A DNA stretch of 64,000 bases, taken from contig JANLSU010000081.1 in NCBI GenBank assembly GCA_031362565.1, forward strand, positions 63,003-127,002, written 5' to 3'. Position numbers and translations under genes: made by a program. This stretch comes from a bacterium. Its GTDB lineage: Bacteria; Krumholzibacteriota; Krumholzibacteriia; G020349025. The notes beneath the pieces were generated by a model, which saw nothing but the letters and a program-made list of their open reading frames with translations, had not been told where the DNA came from and searched no databases. Below are positions 1 to 64,000 of this stretch, piece by piece; the first letter of the stretch is position 1, and each line of letters opens with the position of its first letter.

Positions 1-975
1 GATATTGAAGAGTGCCGGCACGAGTCCCACCTTGGCAACGCCGCGCAACTGCGCCGAGCGGGCTCGCACCATGTGTGCCACCAAGGCGAGTGACGTGCCC
101 GAGCCGCCCATCCACACGAACCAGATGTAGAACTCCCGCGGCGCGATGTTGGGAATGGCCTGGCCGGCAAGGGCTGCATCCATGTTCTGCGTCAGCATCG
201 CCAGCCACAGCGGCTTCATCACCGCCAGAATCGTGATGGCGTGGATGCCGAAGAGCCAAATGGTCGAATCGATGAGCACGACGAGCAGGATGCCGGGCAA
301 GCTGTTGCCGACCGCCTGCAACGGCCGCGACAAGGTTGTGATCAGGGTGAAGATATCAAAGCCGAGTCCGTGCACCACGAACCACAGGCTCGCAATGCTG
401 ACGAAGGCCGGCACCAACGAGATGAAACTGCGCGACACGGAATCCGGCACCGTATCGGGCAGGCGCACCACCATGTTGCGCCGCACCACGAAGCCCTGTA
501 CGGCGACAACATAGAGCGCAATCAAGATACCGACGAAGAGCCCCGCCGGCCCGACGTTCTCGAGCGGCAAGGTCCACGCCGGAGCGCCGTCCGGTTTGAG
601 AACGGCTTTGATTGGACCCACGACCGCCAGATGCGCCGTGACCGCGATGAGGCCAGCGGCCAGCGGATCGAGTTCGCGCCGTTTCGCCAGGTGGTACGCA
701 ATGGCAAAGGCCGCGTACACCGAGATCATGCCGGTGGTTGCCTTGAACACCAATACGAAGCGCGGGATCCAACCGGCCATCGCCACGGCGTAGGCCTTCT
801 GCCACTCGACGCGGACGAGCGGTGGCTCGACCAGGAGATAGAAGAAGCTGCCGATGAGCACGAGCGGCAACACGGCGACGATGCCGTCGCGCATCGACAA
901 GAGCACGACGGATTGCCCGGTACGCTCACCGGCCTTGGTGAGAGCGTTGCGCAGAGTTCGAAGAATGCGCTGCAT
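1..975 (-). CDS. PTS sugar transporter subunit EIIC, lactose/cellobiose/chitobiose family (3' end outside window)
   Basis: Not in the ORF track because it has no stop. Hand translation from ATG 975: ...SMRDGIVAVLPLVLIGSFF...GLFVGILIAL...VRLPDTVPDSVSRSFISLVP...WLFGIH...MGGSGTSLAL...VPALFNI, the ChbC/CelB-type motifs. Confidence 0.9.
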   Translation of the reverse strand, partial: MQRILRTLRNALTKAGERTGQSVVLLSMRDGIVAVLPLVLIGSFFYLLVEPPLVRVEWQKAYAVAMAGWIPRFVLVFKATTGMISVYAAFAIAYHLAKRRELDPLAAGLIAVTAHLAVVGPIKAVLKPDGAPAWTLPLENVGPAGLFVGILIALYVVAVQGFVVRRNMVVRLPDTVPDSVSRSFISLVPAFVSIASLWFVVHGLGFDIFTLITTLSRPLQAVGNSLPGILLVVLIDSTIWLFGIHAITILAVMKPLWLAMLTQNMDAALAGQAIPNIAPREFYIWFVWMGGSGTSLALVAHMVRARSAQLRGVAKVGLVPALFNI

Positions 976-1213
976 GACTCCACCCTAGGACGTGCGCGGC
1001 GACATCGCAACGCCGGATGCCGGGGCGTCGTGGTCTGGACGCCGCTGCACCCTGGCCGTGCAAGATCGAAGCCGTGGTGGGATTCAGGAACGCGAGCTGC
1101 GGCTGTCGCGGGTGCGCCAGCGCGACAGTGCGCCACGATCGAGGCAACGGAGTCCGACCAGGAGGACGACGAACGCGCCCGCAAGTTGAATAGGATCCAG
1201 CATAAAAATGCGG

Positions 1214-1612
1214 TTAGCGCCGCGGGTTTTTCACATCGATTCCGAGGGCGTCGTAGGTGGCTTTGTCCAGGTTTCCGGTGGGCTTCCGGCCGATGGACGC
1301 CTGGAAGAGCTTGAGAGCTTCTTGGGTCTCGATGTCGAAGTTGCCGTTCAGGCGGCCGTGATAGAAGCCCTTGGCGGTCAGAACGATCTTGGCGCGCTCG
1401 ATCGTCGATTTGACTCGCTCGCCGCGCGCCGCGAAATGCACCGAGTCGCGGGGGCTCGAGCGGGGTGACGAGGCATCCGCCGCGGTTCCGCCCTGGCTGG
1501 CCGCGGGCCGGGCGCCGATCGACTCGTCGTGGCGCAACGTCCGAACCACGAGTCCACCCACGATCAGCACCACGACTACGACCCCAATCCACGACAGACG
1601 ATTCGTCGACAT
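1214..1612 (-). CDS. Membrane-anchored peptidoglycan-binding domain protein
   Basis: N-terminal hydrophobic helix (WIGVVVVVLIVGGLVV); C-terminal PG_binding_1-like LTAKGFYHGRLNGNFDIETQEALKLFQ...PTGNLDKATYDAL. Start trimmed to ATG 1612. Confidence 0.8.
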   Translation of the reverse strand: MSTNRLSWIGVVVVVLIVGGLVVRTLRHDESIGARPAASQGGTAADASSPRSSPRDSVHFAARGERVKSTIERAKIVLTAKGFYHGRLNGNFDIETQEALKLFQASIGRKPTGNLDKATYDALGIDVKNPRR

Positions 1613-1742
1613 CGGCAAGCTTTTCCTCCGCGCCAAAATTCGACCGAGCAGCCCGCGTCCCCGCACTCCGGGCGGGCGCCAGCCGGTGATGATACTCGGT
1701 CGCTCGGAGGCCCGAAACCCCCTCCCAACCCCGAGTCTGGAG

Positions 1743-1772
1743 TTGCCGCGGGGGGTCCAGACGGGGTACAAT
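1743..1772 (+). promoter_or_regulatory. Candidate sigma70 promoter
   Basis: TTGCCG-18 nt-TACAAT about 100 nt upstream of the CDS at 1872. Confidence 0.5.
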
Positions 1773-1871
1773 AAGGGTTGGTAGCCCGCCAGGGCTTGCC
1801 GCGCCCCCCAGGAGTGGTTTCTCGAGAATCCGTCAACGGGCCCGTGCTGACGGACTGCAAGGAAGCATACC

Positions 1872-4800
1872 GTGCTGGTACAGCGCTCTCGCGCGTGGGG
1901 TCCGGCTATCTGTTGCGGCGTCCTCGGCCTTTTGGGGGCTGCCGGCGGGGCGGCGGCGGCGCCGACGTTGACCCGTGGTCCCTTCCTGCAGCAAGTCACG
2001 TCGCAAACGGCCCAGGTGGTCTGGCGGACGAGCACCGCGGCGGCCTGTACCTTGACCGCCACTGGACCGGCGGGGCCGAGCCTTGCCGTCGCGACACCGT
2101 CCGGCACCGAACATGTGGCGGTGCTGGCGGGGCTCCTGCCGGCGACGCGCTACGACTACAGCGTGCGCTCGAATGGCCTGGTGGCCGGCGGCACCAACTA
2201 TTTCGTGCAGACGGCGCCGAATCCCGGCACGGGTGCCACGACGCGCTTCCTCATCTTCGGGGATTCGGGGACCGGCAGCGCGACGCAAACCGCGGTCGCG
2301 GCCACGCTCGTCACTCAGACCGCCGATTTCGGCATTCATGTCGGCGACATCATCTATCCGTCGGGGGAAACGCAGTACTACGACCCGCGTTACTTCCAGC
2401 CCTACGCCGCGATGATCCGCCACCTGCCCATCTTCGCCATTCTCGGCAATCATGACGCCGGCAACTCCACGTCGTTCTTCGACGCGTGGCATTTGCCGAC
2501 CAACTCGCTCGACGGCACCGAGCGCTACTACTCGTTCGACTTCGGCGACATCCACTTTGTCGGATTGGATACGACGAAGCCGCTCACGTCCGCCATCTTG
2601 GCTTGGCTCGCGGCCGACCTCGACGCGTCACCCCGGCGTTGGAAGATGGTGTTCTTCCATCACACGATGTACAGCTGTGGTTTGTACCATGGTACGTCGA
2701 CGTCGTTGGTGAATGCCCTGGCGCCGGTGTTCGAAGCGCACGGCGTCGATGTCGTGTTCTACGGGCACGACCACCACTACGAGCGCAGCTTCCCGATCCG
2801 CGCTGGGGCGGCGCTGCAAACCGCTCTCAACCCGAATTTCGTCAGCCCCGGGGCGCCGATGTATGTGGTCAGTGGCGCGGCCGGCGCGTCGCGCGATGCA
2901 GCCTCCAACTGCTTTTTTACCGCGCGCGCCATCGCGACCCCGTCGTTCGCGCGGGCGAGCGTCACGGCCGACCTGTTCACCCTCGAGGCCATCAGCGCCG
3001 ACGGTACCGTCCTCGATCAGATGACGCTCTCCAAGTCGGGCACGCCGCCGCCGCCACCGCCGGCCGAAACCGCCAAGGTCTTGTCGCCGAATGGCAGTGA
3101 GGTGTGGCTCGCGGGCCAAGCCGCCATGCTGCAGTGGTCGGCGAGCCAGGGCATCGCTGCGGTGCGGATCGAGTTGTCACGCGCCGGGGCGCAGGGCCCT
3201 TGGGAAACGCTGTTTGCATCGACTCCGAATGATGGCGCCGAACCGTGGACGCCGACGGGGCCGGCGGCGAGCCAATGCTTGCTGCGTGTCGCCGATGCGA
3301 GCGACGGATCACCAAGCGACCTCTCGGACGCGGCGTTCCAAATCACCGTGGCGCCGCCGCCGCCACCACCACCGCCGTCGGGCATTGTCGCACTCATCAA
3401 CTTCCAGCCCGATGGCGTGCCCGTGCCGACTGGCTACCAGGTGGATACGGGTGCCATTTTCGACACGGTGCGCGGCTATGGGTGGAACACGGCCCAAACG
3501 ACGCGCGCGCGGGCGCTGCTTCCCGCCGACCCGCGCGACACCTTCGTGGACGTTACCAATACGTCGACGGCAACGTGGGAAATGGCGCTCGCCAACGGGA
3601 CGTACTATGTGACGCTCTTGTGCGGCGACGCGCAAACGACGGCGTCGCACCGCGTCGCTCTCGAGGGCACGACGGTGCTCTTGGATACGAATACGGGCGC
3701 CAGTGAATTCTTGCAGCCGTTCGATATTCCCGTAACGGTGCAGGATGGCCGGCTCACCATGACGGTCGGGGGAAGCGGCGCCTTTTCGCACACGAAGGTC
3801 GACGCCATCGTCATTGCCAACGGTGCGGTCGTTTCACTGCCGTATACGCTTTCGACACCGGCACCGGCGGACGTGCGTTGCATCGGCAGCAGCGCGCCGA
3901 TTCGCTGGTCTGGCACCGGCGGCACATTGCCGATGCGCGTCGAGCTGTCGCGCGCCGGCCTGGCCGGCCCGTGGGAACCGGCGGTGATCGTCACGGCCGA
4001 CGACGGCGAGGAGCTCTGGACGCCGGTGGGGTCACCATCCCCTTGTGGCGCGATGCGCGTGCTCGACAGCACGGGACATCTGCTGGCCGCGACCCCCAAA
4101 CCTTTCGCACTTGGTGCGCCATCATTGCAGCTCCTCGCCCCCAACGGCGGGGAAACGTGGACGGTGGGGACGGCGCAGTCGTTCGGATGGACGAGCAGTT
4201 GCTACGCGGGCAACGTGCGGATCGACGTGTCGATGACGGGCCCGGCCGGTCCGTGGACCACGTTGATCGCAACGACCCCCAACGACGGCACCGAGGCCTG
4301 GACGGTGCGGCCGGAAGACGCCGGTTCGATCTACGCGCGCATTATCGCTTTGCCCTTCGGCACGCCCAGCGACGCGAGCGACGCGGCTTTTAGCGTCATC
4401 ACTCCACAGCCGGCCCCGTCGCAGACCTGGAAGTTCGACTTCACGGTGAACGGCGCGGCACCCGCCGCCGGCTCCACCGCCGAGACCGGGACGCCCTACA
4501 GCGCCGCCCTGGGCTACGGTTGGTTGCAAGCAGTGAGCATGAAGCAACGCAACCTCCTCCCGGGCGACTGCCGCGACACGTTCGTGCAGGTGACCAACAA
4601 CACGACGGCCACTTGGGAGTTCGGGTTGCCGAATGGCACCTATAAGGTGTCCCTCACCTGCGGCGATCCGCTGACCTCGGGCACCCACCGAGTGGCGCTC
4701 GAAGGGCAAGTCGTCGTCGCCGACGTGTTTGCGTCGGGGGGCGAGTATGTGACCCGGACCGATCTCCCCGTCGTCGTCGCCGATGGGCGCCTCAGCATGA

Positions 4801-5207
4801 AGCTGGGCGGCAGCGGCCAAATCACCAGCACCAAGGTCGGCTGCATCGAAATTCACTCCGCGGGCACCCCACCTCGCACGGTCCGGCATGGGCCACGTGG
4901 CGATCAAGTGCCGGTCATCAGCAGCAGCATCACGCGTACACGGCTCGTGGCGCCCGCGGGGCCGGTCCACAACGCAGCGCGTTTTGGAATCGAACTCGTG
5001 CGCGAAGCCCCGGTGCGGCTTGCCCTCTATGACGTGCGTGGACGCCGGGTCATGACCCTTTTCGAGGGGCTCTTGCCGGCGGGACGCAGCGACATCACAT
5101 GGGACACCCTGGACGCGCGGGGACAGCGGCTCGGTTCCGGTGTGTACTTCGCACGGTTCGAGACCGACGGCGCCAAGGACGCGCAACGCGTCGTCCTCGT
5201 TCGCTGA
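1872..5207 (+). CDS. Secreted modular metallophosphoesterase (purple acid phosphatase-like) with repeated Ig-like and carbohydrate-binding-like modules and a C-terminal FlgD-Ig-like domain
   Basis: Signal peptide; motifs GDSG, GDIIY, GNHD, FFHH, GHDHHYER; poly-Pro linkers; [SA]PNG[SG]ExW modules; two F..DG/NG...GYGW...RDTFV modules; C-terminal YDVRGRRV...WD...G...SGVYF. Confidence 0.88.
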   Translation: MLVQRSRAWGPAICCGVLGLLGAAGGAAAAPTLTRGPFLQQVTSQTAQVVWRTSTAAACTLTATGPAGPSLAVATPSGTEHVAVLAGLLPATRYDYSVRSNGLVAGGTNYFVQTAPNPGTGATTRFLIFGDSGTGSATQTAVAATLVTQTADFGIHVGDIIYPSGETQYYDPRYFQPYAAMIRHLPIFAILGNHDAGNSTSFFDAWHLPTNSLDGTERYYSFDFGDIHFVGLDTTKPLTSAILAWLAADLDASPRRWKMVFFHHTMYSCGLYHGTSTSLVNALAPVFEAHGVDVVFYGHDHHYERSFPIRAGAALQTALNPNFVSPGAPMYVVSGAAGASRDAASNCFFTARAIATPSFARASVTADLFTLEAISADGTVLDQMTLSKSGTPPPPPPAETAKVLSPNGSEVWLAGQAAMLQWSASQGIAAVRIELSRAGAQGPWETLFASTPNDGAEPWTPTGPAASQCLLRVADASDGSPSDLSDAAFQITVAPPPPPPPPSGIVALINFQPDGVPVPTGYQVDTGAIFDTVRGYGWNTAQTTRARALLPADPRDTFVDVTNTSTATWEMALANGTYYVTLLCGDAQTTASHRVALEGTTVLLDTNTGASEFLQPFDIPVTVQDGRLTMTVGGSGAFSHTKVDAIVIANGAVVSLPYTLSTPAPADVRCIGSSAPIRWSGTGGTLPMRVELSRAGLAGPWEPAVIVTADDGEELWTPVGSPSPCGAMRVLDSTGHLLAATPKPFALGAPSLQLLAPNGGETWTVGTAQSFGWTSSCYAGNVRIDVSMTGPAGPWTTLIATTPNDGTEAWTVRPEDAGSIYARIIALPFGTPSDASDAAFSVITPQPAPSQTWKFDFTVNGAAPAAGSTAETGTPYSAALGYGWLQAVSMKQRNLLPGDCRDTFVQVTNNTTATWEFGLPNGTYKVSLTCGDPLTSGTHRVALEGQVVVADVFASGGEYVTRTDLPVVVADGRLSMKLGGSGQITSTKVGCIEIHSAGTPPRTVRHGPRGDQVPVISSSITRTRLVAPAGPVHNAARFGIELVREAPVRLALYDVRGRRVMTLFEGLLPAGRSDITWDTLDARGQRLGSGVYFARFETDGAKDAQRVVLVR

Positions 5208-5287
5208 ACGAACCGGCGTTTGACGCGATTTCGAGGTTCGGGTATCGTGCGGCGGCGGCCTTCGGCCGCATGAGCAAAGGAGCCGCC

Positions 5288-5848
5288 GTGACCGCGAGCC
5301 GCCCGCGATTGCGTCTATTGCAAGCCACCGACTTCACGCCCGAGGGCACCGAAGAACTCTACCGCCTGTTCAACGATTCCATCCTCCAAGGTGGCACGAT
5401 AGGGTTCCTGCGACCGATGACCCGGCGTAAGGCGCAGGAATACTTCGAGTCGCTCCAGCGCGGGATCCACAAAGGCGAAACGATCGCGGTCGTGGCCGGC
5501 GCCAAGCCGTTCACCGGCTTCGGCCTGATTCGTCGCGATGACGGCGAGCTCTTCCGGCACTGCTGGGAATTGGGCCGCGTCATGGTGCGGCCGACGATGC
5601 AGCGCCACGGCCTGGGCGCCGCCATCGTGCAACGCCTGGTCGCCGAGGCCAAGCGGCGCAAGATCGAAGTGTTGTGGCTCGACGTTCGCATCACCAACGT
5701 CCCGGCCATCGAACTCTTCCAAAAAATCGGCTTCCGCACCTGGGGTATCTTCCCGAATCGCATCAAAGCGGGCCGGGAGTATACCGACGTCCTTTACATG
5801 GCCTGCGATCTGCGCACAACCTACCATCCCCTACGCGACCTGCCGTAG
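5288..5848 (+). CDS. GNAT family N-acetyltransferase
   Basis: Acetyl-CoA motif VRPTMQRHGLG, then NVPAIELFQKIGF. GTG 5288 follows AAAGGAG (alternative ATG 5270). Confidence 0.85.
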   Translation: MTASRPRLRLLQATDFTPEGTEELYRLFNDSILQGGTIGFLRPMTRRKAQEYFESLQRGIHKGETIAVVAGAKPFTGFGLIRRDDGELFRHCWELGRVMVRPTMQRHGLGAAIVQRLVAEAKRRKIEVLWLDVRITNVPAIELFQKIGFRTWGIFPNRIKAGREYTDVLYMACDLRTTYHPLRDLP

Positions 5849-5849
5849 A

Positions 5850-6434
5850 TTAGTGCAGGCGCGCGGCGGGTGCGCCCTGGCGCGCTTTCGCATAGCTCCA
5901 GCGGCCTAGAATTGCGGCGCCCGCGGCGGCAGCACACAGTGCCGAGCTCCACAGACTGGCGCGTGCGGCGGCGGACTGCGGTGATGGAATGGCATGTACT
6001 GCGCCGCTCACGAGCCGGAAGTAGGGCTGCAACCACTCGGATGCGAGCGCCAACGAACCCGGCGCGTACTGCGGCAGCCAGGTGGCGAGCACGGCACAGC
6101 AGAGAGCAAAGATGAACGCCGGGTCCGTAAGAAGCATCCTCCACCACGACTCAACGATCGGCGCTTCATCACCGGCACGAAGCGGGATCGCCCGCTGTGC
6201 CACACGCGGATCACGGCTTGCGATGCCGGCCGGAGAGGTGATTTGGCCTAGAACTCGCGACGCAAAACCGGCGGGCGCGTGCGGTGGGCCGGCCGCCAGC
6301 GCCGCATCAATGGCGCGCGCCGTGGCAAGTGCGGCGCGGCAATGCTCACACGTCGCGACGTGCATTTGCATCGCCGCCGGCGGCTCAGCGCCGCCGGTCG
6401 TATCGAGCCACAGTTCGAACCCAGTGCAGTTCAT
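5850..6434 (-). CDS. Zinc-binding (ZAS, zf-HC2-like) membrane anti-sigma factor
   Basis: MNC...HVATCEHC (HxxxCxxC), two hydrophobic segments, ATGA overlap with the ECF sigma stop. Confidence 0.78.
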   Translation of the reverse strand: MNCTGFELWLDTTGGAEPPAAMQMHVATCEHCRAALATARAIDAALAAGPPHAPAGFASRVLGQITSPAGIASRDPRVAQRAIPLRAGDEAPIVESWWRMLLTDPAFIFALCCAVLATWLPQYAPGSLALASEWLQPYFRLVSGAVHAIPSPQSAAARASLWSSALCAAAAGAAILGRWSYAKARQGAPAARLH

Positions 6435-7009
6435 CGTGCTTCGTCCTCCTGCCAAGCCCGGCGGAGCGCGGTGCGAGCCCGATGGAGGTGCGTCTTCACG
6501 GTGTTCTCATTGAGACCCAAGAGGTGCGCAACGTCCACCACCGAGCGATCCTCGAGATAAAACAGCGTCACCACGGCCCGCTGCGCCTCCGGAAGCTCCG
6601 CCACCAAGCGCTCGATGCGCAAGCGCGTCCGTGCATCCGGCGGTTGGAGCGGCGAAACCGGCTCCAGCAGCCCGTTGTCCAAACTCGTCTCGCGCTGATC
6701 GCGCGCCTTCAATCGCGCCAGCCGGTCGAGGGCACAACGCACCACGATGCGGTGCAGCCAAGTGCTGAACATGGCGTCGCCACGAAACCGCGGCAAAGCG
6801 TTCCAGGCCTTGACGAAAGCATCCTGTGCCACCTCCTCGGCCTCGGGAGCCAGCCGCACGATTCGGAGTGCGAGCCCGTAGGCGCGGTCCGCGTGCGCGT
6901 CCACGAGGGCGCGAAACGCGTCGGCGTCCCCAGATCGGGCTCTTGCGACCATCTGGTGTTCGGAGCCGGCCGTCCCGGCGGAACACGGCTTCGCACCGGG
7001 AGTTTCCAT
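6431..7009 (-). CDS. ECF RNA polymerase sigma factor
   Basis: Region 2 AEEVAQDAFVKAW...FSTWLHRI; region 4 LPEAQRAVVTL...TVKTHLHRAR. ATG 7009 lies just downstream of an ECF-type promoter. Confidence 0.93.
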   Translation of the reverse strand: METPGAKPCSAGTAGSEHQMVARARSGDADAFRALVDAHADRAYGLALRIVRLAPEAEEVAQDAFVKAWNALPRFRGDAMFSTWLHRIVVRCALDRLARLKARDQRETSLDNGLLEPVSPLQPPDARTRLRIERLVAELPEAQRAVVTLFYLEDRSVVDVAHLLGLNENTVKTHLHRARTALRRAWQEDEAR

Positions 7010-7016
7010 TGCTGCA

Positions 7017-7047
7017 TTGGACGGGACGCGGGCCCCGCGAGGTTTCA
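7017..7047 (-). promoter_or_regulatory. ECF-type promoter of the sigma/anti-sigma operon
   Basis: Minus strand TGAAACC-N17-CGTCCAA, 7 nt before ATG 7009; the same motif recurs at 7122-7152 on plus. Confidence 0.75.
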
Positions 7048-7121
7048 AGGGTTCTGCCGACCCCGCGCCCTCCGCAACGCCCGCCGGCCATCCAACCCTC
7101 GCGCGCCCCGCACCCGAAAAC

Positions 7122-7152
7122 TGAAACCGCGCGCCGCCCGGTGCCCGTCCAA
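7122..7152 (+). promoter_or_regulatory. ECF-type promoter of the divergent membrane protein gene
   Basis: Plus strand TGAAACC-N17-CGTCCAA, 80 nt upstream of ATG 7233. Confidence 0.75.
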
Positions 7153-7232
7153 GAAGACGTGCGGCGGGGACGCGCTCCGCCCGATCGTGCTCATCCGGCG
7201 CCTCTGGCGCGGAAACCGGGAGATCTGCAGCC

Positions 7233-7640
7233 ATGGGTGATTTCAAGTTCCTGTTGCTCATCCTGCCTATCATAGGCGTATTCGGCGGACTGACGCTCGG
7301 CGTCGTTCGCACCGTGGGGCGCCAGCGTCAAATCGAACTGTTGCAACGCGAGCGCATCGCCGCCATCGAGCGCGGCATCGATCCCAAGATTCTGCCGACC
7401 CTCGGGGGCATGGGCCAGGATTTGGACGCCCTGCAGTCCGAGTTCGACCCGAACCGCCGGTTGCCGCGTCAGTTGCTGGTCGCGGGGGTGCTCACCCTCT
7501 TCATGGCGGCGGGCTTGACGACCGTCTTCCTGATCACTGAAGAACAAGGCAAGTCTTGGGCGATCGGCATCGTGCCTGGGGCGCTCGGCCTCGGTTTGAT
7601 CGTGTCGTCGTGGCTCGTGCAGCCCCGCGGCCCGCGCTAA
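7233..7640 (+). CDS. Small membrane protein, DUF6249-like
   Basis: TM helix, then QRERIAAIERGID, then two TM helices; divergent from the ECF sigma. Confidence 0.65.
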   Translation: MGDFKFLLLILPIIGVFGGLTLGVVRTVGRQRQIELLQRERIAAIERGIDPKILPTLGGMGQDLDALQSEFDPNRRLPRQLLVAGVLTLFMAAGLTTVFLITEEQGKSWAIGIVPGALGLGLIVSSWLVQPRGPR

Positions 7641-7649
7641 GCGCGCGTC

Positions 7650-10445
7650 CTACGGCCGCCGGTAGGCGCGCGCAGTGGGGCGGAACGGACGGGTAAACCA
7701 CTCGGGGCGCCGCAGGCCGTCGGCGCGCGGTTTGACGGTCGCGAGCGCCAGCCACTCGTGATACGCCTGCATCGAGGCGGCAGTGTCGACTTCCACATCG
7801 CCATAGCGATCGTCCCGTTCGGCGCGCGTCACCGTGACCTTTTGATGCCAACAGTGCATGCCGGAAATGGGATCGGGTTGCACCGCGAACGTCAGGTTCT
7901 GATGCACACCACCATCCGTCCACCACACGCGGCTCGAATCGGGATCTTCGGACTTGAACGGCTTGATGTCGCCCGTGCGGCGCACGCGCCAGCGGCCGGG
8001 ACCCGGTTGTTCGATGCGCACCGGCGGCGCCGCCCAACGATCGGTACCCGGCTGGCCCTCGAGCCGCCAGCGCCCGAGATGATGTGAACACGCGATCACG
8101 CCCGGCCGGATCCCTTCGGTCACCCAGGCCTTGTTGACGAAGAACCCGATGCGCGTTGCGACGCGCACCAGATCCCCGGTCGCGACTCCCACGTGCGCCG
8201 CATCTTGGGGGTGAATCCACACCGGATTGCGGTTCGAGAGTTCATACAGCCATTTGGAATTCCCCGACCGCGTGTGAATCAGCGTCGGCAAACGGAATGT
8301 CGGCACGAGAACGAATTCGTTGCGCGCCCGGTCGAGCGTCGAGGGATGCACGTGACTCCGGATGTAGCCCGGCAGCACGGCATCCGAATATCCCCAATCG
8401 TCCATCGTCGGCGAAAAGAACTCGAGTTTGCGGGACGGTGTTTCGAAGCCGATCGCCGGTGCGCCGCGCGATTGCACCGCAATCGCCTTACCGTCGCGCG
8501 ACCACACGCCGCGTTCCATATCCAGCGTCGCGCCCGCAACATCCGCCGGTGCGGTATGTGTGCCGTACACCACCGGCTCGACCTCGAACGCACCGTGGCG
8601 CCGCATGTATTCGAGCGGCGTCACCGCCTCGCGGGCCGCAGCCGCCGGCAGGCCCGGCACCGCGTTTTCGAAGATCCACCGGTACTGTTCCTCGACGGTC
8701 AAGCGTTCCCCCGGCCGGTACGGCGATTCGAAGTACTGCCGCACCCCAAGACTGCCATCCGGATCCACCGCCCACGAGAGCGCAATCCAGAACTCGTCCT
8801 CTTCCCAGACTTCGCCCGGGTTCGCCTGCCAGGTCCACTCGAACGTCTCGCCGGCGCGCTCGCGCGCCACGCGCTGCACCGGCTGCCGGAAGCCGATCCA
8901 GCGCGACGCATGCGTTTCCTGGCTCATGAGATCGTGGCGCTCGGGTCCCAATCCCATCGGCAATACGTAGTCGGCAAAGAGTGCTGTCTCGCTCCACACC
9001 GGCGTCAGTGCGGCGTGCAGGCCGATCTTCGATTCGTCCTGCAACACTTCCATCCAGGTGAAACCATCGGGATTGGTCCACACCGGGTTGTAGACGCGCG
9101 TGAAGTAGACGTCGACCTTGCCGCGGCCTTCCTTCAAGAAGTGCGGCAAGAGAAACGACAGTTCGTGATGCGACAGCGGCCACTCCGGGGGGAAGAGCAA
9201 TTCGCTCCACACGTCCTGCGGCGGCGGCTTGCGCCAGCGCGCCGGCACGAACTTGTTCGCTGTGTGTTGCGAGGTACCGCCCGGCGTATTCACCGAACCC
9301 GTGAGCACGGTGAGAAACTGCAAGCAACGCGCTACCTGCCAGCCGCCGCGATTCCCGGATGCGGCGTTGCGCCACACGTGCGACGCGAAGGCGCCGCGGG
9401 CGCGGCCGATCTCGCGCCCCACGTCCCGCACGACATCAGCCTCGACGCCGCACTCTTCCGCCACCCACTCGGGCGTGTAGCGCGCGTACTCGGCGCGCAG
9501 CAGGGCGCGGAACGCTTCGAAAGTCGCCGGCTCACCCGGTTGGCGCACCGCGAGCCATGCATCCCAATTGACCCACGTGCGCATGAACTCGAGGTCTTCC
9601 AAGCCTTCCGCCAAGATGACGTGCGCGAAGCCGAGGAGCAGTGCCGCTTCGCTTCCCGGATGCGGCGCAATCCACCAGTCGCTCATGGATGCGGTATTCG
9701 ACAAACGAATGTCGACGGTGGCGATCTTGCAGCCCGCATTCTTGGCATCCAGAATGCGCTGCGCTTGTGGATTGAAGTAGTGGCCGGCCTCCAAGTGCGC
9801 CGACAAAAGTAGAATGAACTTGGCGTTCGCGTGATCTGGCGACGGCCGATCGCTCCCCGACCACAATTCATAGCCCAAGCGCGCCGCCGCCGAGCAGACG
9901 TTGGTGTGGCTGTTGTGGCCGTCCACACCCCATGCCTGCAGAATGCGCTCCATGGCGCCATCGTGCCCCGGGCGGCCGACGTGGTACATCACTTCGGTAC
10001 GGCGATTCTCGACCAAGGCCTTGCGAATGCGCGCCGCGAAGGTCGCGATGACCTCGTCCCAAGTTGTCCGCTCCCACTGACCCGATGCCCGCGGCCCAAC
10101 GCGCTTCAGGGGATAGAGAATGCGCTCCGGATCGTCGACTTGATTGAGCGTCGCCGGGCCCTTGGCGCAGTTGCGGCCGCGCGAACCCGGGTGGTACGGA
10201 TTGCCTTCCAGCTTGCGAATCTTGTTGGTCTCGCGGTCGACATAGGCCACGAGACCACACGCCGCCTCGCAGTTGAAGCAGATCGTCGGTACCAGCCGGT
10301 AGTGATGCTCGACGCGCCGCGGCCACGCCTTGGGATCGTATTCGACCCAATCGTCCCAGCGATCGCGCGGTGGAAACGATTCCAGCTTGGTCACTTGCCA
10401 GGCCGCACCCGACGGCGCGACGGCGGAATCTTCGGTTGGCTTCAC
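7650..10445 (-). CDS. Molybdopterin (bis-MGD, DMSO reductase family) oxidoreductase catalytic subunit, substrate unknown
   Basis: FS0 motif CFNCEAAC...GRNCAKG; ERILYPLKR; HTNVCS; ETALFADYVLP; C-terminal dinucleotide-binding domain (VWIHPQDAAHVGVATGDLV). No twin-arginine signal. Confidence 0.92.
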   Translation of the reverse strand: MKPTEDSAVAPSGAAWQVTKLESFPPRDRWDDWVEYDPKAWPRRVEHHYRLVPTICFNCEAACGLVAYVDRETNKIRKLEGNPYHPGSRGRNCAKGPATLNQVDDPERILYPLKRVGPRASGQWERTTWDEVIATFAARIRKALVENRRTEVMYHVGRPGHDGAMERILQAWGVDGHNSHTNVCSAAARLGYELWSGSDRPSPDHANAKFILLLSAHLEAGHYFNPQAQRILDAKNAGCKIATVDIRLSNTASMSDWWIAPHPGSEAALLLGFAHVILAEGLEDLEFMRTWVNWDAWLAVRQPGEPATFEAFRALLRAEYARYTPEWVAEECGVEADVVRDVGREIGRARGAFASHVWRNAASGNRGGWQVARCLQFLTVLTGSVNTPGGTSQHTANKFVPARWRKPPPQDVWSELLFPPEWPLSHHELSFLLPHFLKEGRGKVDVYFTRVYNPVWTNPDGFTWMEVLQDESKIGLHAALTPVWSETALFADYVLPMGLGPERHDLMSQETHASRWIGFRQPVQRVARERAGETFEWTWQANPGEVWEEDEFWIALSWAVDPDGSLGVRQYFESPYRPGERLTVEEQYRWIFENAVPGLPAAAAREAVTPLEYMRRHGAFEVEPVVYGTHTAPADVAGATLDMERGVWSRDGKAIAVQSRGAPAIGFETPSRKLEFFSPTMDDWGYSDAVLPGYIRSHVHPSTLDRARNEFVLVPTFRLPTLIHTRSGNSKWLYELSNRNPVWIHPQDAAHVGVATGDLVRVATRIGFFVNKAWVTEGIRPGVIACSHHLGRWRLEGQPGTDRWAAPPVRIEQPGPGRWRVRRTGDIKPFKSEDPDSSRVWWTDGGVHQNLTFAVQPDPISGMHCWHQKVTVTRAERDDRYGDVEVDTAASMQAYHEWLALATVKPRADGLRRPEWFTRPFRPTARAYRRP

Positions 10446-11941
10446 GAGATCGCCACCGCCTGTCCGGCGCGAATCCAGGCGCGCTCATAGAGCAGCAAGG
10501 CAAAGGTCGCAAGTGTCGCGGCGAGCGCGCCGCAAACCGCCGCCGGCACCGGGCCCGACAGCACCATGTGCCCCGTCCCCAGCATCGCCGCACCGGCTAG
10601 GAAAAGCGGCAGTTGCGATTTCATGATGGCGCGCCCGAGATACACCTGTGCCTTGCGCGCATCGGTGGTGCGCGGCCGGTGGCGTAATTCGCCGCCAAGC
10701 ACCAGCGTGTTGACGAGCGACAACGCCGCCAAAAGCGCCCCCGCCGTATGCAGCACTCCCGGCGCACCGGGCAGCACGACGGCCACGGCTGCGCCGAGGA
10801 ACGCAGCGCGCAGGACGAGCCGCGTGAACAAACCGCGCTCCAACCACAGATCGCGGCCACGACACTGGGCGAACAACCAAGCGCTGTAGCCCGAAACCAA
10901 AATCCCGAGTGGTACTCCGAGCCAACGCGCTACATCGGCGAGCATGCCTTGGCCCAGAACGCGCAGAACGAGCGATGCGCTCGTCGTCGCGCCAAACGCC
11001 ATCAGCACCCAAGCGCCCTTGACGAGCCATGATTTCGTATTCGGCCGCAAGACGAGGCGCCAAAAACGCTCCGGCCGCCCCAAGTCATGAATCAACAGCA
11101 CGCTCGTGATCGCCGTGAACAGGAGTGCGACGACCTCTGGCACGTAGTCACGCGCCGCCCCCGCACGCACGCCCAAAAGCCCCAAGAACGGTGCGACCAG
11201 CGCCGCGCCGGCGGCGATGTTCTTGGTGACGAGATATGTCCAGACATGCCAGCCCCACTGTGGCGCGTGTCCGACATCGAGCGTCGTCGTGACATCGGGA
11301 ACGGGGTCGAGCCCGGCGACGCGCGGCGGCGGCGGCGTAGCGCGATCCGACCACAGCCAGGCGGCAGGTTCGGCGGCCGCGCCGGGCACGAGCGCTTCCG
11401 GCAGCGCATCGATGTACCACACCCGCGGCCCGGTGCCCTTTTCGAGCCGGCGGCGGCTCGTGGGCTCGTCCTGAATGAGGCGCGCGATCTTCGATTCGGG
11501 ATCACTCACATCTCCGGAGACGATGGCTTCCGCCGGGCAGACGATGACGCACGCCGGTTCGAGACCCAGTTCGGTGCGATGCGCGCAGTAGTGGCACTTT
11601 TCCGCCACGCCCGTGTCGGGATGGAAGTAGAGCGCGTCATACGGGCACGCTTGCATGCACGCGCGACAGCCGATGCACTTGTCACGGTCGAGATCGACGA
11701 TCGCATCCGGGCGCTTGTTCAACGCATTCACGGGGCAAATCTCGACGCACGGCGCGTGGTCGCATTGATTGCAACGCAGCACCGTGAAGTGCCGGCGGAC
11801 CGACGGAAACGTGCCCTTTTCGACGTACTTGACCCAAGTGCGGAAGCTGCCGAGCGGGACCTCGTTCTCCTGCTTGCAGGCGACAGTGCAAGCGTGGCAG
11901 CCGATACACTTCCGTTGGTCGATGACGAAGCCGACCTGCAT
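10442..11941 (-). CDS. Fused 4Fe-4S dicluster (NrfC/PsrB-like) and NrfD/PsrC-like membrane anchor
   Basis: CIGCHACTVAC, CNQCDHAPCVEICP, CIGCRACMQACPY, KCHYC...PACVIVCP, followed by WGWHVWTY...DLGRPERFW...SWL and several TM helices. GTGA overlap with the catalytic subunit. Confidence 0.92.
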   Translation of the reverse strand: MQVGFVIDQRKCIGCHACTVACKQENEVPLGSFRTWVKYVEKGTFPSVRRHFTVLRCNQCDHAPCVEICPVNALNKRPDAIVDLDRDKCIGCRACMQACPYDALYFHPDTGVAEKCHYCAHRTELGLEPACVIVCPAEAIVSGDVSDPESKIARLIQDEPTSRRRLEKGTGPRVWYIDALPEALVPGAAAEPAAWLWSDRATPPPPRVAGLDPVPDVTTTLDVGHAPQWGWHVWTYLVTKNIAAGAALVAPFLGLLGVRAGAARDYVPEVVALLFTAITSVLLIHDLGRPERFWRLVLRPNTKSWLVKGAWVLMAFGATTSASLVLRVLGQGMLADVARWLGVPLGILVSGYSAWLFAQCRGRDLWLERGLFTRLVLRAAFLGAAVAVVLPGAPGVLHTAGALLAALSLVNTLVLGGELRHRPRTTDARKAQVYLGRAIMKSQLPLFLAGAAMLGTGHMVLSGPVPAAVCGALAATLATFALLLYERAWIRAGQAVAIS

Positions 11942-11967
11942 GACGCTCCCTGGCTCGGGAAGCGGCC

Positions 11968-11997
11968 AGCATGTCACGCGCGTTGCGTCAGTGTCAA
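11968..11997 (-). promoter_or_regulatory. Candidate sigma70 promoter for the oxidoreductase operon
   Basis: TTGACA-18 nt-CATGCT with TG extension, upstream of ATG 11941. Confidence 0.45.
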
Positions 11998-12112
11998 TTC
12001 GGTGCTGGGTGAACCGTGCGATGCGTCCGGACTTGACGCGACGCGCGCCGCCGCTAAGAATCGCGGTTGCGGCCTTGGAAAGCCGCGCGGCCGCCTTGAC
12101 GAAGGAGAACCC

Positions 12113-13198
12113 ATGGTTTCGCGCCGAGGCCTCGTGATGATGTGGTGCGTGGCAAGCGCCACCGGAATGACTCTCGCCCGCACGGCGGCCGCGCAGCCGA
12201 GCGTCACGGCAGCGCCGATTCCACTCGGCCTTCTCGAGGACGAGCGCAACACGATCGCGGTCTTCCGACGCTGCTCCAGGTCGGTCGTCTTCATCGTCAA
12301 TGCCCGAACCCGGCGTGACATCTTCACGTTGAACGCGGTCGAAGTCCCGCAGGGCTCCGGCTCCGGCTTCGTGTGGGACACTCTCGGCCACGTCGTGACC
12401 AACTTCCACGTCGTGCAGGGCGGCGATGCGTGGAGCGTGACGCTCTCCGACGGCAAGCGCTATGACGCCGAACTGGTGGGAGCGGAGCCCAACAAGGACT
12501 TGGCGGTCTTGCGCATCAAGGCGCCGGCATCCGCCCTGGTAGCGCTCGATCTCGGCAATTCCGAAGGCCTCGTGGTGGGACAGAAGGTCCTCGCGATCGG
12601 CAATCCGTTCGGGTTGGATCAGACGCTCACGACGGGCGTCATCAGCGCCCTCGGCCGGGAAATCAAGTCCGTCGCTGGAACGACTATTTCTGACGTCATT
12701 CAAACGGATGCGTCGATCAATCCGGGGAACTCCGGCGGGCCATTGCTCGATTCACCCGGCCGGCTCATTGGATTGAATACCGCGATCTACAGCCCGAGCG
12801 GTGGAAGCGCCGGCATCGGCTTCGCGGTGCCGGTCGCGACCATCAAGCGCGTCGTGCCGCAGATCTTGGAGTTCGGGCACGTCAAGCGTGCGGGCCTCGG
12901 CGTGACGCCGCTCGCGGACGGCGTGTCGCGGCAGTACGGGATCGACGGGGTCGTGATCCGCGATGTGGCGCGCGGCGGCGCCGCGGCCCGCGCCGGACTG
13001 CGCGGGTTGCAAGTGGACCGCTTCGGCAGCGTGATCCTGGGCGACATCATCATCGGCATCGATGATCGCGAGATCCACACCTTCGACGACATGTACCAAG
13101 CGCTCGACCGCCGGCATGCCGGTGATCACGTGCGCGTGCGCTTGCGCAACGATCGTCGGGAACGCGCCGTGGATCTTGTGTTGCAGGAGCTCGACTGA
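12113..13198 (+). CDS. HtrA/Deg-family trypsin-like serine protease with one PDZ domain
   Basis: GSGSGF, VTNFHVV, DLAVL, IQTDASINPGNSGGPL, C-terminal PDZ; AAGGAG before ATG 12113. Confidence 0.95.
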   Translation: MVSRRGLVMMWCVASATGMTLARTAAAQPSVTAAPIPLGLLEDERNTIAVFRRCSRSVVFIVNARTRRDIFTLNAVEVPQGSGSGFVWDTLGHVVTNFHVVQGGDAWSVTLSDGKRYDAELVGAEPNKDLAVLRIKAPASALVALDLGNSEGLVVGQKVLAIGNPFGLDQTLTTGVISALGREIKSVAGTTISDVIQTDASINPGNSGGPLLDSPGRLIGLNTAIYSPSGGSAGIGFAVPVATIKRVVPQILEFGHVKRAGLGVTPLADGVSRQYGIDGVVIRDVARGGAAARAGLRGLQVDRFGSVILGDIIIGIDDREIHTFDDMYQALDRRHAGDHVRVRLRNDRRERAVDLVLQELD

Positions 13199-13433
13199 GG
13201 CGCGCGCGGCGCCGGACGAAGAGGATCCCCAGCGCCCTGCCAAGGGGTCACGAACGACGTGGAGCGGCCGGCACGGATTGAATGATCGCCAGACGGGGGG
13301 TGTACGCGGTAGATTCCCCCCCGCGGCGAGCCCCAAACCTCGCCGTTCGCCCGGCCAAGCCTTGGCGCTCGAGCCCGGTGACTCACACCAGCGTTGCCAC
13401 ACAGGCCCATGCCGGCCTCAAGAAGGACTCGCA

Positions 13434-14048
13434 ATGCCGCGCATCCCGGCCCGACTCGTCGCATCCGTCGTGGGATTGTCGCTCTTGGCTTCCACGGCGC
13501 ACGCCCAGTTCGGCGGCGTCGTCCCGCGCCAGAAGCTGTTTGTTTTCGGGATCGGCGGCGGCGTCGCCGTGCCGGTCAGCAATGCGCGAGATGCCTTCAA
13601 GAACGGCTTCAACGGGCTCGCCTACGTTCGCGTTCAGCCGCCCGTCTTGCCGGTGAGTTTCGGTGTCAACGTCACGTTCCAGCGCTTCGACCTCGCTGAT
13701 GCGGAAGTGACCGTCGGCGGCGTGACCACGGCGCAGTCCAGTGGAACGGGTGAACTCCTGGCCGGGCTCGGCGACATCAAATACGATCTCTGGCCGGGAC
13801 CGATCCACCCGTACCTCATCGCGGGATTGGGCGCCTATAACCTGAAGACCGACCCCAGCGGGGCCGCCGCGAGTTCACAGTCCGAGACGCGTTTTGGTAT
13901 CAACGGCGGAGCGGGCTTGGCGCTCCGGTTCGGCCGGATCAGCGGCTACATTCAGGGGCGAGTGGACAACGTGTACACGAGCGACACCGGTGCCATCGAC
14001 ACCAAGTCCATTCGTGTTATCCCCGTGACTCTCGGCATCGAGTTCTGA
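13434..14048 (+). CDS. Outer membrane beta-barrel protein (small, OmpA-TM-like)
   Basis: Signal peptide ending AHA; alternating beta strands; PYLIAGLG; terminal LGIEF. Confidence 0.8.
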   Translation: MPRIPARLVASVVGLSLLASTAHAQFGGVVPRQKLFVFGIGGGVAVPVSNARDAFKNGFNGLAYVRVQPPVLPVSFGVNVTFQRFDLADAEVTVGGVTTAQSSGTGELLAGLGDIKYDLWPGPIHPYLIAGLGAYNLKTDPSGAAASSQSETRFGINGGAGLALRFGRISGYIQGRVDNVYTSDTGAIDTKSIRVIPVTLGIEF

Positions 14049-14068
14049 GTTCTGCCGGCGCCGTCCGT

Positions 14069-14824
14069 TCAGCGTTTGCCGATCGTCTTGTCGAGGTAGC
14101 TGCGAATCGCCGCCGCGGATGCCGGCGAGCGCCACATGGCGCGCACTTGGGCGTCCATTTCGCGCTCGAAACGGGCGATGCGATCCACCGTCGGTTGGCG
14201 GAGTTCGCGTTTGGCGAGCGCGAAGGCGCCGGCGGGAATGGCCGCGTAGGATTCCGCCGCAACTCGCGCCCGTTCCAACAAATCGTCGGCGGGCACGACT
14301 TCATCCACCAGCCCGCGCCGGCGTGCTTCTTCGGGCGCAAACGTGCCGCCCCCATAAATGATCTCCGCCAGACTCTGGTGATTGGCGCCAAACCGCACTA
14401 GCTCGAGCGCCACGGTCGGAAATGGAACGCCGACGCGTAGTTCCGGCACCCCGACCCGGCCCTTACCGTCGGCCATCAAACGCAGATCGCCGGCACACGC
14501 CAGCACGCAGCCGCCGGCGATCGCATGGCCGTTCATGGCGACAATGACGGGACGCGGAAACGTGAAGACGCGGAACAGCACTTGCGACAAGAGCGGCAAG
14601 AAGCGATCGACGTACTCGGCGCCGCCGTCCAAGACACGGAAGAGATCGACACCGGCCGAGAACGCACTCCCGGCGCCGGTCAGAACCACGGCGCGCGCAT
14701 CTTCCTGCTCGAGACCCACGAACGCCTCGCCGAGCGCCTGCAACAACTCGACGTCGAGGGCGTTCACCTTGCCGCGCGAAAGCCGCAGCACCGCGATCTC
14801 GCCCCAGCGCTCTCGTTCAATCAT
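14069..14824 (-). CDS. Enoyl-CoA hydratase/isomerase family protein
   Basis: VNAL, AFSAGVDL, AMNGHAIAGGC, PELRVG, GLVDEVV; GAGGAG RBS. Confidence 0.93.
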   Translation of the reverse strand: MIERERWGEIAVLRLSRGKVNALDVELLQALGEAFVGLEQEDARAVVLTGAGSAFSAGVDLFRVLDGGAEYVDRFLPLLSQVLFRVFTFPRPVIVAMNGHAIAGGCVLACAGDLRLMADGKGRVGVPELRVGVPFPTVALELVRFGANHQSLAEIIYGGGTFAPEEARRRGLVDEVVPADDLLERARVAAESYAAIPAGAFALAKRELRQPTVDRIARFEREMDAQVRAMWRSPASAAAIRSYLDKTIGKR

Positions 14825-14844
14825 GTCGCCAGTCTCCTCTTCGA

Positions 14845-17007
14845 CTACGGCCGGGCCGGGCTCTGCAACCAGCGGTCGAGCCACGTGAGCACGGCGTCGT
14901 GCCACAGAATCGACGTCTGCGGTTTCAGGATCCAGTGGTTTTCGCCCGGGAAGTACATCATCTCGGACGGGATGCCTTTGCGCTGCAAGGTTGCGAAGGT
15001 CGCGAGCCCTTGGCCCTCGGGAACGCGGTAGTCGCGGCCGCCGAAGGTCACGAGCATGGGCGTTTTCCATTTGTCGACGAAGGCGCTCGGCGACCAGCGC
15101 GCATAGGCGGTCGGATTCTCCCACGGCGTGCCGCCGAACTCCCATTCCGGAAACCATTGCTCTTCGGTTCCGCCCCAAAAGCTCGCCATGTCGAAGAGCC
15201 CGGCGTGACTGACGAGGCAACGGAAGCGATCGGTGTGCCCGGCGATCCAATCCACCATGTAACCGCCGTACGAGCCGCCGGCCGCCGCGAGGCGCGTGCT
15301 GTCGATCCACGCGGTTGTCGCAATCGCGTGATCGAGGGATTTCATGAGGTCCTCGTACGGTTTGCCGCCCCAGTCACTATTGATGCCATCGGTGAACGCC
15401 TGGCCGTAGCCGGTCGAACCGCGCGGATCGGGCGCCAGCACGCCGTACCCGGCACCGGCGTAGACTTGCGGATTCCAGCGATAGCTGAAGCGATCGTCCC
15501 ACGAACTTTGCGGACCGCCGTGCACGAGCAACACGAGCGGATATTTTTCGCCCTCCCGCCGTCCCACCGGTGGGAACAACCACGCATGGACGCGCGTCGC
15601 ACCGGCACCTTCGCACCAGATCTCTTGTGGTTCGCTCAGATGCACGTTGGCAAGTGCCGCGGTGTTGGATTCGGTCAGGCGCGCGATATGGCTGCCATCC
15701 GCAAGGCAGGTCCACACTTCCCCGGGTGCGGTCAGCGACTCGCCGACGAAGACCAGCCGCTCGCCCCCAGCCGAGCGAAACGCCCGCACTCCGGTCGCAG
15801 AACCTGGATGCGCGATCTTGCGCGCCTGACCGCCGCCTACGTCGACGGCATAGAGTTGGCGGCGCGCCTCGTCGCCGACGCTCACATACAGTTTCTTGCC
15901 GCCCGGGGACCAGACGATCTCACCCGGCGAACGGTCCCACGCTTCGGTGACGACGCGCCGTGTGCCGCTCGCGATGTCGTAGATGACGATGCGCTCGCGG
16001 TCGGCTTCGTAGCCGGGGCGCACCATGGCCAAGTAGGCCACCGATTTGCCGTCCGGCGCAAACGCCGGCGCGGTATCGACGGCGAGATTCGAAGCCGTGA
16101 TGCAACGGAATCCCGAACCGTCGGCGGCCCCCAAATAGAGATCAAGATTGGTCGTCCATGCCGCCGACGGATTGTGCGACCGCGCCGTGAAGACGACGTT
16201 GGTGCCGTCCGGCGACCAATCGTAGGACTCGGCGCCCCCGAACGGCGGCGGCGGCGCATCCATTTCGGCGCCGCGCACGATGTCGATGGGCGTGCCGCCC
16301 TTGGCCGGTACGACGAACAAATGTTTGACGCGGCCCGAGTCCCAAGTATCCCAGTGGCGGATCAAGAGATGATCGTAGCGCCGCACGAGGACACCGTTGC
16401 CTTCGAGCTTCTGGGTGCGCTCTTTGGTGCACGCGAGTGTCGCGCAGTCGGGATACACCTCGGCGGCGAATGCGAGTGCGGCGCCGTTCGGTGACCAACG
16501 AAAGTTCTCGACATCGACCGGCAGGTCCGTCAGCGCGCGCGGCTCGCCACCGGCTAGATCGAGGTTCCAGATCTGCGTCGAACCACTGCGGTCCGACAAG
16601 AAAGCGACGCTCCGGCCGTCCGGCGACCAGCGCGGGCTCGAATCGCTCGCCTTCGCCGTCGTGATGCGCCGCGCCGTGCCACCCGCGACCGGCACGAGCC
16701 ACAGGCTCGACCGGCCTTTGTTGGCTTTGACATCGAAACTCTTACGCACATAGGCAACCCAAGCGCCATCCGGCGAAGGTTGCGGATCGGAGACGCGTTC
16801 GAGCGCCCAAAGGTCGCGCACGCCGAGAGCGTGCGGCCCCGATGGCGGTGCAAGGCTGTCGGGTGGTGCCAGCGGTTGCGAGGCGCCCGTGCCGGTGCCG
16901 GCGCAGAACAACGCCACAGCGCCGAGCCACTGACCCGTCCATCTCGCCCGACGGTCCCGTCCACGTACTGCTCCGCGCCGCTTCACAACGCAGGAGATTG
17001 CCGGCAT
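14845..17007 (-). CDS. S9 family peptidase (dipeptidyl/acylaminoacyl peptidase) with beta-propeller
   Basis: WSPDG propeller repeats, HGGPQ, GGSYGG nucleophile, DYRVP, ENHW. Start approximate. Confidence 0.93.
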   Translation of the reverse strand: MPAISCVVKRRGAVRGRDRRARWTGQWLGAVALFCAGTGTGASQPLAPPDSLAPPSGPHALGVRDLWALERVSDPQPSPDGAWVAYVRKSFDVKANKGRSSLWLVPVAGGTARRITTAKASDSSPRWSPDGRSVAFLSDRSGSTQIWNLDLAGGEPRALTDLPVDVENFRWSPNGAALAFAAEVYPDCATLACTKERTQKLEGNGVLVRRYDHLLIRHWDTWDSGRVKHLFVVPAKGGTPIDIVRGAEMDAPPPPFGGAESYDWSPDGTNVVFTARSHNPSAAWTTNLDLYLGAADGSGFRCITASNLAVDTAPAFAPDGKSVAYLAMVRPGYEADRERIVIYDIASGTRRVVTEAWDRSPGEIVWSPGGKKLYVSVGDEARRQLYAVDVGGGQARKIAHPGSATGVRAFRSAGGERLVFVGESLTAPGEVWTCLADGSHIARLTESNTAALANVHLSEPQEIWCEGAGATRVHAWLFPPVGRREGEKYPLVLLVHGGPQSSWDDRFSYRWNPQVYAGAGYGVLAPDPRGSTGYGQAFTDGINSDWGGKPYEDLMKSLDHAIATTAWIDSTRLAAAGGSYGGYMVDWIAGHTDRFRCLVSHAGLFDMASFWGGTEEQWFPEWEFGGTPWENPTAYARWSPSAFVDKWKTPMLVTFGGRDYRVPEGQGLATFATLQRKGIPSEMMYFPGENHWILKPQTSILWHDAVLTWLDRWLQSPARP

Positions 17008-17107
17008 CGCGTCGCCTTTCATTCTCGGGACGAAATTGCGTGCATTGATCACGGCGGCATTCGGGGCGGGAGTGTACCAGAGCGGACCACAGATGTGGCC
17101 GCCGCCC

Positions 17108-18505
17108 TCACGGCCCGTAGAGGGCCTGCAACACCGGCGGGTCCGGCTCTTCGACTGCGAGCACGGAATGGCACGTGCTGCAATCCTGGCTGATCGTGCG
17201 GCCAGCGCTCGAGCGGTGTCCATCGTCGTGACAACGGAAACAACCGCTGTCGTCCTGGTGTCCCAACATACTTGGATGCACCGCCCAGCCGACGTTCATG
17301 TCCGGAAACACATTGCGCTGGTAGATTGCCCGCAATGCCGTTGCCGCGGCGGTGATGTCCGCGGCGCGGGCGGTCACGAGCGACGGATCGGTGCGGCCGT
17401 AGAACGCCCGCAGCGAATCCTCGAAACCAGCCAGCGCCGCTTGCTTGCTCGGGTAGTCCGCTTGCAAGAGGCGCATCGCCTCGCGCTTGACGGACGGCAG
17501 GTCACGCGGAATGCGCCGCGCCTCGAGCGCCGCATCCAAGGCGGCCGCGGGCAGCTCGAATTCGTGTGATGGACGGTTGTGACAATCGATGCAGTCCATG
17601 CGCCGCTTCGGCAACGCCAGGATGCTGTCTTTGCGCGCCTCGTCACCGCCGCGCCAGTATTCGCGCACCGCGCCGGTGGAATCTTCGACGCTGATCCAAT
17701 GGATCGTTCGCCGGTCGGGGCTCGAACGGTACTCGACGTGGCTCATGGTGTGCCAATGAATGCCGGTTGCGAAACCGGACTGCGGCTTGCCACCGCCGAC
17801 TTTGAGCAAGAGCACGGTCGCCTGGCGGGTGTTGGCCGCGTCCTCGGAATAGCGGCGCAGAACCTTGATTCGATCGCCGTGAAATTTCTCCGGCCAGTGG
17901 CATTTCTCGCATGTCTCGCGCGCCGGCCGCAAGTTGGCGATCGGCGCCGGGATCGGTTTTGGGTAGGTGTGAAGCGTGACCGCCGCCACCTGACGCAGTC
18001 CTGAAAGTTTCGATTTCACAAACCAACTCGCACCCGGGCCGATGTGGCACTCCGTGCAGGACACGCGCGAGTGCGACGAGTTTTGATAAGCGGTGTACTC
18101 GGGTTCCATCACCGTATGGCATACCTTGCCGCAGAACTGCGGCGACTCCATGTATTCGACTGCATGGTAGCTGCTGAGCGCCAGCACGATGACGTTGATC
18201 CCGGTCAAGGACAGCAGGATGACGATGCGGCGGTGGTCGAGACGCAGCGGCAGTGCGCCGTCGCCCGCACCGCGACGGCGGTTGCGCGCCACCGCCACCG
18301 CGATCAACAGCAATCCGGCGATGAAGACGCCGGGCAGGACGAGGAAGGCGAAAATTCCCGTGTACGGCGGCAAGCTCTCGATCGTCAGCACCAGGATCAT
18401 CAGCACGACGATGCCAATCGCCGACACCGTCACGAGCGCGATCGCGAACAGCCCCAAAAGGCTCCGTGACCCTACCGCAACCATCTCACGGATCGTTTTC
18501 CACAT
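17108..18505 (-). CDS. Membrane-anchored multiheme cytochrome c, NapC/NirT-like N-terminus, six heme motifs
   Basis: Three N-terminal TM helices; CGKVCH (Cx3CH), CTECH, CEKCH, CIDCH, CFRCH, CSTCH. Start approximate. Confidence 0.88.
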   Translation of the reverse strand: MWKTIREMVAVGSRSLLGLFAIALVTVSAIGIVVLMILVLTIESLPPYTGIFAFLVLPGVFIAGLLLIAVAVARNRRRGAGDGALPLRLDHRRIVILLSLTGINVIVLALSSYHAVEYMESPQFCGKVCHTVMEPEYTAYQNSSHSRVSCTECHIGPGASWFVKSKLSGLRQVAAVTLHTYPKPIPAPIANLRPARETCEKCHWPEKFHGDRIKVLRRYSEDAANTRQATVLLLKVGGGKPQSGFATGIHWHTMSHVEYRSSPDRRTIHWISVEDSTGAVREYWRGGDEARKDSILALPKRRMDCIDCHNRPSHEFELPAAALDAALEARRIPRDLPSVKREAMRLLQADYPSKQAALAGFEDSLRAFYGRTDPSLVTARAADITAAATALRAIYQRNVFPDMNVGWAVHPSMLGHQDDSGCFRCHDDGHRSSAGRTISQDCSTCHSVLAVEEPDPPVLQALYGP

Positions 18506-18554
18506 GGCGCGCATCATACCAAAGGACCCGATGCAGATGTCGCGCCGCATTTTG

Positions 18555-18570
18555 ATGACGACATCGTCAT
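18555..18570. promoter_or_regulatory. Palindromic operator/UAS candidate between the divergent cytochrome genes
   Basis: Perfect 7-2-7 inverted repeat ATGACGA-CA-TCGTCAT. Confidence 0.45.
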
Positions 18571-18669
18571 TTTTCGGCACCGTCGCCGGTGCGATGACTC
18601 TCAACGCATGCAAATTGTCGTTTGAGGCGCGAAAAAGCCGCGATTCCTTCTCTCCACGGCGGCCGGTTC

Positions 18670-18685
18670 CGGTATGCTCATTGCG
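18670..18685 (+). promoter_or_regulatory. Candidate sigma54 (-24/-12) promoter for the tetraheme cytochrome
   Basis: CGGTATG-CTCA-TTGCG (GG-N10-GC), about 94 nt upstream of ATG 18779. Confidence 0.5.
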
Positions 18686-18778
18686 TCGTTCGTACATGAA
18701 CGGTATGAAGGAACGGCGATCACGCGGACAAATGTGCGTGCGCTGTCCGTACCAGAGGCTGAAGGGTGGCGTGTGCAG

Positions 18779-19333
18779 ATGAAGCGAAGGGCGTACGTGC
18801 GAGCTGCGAGTGTGGCGGTGCTGTGCATCGCGGCGTTCGCAGGGCGGGCGGCTGCCGAGGGTGCCGCAGTCCACAAGTATATCGGCGCCGAGAAATGCGC
18901 CCTGTGTCACAAATCCGAAGCCAAGGGCAATCAGTACGGCAAGTGGCTCACGACCGCACATGCGAAGGCGTGGGCAACGCTCGCCAGCCCCAAGGCCCTC
19001 GAGATTGCCAAGAAAAAGGGCATCACGACGCCGCCCCAACAAACGGACGCCTGCGTCAAATGCCACGTCGCCGGTTTTGGACAGCCGGCGGCGATGTTCG
19101 ACGCGAGTTTCAAGAAAGAGCTGGGCGTGCAATGTGAGGTCTGTCACGGACCGGGCAGCGACTACAAGGGTATCAGCGTCATGAAGGACAAGACTGCAGC
19201 GATCGCGGCCGGGCTCCTCGTGCCGGACGAGTCGACGTGCAAGAAGTGTCACAACGCCGAAAGCCCGACGTTCACGACCTTCGACTATAAGGCGATGTAC
19301 GCCAAGATCACCCATCCGCGTCCAAAGACGTAG
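18779..19333 (+). CDS. Periplasmic tetraheme cytochrome c (c554-like)
   Basis: Signal peptide; YIGAEKCALCH, CVKCH, VQCEVCHGPGS, CKKCH. Confidence 0.88.
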   Translation: MKRRAYVRAASVAVLCIAAFAGRAAAEGAAVHKYIGAEKCALCHKSEAKGNQYGKWLTTAHAKAWATLASPKALEIAKKKGITTPPQQTDACVKCHVAGFGQPAAMFDASFKKELGVQCEVCHGPGSDYKGISVMKDKTAAIAAGLLVPDESTCKKCHNAESPTFTTFDYKAMYAKITHPRPKT

Positions 19334-19473
19334 TCCCAAAGCCGGTGCGCGCGCCAAGGGCATCGTTCCCTTGGCGCACGCACGCGGTGCGGAGAGTTTG
19401 CTACACTCCTCGGTGTTCCCTTTGGATCCTTGGCCGTGAGGGCCTACGGGCGGACCGCACCGAGGCAAAGCGC

Positions 19474-22014
19474 ATGCGAACCCTAATTCTCGTCTTTCTG
19501 ACCTGCGGGCTTTGGAGCCGTCCCGCGCCGGCAGAAGACCTGTACGTGGGGCACCCCAAACTGCTCTTCACGGCCGCCGATGTGGCGGGATTACGCGCCA
19601 AGGTGGCCGATGGCGGCGCCGACGACGCCACCTACGCCGCAATGCGCACCTGGGCCCAAGGGGCGCTGGCTTTTCCGACGACCTCCCTGCTCTCCTACGC
19701 TGAAGGCATCTCGGCGACCGGACAAATGGCTCTGGTGTCGCAGATCGAGACCAACGGCGCGGCGTACGCGGCCAAAACGCGCCAGCTCGTGCTCGAGGTG
19801 GCGCGCAACCGCCCTTCCACCAACGACGAGTTCGCCTCGGGCCTGCGGCTGCAGGTGATGGCGCTGGGCTATGACCTCGCATTCGCCGGCGCGACGCCGG
19901 CCGAACGCGACGAGGTGCGCCACGCGATGCGCGCCGCACTCGACTTCATGCCGCCGCGCTTCAACTACTACTGCCAGGCCTACAACCCCTACTGCGGCAA
20001 CCACGGGATGACGGTCGGAGCTTCGATGGGGCTCGCAGTCATCGCACTCTGGGATGACGTGTCGCCGGCCGGCCAGGACTCACTCGCAACCGCCTTGGCA
20101 TTCGCCGATCCCATCATTCAGAAGTGCCTGACGGATATCCTGCCGGACGATGGCGCGTACCGCGAAGGCGTGCTGTACGCCGGCTGGATCCTGCATGTTA
20201 CAGCGCCGTACTTCGAAGCCCGGCGCCGCTTCGATGGCACTGATTTCGCCGCCGACCCGCGCTTCGCGCGCCTGATCGAATGGCTGTGCTACGAACTCGC
20301 GCCCGATGGCGGCGGGCGCACGAACAATCTGAACGATTCGCCGTGGTCGTCGCGGCCGTTGGCTCTCCACGGCACCGTGATCGAATGGGCGCAGACACGG
20401 CTCGGCAGCCCGCTCGCGGCGTATCTGCACGACCACGTTCTCGGCAGCTTCGGATTCGACTACGGACCGCCGGCCGACCGCCTCGCAACGGTGCTCTGGT
20501 GGCAACCCATCGCACCGCTCAACCCCGCGGCACTCCTGCCCTCCGGGCGGCTCTTTCCGTCCCGCGGCCTGTACTATTTCCGGAACGGCTGGAAGACGGG
20601 TGCCAGCGGCGACGAGGTCGTGTTCGCGTTCTCGTCGGGCAAGTTCTATGGCGGGCACGCGCAGGAAGATCGGAATCAATTCACTCTCGCTGCCTACGGC
20701 CAGCGCTTCGTGGTCGATTGCGGCGCCGTCGGCAGCACCGCAACCCCGAAGCAGAGCGAAGCCCACAATCTCGTCCTCGTCGATGGCATCGGACAGCACA
20801 ACGCCGGAAACTCGATCGGCACCGACGGCGCCATCGTCTCGTCCCTGGTATCGGGATTCGCCGACTACGTGCGGGGCGATGCACGGGCTGCTTACGCCAC
20901 CTACAGCGCATTCAACTCCCCCGGCGTGCCGTTCGCGGCCTCCGACTGGAGCTGGGGATACGACGGCGGCAATCCGCTCGAGCGCGCCGATCGCACCTGC
21001 ATCGTCGTGAAGGACGGCACCGCGCCGCCCTGGATGCTCGTCGCCGATGACATGCGCAAGGACGCGGGGTCACATGCGTGGGACTGGCTCCTGCACACGT
21101 CACAGGTTCATACGATCGATGTCGCGAGCGACCCGGCGCAGGTGACGGGCTCACAAGCGACGCTCGACCTTTACTTCGCGCATCCGCGCCCGGCGGACTT
21201 GGCGCTTTCGTGGGCGCCGTTCACCCACGGCGGCACCGATCCGCCGACGAATCGCCTTGTCGCGCACCACAACGCCGTCGAACCGCGCTTCGCCGTCGCG
21301 CTCGTTCCGCGCCGCAACGGCGACGCGGCGCCGCTGTACGCCTCCACCAGCGACAGTGTTTCGACGGAGTTGTCGCTCGACTGGGGATCGGCGCGCGACG
21401 TCTTGGTTTTCAATCCGCACCGCGTGCGCGTCACGCACGAGATCGACACCGATGGTGTGGCCGCGTTGGTCCGGCGCGCCGCGGGGGCCGTGCGCGGCTA
21501 CCTGCTGGCCGACGGCACGTTCATGCGTGAAGGCGGCATCGACCTCGTCGTGCTCGGCGGGGTCGCATCCGCGGCACTCGCGGGCGATTCGCTCGAACTC
21601 TCCAGCGACGATGTGCCGTTCACGGCCTGGGGTCCCGAAGTCGTGGCCGTCCGCGGGCCCTCGGGCCCGCGCGCCTTCGTGCGGGACGGCGACGTCGTCC
21701 GGAATCCAACGGCGACGGACGTTGCAGCCCTCGGGGCGAGCCTGCAAATCGAACCGCTCCGGCCCCAACCGGCGCGCGGCGGCGCGACGCTGCGTCTCGC
21801 GCTCAACCACTCCGCCCGGACTCGAGTGCGGATCGTCGACGCCCGTGGCGGGCTCGTCCGCGATCTTGGCGAGCGCACCCGTTCAGCAGGTGCCGTCGCA
21901 ATTCCCTGGGACGGCCGCAGCGCCTCGGGCCGCCCCGTTTCACCCGGCGTCTACTTCTTCGTCATCGAGCTGGCCGGACACTCGACGGCCCTGAAGGTCG
22001 TGCTGATCCGCTGA
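19474..22014 (+). CDS. Secreted heparinase II/III-like polysaccharide lyase with C-terminal FlgD-Ig-like domain
   Basis: Signal peptide; HPKLLF; GNH; DGAYREGVLY; GHAQEDRNQF; SEAHNLVLVDG; C-terminal WDGR...G...PGVYF. Confidence 0.78.
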   Translation: MRTLILVFLTCGLWSRPAPAEDLYVGHPKLLFTAADVAGLRAKVADGGADDATYAAMRTWAQGALAFPTTSLLSYAEGISATGQMALVSQIETNGAAYAAKTRQLVLEVARNRPSTNDEFASGLRLQVMALGYDLAFAGATPAERDEVRHAMRAALDFMPPRFNYYCQAYNPYCGNHGMTVGASMGLAVIALWDDVSPAGQDSLATALAFADPIIQKCLTDILPDDGAYREGVLYAGWILHVTAPYFEARRRFDGTDFAADPRFARLIEWLCYELAPDGGGRTNNLNDSPWSSRPLALHGTVIEWAQTRLGSPLAAYLHDHVLGSFGFDYGPPADRLATVLWWQPIAPLNPAALLPSGRLFPSRGLYYFRNGWKTGASGDEVVFAFSSGKFYGGHAQEDRNQFTLAAYGQRFVVDCGAVGSTATPKQSEAHNLVLVDGIGQHNAGNSIGTDGAIVSSLVSGFADYVRGDARAAYATYSAFNSPGVPFAASDWSWGYDGGNPLERADRTCIVVKDGTAPPWMLVADDMRKDAGSHAWDWLLHTSQVHTIDVASDPAQVTGSQATLDLYFAHPRPADLALSWAPFTHGGTDPPTNRLVAHHNAVEPRFAVALVPRRNGDAAPLYASTSDSVSTELSLDWGSARDVLVFNPHRVRVTHEIDTDGVAALVRRAAGAVRGYLLADGTFMREGGIDLVVLGGVASAALAGDSLELSSDDVPFTAWGPEVVAVRGPSGPRAFVRDGDVVRNPTATDVAALGASLQIEPLRPQPARGGATLRLALNHSARTRVRIVDARGGLVRDLGERTRSAGAVAIPWDGRSASGRPVSPGVYFFVIELAGHSTALKVVLIR

Positions 22015-22484
22015 GGTGCGAGCGCCCCGGTGCGGCCGGGCTGGAAATTCACCACCGCCGCCTTGGAACCGCCCAGTTGCTCGATATAGGGACGCGCGAC
22101 TTCCTCGAGCGTCGCCGCCTGCAACGTATCGCGCACGGCATTTTCGACGCGCGCAAACACGTCCAGGAGCGAACAGTCGCCGGCCAACGCACAGTCGGCG
22201 TCGCCCGTGCAGTCGAAGGCACGCACCGGGCCATCGATCTGCTCGATGATGTCGGCGACGGTGATTTCATTGGGCGCGCGCTGCAGGCGGAAGCCGCCGT
22301 GGTGCCCCTTCATCGACGCGATGAGTCCACCTTTGACCAGCCGCTGCAGGATGTGGGCGAGCAGGAAGTGCGGCGTACGCATCGTCTGAGTGATTTGTTG
22401 CAGCGGCACGTAGTCCGCCGTGGGCCGCGCCGCGAGATAGATCATGGCCCGCAGGCCGTAGTCGGCACTTCTCGACAGCATCAT
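21951..22484 (-). CDS. Rrf2 family transcriptional regulator (three Cys, probably Fe-S binding)
   Basis: LSRSADYGLRAMIYLA, ILQRLVKGGLIASMKGHHGGFRL, ITVADII, C-x5-C-x5-C. The 3' end overlaps the convergent gene by 64 nt. Confidence 0.92.
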   Translation of the reverse strand: MMLSRSADYGLRAMIYLAARPTADYVPLQQITQTMRTPHFLLAHILQRLVKGGLIASMKGHHGGFRLQRAPNEITVADIIEQIDGPVRAFDCTGDADCALAGDCSLLDVFARVENAVRDTLQAATLEEVARPYIEQLGGSKAAVVNFQPGRTGALAPQRISTTFRAVECPASSMTKK

Positions 22485-22569
22485 CGTGGTTCTCCCCCGA
22501 GTCGCTCCGCGCACGGCCGGCGCATGAGTCACGGCGGCGATGGCGAGGCACGTTCTGCAGCGGGAGCAT

Positions 22570-22623
22570 TGCGAGCCGCGTGCCGTTCCAGGACGCCGCG
22601 CCGCAGAACACAACGGGTTGATT
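22570..22623 (-). promoter_or_regulatory. Candidate sigma54 promoter plus IHF site upstream of rrf2
   Basis: Minus strand CGGCACG-CGGC-TCGCA at 22570-22585; AATCAACCCGTTG at 22611-22623 matches the IHF consensus WATCAANNNNTTR. Confidence 0.6.
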
Positions 22624-22743
22624 TCATGTCTTTTGGGCGTTGGGCGCCAAAATGAGCCGACGCCGCACGTGTGTCGAAAAGACGCACTGGAGCGAGCGGA
22701 CGCAGCCGCCGGCGCGTTGGATCCTTGCCGCCACCCGCATCGT

Positions 22744-25700
22744 TCAACGAGCCACGACCGCGAAGGCTCCCTCCCGGCGCAGCTGTCTGGCGCGCCACAA
22801 TTTGTAGATCGGCGGATACACCAGCAGTTCGAGCAGGAACGAGGTCACGAGCCCGCCGATCATCGGCGCCGCGATCCGCTTCGTGACGTCGGCGCCGGCG
22901 GCGGTCGACCACAGGATGGGCAGCAGGCCCAAGAATGCCGCCGCCACGGTCATCATCTTGGGCCGGGCGCGGCGCACCGCGCCGTGCAGAATTGCCGCAT
23001 CGAGGTCGGCCATGGACCGCAAACGGCCGGCCTTTTGCGCTTGTTCGTACGCCAGATCCAGGAACAGCAGCATGAAGACGCCGGTCTCCGCATCGAGCCC
23101 CATGAGAGCAATCATCCCGACCCAGGCGGCGATCGAGACGTTATACCCGAGGATATGGAACAGCACTACGGCGCCGACGATCGAAAACGGCACCGCCAGC
23201 ATGACCACCGAGGCCTTGAACGCCGAACGGGTGTTCGCATAGAGCAGCATGAAAATGAGCGCCAGCGTGATCGGCACGATGAGCTGCAAGCGCTCGCGGA
23301 CCCGTTGCATGTTCTCGTACTGGCCGCTCCACTGCAGCACCACGCCCGCCGGCAGTTCCACCTGGTCGCGCACGACCCGCTTCGCTTCCTCGACATAGCC
23401 ACCCAGGTCGCGGTTCGAAATGTCGACATAGACGTAGCCGGCGACGAAGCCATTTTCGTCGCGCACCATCGACGGCCCCTCGGCCAGCTTGACGTCCGCC
23501 AGTTGGCCGAGCGGCACCTGAGCGCCGCGCGGTGTCGAGACCAGCACGCGCCGCAATTGGTCGATGTCGTCGCGCCACTCGCGCGGGTAGCGGACATTCA
23601 CCGGGTAGCGTTCCCGCCCTTCGATGGTCGTCGTGACGTTCTCGCCGCCGATGGCGCTGACGATGACCCGTTGCAGGGATTCTACGGTCAATCCGTGGCG
23701 CGCCAACTGTTCGCGACGCGGTTCGAAGTCCACGAAGTAACCGCCGGCGATGCGCTCCGCATACACGCTGCGCGTTCCCGGTACGTCGCGCAACACGGCC
23801 TCGATGTGCTCGCCGATGCGTTCGATTTCGCGGGCATCGCCCCCCAGAATCTTGATGCCCACCGGGGTGCGGACGCCCGTCGACAGCATGTCGACGCGGG
23901 CCTTGATGGGCATGGTCCACGAATTCGTGGTGCCCGGAATGCGCAGCGCCGCATCCATTTCGTCGACGAGTTGCTCGTACGAAATGCGATCGGGCCAGAT
24001 CGGGCGCACCAGGCGCTGCACAGGATCCGGCATCCAGCTCGAATACCAGCGTGGGCGGGCCCGCCATTCCCGGTCCGGTTTCAAAACGACCGTGGTTTCC
24101 ATCATCGAAAACGGCGCGGGATCCGTGGAGGTGTCGGCGCGGCCGGCCTTGCCGAAAACCCGCTCGACCTCCGGAAAACTCCGCAAGACGCGATCTTGAG
24201 TCTGCAGCAGCTCTTGCGCCTGCGCCACGGAAATCCCCGGCAGAGTCGTCGGCATGTACATCATCGTGCCCTCGTGGAGCGGCGGCATGAACTCCGAACC
24301 GAGGCGCACGTAGGCCGGCAGCGCCAGCAAGACGATCAAGACCGCGCCGCCGATCACCTTGCGTGGATGCCGCAATACGAAACGGCAGGCCGGGTCATAG
24401 ACCCGGGCAATGGCGCGGCTGATCGGGTGGCGTGCCTCAGCGTGGTACGTGCCGACCGCCAAGTGCGTCACGAACCGCGCCAACCATGCCGGCCGGAAGC
24501 GGAACGGGTCGACGCGCGTGAACATCATGCGCATCGCCGGATCGAGAGTGATCGCCAGCAGTGCGGCTATTCCCATCGCCAGGTTCTTGGAGTAGGCGAG
24601 CGGCTTGAACAAGCGCCCTTCCTGATCCACGAGTGCGAAAACCGGCAGAAAGGCGACGGCAATCACGAGGAGCGACAGGAACACCGCCGGAGCGACTTCT
24701 TGCATCGCCTGCAGGCGCACCTGGTGGAAATCACCGTGGCGGCCGCCGGCGTGCCATTCGTGCAGTTTGTTGTAGGCGTTTTCGACTTCGACAATCGCCC
24801 CATCGACGAGCACGCCGATGGAGATGGCGATCCCGGCGAGCGACATGATGTTGACGGTGACACCGAGGGCGTAGAGCGGGATGAACGACAACAGCACCGC
24901 CACCGGGATCGTGACGATGGGAACCACCGCCGACGGGATGTGCCACAGAAAGACCAGGATGACCAGCGACACGATGATCATTTCGACAAGCAGTTCATGC
25001 CGGAGAGCGTGGAGAGCGCGATGGATGAGATCGCTGCGGTCGTAGGTGGTGACGATTTCTACACCATCGGGCAATGAAGGCTCGATGTCGCGCAGTTTCT
25101 GCCGGACCCGGTCGATGACGTTGAGTGCGTTTTCGCCGTGCCGCATCACAACGATGCCGCAGACGTGATCGCCCAATCCGTCCAGGTCGGCAACGCCGCG
25201 GCGGATTTCCGGGCCGATCTCGATGTGCGCCACATCCCGCAACAGGATCGGCGTGCCCGAGGAATCCGCCTTTACCACGACCGACGCCAGATCCTCGACC
25301 GAGCGCGCATAGCCGCGGCCGCGCACCATGTATTCGCGGCCGCTCCATTCCAGAAGACGGCCGCCGACTTCATTGTTGGAGCGGCGAATCGCCTCGACGA
25401 CGTCGTCGAGCGGTAACCGGTATGCCGCCAGTTGATTCGGATCGACCGTCACTTGGTACTGCTTCACGAAACCGCCGATGGCGGCGACTTCGGCGACCCC
25501 CGGTACCGACTGCAGCGCATACCGCAGCGTCCAGTCCTGAAACGACCGGAGCTCGTCCAAAGAGTGTTTTCCGGAGTGATCGACCAGTGCGTATTGAAAC
25601 ACCCAGCCGACACCCGAGGCGTCCGGCCCCAGTTCCGTCTGCACGCCGGCGGGCAGGCGCGGTTGAATCTTGGACAAGTATTCGAGCACCCTGGAGCGCG

Positions 25701-26013
25701 CCCAGTAGATGTCGGTACCATCCTGGAAGATGACATAGACGTAGGAAAATCCAAAATCCGAGAAGCCGCGCACGGCGCGAACCCGCGGCGCTCCCAAGAG
25801 CGCCGTGACGATGGGATACGTCACCTGATCTTCTAGAATATCGGGGGATCGTTCCCAGCGCGAATAGATGATGACTTGAGTGTCGGACAGGTCGGGCAAC
25901 GCATCCAAGCGGATGACCCGCAGCACGTGGATCGCGAAGGCGCACGCCGCCACGGTGGCGAGCAGGACGAAAATGCGGCGTTCGGCCGAGAATGCGATGA
26001 TGCGCCGGATCAT
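22744..26013 (-). CDS. cusA: Heavy-metal RND efflux permease, CusA/SilA type
   Basis: LDALPDLSDTQVI, GPDASGVGWV, LGSEFMPPLHEGTMMYMP, DPAPFSMMET, WTMPIKARVDMLSTG, RPKMMT. Confidence 0.93.
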   Translation of the reverse strand: MIRRIIAFSAERRIFVLLATVAACAFAIHVLRVIRLDALPDLSDTQVIIYSRWERSPDILEDQVTYPIVTALLGAPRVRAVRGFSDFGFSYVYVIFQDGTDIYWARSRVLEYLSKIQPRLPAGVQTELGPDASGVGWVFQYALVDHSGKHSLDELRSFQDWTLRYALQSVPGVAEVAAIGGFVKQYQVTVDPNQLAAYRLPLDDVVEAIRRSNNEVGGRLLEWSGREYMVRGRGYARSVEDLASVVVKADSSGTPILLRDVAHIEIGPEIRRGVADLDGLGDHVCGIVVMRHGENALNVIDRVRQKLRDIEPSLPDGVEIVTTYDRSDLIHRALHALRHELLVEMIIVSLVILVFLWHIPSAVVPIVTIPVAVLLSFIPLYALGVTVNIMSLAGIAISIGVLVDGAIVEVENAYNKLHEWHAGGRHGDFHQVRLQAMQEVAPAVFLSLLVIAVAFLPVFALVDQEGRLFKPLAYSKNLAMGIAALLAITLDPAMRMMFTRVDPFRFRPAWLARFVTHLAVGTYHAEARHPISRAIARVYDPACRFVLRHPRKVIGGAVLIVLLALPAYVRLGSEFMPPLHEGTMMYMPTTLPGISVAQAQELLQTQDRVLRSFPEVERVFGKAGRADTSTDPAPFSMMETTVVLKPDREWRARPRWYSSWMPDPVQRLVRPIWPDRISYEQLVDEMDAALRIPGTTNSWTMPIKARVDMLSTGVRTPVGIKILGGDAREIERIGEHIEAVLRDVPGTRSVYAERIAGGYFVDFEPRREQLARHGLTVESLQRVIVSAIGGENVTTTIEGRERYPVNVRYPREWRDDIDQLRRVLVSTPRGAQVPLGQLADVKLAEGPSMVRDENGFVAGYVYVDISNRDLGGYVEEAKRVVRDQVELPAGVVLQWSGQYENMQRVRERLQLIVPITLALIFMLLYANTRSAFKASVVMLAVPFSIVGAVVLFHILGYNVSIAAWVGMIALMGLDAETGVFMLLFLDLAYEQAQKAGRLRSMADLDAAILHGAVRRARPKMMTVAAAFLGLLPILWSTAAGADVTKRIAAPMIGGLVTSFLLELLVYPPIYKLWRARQLRREGAFAVVAR

Positions 26014-27437
26014 GGGCGGACTCCCGCCGCGGGCGCCGTCGCGGCGGGCTCGGTCAGTGCGCCGCGCAAGCGCGATTCCGAGTCGAGCAGGAAGTTGGCG
26101 CGCACGACGACGCGTTCGCCGGTTTCGACGCCGGAAAGCACCTGGGCACGGCCGTCGCTGCGCAATCCAACCTTGACGTTGCGCGGCTCGAAGCGGTCAC
26201 CCTCTGTTTCCACGAACACGATCTGATGTTCACCGGAGTCGAGCACCGCGGATTCCGGGATCACGACACCCTCGGCCGACTGCACCGACAACCACACATC
26301 GACGTACATGGAAGGCTTCAGCATCAGGCGTGGGTTCTCCAGATCGAACCGCACCTTGAGGGTGCGGGTCTCGGGATCCACGTAGGGATACACGTAGGAT
26401 ACCTTGGCCATGAGGGTGGTCCCGGGGTCGTACGGCAGAGTCAGTTCGGCCGTTTGCCCGGTGGAGACGAGGTGGGCCTCGTTCTCGTAGAAATCGGCCT
26501 CGACCCACACGTGCGACAAGTCGGTGACGGTGAACATTTCGTACCCGGGCTCGACCTGCTGGCCTTCGATGACGTTCTTCATCGTGACGTAACCGGAAAC
26601 CGGCGCGAAGTACGTCACCGTGCGCTGCGGCCGGCCGTTCCGTTCCACCGTCGCGATGAAATCGGCGGGCACATCCAGCAACTGGAGGCGCCGCCGCGCC
26701 GCCGCCAACAGGTCCTCGGCGCCACGCCGCGTCTCCTCCGGAGCATCGGGCGCCAATTGCGCCACCGCGGTGCGGGCGTGCAGCAGCTCTTCCTGGCTTG
26801 CCAGAAGTTCCGGCGAATACAGTGTGAATGCCGGATCTCCCTGGCGCACGCGCTGGCCCGTGACGTTCATGAGCAGATTCTCGACGAACCCGCCGATCTT
26901 GACGTGCATGTGGTGGATGCGGGTCTCGTCGGCCACGATGATGCCGACGGTCCGAATCCGGCGCGCCAAGTGTTCACGCACCGCAACCGCCGTCTGCACG
27001 CCGGCAAGCTGCCGCGAGTCGCCGTGCAACGAGATGCCGGCATGCCCGGCGACGGGAATCGACGCCGGGGGCCCCGAATCCGCAAAGACCGGCACGAAGT
27101 CCATCCCCATCGCATCTTTCGCCGGCACGTCGGACCGAACGGTGGGGTCCATCGGGCTGCGGTAGAAGAGAATCCGCGGCTTGGTGGCGTGTTTCCCGCC
27201 CGCTTGGGCGTGCTGCGTCGAATCGGCGGCGACCCGCGGCACCAATCGCATGTTGCAGATCGGACAGTCGCCCGGATGATCGGTGACGTAGGCCGGGTGC
27301 ATCGGACAGGTGTACTCCTGCGCCGTTTGGGTCTTGTGAGTGCATCCCGGCATCAGAGCCATGGCGACCGTGATGCCGGCTACGAGCGCCAGGCGCCATC
27401 CGATTGACCACAGCCGCCGCCAAGCCAGTGCTTTCAT
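26010..27437 (-). CDS. cusB: RND periplasmic adaptor, CusB type, with N-terminal heavy-metal-binding motifs
   Basis: YTCPMHP...CPICNM and YRSPMDP...KDAMGMD; YSPELLASQEE; FLLDSES; ATGA overlaps at both ends. Confidence 0.9.
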   Translation of the reverse strand: MKALAWRRLWSIGWRLALVAGITVAMALMPGCTHKTQTAQEYTCPMHPAYVTDHPGDCPICNMRLVPRVAADSTQHAQAGGKHATKPRILFYRSPMDPTVRSDVPAKDAMGMDFVPVFADSGPPASIPVAGHAGISLHGDSRQLAGVQTAVAVREHLARRIRTVGIIVADETRIHHMHVKIGGFVENLLMNVTGQRVRQGDPAFTLYSPELLASQEELLHARTAVAQLAPDAPEETRRGAEDLLAAARRRLQLLDVPADFIATVERNGRPQRTVTYFAPVSGYVTMKNVIEGQQVEPGYEMFTVTDLSHVWVEADFYENEAHLVSTGQTAELTLPYDPGTTLMAKVSYVYPYVDPETRTLKVRFDLENPRLMLKPSMYVDVWLSVQSAEGVVIPESAVLDSGEHQIVFVETEGDRFEPRNVKVGLRSDGRAQVLSGVETGERVVVRANFLLDSESRLRGALTEPAATAPAAGVRP

Positions 27438-28732
27438 CGCCAACCTCCCGCATGCGTCGCGTTGCCGGCCGGCGCCGGCGGATGCACGAGCGCCTCGATT
27501 TCCGCCCAGGTGATGTAACGTTGCGCCTCGCGCCGGAAGAGCGCCCGGCGGGCGCCGATGGCGATTTCCAGATCCTCGAGCACCGTCGCGAAGTCACCAC
27601 GGCCCGCCCCGTAGGTCGAACGCGCCACATCGAGTGCCGACTCGGCTTGCGGCACGATCTCGTCGTGGTAGCGGTGCACTTGCGCATCGTCGCGCACCCA
27701 CTGCGCGGCGAGCCGCACCGCCTGCGCACGCACGTCGTTCTCCACATCGGCGAGCTCGAGGCGCGCGGCATCGACTTCGGCATCGGCGGCATGCACCGCA
27801 GGACCCTGCTTGGCGCGCCGCCACACCGGCAGGTCGGCGCCAACTCGCAGCCCGATGACCGGATCGAGCCCGCCACGATTCGCATAGCCGGCGCCCACAA
27901 AGACGTTCGGCTTACCTTCTTGGCGCTGCGCATGCGCCCGGGCCTCGGCGGCAGCAATCGAAGCGCGTTGCCGCACGACCGCCACCGAGGCGGCAACGGC
28001 GCGCACCGGCAATTCGGCAGCCGCAACTTGCGTCTCCGGCAGGCGCACGAAGGCGCCGAACGAAGTGCCTGGATCCCGTCCGAGCCAACGATTCAGATCG
28101 GCGCTCGCACCGATTCGCTCGGCCGCAAGATCCGCGAGTTCGGCGTCGACGCGTGACAGCGCCAACTGGGCGCGCAGTTGCGGCTCCATCGCCGCGTCGC
28201 CGGTGCTGTAGCGTGCGGTTCCCGAATCGCGCAGCAGCAACGCCACGTCGCGCGCCGCATCGAGCGCATGGCGCTCGGCATCGAGAGCGTAGAGACGCGC
28301 GTACTGGGTGCGCACCGCGACAGTGACGCGCCGCGCTTCGTCCACGATGTCGACGTCGAGCACGCGCGCCTCCTGTTCGACGGCTTGGCGCTCCGCGCCG
28401 CGCCGTCCGAAGCCACCGAGTTCTTGACGCAGTTCCACCCCCAGCGTCGACATCTCATCCTTGCCAACCGTCCAGCGCGGGAAGCTCACATCCTCGAGGC
28501 CGAATTCGAGCCCCGGATCGGCAAGTGCACCGGCAGCCCTGGCGCGCAGATGCACGGCGGCGGCGCGCGCCCGGCGCGCCGCGATCGAGGGCGCCGACGT
28601 GAGCGCCGTCGCGACAAGACTGTCGACGGGTGGCGCCTCGGCGCCCGTGCCGACCGGGGTTACGCCGGCGGCCGGCAAAGCGGCGAGCGTCAACCAGGCG
28701 ACCAATAGTGTTCGAAGCGAATCGGACAACAT
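27434..28732 (-). CDS. TolC family outer membrane efflux protein
   Basis: Signal peptide, OEP-like helical repeats, first gene of the coupled RND operon. Confidence 0.88.
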   Translation of the reverse strand: MLSDSLRTLLVAWLTLAALPAAGVTPVGTGAEAPPVDSLVATALTSAPSIAARRARAAAVHLRARAAGALADPGLEFGLEDVSFPRWTVGKDEMSTLGVELRQELGGFGRRGAERQAVEQEARVLDVDIVDEARRVTVAVRTQYARLYALDAERHALDAARDVALLLRDSGTARYSTGDAAMEPQLRAQLALSRVDAELADLAAERIGASADLNRWLGRDPGTSFGAFVRLPETQVAAAELPVRAVAASVAVVRQRASIAAAEARAHAQRQEGKPNVFVGAGYANRGGLDPVIGLRVGADLPVWRRAKQGPAVHAADAEVDAARLELADVENDVRAQAVRLAAQWVRDDAQVHRYHDEIVPQAESALDVARSTYGAGRGDFATVLEDLEIAIGARRALFRREAQRYITWAEIEALVHPPAPAGNATHAGGWR

Positions 28733-28886
28733 GACCTTCCTCTCGCCATTCCGGCCCGCCCGTGCCGCAATGCTCGCTGACCCCAAGGGACGCCGCGAAG
28801 CCGCGCGCCTGCCGCAGGACAAACGGCAAGGCAACGCCGCACCATGGAGGCGCGCTGCGCAAATGCATGATCGAGAAGGGTCGAGG

Positions 28887-29267
28887 TCAGACGACGAGAG
28901 TGCAGAAGAGCGTCAATATCGATTCGCTATGATGCGCCGCGATGCGTGAGTCGGCCGCGGGCTGCACCAGGTCCGGGCGGCTCGCGGGCACCAGAAAATG
29001 GATTGGGTAGACGGCGGCCACGAGGTGCGAACTCTGCAAGCCGGTCCGCGATGGAATCTCGCCGCTGGGTGCGAGTGGTGCGGGTGTGGACGCCGGACGC
29101 GGATGGCAGGAGGCTCCCGGACCGCAGCGGCAGACCCTCCCGGCGCAACACGAACTCACGGCCGAGTGAACCGTTGGTGCACATCGGACGGGCGGCTGCG
29201 CACGCAGGGCGAGCGGCGTCGTGGCGACGAGCCACGCGGCAGCGATTCGAACCCAGGGACGCAACAC
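28887..29267 (-). CDS. Small Cys-rich exported or leader protein upstream of the metal efflux operon
   Basis: GTG 29267 follows GAGGAGG; signal-like N-terminus; C...CCAGRVCRC...CH; ends HHSESILTLFCTLVV. Confidence 0.65.
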   Translation of the reverse strand: MLRPWVRIAAAWLVATTPLALRAQPPVRCAPTVHSAVSSCCAGRVCRCGPGASCHPRPASTPAPLAPSGEIPSRTGLQSSHLVAAVYPIHFLVPASRPDLVQPAADSRIAAHHSESILTLFCTLVV

Positions 29268-29295
29268 GGCCTCCTCGTCCACAAGCGCACCTTCA

Positions 29296-29324
29296 AGGGT
29301 AGAAGGCGCGCCAAAGGCTGTCAA
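29296..29324 (-). promoter_or_regulatory. Sigma70 promoter for the Cys-rich ORF/efflux operon
   Basis: TTGACA-17 nt-TACCCT. Confidence 0.6.
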
Positions 29325-29389
29325 CGGGCGGCAGCCCACGCGGTCTTCCACACCTGCAGGTCATCCAGATTCGTGCCATGATGGGACGA

Positions 29390-29794
29390 TCAGTTCGTGT
29401 TCCGTGCGGCTTGGTTGAGGATCCGCAGCAGCATCGCTTCGAGCGACTCCGAGTCGACGGGCTGAGCCAGGTAGAACAGCACCCCGGCGCGCCGCGCCGC
29501 CCGTTCGAGTTCGAGCGAGTGCTCATGGGCGATGTAGACGACGCGGACATCGGGCCGCACCCGGTGGACATCGTCCACGAGTTCCGGCCCCGGACGTTCC
29601 GTCACCGCATCGTCGAGAACCAGGAGCGCCGGATTCAAGAGACAAAGCGCCGTCAGACACTCAGCGGCCGATCCAACTTGGGTCACCCGTGGAGCCCGCG
29701 CCCCGAGCGGCGTAAACGCCTCGGCAACGTGCGCACTCAATCCCCGATCGCGGGTCGCAACCACAACCTGCGAACTCTTAGCCGCGAAGGGCAT
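29390..29794 (-). CDS. Stand-alone atypical response regulator receiver domain
   Basis: CheY-like pattern: VVVAT, LLVLDD, GPELV, VVYIA, ARRAGVLFYLAQPVD. Confidence 0.75.
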   Translation of the reverse strand: MPFAAKSSQVVVATRDRGLSAHVAEAFTPLGARAPRVTQVGSAAECLTALCLLNPALLVLDDAVTERPGPELVDDVHRVRPDVRVVYIAHEHSLELERAARRAGVLFYLAQPVDSESLEAMLLRILNQAARNTN

Positions 29795-29861
29795 TGCCGC
29801 TCCGATCCAAGCCGCGCCGCGCCTCGAACCTCGGCGCGCGTGCGACCTACACACTCCCCAG

Positions 29862-29877
29862 TGCGAGACCCATGCCG
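29862..29877 (-). promoter_or_regulatory. Candidate sigma54 promoter for the receiver gene
   Basis: CGGCATG-GGTC-TCGCA (GG-N10-GC), about 68 nt upstream of ATG 29794. Confidence 0.4.
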
Positions 29878-29988
29878 GTCGCAGCAAACACCCTGCTTTC
29901 GGCCCAGCCGCGCGCCGGCTCGGGCGCTCGAAGGCATCGAGTCGGTCGTCTCGAGCCCTACAGGCCGATGTGTTACCGCACTCGAGCT

Positions 29989-30010
29989 CTTTGTGAAATT
30001 TTTCACAAAG
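29989..30010. promoter_or_regulatory. Perfect palindromic operator (Rex-box/CRP-box-like)
   Basis: CTTTGTGAAA-TT-TTTCACAAAG; contains TTGTGAA-N4-TTCACAA and TGTGA-N6-TCACA. Confidence 0.75.
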
Positions 30011-30261
30011 TCTCGCACAGTCCCCAAGTCGCCAATTCCGACCCCGCATGCCCCCGAAAGCCCCATCCCCCGAAGAAACCCCTGGCGCCAACGGACACAA
30101 CCCCCGCAGGGGCAACCGGACCTGGTACGAAGTGAGGATCGCGTTTGGAGCGTGGAATGGGACTCGCCACGATTCCGACTCCGATTCCGACTAGTCGCAC
30201 GCCTCCGAAGACCGCCACGCACCAGCAGTCGCGCGCGTTCGCGCGTTCGCGCCGCCGCGCA

Positions 30262-31749
30262 TCAGTCTTCCGAAACCGCGATTCCGAACTTGCGGATCTT
30301 AGCGTAGAGCTGTTTCCTCGAGATGCCGAGCATTTTGGCCGCGCGCACTTTGTTGCCTTCCGTCATCGCGAGCGCCCGCGTCAGCAGCGCGCGCTCCGAA
30401 TCCTCGAAGGTCGGCAGTTCGTCGCTGTTGAACATAAGAACGGGATCGCGGCGCTCGACATGCGGCGCCAGCCCGGACATTTCGAGCGGCAGGTCTTCGA
30501 GAGCGATGGAGTCGCCGCGGCCATACGCAAACGCCACCTCGATGGCATTCATAAGTTCGCGAACATTGCCCGGCCACGCATACCTCGCCAGCGCCGCCGA
30601 GGCGTCAGCCTCGATGCCCTTGACGACGCGCGGGTAGCGCTCGTTGAAGAGGTCGATGAAATACTCGACGAGCAATGGCACGTCTGCCGCACGATCGCGC
30701 AGCGGCGGCAGCGCCAGAGTGTGCACTTTGAGCCGGTAGTAGAGGTCCTCGCGCAGCTTGCCCTCGGCGATCGCCAGGGTGGGATCGCGGTTCGTCGAAG
30801 CGATGAACCGCACATCGACCGCAGTCTCCTGCGTCGAGCCGACCGGCCGCACGCGCCGGTCTTGCAGAACACGCAGCAACTTGGCCTGCGTCTCCGGCTG
30901 CATTTCGGTGATTTCGTCGAGGAACAACGTCCCGCCGTCCGCGGCGCGAACCAGCCCCAGGTACTCGCCCACCGCACCACTGAAGGCGCCCTTCCGGTGG
31001 CCGAAGAGTTCGCTCTCGATGAGCTCCCGGGGCAACGCGGCGCAGTTCACGGCGATGAACGCCGACTTGCCTCCCGGCCCGCACTCGTGAATCGCGCGGG
31101 CGACGAGTTCCTTCCCCGTACCGCTCTCGCCGGCGATCAGGATCGAGGCGCGCCCGTGGGCGGCTTGCTGAATGCGGCTGTACATCTGGCGCATTGCCGC
31201 ACTCGCACCCACCATGCCGTGAAAGCTCGTGCGCTGCGCGGCCTCGGGATCGAGGCGTTCCAGATCGAGTTCTTGCCGGCGGGTGCGGGCCGCACTACGC
31301 GCGTCATGGACGCCGAAATACACCTGCGCGAGCAGGATCATGCGAACGTGCGACAGCTTGTCGAACGTCAGGAGCACATCGGGCCCCTTGGCCAGAATCG
31401 ACAGCTTGTGGCGGAAATAGTGTGCGGCACTTTCCTCGAAGAGATGCATCGAGGCGATGATTTCCTCGAACGGCACACCGCGCTCCACCATGCGCGCCCC
31501 GACCTTCTGCACCTCGCGCGCCAGGGCCACGATGTCCCGCTCGAGGAGCGTCGAGACCACGGCATCCAGATCGAGGCCGAAATACGACTCGAACTCTTCG
31601 CGCGCGAAGGTCCGATCGGGACCGAAATGCAGCGTATAGAGTTCGTACCAACGCTCGAGAACACCGGGGCGATTGTCGCGCAAGATGCGCAGAATCGGCC
31701 CGAGACGTTCGATCTCTTCGTCGTTGATGAGATGGAAATAGCGCGCCAT
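30262..31749 (-). CDS. Sigma54-dependent enhancer-binding protein with all-helical (RsbRD-N/non-heme globin-like) N-terminal domain
   Basis: GESGTGKE, ESELFGHRKGAFSGA, LFLDEI, LREDLYYRL, WPGNVREL, Fis HTH (GNKVRAAKMLGISR); GGAGGAG RBS. Confidence 0.9.
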   Translation of the reverse strand: MARYFHLINDEEIERLGPILRILRDNRPGVLERWYELYTLHFGPDRTFAREEFESYFGLDLDAVVSTLLERDIVALAREVQKVGARMVERGVPFEEIIASMHLFEESAAHYFRHKLSILAKGPDVLLTFDKLSHVRMILLAQVYFGVHDARSAARTRRQELDLERLDPEAAQRTSFHGMVGASAAMRQMYSRIQQAAHGRASILIAGESGTGKELVARAIHECGPGGKSAFIAVNCAALPRELIESELFGHRKGAFSGAVGEYLGLVRAADGGTLFLDEITEMQPETQAKLLRVLQDRRVRPVGSTQETAVDVRFIASTNRDPTLAIAEGKLREDLYYRLKVHTLALPPLRDRAADVPLLVEYFIDLFNERYPRVVKGIEADASAALARYAWPGNVRELMNAIEVAFAYGRGDSIALEDLPLEMSGLAPHVERRDPVLMFNSDELPTFEDSERALLTRALAMTEGNKVRAAKMLGISRKQLYAKIRKFGIAVSED

Positions 31750-31841
31750 GCTCCTCCGAGCGCTGCCGCGCCGATGCTGAGCGCCGCGGCAAGGCGGCAC
31801 TCTATCACGCGCCCACCCATCGGGGGGGCACCGCGTGCAAA

Positions 31842-33965
31842 TCAGCCTTCTTCCGGACGGAGCGGTTCGAAGACGGGCTCGCTCGTTTCGCGCGCCCTCT
31901 GGAGCGCACGCTTTGCGGCTTCGTACTGCCGTAATTGCGAGCGAAACGGGTCTTCGCCTTTGGCGGGACGGCGGCGCTTGTAGGTGCCGTCGGCTTGTAA
32001 ACGCCGGGCCTTGACGTTGTCCTGAAATACCGCCTCGAGCGCTTCGAGCACCTTGCGGCGGCATGCCGGGTGCTCCACCGGAAACATCAATTCGATGCGC
32101 CGGTCCAGGTTACGCGGCATCCAGTCGGCACTGCCCAAGTACACCTCTTCGTCGCCACCGTTATGGAAATGAAAAATCCGCGAGTGCTCCAGGAACCGGT
32201 CGACGATGGACACGACCTCGATGTTGTCGCTGGTGCCGCGCACGCCCGGGCGCAAACAGCAGATGCCCCGCACCGCGAGTTGAATCTTGACGCCGGCCCG
32301 CGACGCCTCATAGAGAGCGCGAATGAGATCGCCGTCGACGAGCGAATTCATCTTGGCCCGGATTGCCGCCGGCTGCCCGGCCTCGGCGCGGCGTTGCTCG
32401 CGCTCGACAAGATCGAGGCAGCGGGCGCGGAGGAACGTCGGCGCCATGACCAGTTTGTCCATGCGCGGCGGATCGGAATAACCCGTGAGGGCGTTGAAAA
32501 ACGCCGAGGCATCGGCGCCGATCTGCGCATCGGCGGTCATCAGGCCGAAATCGGTGTAGAGGCGTGCCGTCTTGTCGTTGTAGTTGCCGGTGCCCAGGTG
32601 CACATAACGCTCGATGCCACGCCGGCCGCGCCGCACCACCAGGCAGATCTTGGCGTGCGTCTTGTAGCCGCGAATTCCATAGATGACATGCGCGCCCGCC
32701 TCTTCCAAGCGGCGCGCCCAACGGATGTTGGATTGCTCGTCGAATCGCGCCATGAGCTCCACCAGCACCGTCACCTGCTTGCCCTGCTCGGCCGCTCTCA
32801 CGAGGCCGCGCACGACCGGCGAGTCACCACTCGTGCGGTACAGCGTCTGCTTGATCGCCAGCACGTCCGGATCGTCGGAAGCCCGGTGCATGAAGGCGAT
32901 CACCGGTTCGAACCCGTCATACGGATGATGGAGAAGGATGTCGCGTTCCTGGAGCACTTCGAAGAGATCGTCGGTTTCGGCAAGATCCGGCAACGGCAAC
33001 GGCCGCAAGACCGGATCGCGCAGATTGGCCAGCCCAGGCAGTTCGACGAGCGCCATGAGGGCGCGGATATCCAGCGGTCCGGCGATGCGATAGACGTCGG
33101 CGGGGTCCGCGTCGAGCCGGGCAACCAGCGCCGCGACCAAGGCTTCGGTGGCGCTGACGTCGATTTCGAGGCGCACCGCGTGGCCGCGGCGCCGCTTGCG
33201 CAATTCATCCTCGAGAACGGCGACGTAGTCACCGCCCTCGTCATCCAGTTCCATTTCCGCGTCGCGGGTAATCCGGCACGCGGCGGCTTCGAGCACCGTT
33301 TGTCCTGGGAACAGGGCTGCGAGTCCGGCACGAATGACATCCTCGAGCCACGCATACGTGCCGGGTTCGCTGCCGGCCACACGCACGAGACGTGGCAGGC
33401 GCGACGGCACCTGCACGATTGCGAGGCGGGCCAGTTCCTCGCCGGGCGCGGGTGCAAGCCGGAGCGCCAGGTTGAGGCTCAGGCTCGCGAGCATCGGAAA
33501 CGGCCGCGAGCTTTCGATGGCGATCGGCGTCAGCGCCGGCAGCACCTCGTTTTCGAAGAAACGCGCCAGAGCTTCGCGTTGATCGGACGACAGCTCATCG
33601 AACGCGGTGATGCGAATCCCGCGCGTCGCGAGCGCCGGCAAGATGGACCCGGTCACGGTGCCCACCAATTGGTCCACCATGGCGTGGGCCCGCGTCGCGA
33701 TCCGGTCCAGCTGTTCGGCGGGAGTCAGGCCGGCATTGTCCGGCCCCACGTCGCCGTCCTCGACCATCTGCTTGAGAACGGCCACCCGGACCATGAAGAA
33801 CTCGTCGAGGTTGTTGGCGGCGATACATGCGAACTTGAGCCGCTCGAGAAGCGGGGTGTCGGGATCGATGGCCTCTTCGAGCACCCGCGCATCGAACTCA
33901 AGCCACGACAATTCGCGGTTCAAGAACAGCTCGGGCTGGCGGCGTCGCGATCGTGAAACGCTCAC
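31842..33965 (-). CDS. ppk1: Polyphosphate kinase 1
   Basis: FLNRELSWLEF, NNLDEFFMVRVA, LLHHPY, IKQTLYRT, KTHAK, HLGTGNYN, DRFLEHSR, SADWMPRNLDRRIE. Confidence 0.97.
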   Translation of the reverse strand: MSVSRSRRRQPELFLNRELSWLEFDARVLEEAIDPDTPLLERLKFACIAANNLDEFFMVRVAVLKQMVEDGDVGPDNAGLTPAEQLDRIATRAHAMVDQLVGTVTGSILPALATRGIRITAFDELSSDQREALARFFENEVLPALTPIAIESSRPFPMLASLSLNLALRLAPAPGEELARLAIVQVPSRLPRLVRVAGSEPGTYAWLEDVIRAGLAALFPGQTVLEAAACRITRDAEMELDDEGGDYVAVLEDELRKRRRGHAVRLEIDVSATEALVAALVARLDADPADVYRIAGPLDIRALMALVELPGLANLRDPVLRPLPLPDLAETDDLFEVLQERDILLHHPYDGFEPVIAFMHRASDDPDVLAIKQTLYRTSGDSPVVRGLVRAAEQGKQVTVLVELMARFDEQSNIRWARRLEEAGAHVIYGIRGYKTHAKICLVVRRGRRGIERYVHLGTGNYNDKTARLYTDFGLMTADAQIGADASAFFNALTGYSDPPRMDKLVMAPTFLRARCLDLVEREQRRAEAGQPAAIRAKMNSLVDGDLIRALYEASRAGVKIQLAVRGICCLRPGVRGTSDNIEVVSIVDRFLEHSRIFHFHNGGDEEVYLGSADWMPRNLDRRIELMFPVEHPACRRKVLEALEAVFQDNVKARRLQADGTYKRRRPAKGEDPFRSQLRQYEAAKRALQRARETSEPVFEPLRPEEG

Positions 33966-35572
33966 GGCGTCGTCCCGGCTTCGCGGAACGCCAGCTTGCG
34001 TCCATACACGTCGGTGAAGAGATCGGAGCGCGACAGTGCCGCCAAACGCTCCATGGTGAAATCTCCGGCGCCATCGGTTTCCAGCACCCAGGGCTCCGAC
34101 TCCCGCAGCAGGCGCACCGTGCGAACCTTTTGCAAGTGATCGGCATCGAGCGCATTGGCGACGCGCGCCAGCGCTGCCATCTTCATGACGTCCACTCGCT
34201 CCTCACGGTCCAGCGCCACGAACTCGGGATGCGTCCGCGACGGCATCTCACCACGATGATAACGCACGACGTTGCCGACGATCGCCATGTCGTCTTGCGA
34301 CAAGCCGAAGATTTCGGCGTGCGAGAGCACGTACTGTCCGTGCAGATGATGATCCCGCAACCCGACGAAAATGCCGACATCGTGCAACAGAGCCGCGACC
34401 TCGAGAAGAAGGCGCCGCCGCTCCGAAAGACCGTGCTCGACACGCAACTCGTCGAAGAGCCGGGTCGAGAGCGCGGCGACCTGGCGAGCGTGGGCAGCAT
34501 CGTATCGGTATTTCTCACCCAGGGCCGCAGCGCTCGTCAAAACCTGGGCGCGCAGATCCTCGAATCCGCGCCCTTCGGATGCCCCGGCCAAATCCAACAT
34601 CAGACCCGCCCGCAACGACGCATCGGGCACGACGACTTCCGTTGCGGCGGTTTCGGCCAGCAATTCCCGGTACACCATGAGGGCGGGCGCCAGTGTCTCG
34701 GCATCGACGACCGGCAGCCGGTAACGATCGAGCAATTCGTCGACTTCCAGCGGTACGATTTCGTCGTGGAAAGCAAAGAACGCTTCGCGCGAAATCGTCC
34801 GGTAGCCGGGCGGATGTGGCGCATCGGAAGCGATCCGCGCCGCCGCAAAACGCACGTCACCGCCCAGTGCAATGAAATGCTGCACCTCGCGCATCGGAAT
34901 ATCGCGCCGGATGTCTTCGACCACGTTGTGAATGTGGCGGCGCAGGAGGCGGACGCCGTCGGCGTGCGTGCCGTGCCAGGCCGCGAGGTTCTGGCGCATC
35001 CGCAACGCGCCCAAGGCATACGTTCCGGATTGCAACGGTTCACCCTTGCGCAGAAACGACAAGTCGCCGCTCCCGCCGCCGATCTCGACCAGCAGTGCGT
35101 TGCCGTTGGTGAGTACCGCATGGTCGCCGAGCGCCCGGCGGACGGCGAGATACGTCAGGCGATTTTCCTCGGTGCCGTCGATGATTTCGACCTCGAGCCC
35201 GGTGCGCAAGCGCACCCGGTCGAGAAAACTGTCGCTGTTCGCAGCCTCGCGCACAGCGCTCGTCGCCACGGCGCGATATCGCAGCACGCCGTAGCCGTCC
35301 ATGATGGAGCGAAAACCCTCGAGCGCTTTGAGAGCCGCGTCCATGGTGGCGGGGCCGAGCCGACCATGCGTGAACGTCTCTTTGCCCAACAACACCCCGC
35401 GCGAGGCTTCTTCGAGAATGCGCGGCGTCCCGTCCGGAACGAGTTCGGCCACCAAGAGACGAATGGCGCTGGCGCCAATGTCCAACACCGCGACAGGACG
35501 TGTCGCATCGACGGCGGGATTTGCAGGCTCGGTTCCGGGGTGGTGCAAGATCGTGTCCATACGCTCGGCCAC
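33962..35572 (-). CDS. ppx: Ppx/GppA family exopolyphosphatase with C-terminal HD domain
   Basis: LDIGASAIRL, ATSAVREAAN, IIDGTEE, EIGGGS, AALLHDVG. GTGA overlap with ppk1; alternative ATG 35560. Confidence 0.92.
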   Translation of the reverse strand: MAERMDTILHHPGTEPANPAVDATRPVAVLDIGASAIRLLVAELVPDGTPRILEEASRGVLLGKETFTHGRLGPATMDAALKALEGFRSIMDGYGVLRYRAVATSAVREAANSDSFLDRVRLRTGLEVEIIDGTEENRLTYLAVRRALGDHAVLTNGNALLVEIGGGSGDLSFLRKGEPLQSGTYALGALRMRQNLAAWHGTHADGVRLLRRHIHNVVEDIRRDIPMREVQHFIALGGDVRFAAARIASDAPHPPGYRTISREAFFAFHDEIVPLEVDELLDRYRLPVVDAETLAPALMVYRELLAETAATEVVVPDASLRAGLMLDLAGASEGRGFEDLRAQVLTSAAALGEKYRYDAAHARQVAALSTRLFDELRVEHGLSERRRLLLEVAALLHDVGIFVGLRDHHLHGQYVLSHAEIFGLSQDDMAIVGNVVRYHRGEMPSRTHPEFVALDREERVDVMKMAALARVANALDADHLQKVRTVRLLRESEPWVLETDGAGDFTMERLAALSRSDLFTDVYGRKLAFREAGTTP

Positions 35573-35780
35573 TCCAACAGCGTTCCCGGTGTGGCCGCGC
35601 CGAGACTAGCAGAAGCCCAGCGATGGGCCCAGCCATGGCGCGACCGCACAGAATCGCACGGGGCGGCTGGGCGAGCGTGGTGAAGATTGTGCAAAGCCAC
35701 GGCTGCGGACGGACCTCTCCAGGAGATCCTTTTCCGGGATACCTCAGAGCCTCCCGGGGCTGGCGCTGAACTTCCCGGCG

Positions 35781-35796
35781 TGGCATGCACGATGCT
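35781..35796 (+). promoter_or_regulatory. Candidate sigma54 promoter for the ATP-grasp pair
   Basis: TGGCATG-CACG-ATGCT, 38 nt upstream of ATG 35835. Confidence 0.55.
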
Positions 35797-35834
35797 TCCG
35801 CGACCACACCGGTTGCGGTCGAAAGGGCGCATGC

Positions 35835-37016
35835 ATGCCGAGCACATTGGCGAGTCTGGCGGCGAATCGTGCGCCCGCCCGGCAGCGACGGCCGCTGTCC
35901 GCCGTGCCGCGCGCGCTGTTCTGGGACGCGAACAACAGTTCATCGCTGCTCGCTGCGCAGGCGTTCCTGCGTCACGGCTGGCAAATCGATTGGCTCGGCA
36001 GCGCGGATTCTCCGTGGCGGCACTCCGGCGTCTGGACGACACGCACGATTGTCTCGGGACTCAAGGACCCCGGCCTCGAGCGCATCTTCAACACGCATCC
36101 GCTTGACGCGCTGCTCTTGCACGGCGACAACCAGGTCCGGTGGATTCTCAGCAATGGTTCGCGCCTGCCGGCGCGGGCGCAGGCGCATCTTCCGAGTGCC
36201 GAGTCGCTCGAAATCGGCCTGTCGAAACAGCGTTCGATGCACCTGGCTTCGACTCTCGGTATCCCGGTGCTCGACACTGTGCTCTGCCGGTCGCGCGACG
36301 AGGTACCGGCGGCCGCGGCGCGCGTCGGCGCCGGGCGCCGCATCGTCCTGAAGGGCGAGGGCGGTGCTGCCGGCGATACGTTGGTGGGCCTCGCGGCGGG
36401 CGCCGTGCCGACGCTCGCGCAGTGGCGAGGCGTGGCCGCGCACGCACCGATCGTCATGCTGCAGAAGCGCATCACCGGTCCGCGCTACCTCGTCACGGTC
36501 GCATACGAGCGTGGGGTTGAACGCGCCGCCTGCGTGCACGAGAAAAGCATCGCCTACCCGAGCGATTTCGGTCCTTGCGCCTTTGGCGTCACGCGACGAT
36601 TGGACACACTGCACGACTACGCGGCGCGGCTCTTCGGGGCATTGCAGTGGCACGGCATCGCCGACGTCGAATTCCGGCAGGACGCCGAAGATGGACACTG
36701 GTACTTCATGGAGATCAACCCGCGCGTGTGTGCGACGCTGGGAATCCAAGAACGTGCTGGACTCGATCTCGTCGGCGCGTGGGTCGCGGTCTGCGAGGGG
36801 CGCGGCGCGGACGACGCACCTGGGCGCGACTATCGCGACGGTGTGACGTACGCCTGGGCGACGCGTGCACTCGCACGTTGGATGCGCGCGCCGTGGACGG
36901 TGCGCCCTTGGCAGATACGATGCCTGCTGTCGGCCAACTCCGACCTGCACCTCATGGAGCCTGCACTGCAGGCGAATGCGCTCCGCACGGCACTCTGGAT
37001 GGCGCGTCATGCTTGA
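35835..37016 (+). CDS. ATP-grasp domain protein (carboxylate-amine ligase-like), paralog 1
   Basis: LSK...LGIPV, IVLKGEGG, QKRITG, ADVEFRQD...YFMEINPR. Confidence 0.85.
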   Translation: MPSTLASLAANRAPARQRRPLSAVPRALFWDANNSSSLLAAQAFLRHGWQIDWLGSADSPWRHSGVWTTRTIVSGLKDPGLERIFNTHPLDALLLHGDNQVRWILSNGSRLPARAQAHLPSAESLEIGLSKQRSMHLASTLGIPVLDTVLCRSRDEVPAAAARVGAGRRIVLKGEGGAAGDTLVGLAAGAVPTLAQWRGVAAHAPIVMLQKRITGPRYLVTVAYERGVERAACVHEKSIAYPSDFGPCAFGVTRRLDTLHDYAARLFGALQWHGIADVEFRQDAEDGHWYFMEINPRVCATLGIQERAGLDLVGAWVAVCEGRGADDAPGRDYRDGVTYAWATRALARWMRAPWTVRPWQIRCLLSANSDLHLMEPALQANALRTALWMARHA

Positions 37017-38196
37017 GAGCCTGACCCTCGAGACCGCAGCACCGGCCCGTCGAGACGCGGCCGTGGGCGAGGCTCTCGTCTGGGATTCGACGAATACATC
37101 GGCCGTCGTCATCGCCCGCGGCTTGCGGCGGCTCGGATGGCGCGTGCACTGGCTTGGGACCCCCGTGTCGCCGTGGCGGAACTGCTCCGCTTTCAATGGT
37201 GAGCACTTCCTCGTACAAGGTCTCAACGACGAGAGATTGGCGACGGTGTTCGCGGCGCGCGAGTTCGACGCCGTGTTCCTGCACGGCGACGACCAGGTGC
37301 GCTGGATTCTGGAGCACTGGAACGCCGTACCGGAGCGGGTGCGTGCCGGACTCAGTGCCCCGGACGCGCTGCGAACTGCGCTCTCGAAGGAGCAGACGGC
37401 AAAGCTCGCCACGAGCCTCGGAGTCCCCGTCCTGCCCACGCTGCGCTGTAGCTCACCGGCGGAAGTCGCGGCGGCGGCGCAAACGCTGGCGCCGAACGGC
37501 GGTCAGATCGTGCTCAAGGGCGAAGGCGGCGCAGCAGGGTGCACCGTCGGGGCGGTCACTGCCGGCCGGGCACCGGATCATGACACGTGGGCACGCGTGA
37601 CGCGTTTTTCGCCAGTCGCACTCGTGCAGCGCCGCATCGCCGGGCCGCGGGTATTCGCGAGCGTGGTGTACGAGCACGGCGTCGAGCGCGCTGCATGCAT
37701 CCACGAGAAGATTGCCACTTTTCCATATGACTTTGGCCCCACGGCATTCGGGGTCACACGCCACGTCGACGCGGTGCATGACGATCTGCAGCGCATGTTC
37801 GGCGCCCTGCGCTGGCATGGCATCGCCAACGCCGAGTTCCGCCAAGACTCGAGCGACGGCCGCTGGTATTTCATGGAAATCAATCCGCGCGTCAACGCGA
37901 GCGCCGGCATTCAAGAAGCGGCGGGAATGGATATCGCGGCCACCTGGGCCGCCGTGTGCCACGGGGTGCGGCCGGCGCGGTGGCCGGGCCGCGAGTATCG
38001 TGACGGCGTGCGCTTCGCTTGGGGAGTGCGCGGCATCGCTCTCGCACTGCAAAGACCGTGGAGCGTTCCGGCATGGGGCCTGCGGAGCATGCTGGATGGC
38101 GGTTCAGATCTCGCCTATCTCGATCCGGCGCTGCGCTGGCGCGCGGCGCGTCTCGGACTATGGATGGCCCGTCAGAACCGATTCCGCCGGCACTGA
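37009..38196 (+). CDS. ATP-grasp domain protein, paralog 2
   Basis: Colinear with paralog 1 (LHGDDQVRWIL, IVLKGEGGAAG, ERAACIHEK, WYFMEINPRV); start overlaps the paralog 1 stop. Confidence 0.85.
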   Translation: MLESLTLETAAPARRDAAVGEALVWDSTNTSAVVIARGLRRLGWRVHWLGTPVSPWRNCSAFNGEHFLVQGLNDERLATVFAAREFDAVFLHGDDQVRWILEHWNAVPERVRAGLSAPDALRTALSKEQTAKLATSLGVPVLPTLRCSSPAEVAAAAQTLAPNGGQIVLKGEGGAAGCTVGAVTAGRAPDHDTWARVTRFSPVALVQRRIAGPRVFASVVYEHGVERAACIHEKIATFPYDFGPTAFGVTRHVDAVHDDLQRMFGALRWHGIANAEFRQDSSDGRWYFMEINPRVNASAGIQEAAGMDIAATWAAVCHGVRPARWPGREYRDGVRFAWGVRGIALALQRPWSVPAWGLRSMLDGGSDLAYLDPALRWRAARLGLWMARQNRFRRH

Positions 38197-39447
38197 ATGC
38201 TCGTCAAGCACCGGCAGCGCCGCCGCGGTCGTTGCCGGGGCCGTCGTAGATGCGCCGCGCTGCTTCGCGTACGCCGACAGTGTCTTCGGCGCCTCGCAAT
38301 CAAAACCAAGTCCCACGAGACGCATCGCATCACGATGTTCCAGGTGACGCCCAAGGCACGTCGCGAGCAGCCCATAGCCGTCGGTCACTTGCGGACTCTC
38401 CAGATCCCACATGTCGTTGGCCTCGACGAACACCGGCCCTGCCGGCGTGAAACCCAAGTCCCAGCCGAGGCAAGCGTTCATCGGCACGGCGCGCGCCGCG
38501 CGCCGCACGAGATCCACTGCATGATCCCACCCGGGAACGATCGTCCCCTCGATGGGCAAGCCGCTCGCGGGATGAGCCACGGTAGTACGAACAACGCCCG
38601 AAATCTTTTGCAGTCCGCTTCCCAGCCGCCCCGTCGCAGGGTCGATACGCGCCGCGATGTTCCCTTGACTGAAGTTGTCGACCGCGCTCATCCCCGTGCC
38701 GATGCGTAACACAGCACCGACGATCTCGACCTGACCGCGTTCATCCATCACCGTCACGATGCGCGCCGTGTGCAGGACACCCGGAGCGAAACGCGCCAGG
38801 GTCGGGTGCGGGCGCAAGCGCCGTTCAATGAGGTATCCCGCCGGCGTCATGCCGGCGTTCAAGCGCGCGGCAAGGGATTCAGCGCTAATCCGCTCCTCGC
38901 CCACGCCGCGCCAAGTGGCCGTGCCCAGACGCTCACCGAGCGCCACCAGACCTCGCCCACGGTTGCCGCGCGTCAGCTTGAAGACGACTTCTTCGATGCG
39001 TTCGCTCTCGAGCCACTGGAAGAGTTCGGCGACGCAGGTGAGCGGCTGCCCCGTCTCCGCCCGCCCGGCGGGACCGAAGTGACCGAGAAGCGGCGCGACC
39101 GGGAGCCCGGCCTGCGCCAGGAAGCGCGAGAAAACCAGTTTGTCCTGGGTCAGCGACCGGTAGGAGTACGGGTTGAACGCTTGGATCCATCGCCAATGGT
39201 CCATGACGCCCAAGTACTCGCACTTGGCGTCCCAGGGGACAGCGCGTGAGTCCAGACCATACTTGTAGTAATCCGTCGCGGTGATTCCTCGCCGTGCGAG
39301 GAGGACACACTGTTCCGCAATGCGGCGCGCAAGCGCTGCTTGACCGCCGTGGCGGAGGTGGATCGGGACCCCGGCCAACATCTCGGCCGCATATCGAGCC
39401 CAATTTCCACAGGCGCGCAGTTGTCGCATTTCCAGAGCCTTTTGCAT
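38158..39447 (-). CDS. Sugar-transfer-associated ATP-grasp domain protein (ATPgrasp_ST-like)
   Basis: QDKLVF, VFKLTRGNRGRG, LIERRLRPHP, LHTARIVT, VDNFSQG, GWDLGFTPAGPVFVEAN. Start 39447 or 39429. Confidence 0.8.
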   Translation of the reverse strand: MQKALEMRQLRACGNWARYAAEMLAGVPIHLRHGGQAALARRIAEQCVLLARRGITATDYYKYGLDSRAVPWDAKCEYLGVMDHWRWIQAFNPYSYRSLTQDKLVFSRFLAQAGLPVAPLLGHFGPAGRAETGQPLTCVAELFQWLESERIEEVVFKLTRGNRGRGLVALGERLGTATWRGVGEERISAESLAARLNAGMTPAGYLIERRLRPHPTLARFAPGVLHTARIVTVMDERGQVEIVGAVLRIGTGMSAVDNFSQGNIAARIDPATGRLGSGLQKISGVVRTTVAHPASGLPIEGTIVPGWDHAVDLVRRAARAVPMNACLGWDLGFTPAGPVFVEANDMWDLESPQVTDGYGLLATCLGRHLEHRDAMRLVGLGFDCEAPKTLSAYAKQRGASTTAPATTAAALPVLDEHSVPAESVLTGHP

Positions 39448-39491
39448 GCAATCCAGCTCATCGCCACCAGCACCATTCGTACCGCGTGATG

Positions 39492-41027
39492 TCAGGAGAG
39501 GGCGAGCGCCGCCGGCCGCAGCTCGGCGTCGATGTCGCGGCCCATGCGCGACGAGATCTCGACAACCGCCTGGACGTCCGCATTCCGCGTGTTGAAGTTC
39601 ACGATGCAGGCGCGCAGCACGTAACGGCCGCGAATCACCGCATTCGAGACGAAGGCTTCGCCACCCACCTGCATGCGGGCAAGCACTTCCCTGTTGAGTG
39701 TATCGAGGTACTCGTCGACCGCCGCTTCGCCGATGCGGCCGCGCAGATCGGGCGGCACACAGCGGTAGGTCGTAATGCTCAAGCTGCAGGTCATGAATTC
39801 GAGGTCCGGCGTGCGGCGAACCGCTGTGGCCATCGATTCTGCAAGGGCGATGTCGTCGGCGATCATGCGCCGGTAGCCGGCAGCGCCGGCCTGCCGGAGT
39901 GCCAGCCACACTTTGAGGGCCCGGAAGCCGCGCGAATTCTGCGGGCTGAAGTCGACGTAGTTCAGCGCGCTCTCGCCAAAGTGGTAGTAGGGCGGATGGT
40001 ACGAGAACGCTTTGCGCATCAACTCGACATCCCGCACCAACGCGCAACCGGCTTCGAGCGGCGCGTACAGCCACTTGTGCGGGTCGACGGCGACCGAATC
40101 GGCGTCACTCAAGGCGCGTAGGTCGGCTGGAACACCATCCACCGCGGCCGCGAATCCGCCGTAAGCGCCATCGACGTGGAACCAGAGCCGCTCTTTCTTG
40201 CATAACGCGGCGATGGCCGCGAGCGGATCGATCGCGCCCGTACTCACGGAACCCGCGGTGCCCACCACCATGAACGGCAGGTCGCCGGCGGCGCGGTCGG
40301 CGGTGATTTGCCGTTCGAGCTGCGCCACGTCCATACGCAGGTCGTCGCCGGTCGGGATGAACCGAATCGTGTCGGTCCCCAGCCCCGCGAGGTCGGCCGC
40401 TTTGTGAATCCAGGTATGCGTTTCCGCCGATGCGTAGGCCCGCAACGTCCGGCCGCCTGCCAACCCCTTGGCGCGCACATCCCAGTCGGCCATCGCCGCT
40501 CGGGCCGCCCAAAGGCCAACCATGTTCGCCATGTTGCCGCCACTCACGAGCACGCCGCCGCAATCGGCCGGGTAGCCGATCAACTCGGCGATCCAGCGCG
40601 CCGTTTGCGATTCGATTTCGCTCGCAGCCGGCGACAGGATCCACGCGCCGCAGTTCGGGTTCACAGCTGCTGCGAGCAGATCCGCGAGCATGCCGATCGG
40701 CGCCGGCGATGACGTGATGTAACCCAGAAATCGCGGGTGGCCGTTGAACAATGAATGGTCGAACAGGAGGCGCGCGGTTTCTGCGAGCAGCGGCCCCGGC
40801 GCGAGCCCGTGTTCAGGCAGCGGGCCATTGAGGTCCAGCGCGGCGCGCACCGCGGCGGGCGATTCGCCTGGGGTCACGGGCCGCGATGGCACCGAAGCCA
40901 ACAGTTCGGCGAGTTGGTCGACGCGCCCGTGCCCAGCGGCGCGAAACGCGGCGGGATCCATTCGGAGCGGCACATCGCGGGTCGTTGCATCAGGCGTCGA
41001 ATTCGGCGTCGTTGGATTCAGTGTCAC
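39492..41027 (-). CDS. Group II PLP-dependent amino acid decarboxylase
   Basis: HPRFLGYI, SGGNMAN, GTAGSVSTGAID, HVDGAYGG, DPHKWL (PLP Lys), SRGFRALKVW. Confidence 0.93.
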   Translation of the reverse strand: MTLNPTTPNSTPDATTRDVPLRMDPAAFRAAGHGRVDQLAELLASVPSRPVTPGESPAAVRAALDLNGPLPEHGLAPGPLLAETARLLFDHSLFNGHPRFLGYITSSPAPIGMLADLLAAAVNPNCGAWILSPAASEIESQTARWIAELIGYPADCGGVLVSGGNMANMVGLWAARAAMADWDVRAKGLAGGRTLRAYASAETHTWIHKAADLAGLGTDTIRFIPTGDDLRMDVAQLERQITADRAAGDLPFMVVGTAGSVSTGAIDPLAAIAALCKKERLWFHVDGAYGGFAAAVDGVPADLRALSDADSVAVDPHKWLYAPLEAGCALVRDVELMRKAFSYHPPYYHFGESALNYVDFSPQNSRGFRALKVWLALRQAGAAGYRRMIADDIALAESMATAVRRTPDLEFMTCSLSITTYRCVPPDLRGRIGEAAVDEYLDTLNREVLARMQVGGEAFVSNAVIRGRYVLRACIVNFNTRNADVQAVVEISSRMGRDIDAELRPAALALS

Positions 41028-41057
41028 ACCTTCAGGAGAGGGGCGCTCCGCGCGCGC

Positions 41058-44000
41058 TTACGGACGCACGACCACTGCTTTGCGGGTGGCGACGAATTCA
41101 TCGGCCCGCAGGCGCACCAAGTACACGCCGCGCCGCACGAGGGCGCCGGTCGCGTCGCGCCGGTCCCAACTGACGGCATAAAGTCCCGCTCCCCGCGTGC
41201 CTTGCTCGAGGCTGCGGATGCGGCGCCCGGCCACGTCGAAGATCTCCAAACGCAAATCACGCGCACCGCGCTCCAATGCGTACTCGATGCGGACGACCGT
41301 GCCATCCTGCCACGGTTCGCCGAGGAAAGTGTGCAAGACAGCCGCGGGCGCCGGCGGCATGTCCGGCACGTCGGTCGGCACGAGCGTCACGACGGTGTAG
41401 ACGAAAACGCGCCCGTCCGGCGGGTACGTGCTCGCACCGACCAACACGTCACGGTGCCCATCTCCGGTCACATCCCGATCCGCTGCCACGGCCGCACCGA
41501 AACGGGTTCCGGGGGTTCCCAGCAGCACGGCGGCCGGAAGGTCGTCGGCATTTGAACCTCCAGCGAAAATCAGCACCCGCAATGCTGCACCGCCGACGGG
41601 GTTCAGCGTCCCCACTGCCAGATCCGCGTCGCCATCGCCATCGAGGTCGCCGGCCGACAGACTGGCGCCCAGTTGCTCACCCGCCGACGGCGAGTCGTAC
41701 ACCCAGTCGGCCGTCACATTCAACACGCCTGGACCGCCGCGAAACACGCTGACGCGACCGCCGATGCCGCGCCCCGGCGCGCCAACAATAACGTCGGACC
41801 AGCCGTCACCGTCGAAGTCGGCGGCGGTGATCGCATCCCCGAACCGGCCGCCATCGCCGTTCAGTACCAAGTCCGGCGAGCCGTCCACCGACGGGCCCCC
41901 GAAGTACACGTACACGGCGCCAAAATCGGTGCCGCCGACATCATTGTCCGGCGCCCCGACAAGGAAGTCTTGGTATCCGTCGCCGTTCAAGTCGCCGCCA
42001 CGCGCCGCACGCGTGCCGAATCTCTCGCCGGGAGACTGCGCCACCAGGAAGCGGTCGGGATTCGTGTCGAAGGCCGGACCGCCAAAGTACAAGAACCCAA
42101 GTCCATTGAATGCGCCGGGGATGCCGATGAGCAGGTCGTCGTACCCGTCGGCATTGACATCACCGACGCCGGCCAGCCCCTCACCCATGTGACCGCCGGG
42201 ACTTGAACCGGTGAAAACGCGGTCCGCGAAAACGTCGAGATTAGGGCCACCCAGGTACGCGTACAGCCTTCCCCCATCCAGCGCGCCCATGTCCGCGAGC
42301 GGGGCGGCCACCACGAAATCACCGTAGCCATCACGATTCAGGTCGCCGGCGGCGAGTGCCACGCCAAAGCCGTCGCCGGAGACTTCACCCCCGATCCCCA
42401 ATTCCGGCGAACCACCGAGCGCCGTACCGCCGAACTCCAAATGCAGCCGGCCCACGCCGGGCGGGCTGATCGATTGTGCACCCGCGACCAGGTCGGCGAT
42501 TCCATCGCCGCTCAAATCCGCAGTTGTAGCCAGCGGCTCGCCGAATTTGGTTTCGAAGGCAGCCGCTTCAATGAAAAATTCCGGCGGTGAGATGGTGCCC
42601 GCGGTCGCCCGCGCCGTGCACGAGAACACCTGGTGGCAGGTGGCATCTTCTGCTACGAACATGATCGTGCTGATTTGGAACTGACCCACCGGCAATGTTG
42701 GCGCCGTGAGACTAAAGCCAACGAACGCAATTTGCCCACTGGGCACCGTGATGTTCTGCGCCACAGGCGTTCCCCAGCCGCGCGAGTCTTGGATGGTGTA
42801 GGCGAACGTTTGCGCCGACAGCGACGTGTTGAGAAGCTGGAACGTCGTCGGGCGTGCGACGCCGCTCGGCGCCAAAAAGTCGGCGGGACAAGTGACCCCG
42901 GCCGTCACCATCGCCGGGAGGACGCGCGAGACGCAGGCGATCTGGCTCAGCGGACAGCCGGTGATCGCCACTTGAAACCGCACCGAGTCGATCTGCGTGA
43001 AGCAGAGCGGCGGGACTTGGAGAGTGATCACCGCGCTTGCCGTTTGGCCCGGCGCCACCGTCTGCGTGCCGGTGACCGGCGCACCCCAGCCACGCGTGTC
43101 GTTGAGTGAGTATTCGTACGTGCGTGCGAACAAGCCCTCATTGGTCCAACGGGCGCGGCGCTGCACCGTGACGTTGTCGCCGACGGTGGTATCCGCCGGG
43201 CATTGCAACACCGCGGCATGAAACGGCACGACCACGTGCGACGTGCATTGGAACTCACGAGCCGGACACGCCGTACTCGTGACATGCAGGGTAACTGCAT
43301 CGTCTTGCGCTACGCACACCAGGGCCGGCGTCGTGAGTGCGTAATCGACGGTGTGTGTTTGCCCAACGCCCAAATTCACGCTGCCCGACTGCGGCGCACC
43401 CCAGCCGAAGGCGTCGCCGGCGGAATAGTTGTACGTCAGCGAGGTCGTCGACGAGTTCGTGAAGTGGAGCAGGCGGTGGACACTTTGGCCGGCGTCGACC
43501 GTCGTGTCGACGGCACACGCAACCGTCACCGCGGAGACCGCCGTGACCGAAAGGGTCTTCGACACTTGAACCCAAGCGCTGGGCGCCGCGCATTGGTCGC
43601 GGACGCGGGCGATCATCGTCAGCACATCGCCGCACTGCGCACCGACCGGCAACGGGCAGACCCGAGTCATGCAGAATACGCCGCCCGGGACCAGCGTCAC
43701 GGTGCTCGATCCAGTGGGGCAACCGTTGGCCCAGCCCGACGTTTCGTAAACGTAGTTGCGCGTCGCCTGAGTCACATTCTGGAAGCAGAACTGCAACTGG
43801 GCCTGTTCCCCCGGCTCAGGGAGCGTGTCCAGCAGCGCGCACGTGGTGATGACCGGCGGAGCCACTGTCCGCAGAACCGTCACTTGTTTCGTCAGTGCCG
43901 GGCTAGCGCACCCCGGCGGGATCAACGAGATGGTCACCGTGCTGCCGGCCGCACATGAAGCGCCGCTCGCAGTCACCGGCAGGTCGAAACACGCCGAGTC

Positions 44001-45422
44001 GCCCGACGCAATCGTCGGACTGGCGTCGAAGGGGCTCACCCAGCCCTGATCGTCGGCGATGTGCACGTTGTACACCAAGGCCGTGAACTCGTCGTTGTGC
44101 ACACACAGGTGCAGATTCACTGTCGCGCCGGCCGCGACCGTCAACTGCGCGGGCGCGGTGATGCGGATGCGATCCGGCCGCTCCAAGTACGCGCGCCCGA
44201 CACCACCTTGCAGCGGCGCGCCCACCAAAAGCTCCGCGGTTCCGTTGCCATCGGTATCCGGCCCAACGGCGCCGGCGGAGGCAAAGCCATCGAGAGGCAC
44301 CTCCGCCGTCCAAATCTGTTCCGGCACGTCGTCGACGGCCGGCCCACCCTCATAGATGCGTACCTCGCGCCCCGATACACCAACGACGAAATCCCCGAGC
44401 CCGTCGCCGGAGAGGTCGCTACCCGCGGCCACGAAGCGGCCGAAATTTGTCGTCAGTCCGCCCAGGAACAAATCGGCGAATTCGTCGCTCGACGGCCCGC
44501 CGTAAAAGACGTACGCCGTGCCGCCAGTGCCGCCGAAAGTGGGAGCTCCCGCGACGAGGTCGGGCTGCGCATCGCCGTTCACGTCGCCGACCGCGAGCGC
44601 TTCGCCGAAACCAGTTCCCACGCCGCCCGCGATCAGAACCCGGTCCGCGAGTGCGTCGAACCCAGCGCCGCCCCAGAACAGCTTCGTGCGTGCGCCCGCC
44701 CCGCTGCCGGGGGCGCCGGCGGCCAAATCCGCGACCCCATCGCCATTGAGGTCACCGAGCGCGACCGCCGCGCCCAACTGTTCGCCAAACGCACCGTTAG
44801 CCGTCAGACTCGGAATCGTCGGCGGAGGCGCGGCGCCAAAGTAGACGAACACCTTACCTTCAAGCCCGCTGGGCGAAGCTCGCGGCGCACCGACCACCAG
44901 GTCTGCGCCGCCATCCTGATTCAAGTCCGCTCCGCCCCCCAAGGCGGTGCCGAAGCGCCCGCCAGGCACTGGACCATTGAGGATGACATCCGCCACCGCG
45001 TCGAATGCCGGACCTCCAAAATAGATGTACACGCGGCCGGCGTCGGTGCCTGCGAGGTCGTCGAAGGGTGCGCCCACGGCCAGGTCGCGGAATCCATCGC
45101 GGTTCCAGTCGCCGATCGAGGCCACCGCCGCGCCGAAGCGATCGCCCGGGGCAACGCCCACGAGCGTGAAGTCGGGAGTCACATTGCGCGGCGCACCGCC
45201 GCGGTATACGTAGACCCGGCCCGCCCCCGTGGTGGTGGTCTGCGACGCTACGGCCCAATCGCCGAATCCGTCCGCATCGATATCGCCGGCGAGAACGCAC
45301 GCATTACCGAAGCTCTGTGCAACGGAGGGAGCGAACAGAATACTCGAACACGCGGTGTGGGCCGCCGGTGCGGCGGCGACAAGCAGCACGGCGCTGGAGA
45401 GCACCAATCGAGTGGCACGCAT
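41058..45422 (-). CDS. Large secreted FG-GAP repeat protein: two propellers, central Cys-containing Ig-like repeats, C-terminal FlgD-Ig-like domain
   Basis: Many FG/LG...GD[LVIW]NxDG..D..VGAP...G.VYVY.G repeats in two blocks; C-terminal IFDVAGRRIR...WD...G...GVY. Confidence 0.9.
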   Translation of the reverse strand: MRATRLVLSSAVLLVAAAPAAHTACSSILFAPSVAQSFGNACVLAGDIDADGFGDWAVASQTTTTGAGRVYVYRGGAPRNVTPDFTLVGVAPGDRFGAAVASIGDWNRDGFRDLAVGAPFDDLAGTDAGRVYIYFGGPAFDAVADVILNGPVPGGRFGTALGGGADLNQDGGADLVVGAPRASPSGLEGKVFVYFGAAPPPTIPSLTANGAFGEQLGAAVALGDLNGDGVADLAAGAPGSGAGARTKLFWGGAGFDALADRVLIAGGVGTGFGEALAVGDVNGDAQPDLVAGAPTFGGTGGTAYVFYGGPSSDEFADLFLGGLTTNFGRFVAAGSDLSGDGLGDFVVGVSGREVRIYEGGPAVDDVPEQIWTAEVPLDGFASAGAVGPDTDGNGTAELLVGAPLQGGVGRAYLERPDRIRITAPAQLTVAAGATVNLHLCVHNDEFTALVYNVHIADDQGWVSPFDASPTIASGDSACFDLPVTASGASCAAGSTVTISLIPPGCASPALTKQVTVLRTVAPPVITTCALLDTLPEPGEQAQLQFCFQNVTQATRNYVYETSGWANGCPTGSSTVTLVPGGVFCMTRVCPLPVGAQCGDVLTMIARVRDQCAAPSAWVQVSKTLSVTAVSAVTVACAVDTTVDAGQSVHRLLHFTNSSTTSLTYNYSAGDAFGWGAPQSGSVNLGVGQTHTVDYALTTPALVCVAQDDAVTLHVTSTACPAREFQCTSHVVVPFHAAVLQCPADTTVGDNVTVQRRARWTNEGLFARTYEYSLNDTRGWGAPVTGTQTVAPGQTASAVITLQVPPLCFTQIDSVRFQVAITGCPLSQIACVSRVLPAMVTAGVTCPADFLAPSGVARPTTFQLLNTSLSAQTFAYTIQDSRGWGTPVAQNITVPSGQIAFVGFSLTAPTLPVGQFQISTIMFVAEDATCHQVFSCTARATAGTISPPEFFIEAAAFETKFGEPLATTADLSGDGIADLVAGAQSISPPGVGRLHLEFGGTALGGSPELGIGGEVSGDGFGVALAAGDLNRDGYGDFVVAAPLADMGALDGGRLYAYLGGPNLDVFADRVFTGSSPGGHMGEGLAGVGDVNADGYDDLLIGIPGAFNGLGFLYFGGPAFDTNPDRFLVAQSPGERFGTRAARGGDLNGDGYQDFLVGAPDNDVGGTDFGAVYVYFGGPSVDGSPDLVLNGDGGRFGDAITAADFDGDGWSDVIVGAPGRGIGGRVSVFRGGPGVLNVTADWVYDSPSAGEQLGASLSAGDLDGDGDADLAVGTLNPVGGAALRVLIFAGGSNADDLPAAVLLGTPGTRFGAAVAADRDVTGDGHRDVLVGASTYPPDGRVFVYTVVTLVPTDVPDMPPAPAAVLHTFLGEPWQDGTVVRIEYALERGARDLRLEIFDVAGRRIRSLEQGTRGAGLYAVSWDRRDATGALVRRGVYLVRLRADEFVATRKAVVVRP

Positions 45423-45584
45423 TGTTGCCGTCCCCTGGAAGGTGCGGATGAGGATACTGCGGGACGGCGGTGGCGGCAAGCTTCACGGTAGTCACCGCAC
45501 CCCCCATCATCGAGAGTAAGATGCCAGCGTCCTGGGTTGGCCTCGCCCCCCCGGACTCTTGAGAAGCGAACCAAGGAGACTGCG

Positions 45585-46298
45585 GTGGATTTGAAAGGTG
45601 CTCGCACCCTGATCACGGGTGGCAGCGATGGGATTGGACTCGCGATCGGCCAAGCGCTCGTGGAGAAAGGTGCCCGCGTGGCGCTGCTGGCGCGTCGCTC
45701 CGACCGGCTGACCGCGGCAGCCAAAGAGATCGGTGCAATCGGCATCACCGGAGATGTCTCGAAGCCCGCTGACGCCGACGCCGCGGTGGCCCGCGTGGTG
45801 CAGGAGTTTGGCGGCCTCGACATCTTGATCAACAACGCCGGCTTCGGTACATTCGGCGCGTTGACCGAACTGCAGCTCGAGGACTTCGAGCGCACCTTCG
45901 CCACGAACGTCACGGGGGCGATGCTGATGGCGCGGGCCGCGGCGCCGCACATGATCCGCCAGGCGTCGGGCAACATCTTGAACATCTCATCCACGGCCGG
46001 ACTTAAGGGCTTTGCGAATGGGACGACATACTGCGCCACGAAGTTCGCGCTGCGCGGCATGACGGAGTGCTGGCGCGAAGAACTGCGCCGCCATAACATC
46101 CGGGTCACGCTCGTGAACCCGAGCGAGGTACAGACGAACTTCGGCAAGGCGGCCGGTGGGCAGGCGCGCCCCTTCAACGGAAAAAAACTCCGTGCCGAGG
46201 AGATCGCCCGCGCCATCGTCGGCGCACTGCAGATCGACGACCGCGGCTTCATTCCCGAGTTTTCCGTCTTTGCCACGAACCCGTTTCCACCCGCGTAA
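45585..46298 (+). CDS. SDR family oxidoreductase
   Basis: TGGSDGIG, NNAG, SS, YCATK; AAGGAG before GTG. Confidence 0.95.
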   Translation: MDLKGARTLITGGSDGIGLAIGQALVEKGARVALLARRSDRLTAAAKEIGAIGITGDVSKPADADAAVARVVQEFGGLDILINNAGFGTFGALTELQLEDFERTFATNVTGAMLMARAAAPHMIRQASGNILNISSTAGLKGFANGTTYCATKFALRGMTECWREELRRHNIRVTLVNPSEVQTNFGKAAGGQARPFNGKKLRAEEIARAIVGALQIDDRGFIPEFSVFATNPFPPA

Positions 46299-46313
46299 TC
46301 AAGGAGACATCCA

Positions 46314-46550
46314 TTGGCAGCAACGAAGGTCACGATCAACCTCAATGGCCCACTTCGCATCGAAGGCGACTTCGAGATCGTCGACTCGACCGGCAAGAGC
46401 TACGGCCTCGCCGGTCGAAAGGTCATCAGCCTCTGCCGCTGCGGTCAGTCGTCCAAGAAACCGTTTTGTGACGGCACTCACAACACGTGCGGTTTCCAGC
46501 ACACCAGCGCGGCATACGACCTGGCGCCTCCCGCGCGTCCGCCGGCCTGA
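46314..46550 (+). CDS. CDGSH iron-sulfur domain protein
   Basis: NGPL, LCRCGQSSKKPFCDGTH; AAGGAG before the TTG start. Confidence 0.93.
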   Translation: MAATKVTINLNGPLRIEGDFEIVDSTGKSYGLAGRKVISLCRCGQSSKKPFCDGTHNTCGFQHTSAAYDLAPPARPPA

Positions 46551-46577
46551 GTCGCGCGCGTCGCACCGCGTTGCGGT

Positions 46578-47702
46578 TTACCGGGACGGGCTGCTGTATG
46601 CAGAGACGGCGGGTCGAACTTCCTCGTCCCGCAGACAGTCTTCCAGGGCAGTGACCGCTCGATCCCAGGTGAATTGCTGAATGAAGCGGTTCGCGTTCTG
46701 GGACACTTGGAGGCGCCGGATGTTGTCCCGCACGAGCATTGAGATGTTCAGCGCCAGAGCAGCCGGTTCCCTTGGCGGGCTGAGCAGCGCCGTCTCGCCG
46801 TGAATGCCGTATTCCTGGTGGCCGCCGATATCCGTCAGGCAAGGGGCCGCACCGCACTGCATCGCCTCGGCTGGGGGTAGAGGCCACCCCTCCGCCCAGC
46901 TTGGCCCCACAAAGATCGCCGCCGCGTTGTAGAGACGGCGCAAATCAGGCTGCGACGGTTTCTGTTGATAGCGAATCCAAGCGGGGAGGCCTCGAGGCCG
47001 TGCCGGGACGCCGAAGAGCGTCGCCGCGAGATCAGGGATCTCGGCCTTGACGATATCGATGGCACTCAGGCCGTCCGCCGACCCTTTCCCCTCCGAGTCG
47101 TGATACAGCATGACGAGTTGCTTGGGGTTCCGTTCCGCGGCCGGCAGATCGAGGCCAAAGACGGAAAAGTCGAGGCCATTGGGGATATAGACCGCCGCTT
47201 CGTGCAAACCTCGAGCGATCGCCTCGAGCCAGCGGGCGATGACGATCTTATTGAGCGGCAGCTTCCAAGTGGCCATGGCCCGATCCGGGTCCACGCCCGC
47301 GAACGTCGATTCCTGGCCCTGGATCAGATAGAACTTTCGCCCCGTGTACGGCGGATAGCCGGCGACCCATTCCGCCGTTTCCCACGCCGTGGCGATCACC
47401 GCATCGGCAGCCGGAATCCAGCGCGGATGGAGACTGGGGACCCACTCCATCCGCACCCGTGGATCGATGCTGAACCACCTCTTGGGCAAGTACCCACCCT
47501 TCGCACCCAGCTTTCTGCCCCCATAGACAAGATAGCGCTTGGCTGTTCTTATCGCTTCCATCTCTCGATGGAGACTGTGGGGGGCATGAACGACCGTAAC
47601 CTCATGCCCGCTTCGCACGAGGCCATTGGCGTATTCGTAGGCGACCTTCAATCCCCCCACGGGGTTCTCGCCGGAGCCGGGAAGAACGAAACAAATGCGC
47701 AC
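46578..47702 (-). CDS. Glycosyltransferase family 4 (GT-B)
   Basis: PVGGLKVAYEYANGL, IATAWET, YLIQ, EGWPLPPAEAMQCG (E-x7-E); GGAGG before GTG 47702. Confidence 0.9.
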   Translation of the reverse strand: MRICFVLPGSGENPVGGLKVAYEYANGLVRSGHEVTVVHAPHSLHREMEAIRTAKRYLVYGGRKLGAKGGYLPKRWFSIDPRVRMEWVPSLHPRWIPAADAVIATAWETAEWVAGYPPYTGRKFYLIQGQESTFAGVDPDRAMATWKLPLNKIVIARWLEAIARGLHEAAVYIPNGLDFSVFGLDLPAAERNPKQLVMLYHDSEGKGSADGLSAIDIVKAEIPDLAATLFGVPARPRGLPAWIRYQQKPSQPDLRRLYNAAAIFVGPSWAEGWPLPPAEAMQCGAAPCLTDIGGHQEYGIHGETALLSPPREPAALALNISMLVRDNIRRLQVSQNANRFIQQFTWDRAVTALEDCLRDEEVRPAVSAYSSPSR

Positions 47703-47908
47703 TTCATTCCTCCAGGTGCGTACCAACGGCCATCATAAGACGGTTGGAAGCACCGCGCCAGCAGCCGGGGAATCGAACCCACCTTCCCCTTGGGCTCGCC
47801 AACCGTCTCCGTAGCCATCGATTTGCCGGAATGGTGTTGTCTGAGCCTTGGTTGATATCGGACAATGCGAGGGCACCCTACGTCGTAGGATACGGAGCCG
47901 ACATCGAC

Positions 47909-50900
47909 ATGTACACGGACGAACAGACCGCCGCCCGCGTTCGGTTGCTGCACGGCATCTTCGAACAGCAGGCGCGCACTTACCCGACCGGCATCGCGCT
48001 CGACGTACCCCCGACGGGTGCTGGTGTGCCGCGCCGCCAGCTCACCTACGCCGAAGTGAATGCCGCTGCCGACGCCTTGGCCGTCCGGCTCGCAACCTAC
48101 GTGCATGGGGAATGTTTGGTGGCGATCATGCTGCCACGCGCCGGCACGGAACTGTTCGTCGCGCAGCTCGCCATTATGAAGGCTGGTGCGGCCTGGACGT
48201 GTATCGAGCCCTCGACGCCCGATGAGCGGCTGCGTTTCTTGATCGACGATTCGCGTGCGGTGGCCGTGATCGCCGACGATGCGAGTGGCGACCGGCTTGA
48301 ATCCATCGGCTTCCCCGAGCCTCGCATCGTGAGCCTGAACAAGGTCGACGTTGCTTCGATCCCCGCGGCTCCGCGCCGCGCCACTCCCGCTTGGCTCGGT
48401 CCGGAGACGCTGGCCTACGTCATCTATACCTCGGGCACGACGGGACACCCCAAAGGGGTCATGATCGAGCACCGTAGCGTCGCCAACCTCGTGCTCGCGG
48501 ATGCCGGCTACTTCGACCTGCGCCCGGGCGACCGCATCGCCCAAACTTCGTCGGCGGCCTACGACTCCTCCGTGGAAGAGGTGTGGCTCGCGTGGGCCAA
48601 GGGCGCCACCGTCGTCGTGGTGGATGATGAACGGGTTCGCTCCGGCCCCGACCTGTTGCCCTGGTTACGCGCCGAAGGGATCACCGTCTGGTGTCCCGCT
48701 CCAACCCTGCTCCGGATGGTGTGCAGCGACAATCCGCAGCGCGACTTGCCCGATATCCGCCTGCTGTACGTGGGCGGCGAGGAGCTGACTCCGGACGTGG
48801 CGCAGCTTTGGGCGCCCGGCCGCCGGTTGGAGAACGGCTATGGACCCACTGAATGCACCGTGACCGTGGTCCGCACGACGGTGCACGCCGGAGAACCGGT
48901 GACGATCGGCAGGCCGGTGCCGGGCAATCGCGCCTTCGTGGTGAATTCCGAACTCCAGGAAGTACCCGAAGGCGAGATCGGCGAACTCTGCATTGCCGGC
49001 GAGAGCGTCGCGCGCGGCTATCTCGGGCGACCGGAGTTGACCGCCGAGCGCTTTATCGACCACGCGCGCTTCGGCCGCGTCTATCGGACCGGAGACTTGG
49101 TACAGATGGTGCCGGGCGGGGCGCTGGCCTATCTCGGCCGCGCCGACACGCAGGTGAAGATTCGCGGCCACCGGATCGAGTTGACGGCCATCGAAAGCGA
49201 GCTGTGCCGCTACCCGGGCATTCTCGGGGCGGCGTGCTGCGTGCAAGCGAACGGCGCCGGACCCGAACTCGTGGCCTTCGTGGTGACCGAGAACGGCTCC
49301 GAGCCGGAACGGGAAGCGATCGGTCACTGGCTGCGCCGCACTCTGCCCGAGCCAATGGTGCCGTCACACATCGCCCGGCTCGACGCACTGCCGCGCGGCG
49401 CGCTCTCGGGCAAGCTCGATCGCGGCGCGTTGCCGAAAGTGACCCACGCCCCGCGCGCCACACAAACCGGACGCGCACCCGCCGGCGCCGCCGAGCAGGC
49501 CGTCGCGAATGCATTCGCGCACCAGCTCACCGCGGTGGAGGACATTCCGGCCGAGGCCGATTTCTTCCTCGATCTGGGCGGCAATTCGCTCGTCGCGGCG
49601 CAGGTCATTTCGGAGTTGCGGCGCGACGCGCGCACCGCGTCGCTCACCGTGCGTGATTTGTATGAAACGCGCACCGTAGCCGGACTGGCGGCACGCGTGC
49701 CGGAATTCGCGCCGCACGCGCCGGGTGCCAAAGCTGCACCGGCGCAACCAACTGCCGCATCGCTCGTCGCCGACATCGGCAGGCGCGTGTCACCGCACGC
49801 CGGGTGGGGTGCGGCAGCGCAATTCGCATTCCTGGCGTTGGCATTGCTGGTGACTGTGAACGCGGCGTGGTTTGTAGTTTTCGACATCGCGGCAGCGATG
49901 GCGAATGCCGTCGGAACGCGACTGTTCATGCTCCTGCTCCCCGTTCTGATCCTTGCGGCGGCGCTCACCTGGACACTGCTCGCCACCGCACTCACGGTGG
50001 TCGCCAAGCGCGTCCTCATCGGGCGTTACACCGCCGGCCGCCACCCCTACATGGGCTCAATGTATGTGCGTCACTGGATCGTGAGCCAGTTTGCCCGCAG
50101 TGTGTCGTGGGACTTGCTCGAGAGCATCGGGCTGCGCGCCCACGTGCTGCGCGCGCTCGGCGCGAAGATCGGTGCCGAGGTGTATTTGCACCGCGGCGTG
50201 GGACTGCAGCAAGGTGGCTGGGACCTGCTCGAGATCGGCGACGGTGTCGCACTCGGGCGCGACGTGTCGCTCGGGCTCGTGACGTACGACCGGCAGCAGC
50301 TCGTCTTCGCACCGGTGTCGATTGGCGCCAACGCCACGCTGGACACGCGCTCTCGCATGGCTCCCGGCAGCCGAATTGGAGAGGGTGCGTTCCTGGCGGC
50401 GCTGGCATGGCTGCCAAGCGGCGCGAGTGTGCCGGCCGGTGAACGTTGGGACGGGGTGCCGGCGCGACCCGTAGGCCAAGCGCCTCCACCACCCGTGCCT
50501 TCGCTGGAGTCGCTGCAGCCAAGTCTGTGGCACAAGGCAGTGTTGCTGGCGGCAAAAACAGTCGCGGCGCAAATCGCCTTCCTGCCATGGTTCGCTCTCG
50601 CCGCTGTCGTGTTGTCGGCATGGAGGAGCGGCAACGGTTCGTCGACATTCCTCGAGTTGCCGTTGCTCGCGCTCGCCGGCGCCCTGGTCACGTGCTACGC
50701 CCTGTCGTTACCACTGCAAGCAGTGTTGTGCCGGCTTCTCGGACGCGTGCGCCCCGGCATCTATCCGCTGCACGGACGCACGGCGCTCACGGTGCGCTTG
50801 AAGGAGCGCCTTGTCGAAACTGCCAACGTAGCGCTGTCCGGTACGCTCGCGTGGCCGGTGTGGCTGCGCTGGGCCGGCATGCGCGTCGGCCGGCGATGCG

Positions 50901-51907
50901 AGATCAGCACCATCATGGAAGTGACGCCGGAATTGGTGGAGATCGCCGACGACTGCTTCTTTGCCGACGGCATCTACTTAGGACGGCCGCTCGTGCATCG
51001 TGGGCATCTCTATTGCGAACGCACGGTGTTCGAGCATCACACGTTCCTCGGCAACCACGCCGTGATTCCGGCCGGCGCCCAACTGCCGGACAACGTTTTG
51101 CTCGGTGTGTGCACGGTGGCCGACCCGGAACGCATCCGGCCCGACACCGGTTGGTTCGGACATCCAGCGTTCGAGCTTCCCCGCCGCGAGTTGGTTGCTG
51201 CCGACGACAGCCTGACGTTCAGTCCGTCGCCACTCCGCGTCCTCAACCGCGCGCTGTGGGAGAGCTCACGGCTCTTCCTGCCGGTGCTGCCGGCATTCGT
51301 CGTGGCGTTCTGGGCCACCGAGTTGCCGCGCCTGGCAGAGCACTGGGCGACGCCGGCGCTGCACCTCTGGGTGCTGCCGCTCGCAGCGCTCGCGACGGCG
51401 GCGTTCCTGTGCGCGCTCACGGTTGCGACCAAGTGGCTGTTGCTGGGGCGCATGCAGGAGGCGCGACACGTGTTGTGGTCGTGCTGGTGCAGCCGTTGGG
51501 ACTTCCTGTTCGAGGTGTGGTCGGCGTACGCGCGGCCGGTCATCGATACATTAGAGGGCACGCCGCTCGTGGCGTGGTGGCTGCGCGCCATGGGAGCCCG
51601 CATCGGGCGGCGCGTCGTGTTCGGAACCAACCTCTCGCAAGTGGTGGACCCGGACATGATCGAGATCGAAGACGACGCCACGGTGTCGTGCCATCTGCAG
51701 TTGCATAGCTTTGAAGACCGGGTGCTGAAGCTCGGCAAGACACGCATCGGCGCCGGCAGCACGGTCGCGGCCGGCGCACTCCTTCTCTACGGGGCACGGA
51801 TCGAAGCCGGCGCGCACGTGGCGGAGCAGAGCGTCGTGATGAAGCACGAGCACCTGCTGCAAGGCCAGGCGTACGAAGGCGCACCAACCCGGCCGGTGGG
51901 CGCTTGA
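47909..51907 (+). CDS. Pls/PosA-family membrane-bound single-module NRPS (homopoly-amino-acid synthetase-like)
   Basis: A domain (YVIYTSGTTGHPKG, NGYGPTE, YRTGDL, QVKIRGHRIEL, SGKLDR); T domain (DFFLDLGGNSL); three TM pairs, each followed by an acyltransferase-like domain (RALGAKIG, RWAGMRVG, RAMGARIG...HSFEDRVLK). No C or TE domain. Confidence 0.9.
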   Translation: MYTDEQTAARVRLLHGIFEQQARTYPTGIALDVPPTGAGVPRRQLTYAEVNAAADALAVRLATYVHGECLVAIMLPRAGTELFVAQLAIMKAGAAWTCIEPSTPDERLRFLIDDSRAVAVIADDASGDRLESIGFPEPRIVSLNKVDVASIPAAPRRATPAWLGPETLAYVIYTSGTTGHPKGVMIEHRSVANLVLADAGYFDLRPGDRIAQTSSAAYDSSVEEVWLAWAKGATVVVVDDERVRSGPDLLPWLRAEGITVWCPAPTLLRMVCSDNPQRDLPDIRLLYVGGEELTPDVAQLWAPGRRLENGYGPTECTVTVVRTTVHAGEPVTIGRPVPGNRAFVVNSELQEVPEGEIGELCIAGESVARGYLGRPELTAERFIDHARFGRVYRTGDLVQMVPGGALAYLGRADTQVKIRGHRIELTAIESELCRYPGILGAACCVQANGAGPELVAFVVTENGSEPEREAIGHWLRRTLPEPMVPSHIARLDALPRGALSGKLDRGALPKVTHAPRATQTGRAPAGAAEQAVANAFAHQLTAVEDIPAEADFFLDLGGNSLVAAQVISELRRDARTASLTVRDLYETRTVAGLAARVPEFAPHAPGAKAAPAQPTAASLVADIGRRVSPHAGWGAAAQFAFLALALLVTVNAAWFVVFDIAAAMANAVGTRLFMLLLPVLILAAALTWTLLATALTVVAKRVLIGRYTAGRHPYMGSMYVRHWIVSQFARSVSWDLLESIGLRAHVLRALGAKIGAEVYLHRGVGLQQGGWDLLEIGDGVALGRDVSLGLVTYDRQQLVFAPVSIGANATLDTRSRMAPGSRIGEGAFLAALAWLPSGASVPAGERWDGVPARPVGQAPPPPVPSLESLQPSLWHKAVLLAAKTVAAQIAFLPWFALAAVVLSAWRSGNGSSTFLELPLLALAGALVTCYALSLPLQAVLCRLLGRVRPGIYPLHGRTALTVRLKERLVETANVALSGTLAWPVWLRWAGMRVGRRCEISTIMEVTPELVEIADDCFFADGIYLGRPLVHRGHLYCERTVFEHHTFLGNHAVIPAGAQLPDNVLLGVCTVADPERIRPDTGWFGHPAFELPRRELVAADDSLTFSPSPLRVLNRALWESSRLFLPVLPAFVVAFWATELPRLAEHWATPALHLWVLPLAALATAAFLCALTVATKWLLLGRMQEARHVLWSCWCSRWDFLFEVWSAYARPVIDTLEGTPLVAWWLRAMGARIGRRVVFGTNLSQVVDPDMIEIEDDATVSCHLQLHSFEDRVLKLGKTRIGAGSTVAAGALLLYGARIEAGAHVAEQSVVMKHEHLLQGQAYEGAPTRPVGA

Positions 51908-52593
51908 CGCCCTCGGCGAGCACGACGCGCGTTGCGGGCCCGCCGGCAGGCATCGTAGATTTGTGGTGCGTGCATCTCGATGCACCGAACTTCCCGGACG
52001 CCGCACTCGCGGCAACGCTCGACCCTTCGGAGCAACAACACGCGGCGTGCATGCGGGTCGGCGGCCGCGCCTGGGCTTCCGGGCGTGGCGCACAGCGCGT
52101 GATCCTCGCGAGTTATCTCGAGGTGCCGGCGAGCGCGCTGGAGTTTTTCGCCGCGCAGTCCGGCAAGCCTGGGCTCTCGAACGCGCCCAGCCTACAATTC
52201 TCGTTCGCGCGCACCGATGGTCTGGCGGTCGTCGCCGTTGCCAGTGACCGCGAGGTTGGCGTCGACGTCGAGCGTGAGAACGACCGCACCGACATCGACG
52301 GCGTGGCGCAGGAGTTCTTGCCGGCGGGCGAGGCCGCCGCACTCGAGGCAACGCCACTCGGTCAACGCCGCAGCGCTTTCTTTGGCGCCTGGGCGCGTCA
52401 CGAAGCGCGCCTCAAGCTCGAGGGGCAGGGGCTTACCGGTCGCACCTGGGACGGCGCGCGGCCAAGCGCGGCGCTCGTCGTCGTGCGCGCACTCGCCCTA
52501 CCGCCCGGCTTCGCCGGCGCGATCGCGGCCGTGAACGACACCTGGACGGTACGCGTCAAGGAATTCCCAGTCCTAGCGGCGCGGCTACGCTAG
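51904..52593 (+). CDS. Sfp-type 4'-phosphopantetheinyl transferase
   Basis: GKP, VGVDVE, FFGAWARHEARLK; TTGA overlap with the NRPS stop. Confidence 0.85.
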   Translation: MTPSASTTRVAGPPAGIVDLWCVHLDAPNFPDAALAATLDPSEQQHAACMRVGGRAWASGRGAQRVILASYLEVPASALEFFAAQSGKPGLSNAPSLQFSFARTDGLAVVAVASDREVGVDVERENDRTDIDGVAQEFLPAGEAAALEATPLGQRRSAFFGAWARHEARLKLEGQGLTGRTWDGARPSAALVVVRALALPPGFAGAIAAVNDTWTVRVKEFPVLAARLR

Positions 52594-53601
52594 CGGCGGA
52601 ACCGCGCCTTGATATCGCCCCACGATGCAGCGCGCACGGCCGTCGTCGCCAGCGGCGTCGACCACAATCCGTCGGTACGCGCTGCAAAGAGCTTGTCGCC
52701 CGCAACTTTCGATTTCGAATACGAACGTGTCGTCAACCGCGTCGATCGATTGCCACGTCTCGCCGGCTCCCGGGCTCGAGTAGAATTGGTGCGTGTTGTT
52801 GAGGAAATCAACCACTGCAAAGACGGTCGCGCCGACGTGCGCGAAGAACACCGCCGAGCCGTTGGCCAGGCCGCCTCCCACGAGCGTCCAAGACTGTGCA
52901 TCGTTCGTGATTTGGTAAACCGATGGGCCGTTGCTCACGAGGAGGTTGGTGCCATCGCTGAAAATGTCCGTCGCCGTGAATCCCGGCAGCAACGGCGGCC
53001 GTACGGCGACCTCCTGCCACGCGGTCGCGCCCTGTGGAAACCGGTGGATCAGACCGTACGGTCCTGCCGGCGCCACGAGCGTTGTACCGTGCAGGAGGAT
53101 CGAGCTTACGGATCCGGAGATCGACAGCGGCAGATCGTTGTTGAAGGCCGTCCACGTTGTCGGCGTCGCGAGCGCGAGTGCGAACACCCCGCTGCCATCG
53201 GTGCCGGCGTAAAGGATGCCGTCTTTTACCGCGAACTCCGTGATGTGGTTGGCTCCGATGCCAGCCAGGCCACTGTTGACGCTGTTCCAGGTCAGACCGT
53301 CATCCGGGCTGCGAAACACACCCTGTCCAAAGCTCCCTGCCCAGAGTGCGCCGCCCGCCGGGATCACCGTGAAGATCGGTGCACTGCCGGCGCCTACCGG
53401 GTTCGACGCGGTCCACGTCGTGCCCTGGTCAGTGCCCCGGTAAACGCGGTCGCCGCTGGATGCAAACAACGTGGTTCCGTGCAACTGTAGGGTTTCGATG
53501 TTCGCCGCTGGCAATTCCTCGACGCGCGTCCAGGTCAGAGATCGCGCCGGCGCCGCCGTACACAGAGTCAAACAGAGGATCCCAATCACTGGGCCGCGCA
53601 T
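52590..53601 (-). pseudogene. Secreted BNR/beta-propeller repeat protein with an apparent +1 frameshift near the 3' end
   Basis: Signal peptide; S/T-x-D-x-G-x-TW repeats. The frame degrades after FEIE; the natural continuation VAGDKLFAARTDGLW...SWGDIKARFRR is in another frame. One extra base in the T3 run at 52707-52709. Confidence 0.8.
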
Positions 53602-53820
53602 GGCGATTGTAGCGGTGTTCAAGAGGTTCGACACGAGCCGTTCCTGCGCTTCCTTCTGGAGTGTAACCCACATGGAGCTTTGCCGGAGACCGCGCTGTCG
53701 CGCCATACCACGCGTCCCGAAGAATTGCTCGAGCGTCCGAAAGGTGCCGCTTGGTGTTTCCGGGCCTGGTGTGTTTAGCTCGCCCCGTGACACCAAGAAG
53801 CGTGTCGAAGGAGGATTCCG

Positions 53821-54525
53821 ATGAAGATGACCCTGGCCATCCTGCTCTTGGCCGCTGGAACGGCGTTCGCCAAAGAGCCTTCGCATACGGTGCGTCTCGC
53901 CAATGCCACCGCGGTGCTCGACGAGGTCATGCAGACGCCCGACCATGCCATTCCGCAGTACCTGCTCGATCGCGCCTACTCCATTGTCATCGTGCCGGAT
54001 CTCAAGAAAGCCGCCTTTATCGTCGGCGGCAAGTACGGCAAGGGTTACATGTCGTCCCGCAAGAAGGACGGCACGGGATGGACCGCGCCCGGCACGGTGC
54101 GAATCGAGGGCGGCAGTTTCGGACTGCAGTTCGGGGGCGCGGAGAGCGACGTGATCCTGCTCATCATGAACCCACGTGGGGTCGACCGGCTCCTCTCGAG
54201 CAAATTCACTTTGGGTGCTGACGCCGCAGTGGCTGCGGGACCGGTCGGCCGCGATGCGCGCGCCGATACCGATGCGCATTTGACTGCCGAGATCCTGTCG
54301 TGGTCGCGCTCGCGGGGTGTTTTCGCCGGCATCGCGTTGACGGGGGCGACACTACGGCAAGATCTGAACGACAACCGCGAACTGTACGGCAAGCGGCTCG
54401 AGAACCGCGCCATCATCGACCAGGAATTGCCGGTGCCGGAGCCGGCCAAGAAGTTGATCGCGCTCCTCGACAAGGTCTCGCCGCACCGGACACAGGTGGA
54501 AGCGGAGACGACGGATCGGAAGTAG
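53821..54525 (+). CDS. Lipid-binding SYLF (Ysc84-like) domain protein
   Basis: Signal peptide; KAAFIVGGKYGKG, GSFGLQFG, AAGPVGR, SRSRGVFAG. Confidence 0.92.
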   Translation: MKMTLAILLLAAGTAFAKEPSHTVRLANATAVLDEVMQTPDHAIPQYLLDRAYSIVIVPDLKKAAFIVGGKYGKGYMSSRKKDGTGWTAPGTVRIEGGSFGLQFGGAESDVILLIMNPRGVDRLLSSKFTLGADAAVAAGPVGRDARADTDAHLTAEILSWSRSRGVFAGIALTGATLRQDLNDNRELYGKRLENRAIIDQELPVPEPAKKLIALLDKVSPHRTQVEAETTDRK

Positions 54526-54559
54526 CACGGTGGACATCCAGAGCTGCGATGACCGCGGG

Positions 54560-54588
54560 TTGACACTGGTCGACGTCACGCCTACGAT
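54560..54588 (+). promoter_or_regulatory. Sigma70 promoter
   Basis: TTGACA-17 nt-TACGAT upstream of ATG 54651. Confidence 0.65.
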
Positions 54589-54650
54589 TGGGACGTTCTT
54601 TCCATCGGGGTGAACAACTCTTCCGCCGGATGCTCCACTTGGAGGTCCCA

Positions 54651-55313
54651 ATGATGGCGCGTGTTGTACGACGCGGTATCGCCAGAATCTGGTTAGCGTC
54701 TCTCCTGTTGCAGGCGACAACGACATCGGCCGTTGCGGATGTCGTCTTGCTCCAAAATGGGTCCGAGCTCAAGGGTTCCATCGTCGATCGCGAACGAGTG
54801 GCCAAGCACCCCGAAGTCTTCGCCGAAGTATCTATCGAATTGGACTCGCTTGCCAATGACGCCCTCACTCCGCAATTGCGGCGCATCTCAGTTGCAGATA
54901 TTCAGAGTCTCGTTCTTGAGGACGGCGGGCAACGTCGAGTTGTCGATCTCACGCATCTTGTCGCTCCCGGCGGGCGCTGGGGTGATACCGAGGCGCAAGA
55001 CGGCAAGCACTCGACGCGTGCCGCGGGGATCCTGATGACGAGTTTGGGAATGGCGTCGATCGCTACGGGCGTGTACCTCAAGGCGGCCCAAACATCAACC
55101 ATCATCGTGATTTCCGGCTTGAACGCCGTCACAGCGACCAAGAAGCACAGCAATACCCCGGTCTACGTTCCCTTGGTGACTGGCGGCATCCTGTTCGTGG
55201 GGGGACTCGTGGTTCTGACCCAGCCCAACAATCAGCATGACGGTTCCGCCCGGCTAGCGCCGTACAGCGCCAACGGCGTCTATGGAGCCAGAGTCCTGTT
55301 CTATCGTCACTGA
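54651..55313 (+). CDS. Hypothetical exported/membrane protein
   Basis: GGAGG RBS, own promoter, signal peptide followed by DVVLLQNGSELKGSI, two C-terminal hydrophobic segments. Confidence 0.65.
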   Translation: MMARVVRRGIARIWLASLLLQATTTSAVADVVLLQNGSELKGSIVDRERVAKHPEVFAEVSIELDSLANDALTPQLRRISVADIQSLVLEDGGQRRVVDLTHLVAPGGRWGDTEAQDGKHSTRAAGILMTSLGMASIATGVYLKAAQTSTIIVISGLNAVTATKKHSNTPVYVPLVTGGILFVGGLVVLTQPNNQHDGSARLAPYSANGVYGARVLFYRH

Positions 55314-56797
55314 CCCTGACTCGACACCGGCGCAACGCGGTGCAGAAACCAGTGCAAGCCGCCGGCGACGAAGAAGCCTACGAACCAGCCGTAGGAGTAG
55401 AGCGGCTTCAATGCGGGCACGACCAATCCGCCCCAGGCAAGCGCGCTGCCGGCGAGCGTCGCGACGATGGCGCGCCAGTTCCAGCCGCCCGTGTAGCGGT
55501 AGACGCCGTGCGGGAGATACAAATCGGCAAGTACCAGACGACGGCGCCGCACCAGCCAGTAGTCGGCGATGAGCACCCCGGCGATCGAACCGAGTCCGCC
55601 CGAGTAACCGAGCAGCCAGGAGAAAATGTAACCCTTCGGATTCGCCAAGAGCTGCCACGGCTGCATGAGGATGCCGAGGATACCAGTGATCAAGCCGCCG
55701 GTGCGAAAGCGGATCAAGCGCGGGAAGGCATTGGCAAAGTCATTCGCCGGCGAGACGACATTGGCAGCGATGTTGACTGCCAACGTCGCAACGACAGCCG
55801 TAAACATGGAGATCGCGACCACCACGGGTGCCTCGAACCGGCTGACCAGCTTCACCGGATCCCAGATCGCTTCGCCGTAGATGATCTGCGTCGCGCTCGT
55901 AATGAGCACGCCCATGGCCGCAAAGAGCGACATGGTGGTCGGTAACGCCACGACCTGGCCGACGATTTGTTCGCGTTGGCTGCGGCCGAAGCGCGTGAAG
56001 TCCGGCATGTTGAGCGACAACGTCGCCCAGTACCCCACCATCGCGGTCAGCGACGGCACGAAGACCGGCATGAACTCTTTCCAGGTCGCGAGCTTGCCCG
56101 GCTGAGCCACGAGCGGCCCGAGCCCGTGTGCCGCATTCACGGCCCAGACGAGCAGCACAGCCGTCATCACCAGCACGAACGGCGCCGCCCAGTTCTCCAC
56201 TGCGCGCAACAAATCCATGCCGCGGAAAATGATGAAAATGTTGATGCCCCAAAAGAGCAGGAACGACAGCCATTCGGTTGTCGTGTGGCCGAGGAATCCG
56301 CTTCCCAACAACGTCGGCCATGCCGGAATGAGCGCCGAGAAGAACGTGTAGAGCGCCTCGCCACCGATCCAGGCCTGGATGCCGAACCACCCACACGCGA
56401 CGATGGCCCGCATGAGCGCCGGCAAGTTGGAACCCGCGGTGCCATAGGCGGCGCGCGCGAAGACCGGAAACGGAATCCCGTACTTCGTCCCGGGATGCGA
56501 ATTGAGCAGGATGGGTACGAGCACGATCGTATTGCCGAGCAGGATCGTGAACACCGCTTGCATCCAGCTCATGCCCGAGGCCATGAGGCCCGAGGCCAGC
56601 ATGTAGGTGGGGATGCAATGCGCCATGCTGATCCACAGCGCCGCGTAGTTGTAAGTCGTCCAGCGGCGCTCGTGGATCGCGACCGGCGCCAGGTCGGCGT
56701 TGTAGAGCGGACTCGATTCGAGCCGCGAACGGTCAGCGAGTTCGACCCGGCCGTCGGGATGCTCGATTTCTCCAGGCTGCCGGCTTTGGACTGCCAT
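55307..56797 (-). CDS. NCS1 family nucleobase:cation symporter
   Basis: LYNADLAP, WTTYNYAALWISM, GTKYGIPFPV, CGWFGIQAWIGG, WATLSLNMPDFTRF, NIAANVVSPA. Confidence 0.95.
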   Translation of the reverse strand: MAVQSRQPGEIEHPDGRVELADRSRLESSPLYNADLAPVAIHERRWTTYNYAALWISMAHCIPTYMLASGLMASGMSWMQAVFTILLGNTIVLVPILLNSHPGTKYGIPFPVFARAAYGTAGSNLPALMRAIVACGWFGIQAWIGGEALYTFFSALIPAWPTLLGSGFLGHTTTEWLSFLLFWGINIFIIFRGMDLLRAVENWAAPFVLVMTAVLLVWAVNAAHGLGPLVAQPGKLATWKEFMPVFVPSLTAMVGYWATLSLNMPDFTRFGRSQREQIVGQVVALPTTMSLFAAMGVLITSATQIIYGEAIWDPVKLVSRFEAPVVVAISMFTAVVATLAVNIAANVVSPANDFANAFPRLIRFRTGGLITGILGILMQPWQLLANPKGYIFSWLLGYSGGLGSIAGVLIADYWLVRRRRLVLADLYLPHGVYRYTGGWNWRAIVATLAGSALAWGGLVVPALKPLYSYGWFVGFFVAGGLHWFLHRVAPVSSQGQ

Positions 56798-56889
56798 CGC
56801 TCCCCCCCCCGCCGCCGGGAATAGCAGGCCGGCCCGGGCGGGAGCAAGCACGATTCGTTGCCCTCTTCTCCCGCCCGCGCTTGCAGCGT

Positions 56890-56929
56890 AAACAGACACG
56901 GCCGCCCGAGTCACCTCGGACGGCCGCGC
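56890..56929 (-). terminator. Probable intrinsic terminator after the 56950-57663 gene
   Basis: Minus strand GCGGCCGTCCGAG-GTGA-CTCGGGCGGCCGT hairpin followed by GTCTGTTT. Confidence 0.55.
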
Positions 56930-56949
56930 TTCGAAAGACCGCTGCCGGC

Positions 56950-57663
56950 TTACCGGTAGAGGTGCTTGACGGTACCCCAGGTCTCGGCGCTCGTAGGCAC
57001 CGGGCACTGGATTCCCATCGTGATCGTGATGACGTTGCCCCAGATGCCGAACTGTTGGTTCGCCGGCGCCGCGCCGCAAGTGTTGTCGAGGAAGGTCGGG
57101 TACGTCGCGGGCTTGGTGATCAACGGATTGAGGCTCGTCGTCTCGCCGACGCCCGTACCGTTGCCGATGCCGAACGTCAGTGCGCAACCGCCCAGGAACG
57201 TGCCCGCGGTGTTGCCGTTGACGACGGAAGCCACCGGCGTGCTGTTGCCACTGATCATGATGTATTGGACCGTGGTCACAAGCGACGTCGTGGTCAAGGT
57301 GCCCGTGCCGTCGCCCCAGGGCCAGGCGCCCGGGAAGAAGGTGAACGTGCCGCCGGTGAACTGCGACGTGTAGACGATCGTCCCCACGCCGCCGACACGG
57401 TTGTCCTGGACGATGAAGTTGACGGGCTCGGTCGGACAGCTGATGTCCCACTGCGTTCCGAGGTTCGTACCGTCCCAAGACTGCGCATGCATCACATGCG
57501 GCAGGCCTGAGTTGATTCCGGTACGCCACGTCGAGGCGCGCCCGGTCAGGAGCGCGCCACCGAGATCAGTCGAGGTGAAGACACCGTTCACGGGTGCTGC
57601 CGCGCCCAGCGCCGGCAGGCACAGCAACGCGGACACGGCCAGAGCAATAGACGATCGCTTCAT
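56950..57663 (-). CDS. Secreted beta-rich hypothetical protein with C-terminal TWGTVKHLYR tail
   Basis: AAGGAG RBS, signal peptide, Thr/Gly-rich body, ends CPVPTSAETWGTVKHLYR. Confidence 0.8.
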   Translation of the reverse strand: MKRSSIALAVSALLCLPALGAAAPVNGVFTSTDLGGALLTGRASTWRTGINSGLPHVMHAQSWDGTNLGTQWDISCPTEPVNFIVQDNRVGGVGTIVYTSQFTGGTFTFFPGAWPWGDGTGTLTTTSLVTTVQYIMISGNSTPVASVVNGNTAGTFLGGCALTFGIGNGTGVGETTSLNPLITKPATYPTFLDNTCGAAPANQQFGIWGNVITITMGIQCPVPTSAETWGTVKHLYR

Positions 57664-57959
57664 CGATGTTCTCCTTGAGGTTCGTATTCCCACAGACGTG
57701 CATACGGCGTCTCGAACCGGCATCTTGGGCCACTCCGCTCGCAGTCCATCGCATTGACAAGTGGCATCGGCCCCGCCGCAGCGCGTCATCAACCGCGAGG
57801 AATGTAGCATCCTGGCGGTGCGGTGGATAGGCATTCCGGCCAGAGGCACCAAAGGAGGTCGTGGCGGTACTGGCCGACATCAAGAAGGAAAGCGAGGCTC
57901 ATTCGGGTCGCAACAGCAGGGCGGGCGTCGCCTGCCGACGCCACCGATGGACGATCGTC

Positions 57960-59435
57960 TTAGGTCACTCGCTTGAAGTCGATGAATCCGCGCTCGACGT
58001 TCGTGTGAACGAGTTGCAAGCGCACCCGGCGGCCGACGTCCAGGCCGTTGGTGCCATTCTCCAGTCGTCCTTCAACGGGCGGTTGCAGGAGCCGGACCCA
58101 GGTGCCCTTGTCGGACGCTCCAGTCACGATGCCATCGAACTGCTCCCCGAGCCGCGATTCCAACAGGATTGCGGCGGCGGATTTTGTGACTTGCCGTTCG
58201 ACCTTTTGCGCCGCGTCTTCCGCTTCCGTACAGTGCGTGGCGAGCGCTGCCAATTCGTCGTTCTTGTAGGGCTGCGGGCGCCCCCCGATCGCTGCCTTCA
58301 GCAAACGCTGTGTAATCAGATCGGGATATCGACGGTTCGGAGCGGTGGAGTGTGCATAGTCCTTGACCGCGAGACCGAAGTGCCCCGAAACGTCGTCTCC
58401 CGGGCGTTCGACGACGTATTCACCTGCCCCGAGAAGCTTGACGACGCTGAGCGACAGATCGGCAAAGCGCAGCGGCTTGGCGGCCTTCGCCGCGACCAGG
58501 AATCGCTCCAAGGCTTTGGCGTCCGGTTCCCTGGGCAGCTTCGCCCCCTGCTCCGCGGCGAGATCGACAATCCGGTCCCAGCGTTTGGGGACGCGAACGA
58601 CGCGCCGGATCGACGCGTATGCTTTGGACTCGAGATATCGCGCCGTCACTCCGTTGGCGGCGATCATGAAGTCCTCGATGATGTCCTTGGCGCGGTTTCG
58701 GGTGTTCGCTTCCAGGTCCCGCAGCTCGTCGCCATCAAACACCGGCCGGGCCTCGATCGTCTCGAGATCGAGTGCACCGCGCTGGTGCCGGAGCGTTTTT
58801 ATTTTCTGGGCCATGCGGTCCTGAAGGCGGATGTTCTCGTCGAGCCCGCCGGCAGTAGCGATCTCTGCCGGCATGGTGCCGTTGCCTTCCAACCACGCGG
58901 CCACGCTGTTGTAGGCGAGCTTGGCGCGATTGCGGACCATCGCCCGATAGATGCCCGAATTTTGGAGCGATCCATCCTCGGCAAGGATCATTTCCATGAC
59001 GACAGCCAGGCGATCCGAGTCATGGTTGAGCGACGTGAAATCCGTAGAGAGTTTCTCCGGCAACATTGGGAAGATCGCGGCCGCGGTGTAGACCGAGGTG
59101 GTATTCCGCCGCGCGTGGTCGTCAAGCGCCGACTGGTTCTCGACGAGAGCGTCGACGTCGGCAATCGCCACCAAGATTTTGACCGCACCGCTGGGCATTG
59201 CTTCGGCAACGGTGAGCTGGTCGAGATCACGGGATGTATCGTTGTCGATGGAGCACCAGAGCAGGTTCCGGAGATCGCGGGTCGATTCCCCATCCTGAGT
59301 CGCCGGGCCGTGGATTGCTTCGAGCTCGGCGAGCGCCGGCGCGGAGAAATCCGGCACCAGCCCTCGATCGATCATCGCCTGACGGGCAATGCGTTGCAGT
59401 CTCAGTCGGTGCGTTCGATCGCCTAGATCCGCCAT
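57960..59435 (-). CDS. RNB-domain exoribonuclease (short RNase II/R family)
   Basis: SIDNDTSRDLDQ, VAIADV, PMLPEKLS, IEDFMIAAN, HFGLA..YAHSTAPNRRYPDL, C-terminal S1-like domain. Confidence 0.92.
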   Translation of the reverse strand: MADLGDRTHRLRLQRIARQAMIDRGLVPDFSAPALAELEAIHGPATQDGESTRDLRNLLWCSIDNDTSRDLDQLTVAEAMPSGAVKILVAIADVDALVENQSALDDHARRNTTSVYTAAAIFPMLPEKLSTDFTSLNHDSDRLAVVMEMILAEDGSLQNSGIYRAMVRNRAKLAYNSVAAWLEGNGTMPAEIATAGGLDENIRLQDRMAQKIKTLRHQRGALDLETIEARPVFDGDELRDLEANTRNRAKDIIEDFMIAANGVTARYLESKAYASIRRVVRVPKRWDRIVDLAAEQGAKLPREPDAKALERFLVAAKAAKPLRFADLSLSVVKLLGAGEYVVERPGDDVSGHFGLAVKDYAHSTAPNRRYPDLITQRLLKAAIGGRPQPYKNDELAALATHCTEAEDAAQKVERQVTKSAAAILLESRLGEQFDGIVTGASDKGTWVRLLQPPVEGRLENGTNGLDVGRRVRLQLVHTNVERGFIDFKRVT

Positions 59436-59493
59436 CACGCCGCCAGTCGAGGTTTGAGGTGTGCTGCGCGATCGGCAACCAAGCCGGCGCGCT

Positions 59494-60414
59494 TCAGGCC
59501 GCGTCGTAGCGCGAAACGACGGCGGTCACATTGTCGGGGGCGCCGCGCTCGAGCGCGAGATCGACTAGCGCGCGGCACGCGGCCTCGGCGGAGCCTGTCC
59601 TGGCGAGGATCGCGGCGATCTCTTCGTCCTTCGTCACGTCGTAGAGTCCATCCGAACACAGTAGAACGGTGTCGCCGGCGGCGAGACGGACGCGATGCAC
59701 TTCGACGTCCGTGAGCGGAGTCCCGCCCCCGAGGGCGTTCGTCAGCACGTTGCGCAGCCGGTGCGTTGCTGCCTCTTCGCGGGTCAGAACTCCAGTGTCC
59801 ACGAGCATTTGCACGTGCGTCTGATCGCGCGTCAGTTGTCGCATCGACCCTGCACGGCACAGGTAGGCGCGGGAATCGCCGGCGTGCGCCAGGAAGAGAT
59901 CAAAGCCGATGCTGTAGCCCAAGGTCATGGTCGTTCCCATGCCACGCAGCGCAGGATCGAGCTGGGCGCGTTCCTTGAGGATCGAATCGAGGCTCCGGTA
60001 CCGGGTCGTGACGCGGTCCAGGATCTTGGCCGCGCTTTGGTCGTCCACCTTCAAGACCCAATCGGGCGTGTCGAACAAGAGATGGAAGAAGACGATGATT
60101 GCCGTCCGGCTCGCGACCTCACCCCCGGCGTGGCCGCCCATTCCATCGGCGACGACCGCAACGTACCCCGCCTCTTCGAGGCGTTCCGGAAGCTCTCCGG
60201 CGGGCAGGCTCGTAGAGAGTGTTTCCGAAAATCGCCCGAGCCGCGCCAGGTAGAAGTGATCCTCGTTGGCCGGCCGTACCTTGCCGCGATCCGAGCGCCC
60301 GGCGCAGTCCACCCGAGCCACCGCGGACGGCGGTCCAGGGTCCGCAGTCGTGCGGCCGAGCGCCGTCGAGCGCAGCGGCGGCGGGATGGTGTCCAGTTCG
60401 GAAGGATCGATCAT
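59494..60414 (-). CDS. PP2C-family (PrpC/Stp1-like) Ser/Thr protein phosphatase
   Basis: GKVRPANED, VADGMGGHAGGEVAS, GMGTT, HAGDSRAY, LLCSDGL, DNVT. Confidence 0.94.
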   Translation of the reverse strand: MIDPSELDTIPPPLRSTALGRTTADPGPPSAVARVDCAGRSDRGKVRPANEDHFYLARLGRFSETLSTSLPAGELPERLEEAGYVAVVADGMGGHAGGEVASRTAIIVFFHLLFDTPDWVLKVDDQSAAKILDRVTTRYRSLDSILKERAQLDPALRGMGTTMTLGYSIGFDLFLAHAGDSRAYLCRAGSMRQLTRDQTHVQMLVDTGVLTREEAATHRLRNVLTNALGGGTPLTDVEVHRVRLAAGDTVLLCSDGLYDVTKDEEIAAILARTGSAEAACRALVDLALERGAPDNVTAVVSRYDAA

Positions 60415-60431
60415 GACGTGGAGTATAGCCC

Positions 60432-60521
60432 TTGGCCTGCCGCCCGCAACGGGTACACTCGTATGAGGCCACGGGCATCGGGCGTAGGGAAATCAAGATC
60501 AAGTACTTTCTGGATGAGTGA
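60432..60521 (+). pseudogene. Possible 3' remnant of a small conserved gene
   Basis: Reads ...VHSYEATGIGRREIKIKYFLDE* and ends 4 nt before the next ATG; an in-frame TAG lies at 60426. The family resemblance is from memory and unverified. Confidence 0.45.
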
Positions 60522-60525
60522 AGCG

Positions 60526-60759
60526 ATGGCATCTCGAAACGACAAACCTCGGTACGTTGCCTGCATGTCGAATGAAGGCTACCCGGCGTCACTCGTCACC
60601 CGCCGCCTCTATCGCTGCGTCGCGGACCCCGATGCCGAGCGGGAAGGCATGCTCAGAGTGATTGACGAGTCGGGGGAAGACTACTTGTACCCGGCGCATC
60701 TCTTCTTGGTCATCGACCTGCCGCACGCCATCGAGAAGGCATTCCAAAAAGCCGGTTGA
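60526..60759 (+). CDS. Small conserved hypothetical protein
   Basis: YVAC..NEGYPASL..RRLY...D..AE..G.LRVIDESGEDYLYPA..F; protein-like 3' end of the 59695..60759 ORF. Confidence 0.75.
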   Translation: MASRNDKPRYVACMSNEGYPASLVTRRLYRCVADPDAEREGMLRVIDESGEDYLYPAHLFLVIDLPHAIEKAFQKAG

Positions 60760-60768
60760 GCGAGGCAT

Positions 60769-61554
60769 TCAAGCGCGAATGTTTTCCACGGGAACGGCGC
60801 GCGCCTTCCACCACCGCCAAAGTGCGAACGCAAAGACGATGTTCAGCGCCAGTCCCACGACTCCGACTTCGGGTCCATAGAGTGCCGTTTGTTTGATGCC
60901 AAGGGCGCCGACCTTGGTGCTGTAGCCGAACAGCACGTAAGCGCCGCCGTTCCAAACGCCATGGCTCACACTGGCGACGATCACCGAACCCGAGATCCAT
61001 CGCAGCAAGCCCCAGATGGCGCCCATCACCGCGGCGTTCAAAATGAAAACCGGAATCTGTCTGACCGGCAGATCGAAACCGGTCTCGAGCGCGACCGCCG
61101 ACACGTGCCAGAGGGAAAACGCCAGGCTCGTCCAGAGCAAAACGCGGCCTGGTTTCTGGCCAGCTCGCGTTAGCGAAGCCCAGAGCCAACCCCTGAAGAA
61201 GCCTTCCTCGGTGATGGTCGCAACCACAACGGTCGAGACGGTCACGAGCAAGAAATTGATCCCAGCTTTCTGCCAATTCGTTTGCGAGATGTCGATCGCA
61301 CCGGCCACCTTCGACACGAGTGCGACCGTTCCTAGAACGGCCAGCGGGTAGAGCAGCGCCAAGGCGAAGAAGTGCCGGCGCGCCGCGACAAATCCCATCC
61401 TGGAGCGCGAGAACCGGTCGAGGGCCCAGAGGAAAGCCATGAGTGGAAACAAGGGCAGAGCGCTGAACTCCGAATGCCCGCTCGCGTCCAGCGCCGTGGT
61501 GATCGCGATCGCTGCGACGACGCCCAGGATGGGGCGCCTCAGCGCGGATGCCAT
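60769..61554 (-). CDS. CPBP (CAAX/Abi) family intramembrane metalloprotease
   Basis: TEEGFFRG, FSLWH, HGVWN; polytopic. Confidence 0.9.
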   Translation of the reverse strand: MASALRRPILGVVAAIAITTALDASGHSEFSALPLFPLMAFLWALDRFSRSRMGFVAARRHFFALALLYPLAVLGTVALVSKVAGAIDISQTNWQKAGINFLLVTVSTVVVATITEEGFFRGWLWASLTRAGQKPGRVLLWTSLAFSLWHVSAVALETGFDLPVRQIPVFILNAAVMGAIWGLLRWISGSVIVASVSHGVWNGGAYVLFGYSTKVGALGIKQTALYGPEVGVVGLALNIVFAFALWRWWKARAVPVENIRA

Positions 61555-61678
61555 CGTGTCTCCAGCCTCGAGATGGCGATGCGCCAGCCCGCCCGAGGTC
61601 CCCGATTCCGGCCGAAAAGCTGCCTCATGAGGGTCCGTACGCAGCGGGCCGCGTTCAGGTTCGGTTTGCAACCCAGTG

Positions 61679-62512
61679 CTAGCGCGATCCAAACTCCCAT
61701 TCCCAAGCAAAAACGAACTGCCACGAGCCATCCGTGTTGAAGACGCCGCCTTCTTCGAGCTTCAACCGATCGAACAAATGCTCGGCGATACCGAGGGTCG
61801 CTTCGGTTCCACCGCCGCCTTGATCGGCACTGCCGAGGCCGGAAATCGTCCCGGGGCGACTCGTGAAGGCCCCGGTGCTGGTGAGAATCTCGCCTTCGAG
61901 GTCCACGACAAAACCCGCCGCCCACTCGAATGCTAGCGATGCCTCAAAAGCATTCGAGTTCCTCGCATCCGGCGTTCGTCCGACCCAGGTGTAAGCGAGT
62001 CCAGCGTCCACGCTGAGCGATCGGCGCGTCTTACTCAGCACGAGACGCAGCGAGTAGTCTCTCTTGCCGGAACCACCCAGCAGCGTGCTTGCTGTCGGCC
62101 ACTTGATCGTGGATGCGATCGAGAAGCCTGGCAGGCGCCGCCTCGGTTCGGATCCTTCCCATGTGAGCGTGGTCTCGAAATCGCCCCAGCCGCTTGCCGA
62201 GGGTTCCGTCGTCTTGGATTGCTTGCTGACATAGTTCGGTTCGAGCGCGACGGTGAACGCCTCGGAGATCGCATACTCTGCAAGAAACGGCAGGCCGTAC
62301 TGCGTTCCTTCGGTGTCGGTCTCGAACTCTAGGCCGGATCCGACCGTGAGGGCGAGCCGAGAAATGAACCGCTTGGTCTTGAGAATCCTCGCGTCTGCCG
62401 GCGGCGCGAACAGCAGGAGTCCCGCAACCGCACTGAGGACACCGCTCCGCAACGCACGCCGGACTGTTGCGACAGACCGCTGTCGCAGGCTCCAGCTCGA
62501 TCGCGGGGTCAT
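61679..62512 (-). CDS. Putative outer membrane beta-barrel/transporter
   Basis: Signal peptide ending ADA, amphipathic strands, SGWGD, IKWPTA, aromatic C-terminal FAWEWEF; ATGA overlap with the upstream gene. Confidence 0.65.
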   Translation of the reverse strand: MTPRSSWSLRQRSVATVRRALRSGVLSAVAGLLLFAPPADARILKTKRFISRLALTVGSGLEFETDTEGTQYGLPFLAEYAISEAFTVALEPNYVSKQSKTTEPSASGWGDFETTLTWEGSEPRRRLPGFSIASTIKWPTASTLLGGSGKRDYSLRLVLSKTRRSLSVDAGLAYTWVGRTPDARNSNAFEASLAFEWAAGFVVDLEGEILTSTGAFTSRPGTISGLGSADQGGGGTEATLGIAEHLFDRLKLEEGGVFNTDGSWQFVFAWEWEFGSR

Positions 62513-63252
62513 GGCCGTGTCATCGACAGCAATGTCGAGACTTCGGGTCCGTCGCTCGTCGAAGCCGTGGTTTTGACGAGGCCAACACCCCTTGCATACC
62601 ATTTCGTCTCGATATCTCCACTGAGTTCAGTCCAATCAGTGGTCTTGACGCATCCCGCGAAGGACCCGTAGGGAACCGTCACGCCCTCGTCGATGGTGAG
62701 AACCCGAGCGAGATCCTCGGCTTCGCCCTTGCGATACTCTTGGCGATAGGGGTCGCCAACGGAGGGGTGTGCCTGCATGATGACACCTGGTTCTGCGTTG
62801 TCGACTCCGGCTTCCCACGATCCTTTGCGGTTGACCTTGCCGCTGCCGTCATACATCTTGGTGTCTTCGCCGAAATACCATACGTTGCCGGCCTTGTCCT
62901 GTGCGTACCAGTCGACGGTTTCTTCCTTCAGAGCGACACCGTCTGTGACGTTGTCGCTCACGACGGTGCACGGTACCCCCAGGATCACTTTGGTGTCGTA
63001 GGTCACTGTGACCATTTTTTCAACCGTGCCGTGGCGTGTTTTCTCGCTGTACTTGAACACGGTTCCTGGCGTGAGGGGGAAATAGGGGTTATCCACGGTA
63101 ACTTGAAAATCCTGCGGATCGATGTGTGGATGATAGGCTCCGGCGGTCTTCTTGGCAGCCAGCGGCACCGCACCCGCCCACACGAGAGCGAGTGGAACCA
63201 GAGTCATGGCCAGCGCAATGGTTTTGCCACCTTGCATTTCAAACCCCTTCAC
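62509..63252 (-). CDS. Secreted conserved hypothetical protein
   Basis: Signal peptide; DNPYFPLTPG, DWYAQDKAGNVWYFGE, GSWEAG, YRQEY, KWYARGVGLV. Start GTG 63252 or ATG 63237. Confidence 0.8.
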   Translation of the reverse strand: MKGFEMQGGKTIALAMTLVPLALVWAGAVPLAAKKTAGAYHPHIDPQDFQVTVDNPYFPLTPGTVFKYSEKTRHGTVEKMVTVTYDTKVILGVPCTVVSDNVTDGVALKEETVDWYAQDKAGNVWYFGEDTKMYDGSGKVNRKGSWEAGVDNAEPGVIMQAHPSVGDPYRQEYRKGEAEDLARVLTIDEGVTVPYGSFAGCVKTTDWTELSGDIETKWYARGVGLVKTTASTSDGPEVSTLLSMTRP

Positions 63253-63896
63253 TTGACAAGTCGTTCGAGCGGGGTGGCGATGCGTCGCGGTCGGACGTGA
63301 CGATACACCACGGTCAGCTCGGCTGCATCACGAAGGAGATCGACGCGGTTGACCTCGACCCGGACCACCGTGAGTCCGGTCTTCTCACGAATGTCGTCCA
63401 CGAGCCGCTCCTCGTTCCCCGGCCGAAGCAGTTCGAGTTGATCGTAGAGCATCGGCGTGGATCGCTCCGAACTCTTCGACGTCCCAAACTCGAGGCCTGC
63501 CGTCAGAATGACGATGACCCCGTTCACGACGACAAGTTCCGCGATACCCGCGGCGGAACTCGCGATCGCGTTGAGAACACCCATGCCAATCACAACGAAT
63601 AAGTAGGTGAGGTCGCGAACGGGAATCTGCTCGGTACGATAGCGCAGGATCCCGAAGACGCCGAACAAGGCAAGGGCCATCCCGACGTGGGCCTGGACTC
63701 GACTGAGAAGCAGGCAGAGAAAGAACGTGATGACGTTGAGCAGGTAGTATGTGAACACGCAATCGCGGTTGCCGTACAGCCGCTTGTAGATGCACCGCAC
63801 CAAGATCGTCGCGAATGCGAGATCCAGCGCCAGGCGCGCGATCATCGACTGCAACGCGGCCCAATCGACACCAAGGTTGATCCTCCACCATTCCAT
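63249..63896 (-). CDS. DUF4956-family membrane protein
   Basis: GMALALFGVFGILRYRTE.I..RDLTYLF...; C-terminal YDQLELL...L..D....TGL....VE...VDLLRD. Confidence 0.85.
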   Translation of the reverse strand: MEWWRINLGVDWAALQSMIARLALDLAFATILVRCIYKRLYGNRDCVFTYYLLNVITFFLCLLLSRVQAHVGMALALFGVFGILRYRTEQIPVRDLTYLFVVIGMGVLNAIASSAAGIAELVVVNGVIVILTAGLEFGTSKSSERSTPMLYDQLELLRPGNEERLVDDIREKTGLTVVRVEVNRVDLLRDAAELTVVYRHVRPRRIATPLERLVK

Positions 63897-64000
63897 CACG
63901 CGACCCTCCGTTCCAACGCCGCGAGCCCCGGCAACAGAGTGTTGCGCCTCTCGTTCGGTCGAGTCCAAGCAATTGCAGCACAGTACTTGCTCGCCCAGCA
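63896..64000 (-). CDS. 3' end of a probable VTC-domain (polyphosphate polymerase-like) protein; 5' part outside window
   Basis: Hand translation CWASKYCAAIAWTRPNERRNTLLPGLAALERRVA*; SKYC motif; TGATG overlap with the DUF4956 gene, its usual neighbour. Confidence 0.6.
   Translation of the reverse strand, partial: CWASKYCAAIAWTRPNERRNTLLPGLAALERRVA

Follow-up and report, generated by a model that had tools for sequence, protein, structure and literature searches.

The locus raises the question of which monomer is loaded, and which polymer is made, by a Pls/PosA-like synthetase with its own phosphopantetheinyl transferase (PPTase). The window is the whole stretch of DNA that was analysed, 64,000 nucleotides long. 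The features discussed below are as follows.

47909..51907, + strand: Pls/PosA-like (CHPA) synthetase with a Bdello_A-type pocket, 1332 aa
47960..49396, + strand: adenylation (A) domain, AMP-binding (PF00501, 254.8 bits) and AMP-binding_C (PF13193, 34.5 bits)
48563..48865, + strand: pocket residues D219, S220, E223, C262, Y287, G289, G310, V318 and T319, with K502 at 49412-49414
49499..49699, + strand: thiolation (T) domain (PF00550, 37.4 bits), phosphopantetheine site Ser560 at 49586-49588
49793..51904, + strand: membrane polymerising domain, a unit of two long helices and a left-handed beta-helix present three times (TIGR02353, AlphaFold, Foldseek)
51476..51520, + strand: clade signature W-S-C-W-C-S-R-W-D (W1193, W1197, D1198, W1204), in place of a Glu-bearing motif of Lys/Orn-code enzymes
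51647..51718, + strand: D1247 (Glu in Lys/Orn-code enzymes), D1249 and the family-wide Q-x-H-x-F-E-D-R motif (H1266)
51904..52593, + strand: Sfp/HetI-like 4'-phosphopantetheinyl transferase, 4-nt overlap with the synthetase stop (TTGA)
G000:C110:11611-12114, another contig than the synthetase: BurB-like SET methyltransferase ortholog (228 bits)

Synthetase and neighbouring genes

The synthetase gene was intact, with an ATG start, a GGAG-like site 5' of the start and no stop inside. Pfam search matched AMP-binding, AMP-binding_C, PP-binding and Hexapep, and the same search for Condensation and Thioesterase domains gave no match. A single A and a single T domain without condensation or thioesterase domain agrees with the CHPA definition of Patel & Gulick (2023). 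The other CHPA marks were also found: a code that begins with Asp (D219) and has Glu (E223) as its third residue, and, by AlphaFold and Foldseek, a C-terminal domain of about 700 aa with three membrane-helix pairs and three left-handed beta-helices.

Profile TIGR02353 (Pls/PosA family, equivalog domain) was aligned over positions 5-694 of 695 at 390-393 bits (390.4 and 393.3), which is below its cut-off of 423.1 bits; close relatives scored 363-383 bits and a protein with the code DLESIGTVIK 622 bits. AlphaFold predicted the C-terminal 704 aa (pLDDT 91, pTM 0.90) as one unit occurring three times, a pair of long helices with short ones and a beta-helix, and hydropathy alone showed 5 TM-like peaks at the threshold used. 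The sole Foldseek matches of this model were left-handed beta-helix acyltransferases and gamma-carbonic anhydrases, and neither sequence nor fold search found a solved structure for the polymerising domain. The synthetase is confirmed as an intact A-T-(2 TM + left-handed beta-helix)x3 enzyme. It means that the original prediction, a Pls/PosA-type enzyme of this layout with acyltransferase-like domains and no C or TE, is borne out by Pfam, TIGR02353, AlphaFold and Foldseek, the full profile being covered though under its cut-off.

The predicted coupled PPTase was also found, overlapping the synthetase and with a putative TTG start; apart from it the genome had just one gene of the PPTase family, and a condensation domain was absent from the whole genome. 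It scored 35 bits with PF01648 and 83 bits with the HetI-like model. Sfp-type PPTases carry G-x-D-x-E, W-x-x-x-E-A-x-x-K, a CoA-binding Ser-His and a Lys before the catalytic Glu. The first two were present as VGVDVE and WARHEARLK, while FSFART stood instead of the CoA-motif Ser-His and H replaced K before the catalytic Glu, departures shared by most close relatives. A PPTase gene lay 3' of the synthetase in 12 of 63 loci and was fused to it in P0006.

The other neighbours encoded a GT4 glycosyltransferase, an SDR, a Ysc84 protein and a repeat protein of no assigned family, and Pfam found no peptidase among the neighbouring genes. The absence of a degrading aminopeptidase, noted in the original prediction, therefore stands at this locus, but it is no distinguishing feature, because PosA is a single-gene operon and three of four Streptomyces synthetases are without the Pls peptidase context (PMC8117764). 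No riboswitch was found in 8 loci, no sigma-70 promoter was matched, and terminators were not in excess.

Pocket code and the same-code enzyme Bdello_A

Phmmer alignments to 7WEW (D-A-E-S-I-G-T-V-V) and PosA 8G95/8G97 (D-M-E-H-N-G-T-V-S) gave the ten-residue code DSECYGGVTK, exactly as it had been read by eye. The pocket is indeed not that of Pls, but the supposed novelty did not survive, since the identical code is already printed for Bdello_A (OFZ39577.1, Bdellovibrionales bacterium), a CHPA-synthetase homolog (Patel & Gulick 2023, PMC10522769). The A domain of Bdello_A alone was assayed for adenylation with 7 substrates, Met and S-methylmethionine (SMM) not among them, and gave Arg 2.8-3.2, Lys 0.58-0.72, Orn 0.21-0.43, and Dab, Dap, beta-Lys and citrulline <=0.28 (PMC10522769). 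The L-Arg activity was described as modest, no polymer was demonstrated, and 'a larger analog' was suggested as substrate, a small residue at code position 2 being taken to mean a long substrate; the word 'methyltransferase' occurs 0 times in that text and no partner gene is reported (PMC10522769). Because this same-code enzyme preferred L-Arg, modestly, and no diamino acid, the argument that Glu239 fits a diamino acid, and with it the proposed assay panel of Lys, Orn, Dab, Dap and beta-Lys, would miss the likely substrate.

According to PMC12283262, the code DVESIGGVTK takes homoarginine, and it is alike with DSECYGGVTK at 7 of 10 positions. Compared with the Arg consensus, DSECYGGVTK agrees at 235, 239, 301, 330, 331 and 517, with Asp278 replaced by Cys.

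A multi-phylum clade with its own polymerising-domain signature

The clade was defined by DSE[C/T/M][Y/W]GG together with monophyly in A-domain and C-terminal trees, for which 92 of 151 rows were used, Bdello_A itself not included. The same 39 rows with a Bdello_A-type code sat in a clade of 41 in the A tree (support 1.0) and of 40 in the C-terminal tree (support 0.97). Judged from sequence, the synthetase belongs to this monophyletic clade of several phyla. Proteins with Pls or PosA codes, used in place of the full-length Pls and PosA, both absent from the trees, lay outside it in both trees, so the synthetase is neither Pls proper nor PosA proper; their identity with it was 35-43% (A) and 27-35% (C-terminal).

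Clade-specific residues in the polymerising domain were W982, Y1023, H1050, W1117, W1193, W1197, D1198, W1204 and D1247. The domain has kept its three repeats, as well as the residues that are invariant across the family, and H1266 is probably catalytic by analogy with LbH acyltransferases. A second membrane acyltransferase-like domain (HGSNAT_cat/DUF418) was fused or adjacent in L049, L090, L081, P0129, P0133 and P0172, and no conserved lipid or glycan gene was found in the clade neighbourhoods.

The synthetase occurred in 51/251 genomes of one Planctomycetota class, 25/206 of an Eisenbacteria-labelled phylum and 2/208 of its own phylum; the metagenome scan pattern for its code had position 322 fixed in advance. 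The clade is common, yet the scores of this synthetase and of its near kin are too low for the Pls/PosA name.

A SET methyltransferase partner

Among clade loci with >=700 bp of upstream sequence, a SET gene lay directly 5' of the synthetase in 29 of 80 (26/71 clusters at 90%, 20/47 at 70%); the two genes are side by side in Planosporangium thailandense TBRC 5610 (L012), which is in culture and not a pathogen. In the Planctomycetota class 42 genomes carried the SET and 39 both genes (30 adjacent, 9 on separate contigs), and the dependence was one-way, with the synthetase in 39/42 SET genomes and the SET in 39/51 synthetase genomes; the SET profile was built from synthetase neighbours, two source genomes are among the 251, and without them the first figure is 37/40. 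The Eisenbacteria-labelled phylum had 22 SET genomes, 17 of them with the synthetase, all on separate contigs; here as above the genomes counted are related and not independent.

In its own phylum the clade SET was found in 1/208 genomes, and this is the genome with the locus (228 bits; next SET 83). In the tree it falls within SETs that neighbour a synthetase (support 0.92-0.96), and its contig C110 has a composition typical of the genome, but it is unlinked to the synthetase, and contexts of such trans-SETs are variable. The SET was absent from 12/51 and 8/25 synthetase carriers in the two groups, and from the 97% complete carrier G001. It is dispensable, since carriers without it exist and keep the code, which was the same or near-identical in 12 SET-less loci inspected directly. 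NCBIfam had no named family for the SET, and no description of the pair was found in the literature covered, subscription journals lying outside it.

Other candidate partners were rejected. A class I methyltransferase like 8HKR (protein lysine methyltransferase, E 3e-25) lies directly 5' of the synthetase in the SET-less genome G637 and was considered as a SET replacement; its orthologs occurred in 31/251 genomes, 4/12 SET-less and 17/39 SET-carrying synthetase genomes, and among the 14 further loci with an ortholog that the search listed, none shared its contig with a listed synthetase. For the PLP decarboxylase at 39492-41027 of the window, a homolog lay near the SET in just 2/22 trans-SET loci. 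Deoxyhypusine synthase (2 loci), a fused MFS/spermidine synthase (3) and an M20 peptidase (2) recurred too little. No fusion of SET and synthetase turned up among 7999 scored longer candidates, which is weak evidence, or among the other proteins analysed.

The best match of the SET family was BurB, both by sequence (E 1e-17, 27% identity) and by structure (Z 13.6, rmsd 4.3, 134 aligned; next Z 10.4). This rank may arise because BurB alone has a solved structure within a broad group of bacterial SETs; on the SET profile other SETs of the phylum scored 60-83 bits and BurB 67 bits. The family and BurB share the R-x-[YH]-[ST]-x-Q...H motif, Tyr124 and the Thr-Glu after it, and the partner SET has the free-amino-acid binding loops of the BurB/MSMT fold. 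In histone SETs a Tyr faces the lysine amine; like BurB, the partner family lacks it, with L/I/V/F in 116/119. Phe at the SET multiplicity position allows repeated methylation (switch rule), and it was present in 120/121. At the position of BurB Ser88 the family has Trp in 109/114, and about 11 residues are inserted before the N-H-S-C motif, which makes a substrate other than Met plausible. BurB itself methylates a free amino acid, at the Met sulfur, for an NRPS-PKS line, and the product is turned into DMSP, which is then taken up by an A domain that lacks Asp235 (PMC7496086, PMC12542666).

Substrate and product

We tentatively favour, at somewhat short of even confidence, that the synthetase activates N-epsilon-methyl-lysine made by the SET and polymerises it into a short methylated cationic polymer. 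More generally, the monomer is likely a cationic amino acid that is both long and bulky. The distant SET would methylate free lysine, and the PPTase would prime Ser560. In the A domain D219 would hold the alpha-amine and E223 the side-chain cation. Room and a cation-pi floor for the methylated head may come from G310, where Pls/PosA have Thr, and from Y287. The pseudo-trimeric beta-helix domain, with its H1266 motif, would then pass each unit to the growing chain, and the clade-specific Trp/Asp residues may suit a methylammonium group. With mono-methyl lysine, isopeptide links bearing an N-methyl group could form; tri-methyl lysine would allow only alpha linkage or a place at the chain end. 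Arg would be tolerated as a mimic, and carriers without SET would fall back on it.

This reading is favoured by the order Arg > Lys > Orn and the 'larger analog' suggestion for Bdello_A, adjacency and co-occurrence of SET and synthetase (this genome included), the BurB precedent of free-amino-acid methylation, the likeness to the homoarginine code, and the Trp/Asp set. Against it, Arg is the single measured preferred substrate of a same-code enzyme, BurB methylates Met sulfur, the lysine-facing Tyr is missing, and the SET is dispensable and unlinked here. A rival view, which we regard as unlikely, takes L-Arg or N-methyl-Arg as the monomer of an alpha-linked oligo-arginine, with Trp/Asp binding the acceptor guanidinium and a SET that adds optional decoration. 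Arg was the only substrate well above background, six code positions agree with the Arg consensus, the code matches the homoarginine code at 7 of 10, SET-less carriers keep the code and the dependence is one-way. However, the activity was modest and without polymer (PMC10522769), Asp278 is Cys, and characterised family products all use side-chain amines. To our knowledge, guanidine methylation by a SET domain is without precedent.

If the SET instead acts as BurB does, on Met sulfur, the synthetase would load SMM and give a sulfonium alpha-polymer or an acylated acceptor. The top rank of BurB, the shared motifs, the missing lysine-facing Tyr and the absence of Met and SMM from the substrates tried speak for this, but we consider it improbable: Bdello_A activity grows with side-chain length (Orn<Lys<Arg), Ser at position 2 implies a long substrate, the insertion and Trp are missing from BurB, BurB may rank first only as the solved member, and no decarboxylase partner recurs. 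Hardly better placed is a slow ordinary epsilon-poly-lysine-like chain, whose carrier-bound unit or finished chain (alpha-amines or terminal amine) is methylated by the SET, which would tune charge or length. Bdello_A does activate Lys above background, D219/E223 and the Q-x-H-x-F-E-D-R motif are common to Lys-code enzymes, and a dispensable SET with Phe at the multiplicity position would fit; Lys is, however, about fivefold below Arg, pocket and polymerising domain both diverge clade-wide, and in a BurB-type fold the free amino acid lies buried beneath SAM. It is quite improbable that polymerase function was lost and one cationic aminoacyl unit is moved onto a lipid, polyamine or glycan acceptor in the membrane or at the cell surface. 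Fold kinship with LbH acyltransferases, the HGSNAT_cat/DUF418 domains and the esterification of alcohols by Pls itself point that way, while the retained repeats and invariant residues and the lack of a conserved lipid or glycan gene point against it.

Returning to methyl-lysine, the product is likely a methylated, positively charged amino-acid polymer new to description. More boldly, and with more doubt, the multi-phylum SET and Pls-like system may make a permanently charged polymer (poly-N-methyl-lysine or sulfonium) through a Trp-lined acceptor site, the first outside the diamino-acid isopeptide rule, and work even when unlinked. Such a system, if real, would bring a methylated cationic biopolymer into a family prized for antimicrobials of food grade and for cell-penetrating polymers, and bacterial SET domains would gain a new activity on small molecules. 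The true substrate of same-code enzymes is a question Patel & Gulick left, and the SET partner gives a short testable list: mono-, di- and tri-methyl-Lys, methyl-Arg, homoarginine and SMM.

Comparison with known systems

Pls (A domain 7WEW), PosA (8G95-8G98) and the synthetase are all A-T-(2 TM + beta-helix)x3 without C or TE, with D235, E239, G301, V330 and K517 in common, and in the PDB the pocket segment is matched best by Pls and PosA. The codes differ, DAESIGTVVK in Pls and DMEHNGTVSK in PosA against DSECYGGVTK, and the synthetase has a coupled PPTase and a SET partner whereas Pls has a peptidase. Bdello_A has the same ten-residue code and family architecture. BurB of Burkholderia thailandensis (9L4T/9L4V) is, like the partner family, a small stand-alone SET domain, and a precedent for a SET acting on a free amino acid before a thiotemplate enzyme; the A domain of its line is without Asp235, whereas that of the synthetase keeps it.

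Synthetase architecture and neighbourhood

The locus contains two coupled genes:

47909-51907, forward strand: synthetase ORF (ATG start), 1332 aa
51904-52593, forward strand: PPTase gene, overlapping the synthetase stop by four bases

Pfam assigned AMP-binding, AMP-binding_C, PP-binding and Hexapep domains to the synthetase and found neither a condensation nor a thioesterase domain. AlphaFold modelling of the C-terminal 704 residues (54-row alignment; pLDDT 91, pTM 0.90) gave a threefold repeat in which each unit has two long helices, some short ones and a beta-helix, and the PDB matches of this part were left-handed beta-helix acyltransferases and gamma-carbonic anhydrases, nothing else. Domains and repeats together uphold the originally predicted A-T-(2TM + acyltransferase-like)x3 layout lacking C and TE domains. 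The NCBIfam Pls/PosA profile TIGR02353 matched over full length with 390 bits, missing the 423.1 cut-off. The enzyme has the broad CHPA-synthetase architecture and belongs to the Bdello_A-code clade; it would work in the manner of Pls/PosA but is neither Pls nor PosA proper.

A 5' fragment of a second synthetase copy (about 75 codons and upstream DNA, 73% nucleotide identity) was found at G000:C65:1741-2029 (-), locus L016. It is truncated by an element resembling an insertion sequence, whose 433-aa ORF is transposase-like and, by its motifs, IS91-like; an 87% copy lies on contig C18. Upstream of the synthetase locus, 36865-41027 encodes a pair of ATP-grasp proteins, one of them associated with sugar transfer (PF14397), together with a PLP decarboxylase of group II that does not recur as a partner. 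A secreted-type protein of 1473 aa, encoded at 41058-45479 (-), has numerous FG-GAP repeats and, at its tail, a FlgD Ig-like domain.

Adenylation pocket

The 132-residue pocket segment matched best in PDB to 7WEW (Pls) and PosA, and alignment to these entries gave D-S-E-C-Y-G-G-V-T-K, the same code as had been read by eye. DSECYGGVTK was already printed for Bdello_A, whose code is identical to that of this synthetase (Patel & Gulick 2023, PMC10522769). The source data of that paper give, for the Bdello_A A domain, 2.8-3.2 with Arg, 0.58-0.72 with Lys, 0.21-0.43 with Orn and <=0.28 with each of Dab, Dap, beta-Lys and citrulline, these seven being the whole panel; its authors proposed a larger analogue as the true substrate. 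In a survey of A-domain codes (PMC12283262), the Arg consensus agrees with this code at 6 positions, and the homoarginine code DVESIGGVTK is identical at 7.

Clade and polymerising domain

The exact code was present in 105 of the 120 homologues listed (4 partial), in 81 of 94 loci (2 of the 94 lack the A domain) and, among the 151 rows of a 50%-representative search, in 39, many rows being partial; the metagenome search pattern pre-set code position 322. Trees were built with FastTree from 92 rows with both domains and full code, rooted on a Lys-code row and leaving out full-length Pls, PosA and Bdello_A. With pocket columns removed, the A tree placed 39 DSE[C/T/M][Y/W]GG rows within a clade of 41 (support 1.0), and the C-terminal tree placed the same 39 within a clade of 40 (support 0.97), with one apparent chimera, P0144 (DFEALGTVTK adenylation domain, clade-type polymerising domain). 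Member labels include Eisenbacteria, Thermoanaerobaculia, Blastocatellia, Gemmataceae, Planctomycetota, Planosporangium, Leptospiraceae and Myxococcales.

Both D1020 and the Q-x-H-x-F-E-D-R motif are common to the polymerising domains of the clade and of Lys/Orn-code enzymes. The clade domain has gained W982, Y1023, H1050, W1117, W1193, W1197 and W1204, however, and has Asp for Glu at D1198 and D1247. Some members of about 1700 aa (L049, L090, L150, L081, P0129, P0133, P0172) have a HGSNAT_cat/DUF418 membrane acyltransferase-like domain fused or adjacent after the polymerising domain, possibly a tailoring or export step. Sister to the clade is a relative of 2226 aa (P0211, P0395) from a marine microbial eukaryote transcriptome set, which has a pair of adenylation domains and the code DAECYGGCVK. 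One Eisenbacteria-labelled genome (L127, G208:C454) carries, beside its clade synthetase, a second one that scores as canonical (622 bits, code DLESIGTVIK) and is accompanied by a separate PPTase.

Coupled PPTase

Since the genome has only one further PPTase-family gene and no condensation domain, the PPTase is likely dedicated to the synthetase. It retains the acidic motifs that bind Mg, and the usual Ser-His is missing. A downstream PPTase occurs in 12 of the 63 clade loci with sufficient DNA on that side; none of the clade loci compared had both this and an upstream SET. The synthetase relative P0006 has a fused PPTase.

SET partner

Among the 80 clade loci whose upstream DNA extends for 700 bp or more, 29 encode a small SET protein (PF00856) directly upstream of the synthetase; after clustering at 70% identity this holds for 20 of 47 clusters. 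This genome has its SET on contig C110 (228 bits), unlinked to the synthetase; neither C110 nor C66 departs from the genome's usual composition. Of the 208 genomes in the phylum, no other gave a clade-SET match; 45 of the 208 have weaker SETs (<=83 bits) and 2 have the synthetase. The C110 SET nests among synthetase-adjacent SETs, beside those from genomes of the closest synthetases. Another, unrelated SET-domain gene (G000:C14:19902-20204) is not detected by the clade profile.

Co-occurrence of SET and synthetase (raw counts over kin, non-independent genomes of unstated completeness)
Phylum of an Eisenbacteria-labelled genome, 206 genomes: synthetase 25 (5 further matches excluded as non-clade or uncertain), SET 22, both 17, on separate contigs in every case
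Planctomycetota class, sample of 251 genomes: synthetase 51, SET 42, both 39 (by coordinates, 30 adjacent and 9 on another contig); minus two profile-feeding genomes 49, 40 and 37

The dependence is one-way: SET is absent in 12 of 51 Planctomycetota carriers, 8 of 25 in the Eisenbacteria-labelled phylum and genome G001, and carriers without it retain the same or a near-identical code.

Gln, His, Glu and post-SET Cys are near-invariant across 121 family members, and the Phe and Tyr of an F-x-Y motif occur in 120. L/I/V/F stands at the position of the Tyr that faces lysine in histone SETs. BurB ranked first for the profile (E 1e-17) and for the AlphaFold model made on relative L072 (pLDDT 93; Z 13.6, rmsd 4.3, 134 aligned; runner-up Z 10.4). 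Because of these matches and the residue pattern, the SET substrate is likely a free amino acid. BurB is described as converting free Met to S-methylmethionine and holding the substrate backbone through main-chain contacts (PMC12542666, PMC7496086). Distant BurB-like SETs (about 94 bits, without the family's insertion) are fused in P0401-P0409 to the C-terminal end of cyanophycin synthetase, which is likewise a polymerase of amino acids. The proteins P0397-P0400 (1450-1580 aa) consist of BurB-like SET domains in tandem, up to ten of them, one eukaryotic example with an added D-Ala-D-Ala-ligase-like domain.

Proposed pathway and alternatives

The system as observed consists of the architecture, the code, the coupled PPTase and the co-occurring SET. 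In the proposed pathway, the PPTase would prime Ser560; the A domain may accept a long bulky cation, D219 binding the alpha-amine and E223 the cation, while G310 and Y287 would provide space and a cation-pi contact; and the membrane domain would join units at H1266, the putative acceptor site being lined by Trp/Asp.

We tentatively favour methyl-lysine as monomer, at somewhat short of even confidence; it accords with the trend by side-chain length (Orn<Lys<Arg), with the SET fold and with the aromatic residues gained. However, carriers can do without the SET, whose nearest known relative targets Met sulfur, and a lysine-methyltransferase from one SET-less genome was ruled out as stand-in (4 of 12 SET-less versus 17 of 39 SET-carrying synthetase genomes). 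An alpha-polymer built on Arg, the residue giving the highest Bdello_A values, comes next and is rather unlikely. Methylation after assembly and S-methylmethionine as monomer are both improbable, to about the same degree, and least probable is a single acyl transfer in place of polymerisation. A BurB-like SET that methylates a free amino acid and a Pls-like enzyme that polymerises it to a permanently charged polymer would form a two-enzyme system, which we regard as possible but less likely than not.

Comparison with known systems

No account was found, in the literature accessible to us, of a clade-wide SET partner, a SET copy unlinked from the synthetase, a PPTase-coupled subclade or rebuilt putative acceptor residues; subscription journals and the PMC10522769 supplement may bear on this, and related literature includes PMC8117764, PMC8506220 and PMC9606270. 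Different from BurB, the SET family has Trp and an insertion of about 11 residues in place of the Ser88 region. The pocket code is already published, and what would go beyond it is the SET partner with its unlinked copy here, the PPTase-coupled subclade and the putative acceptor residues.
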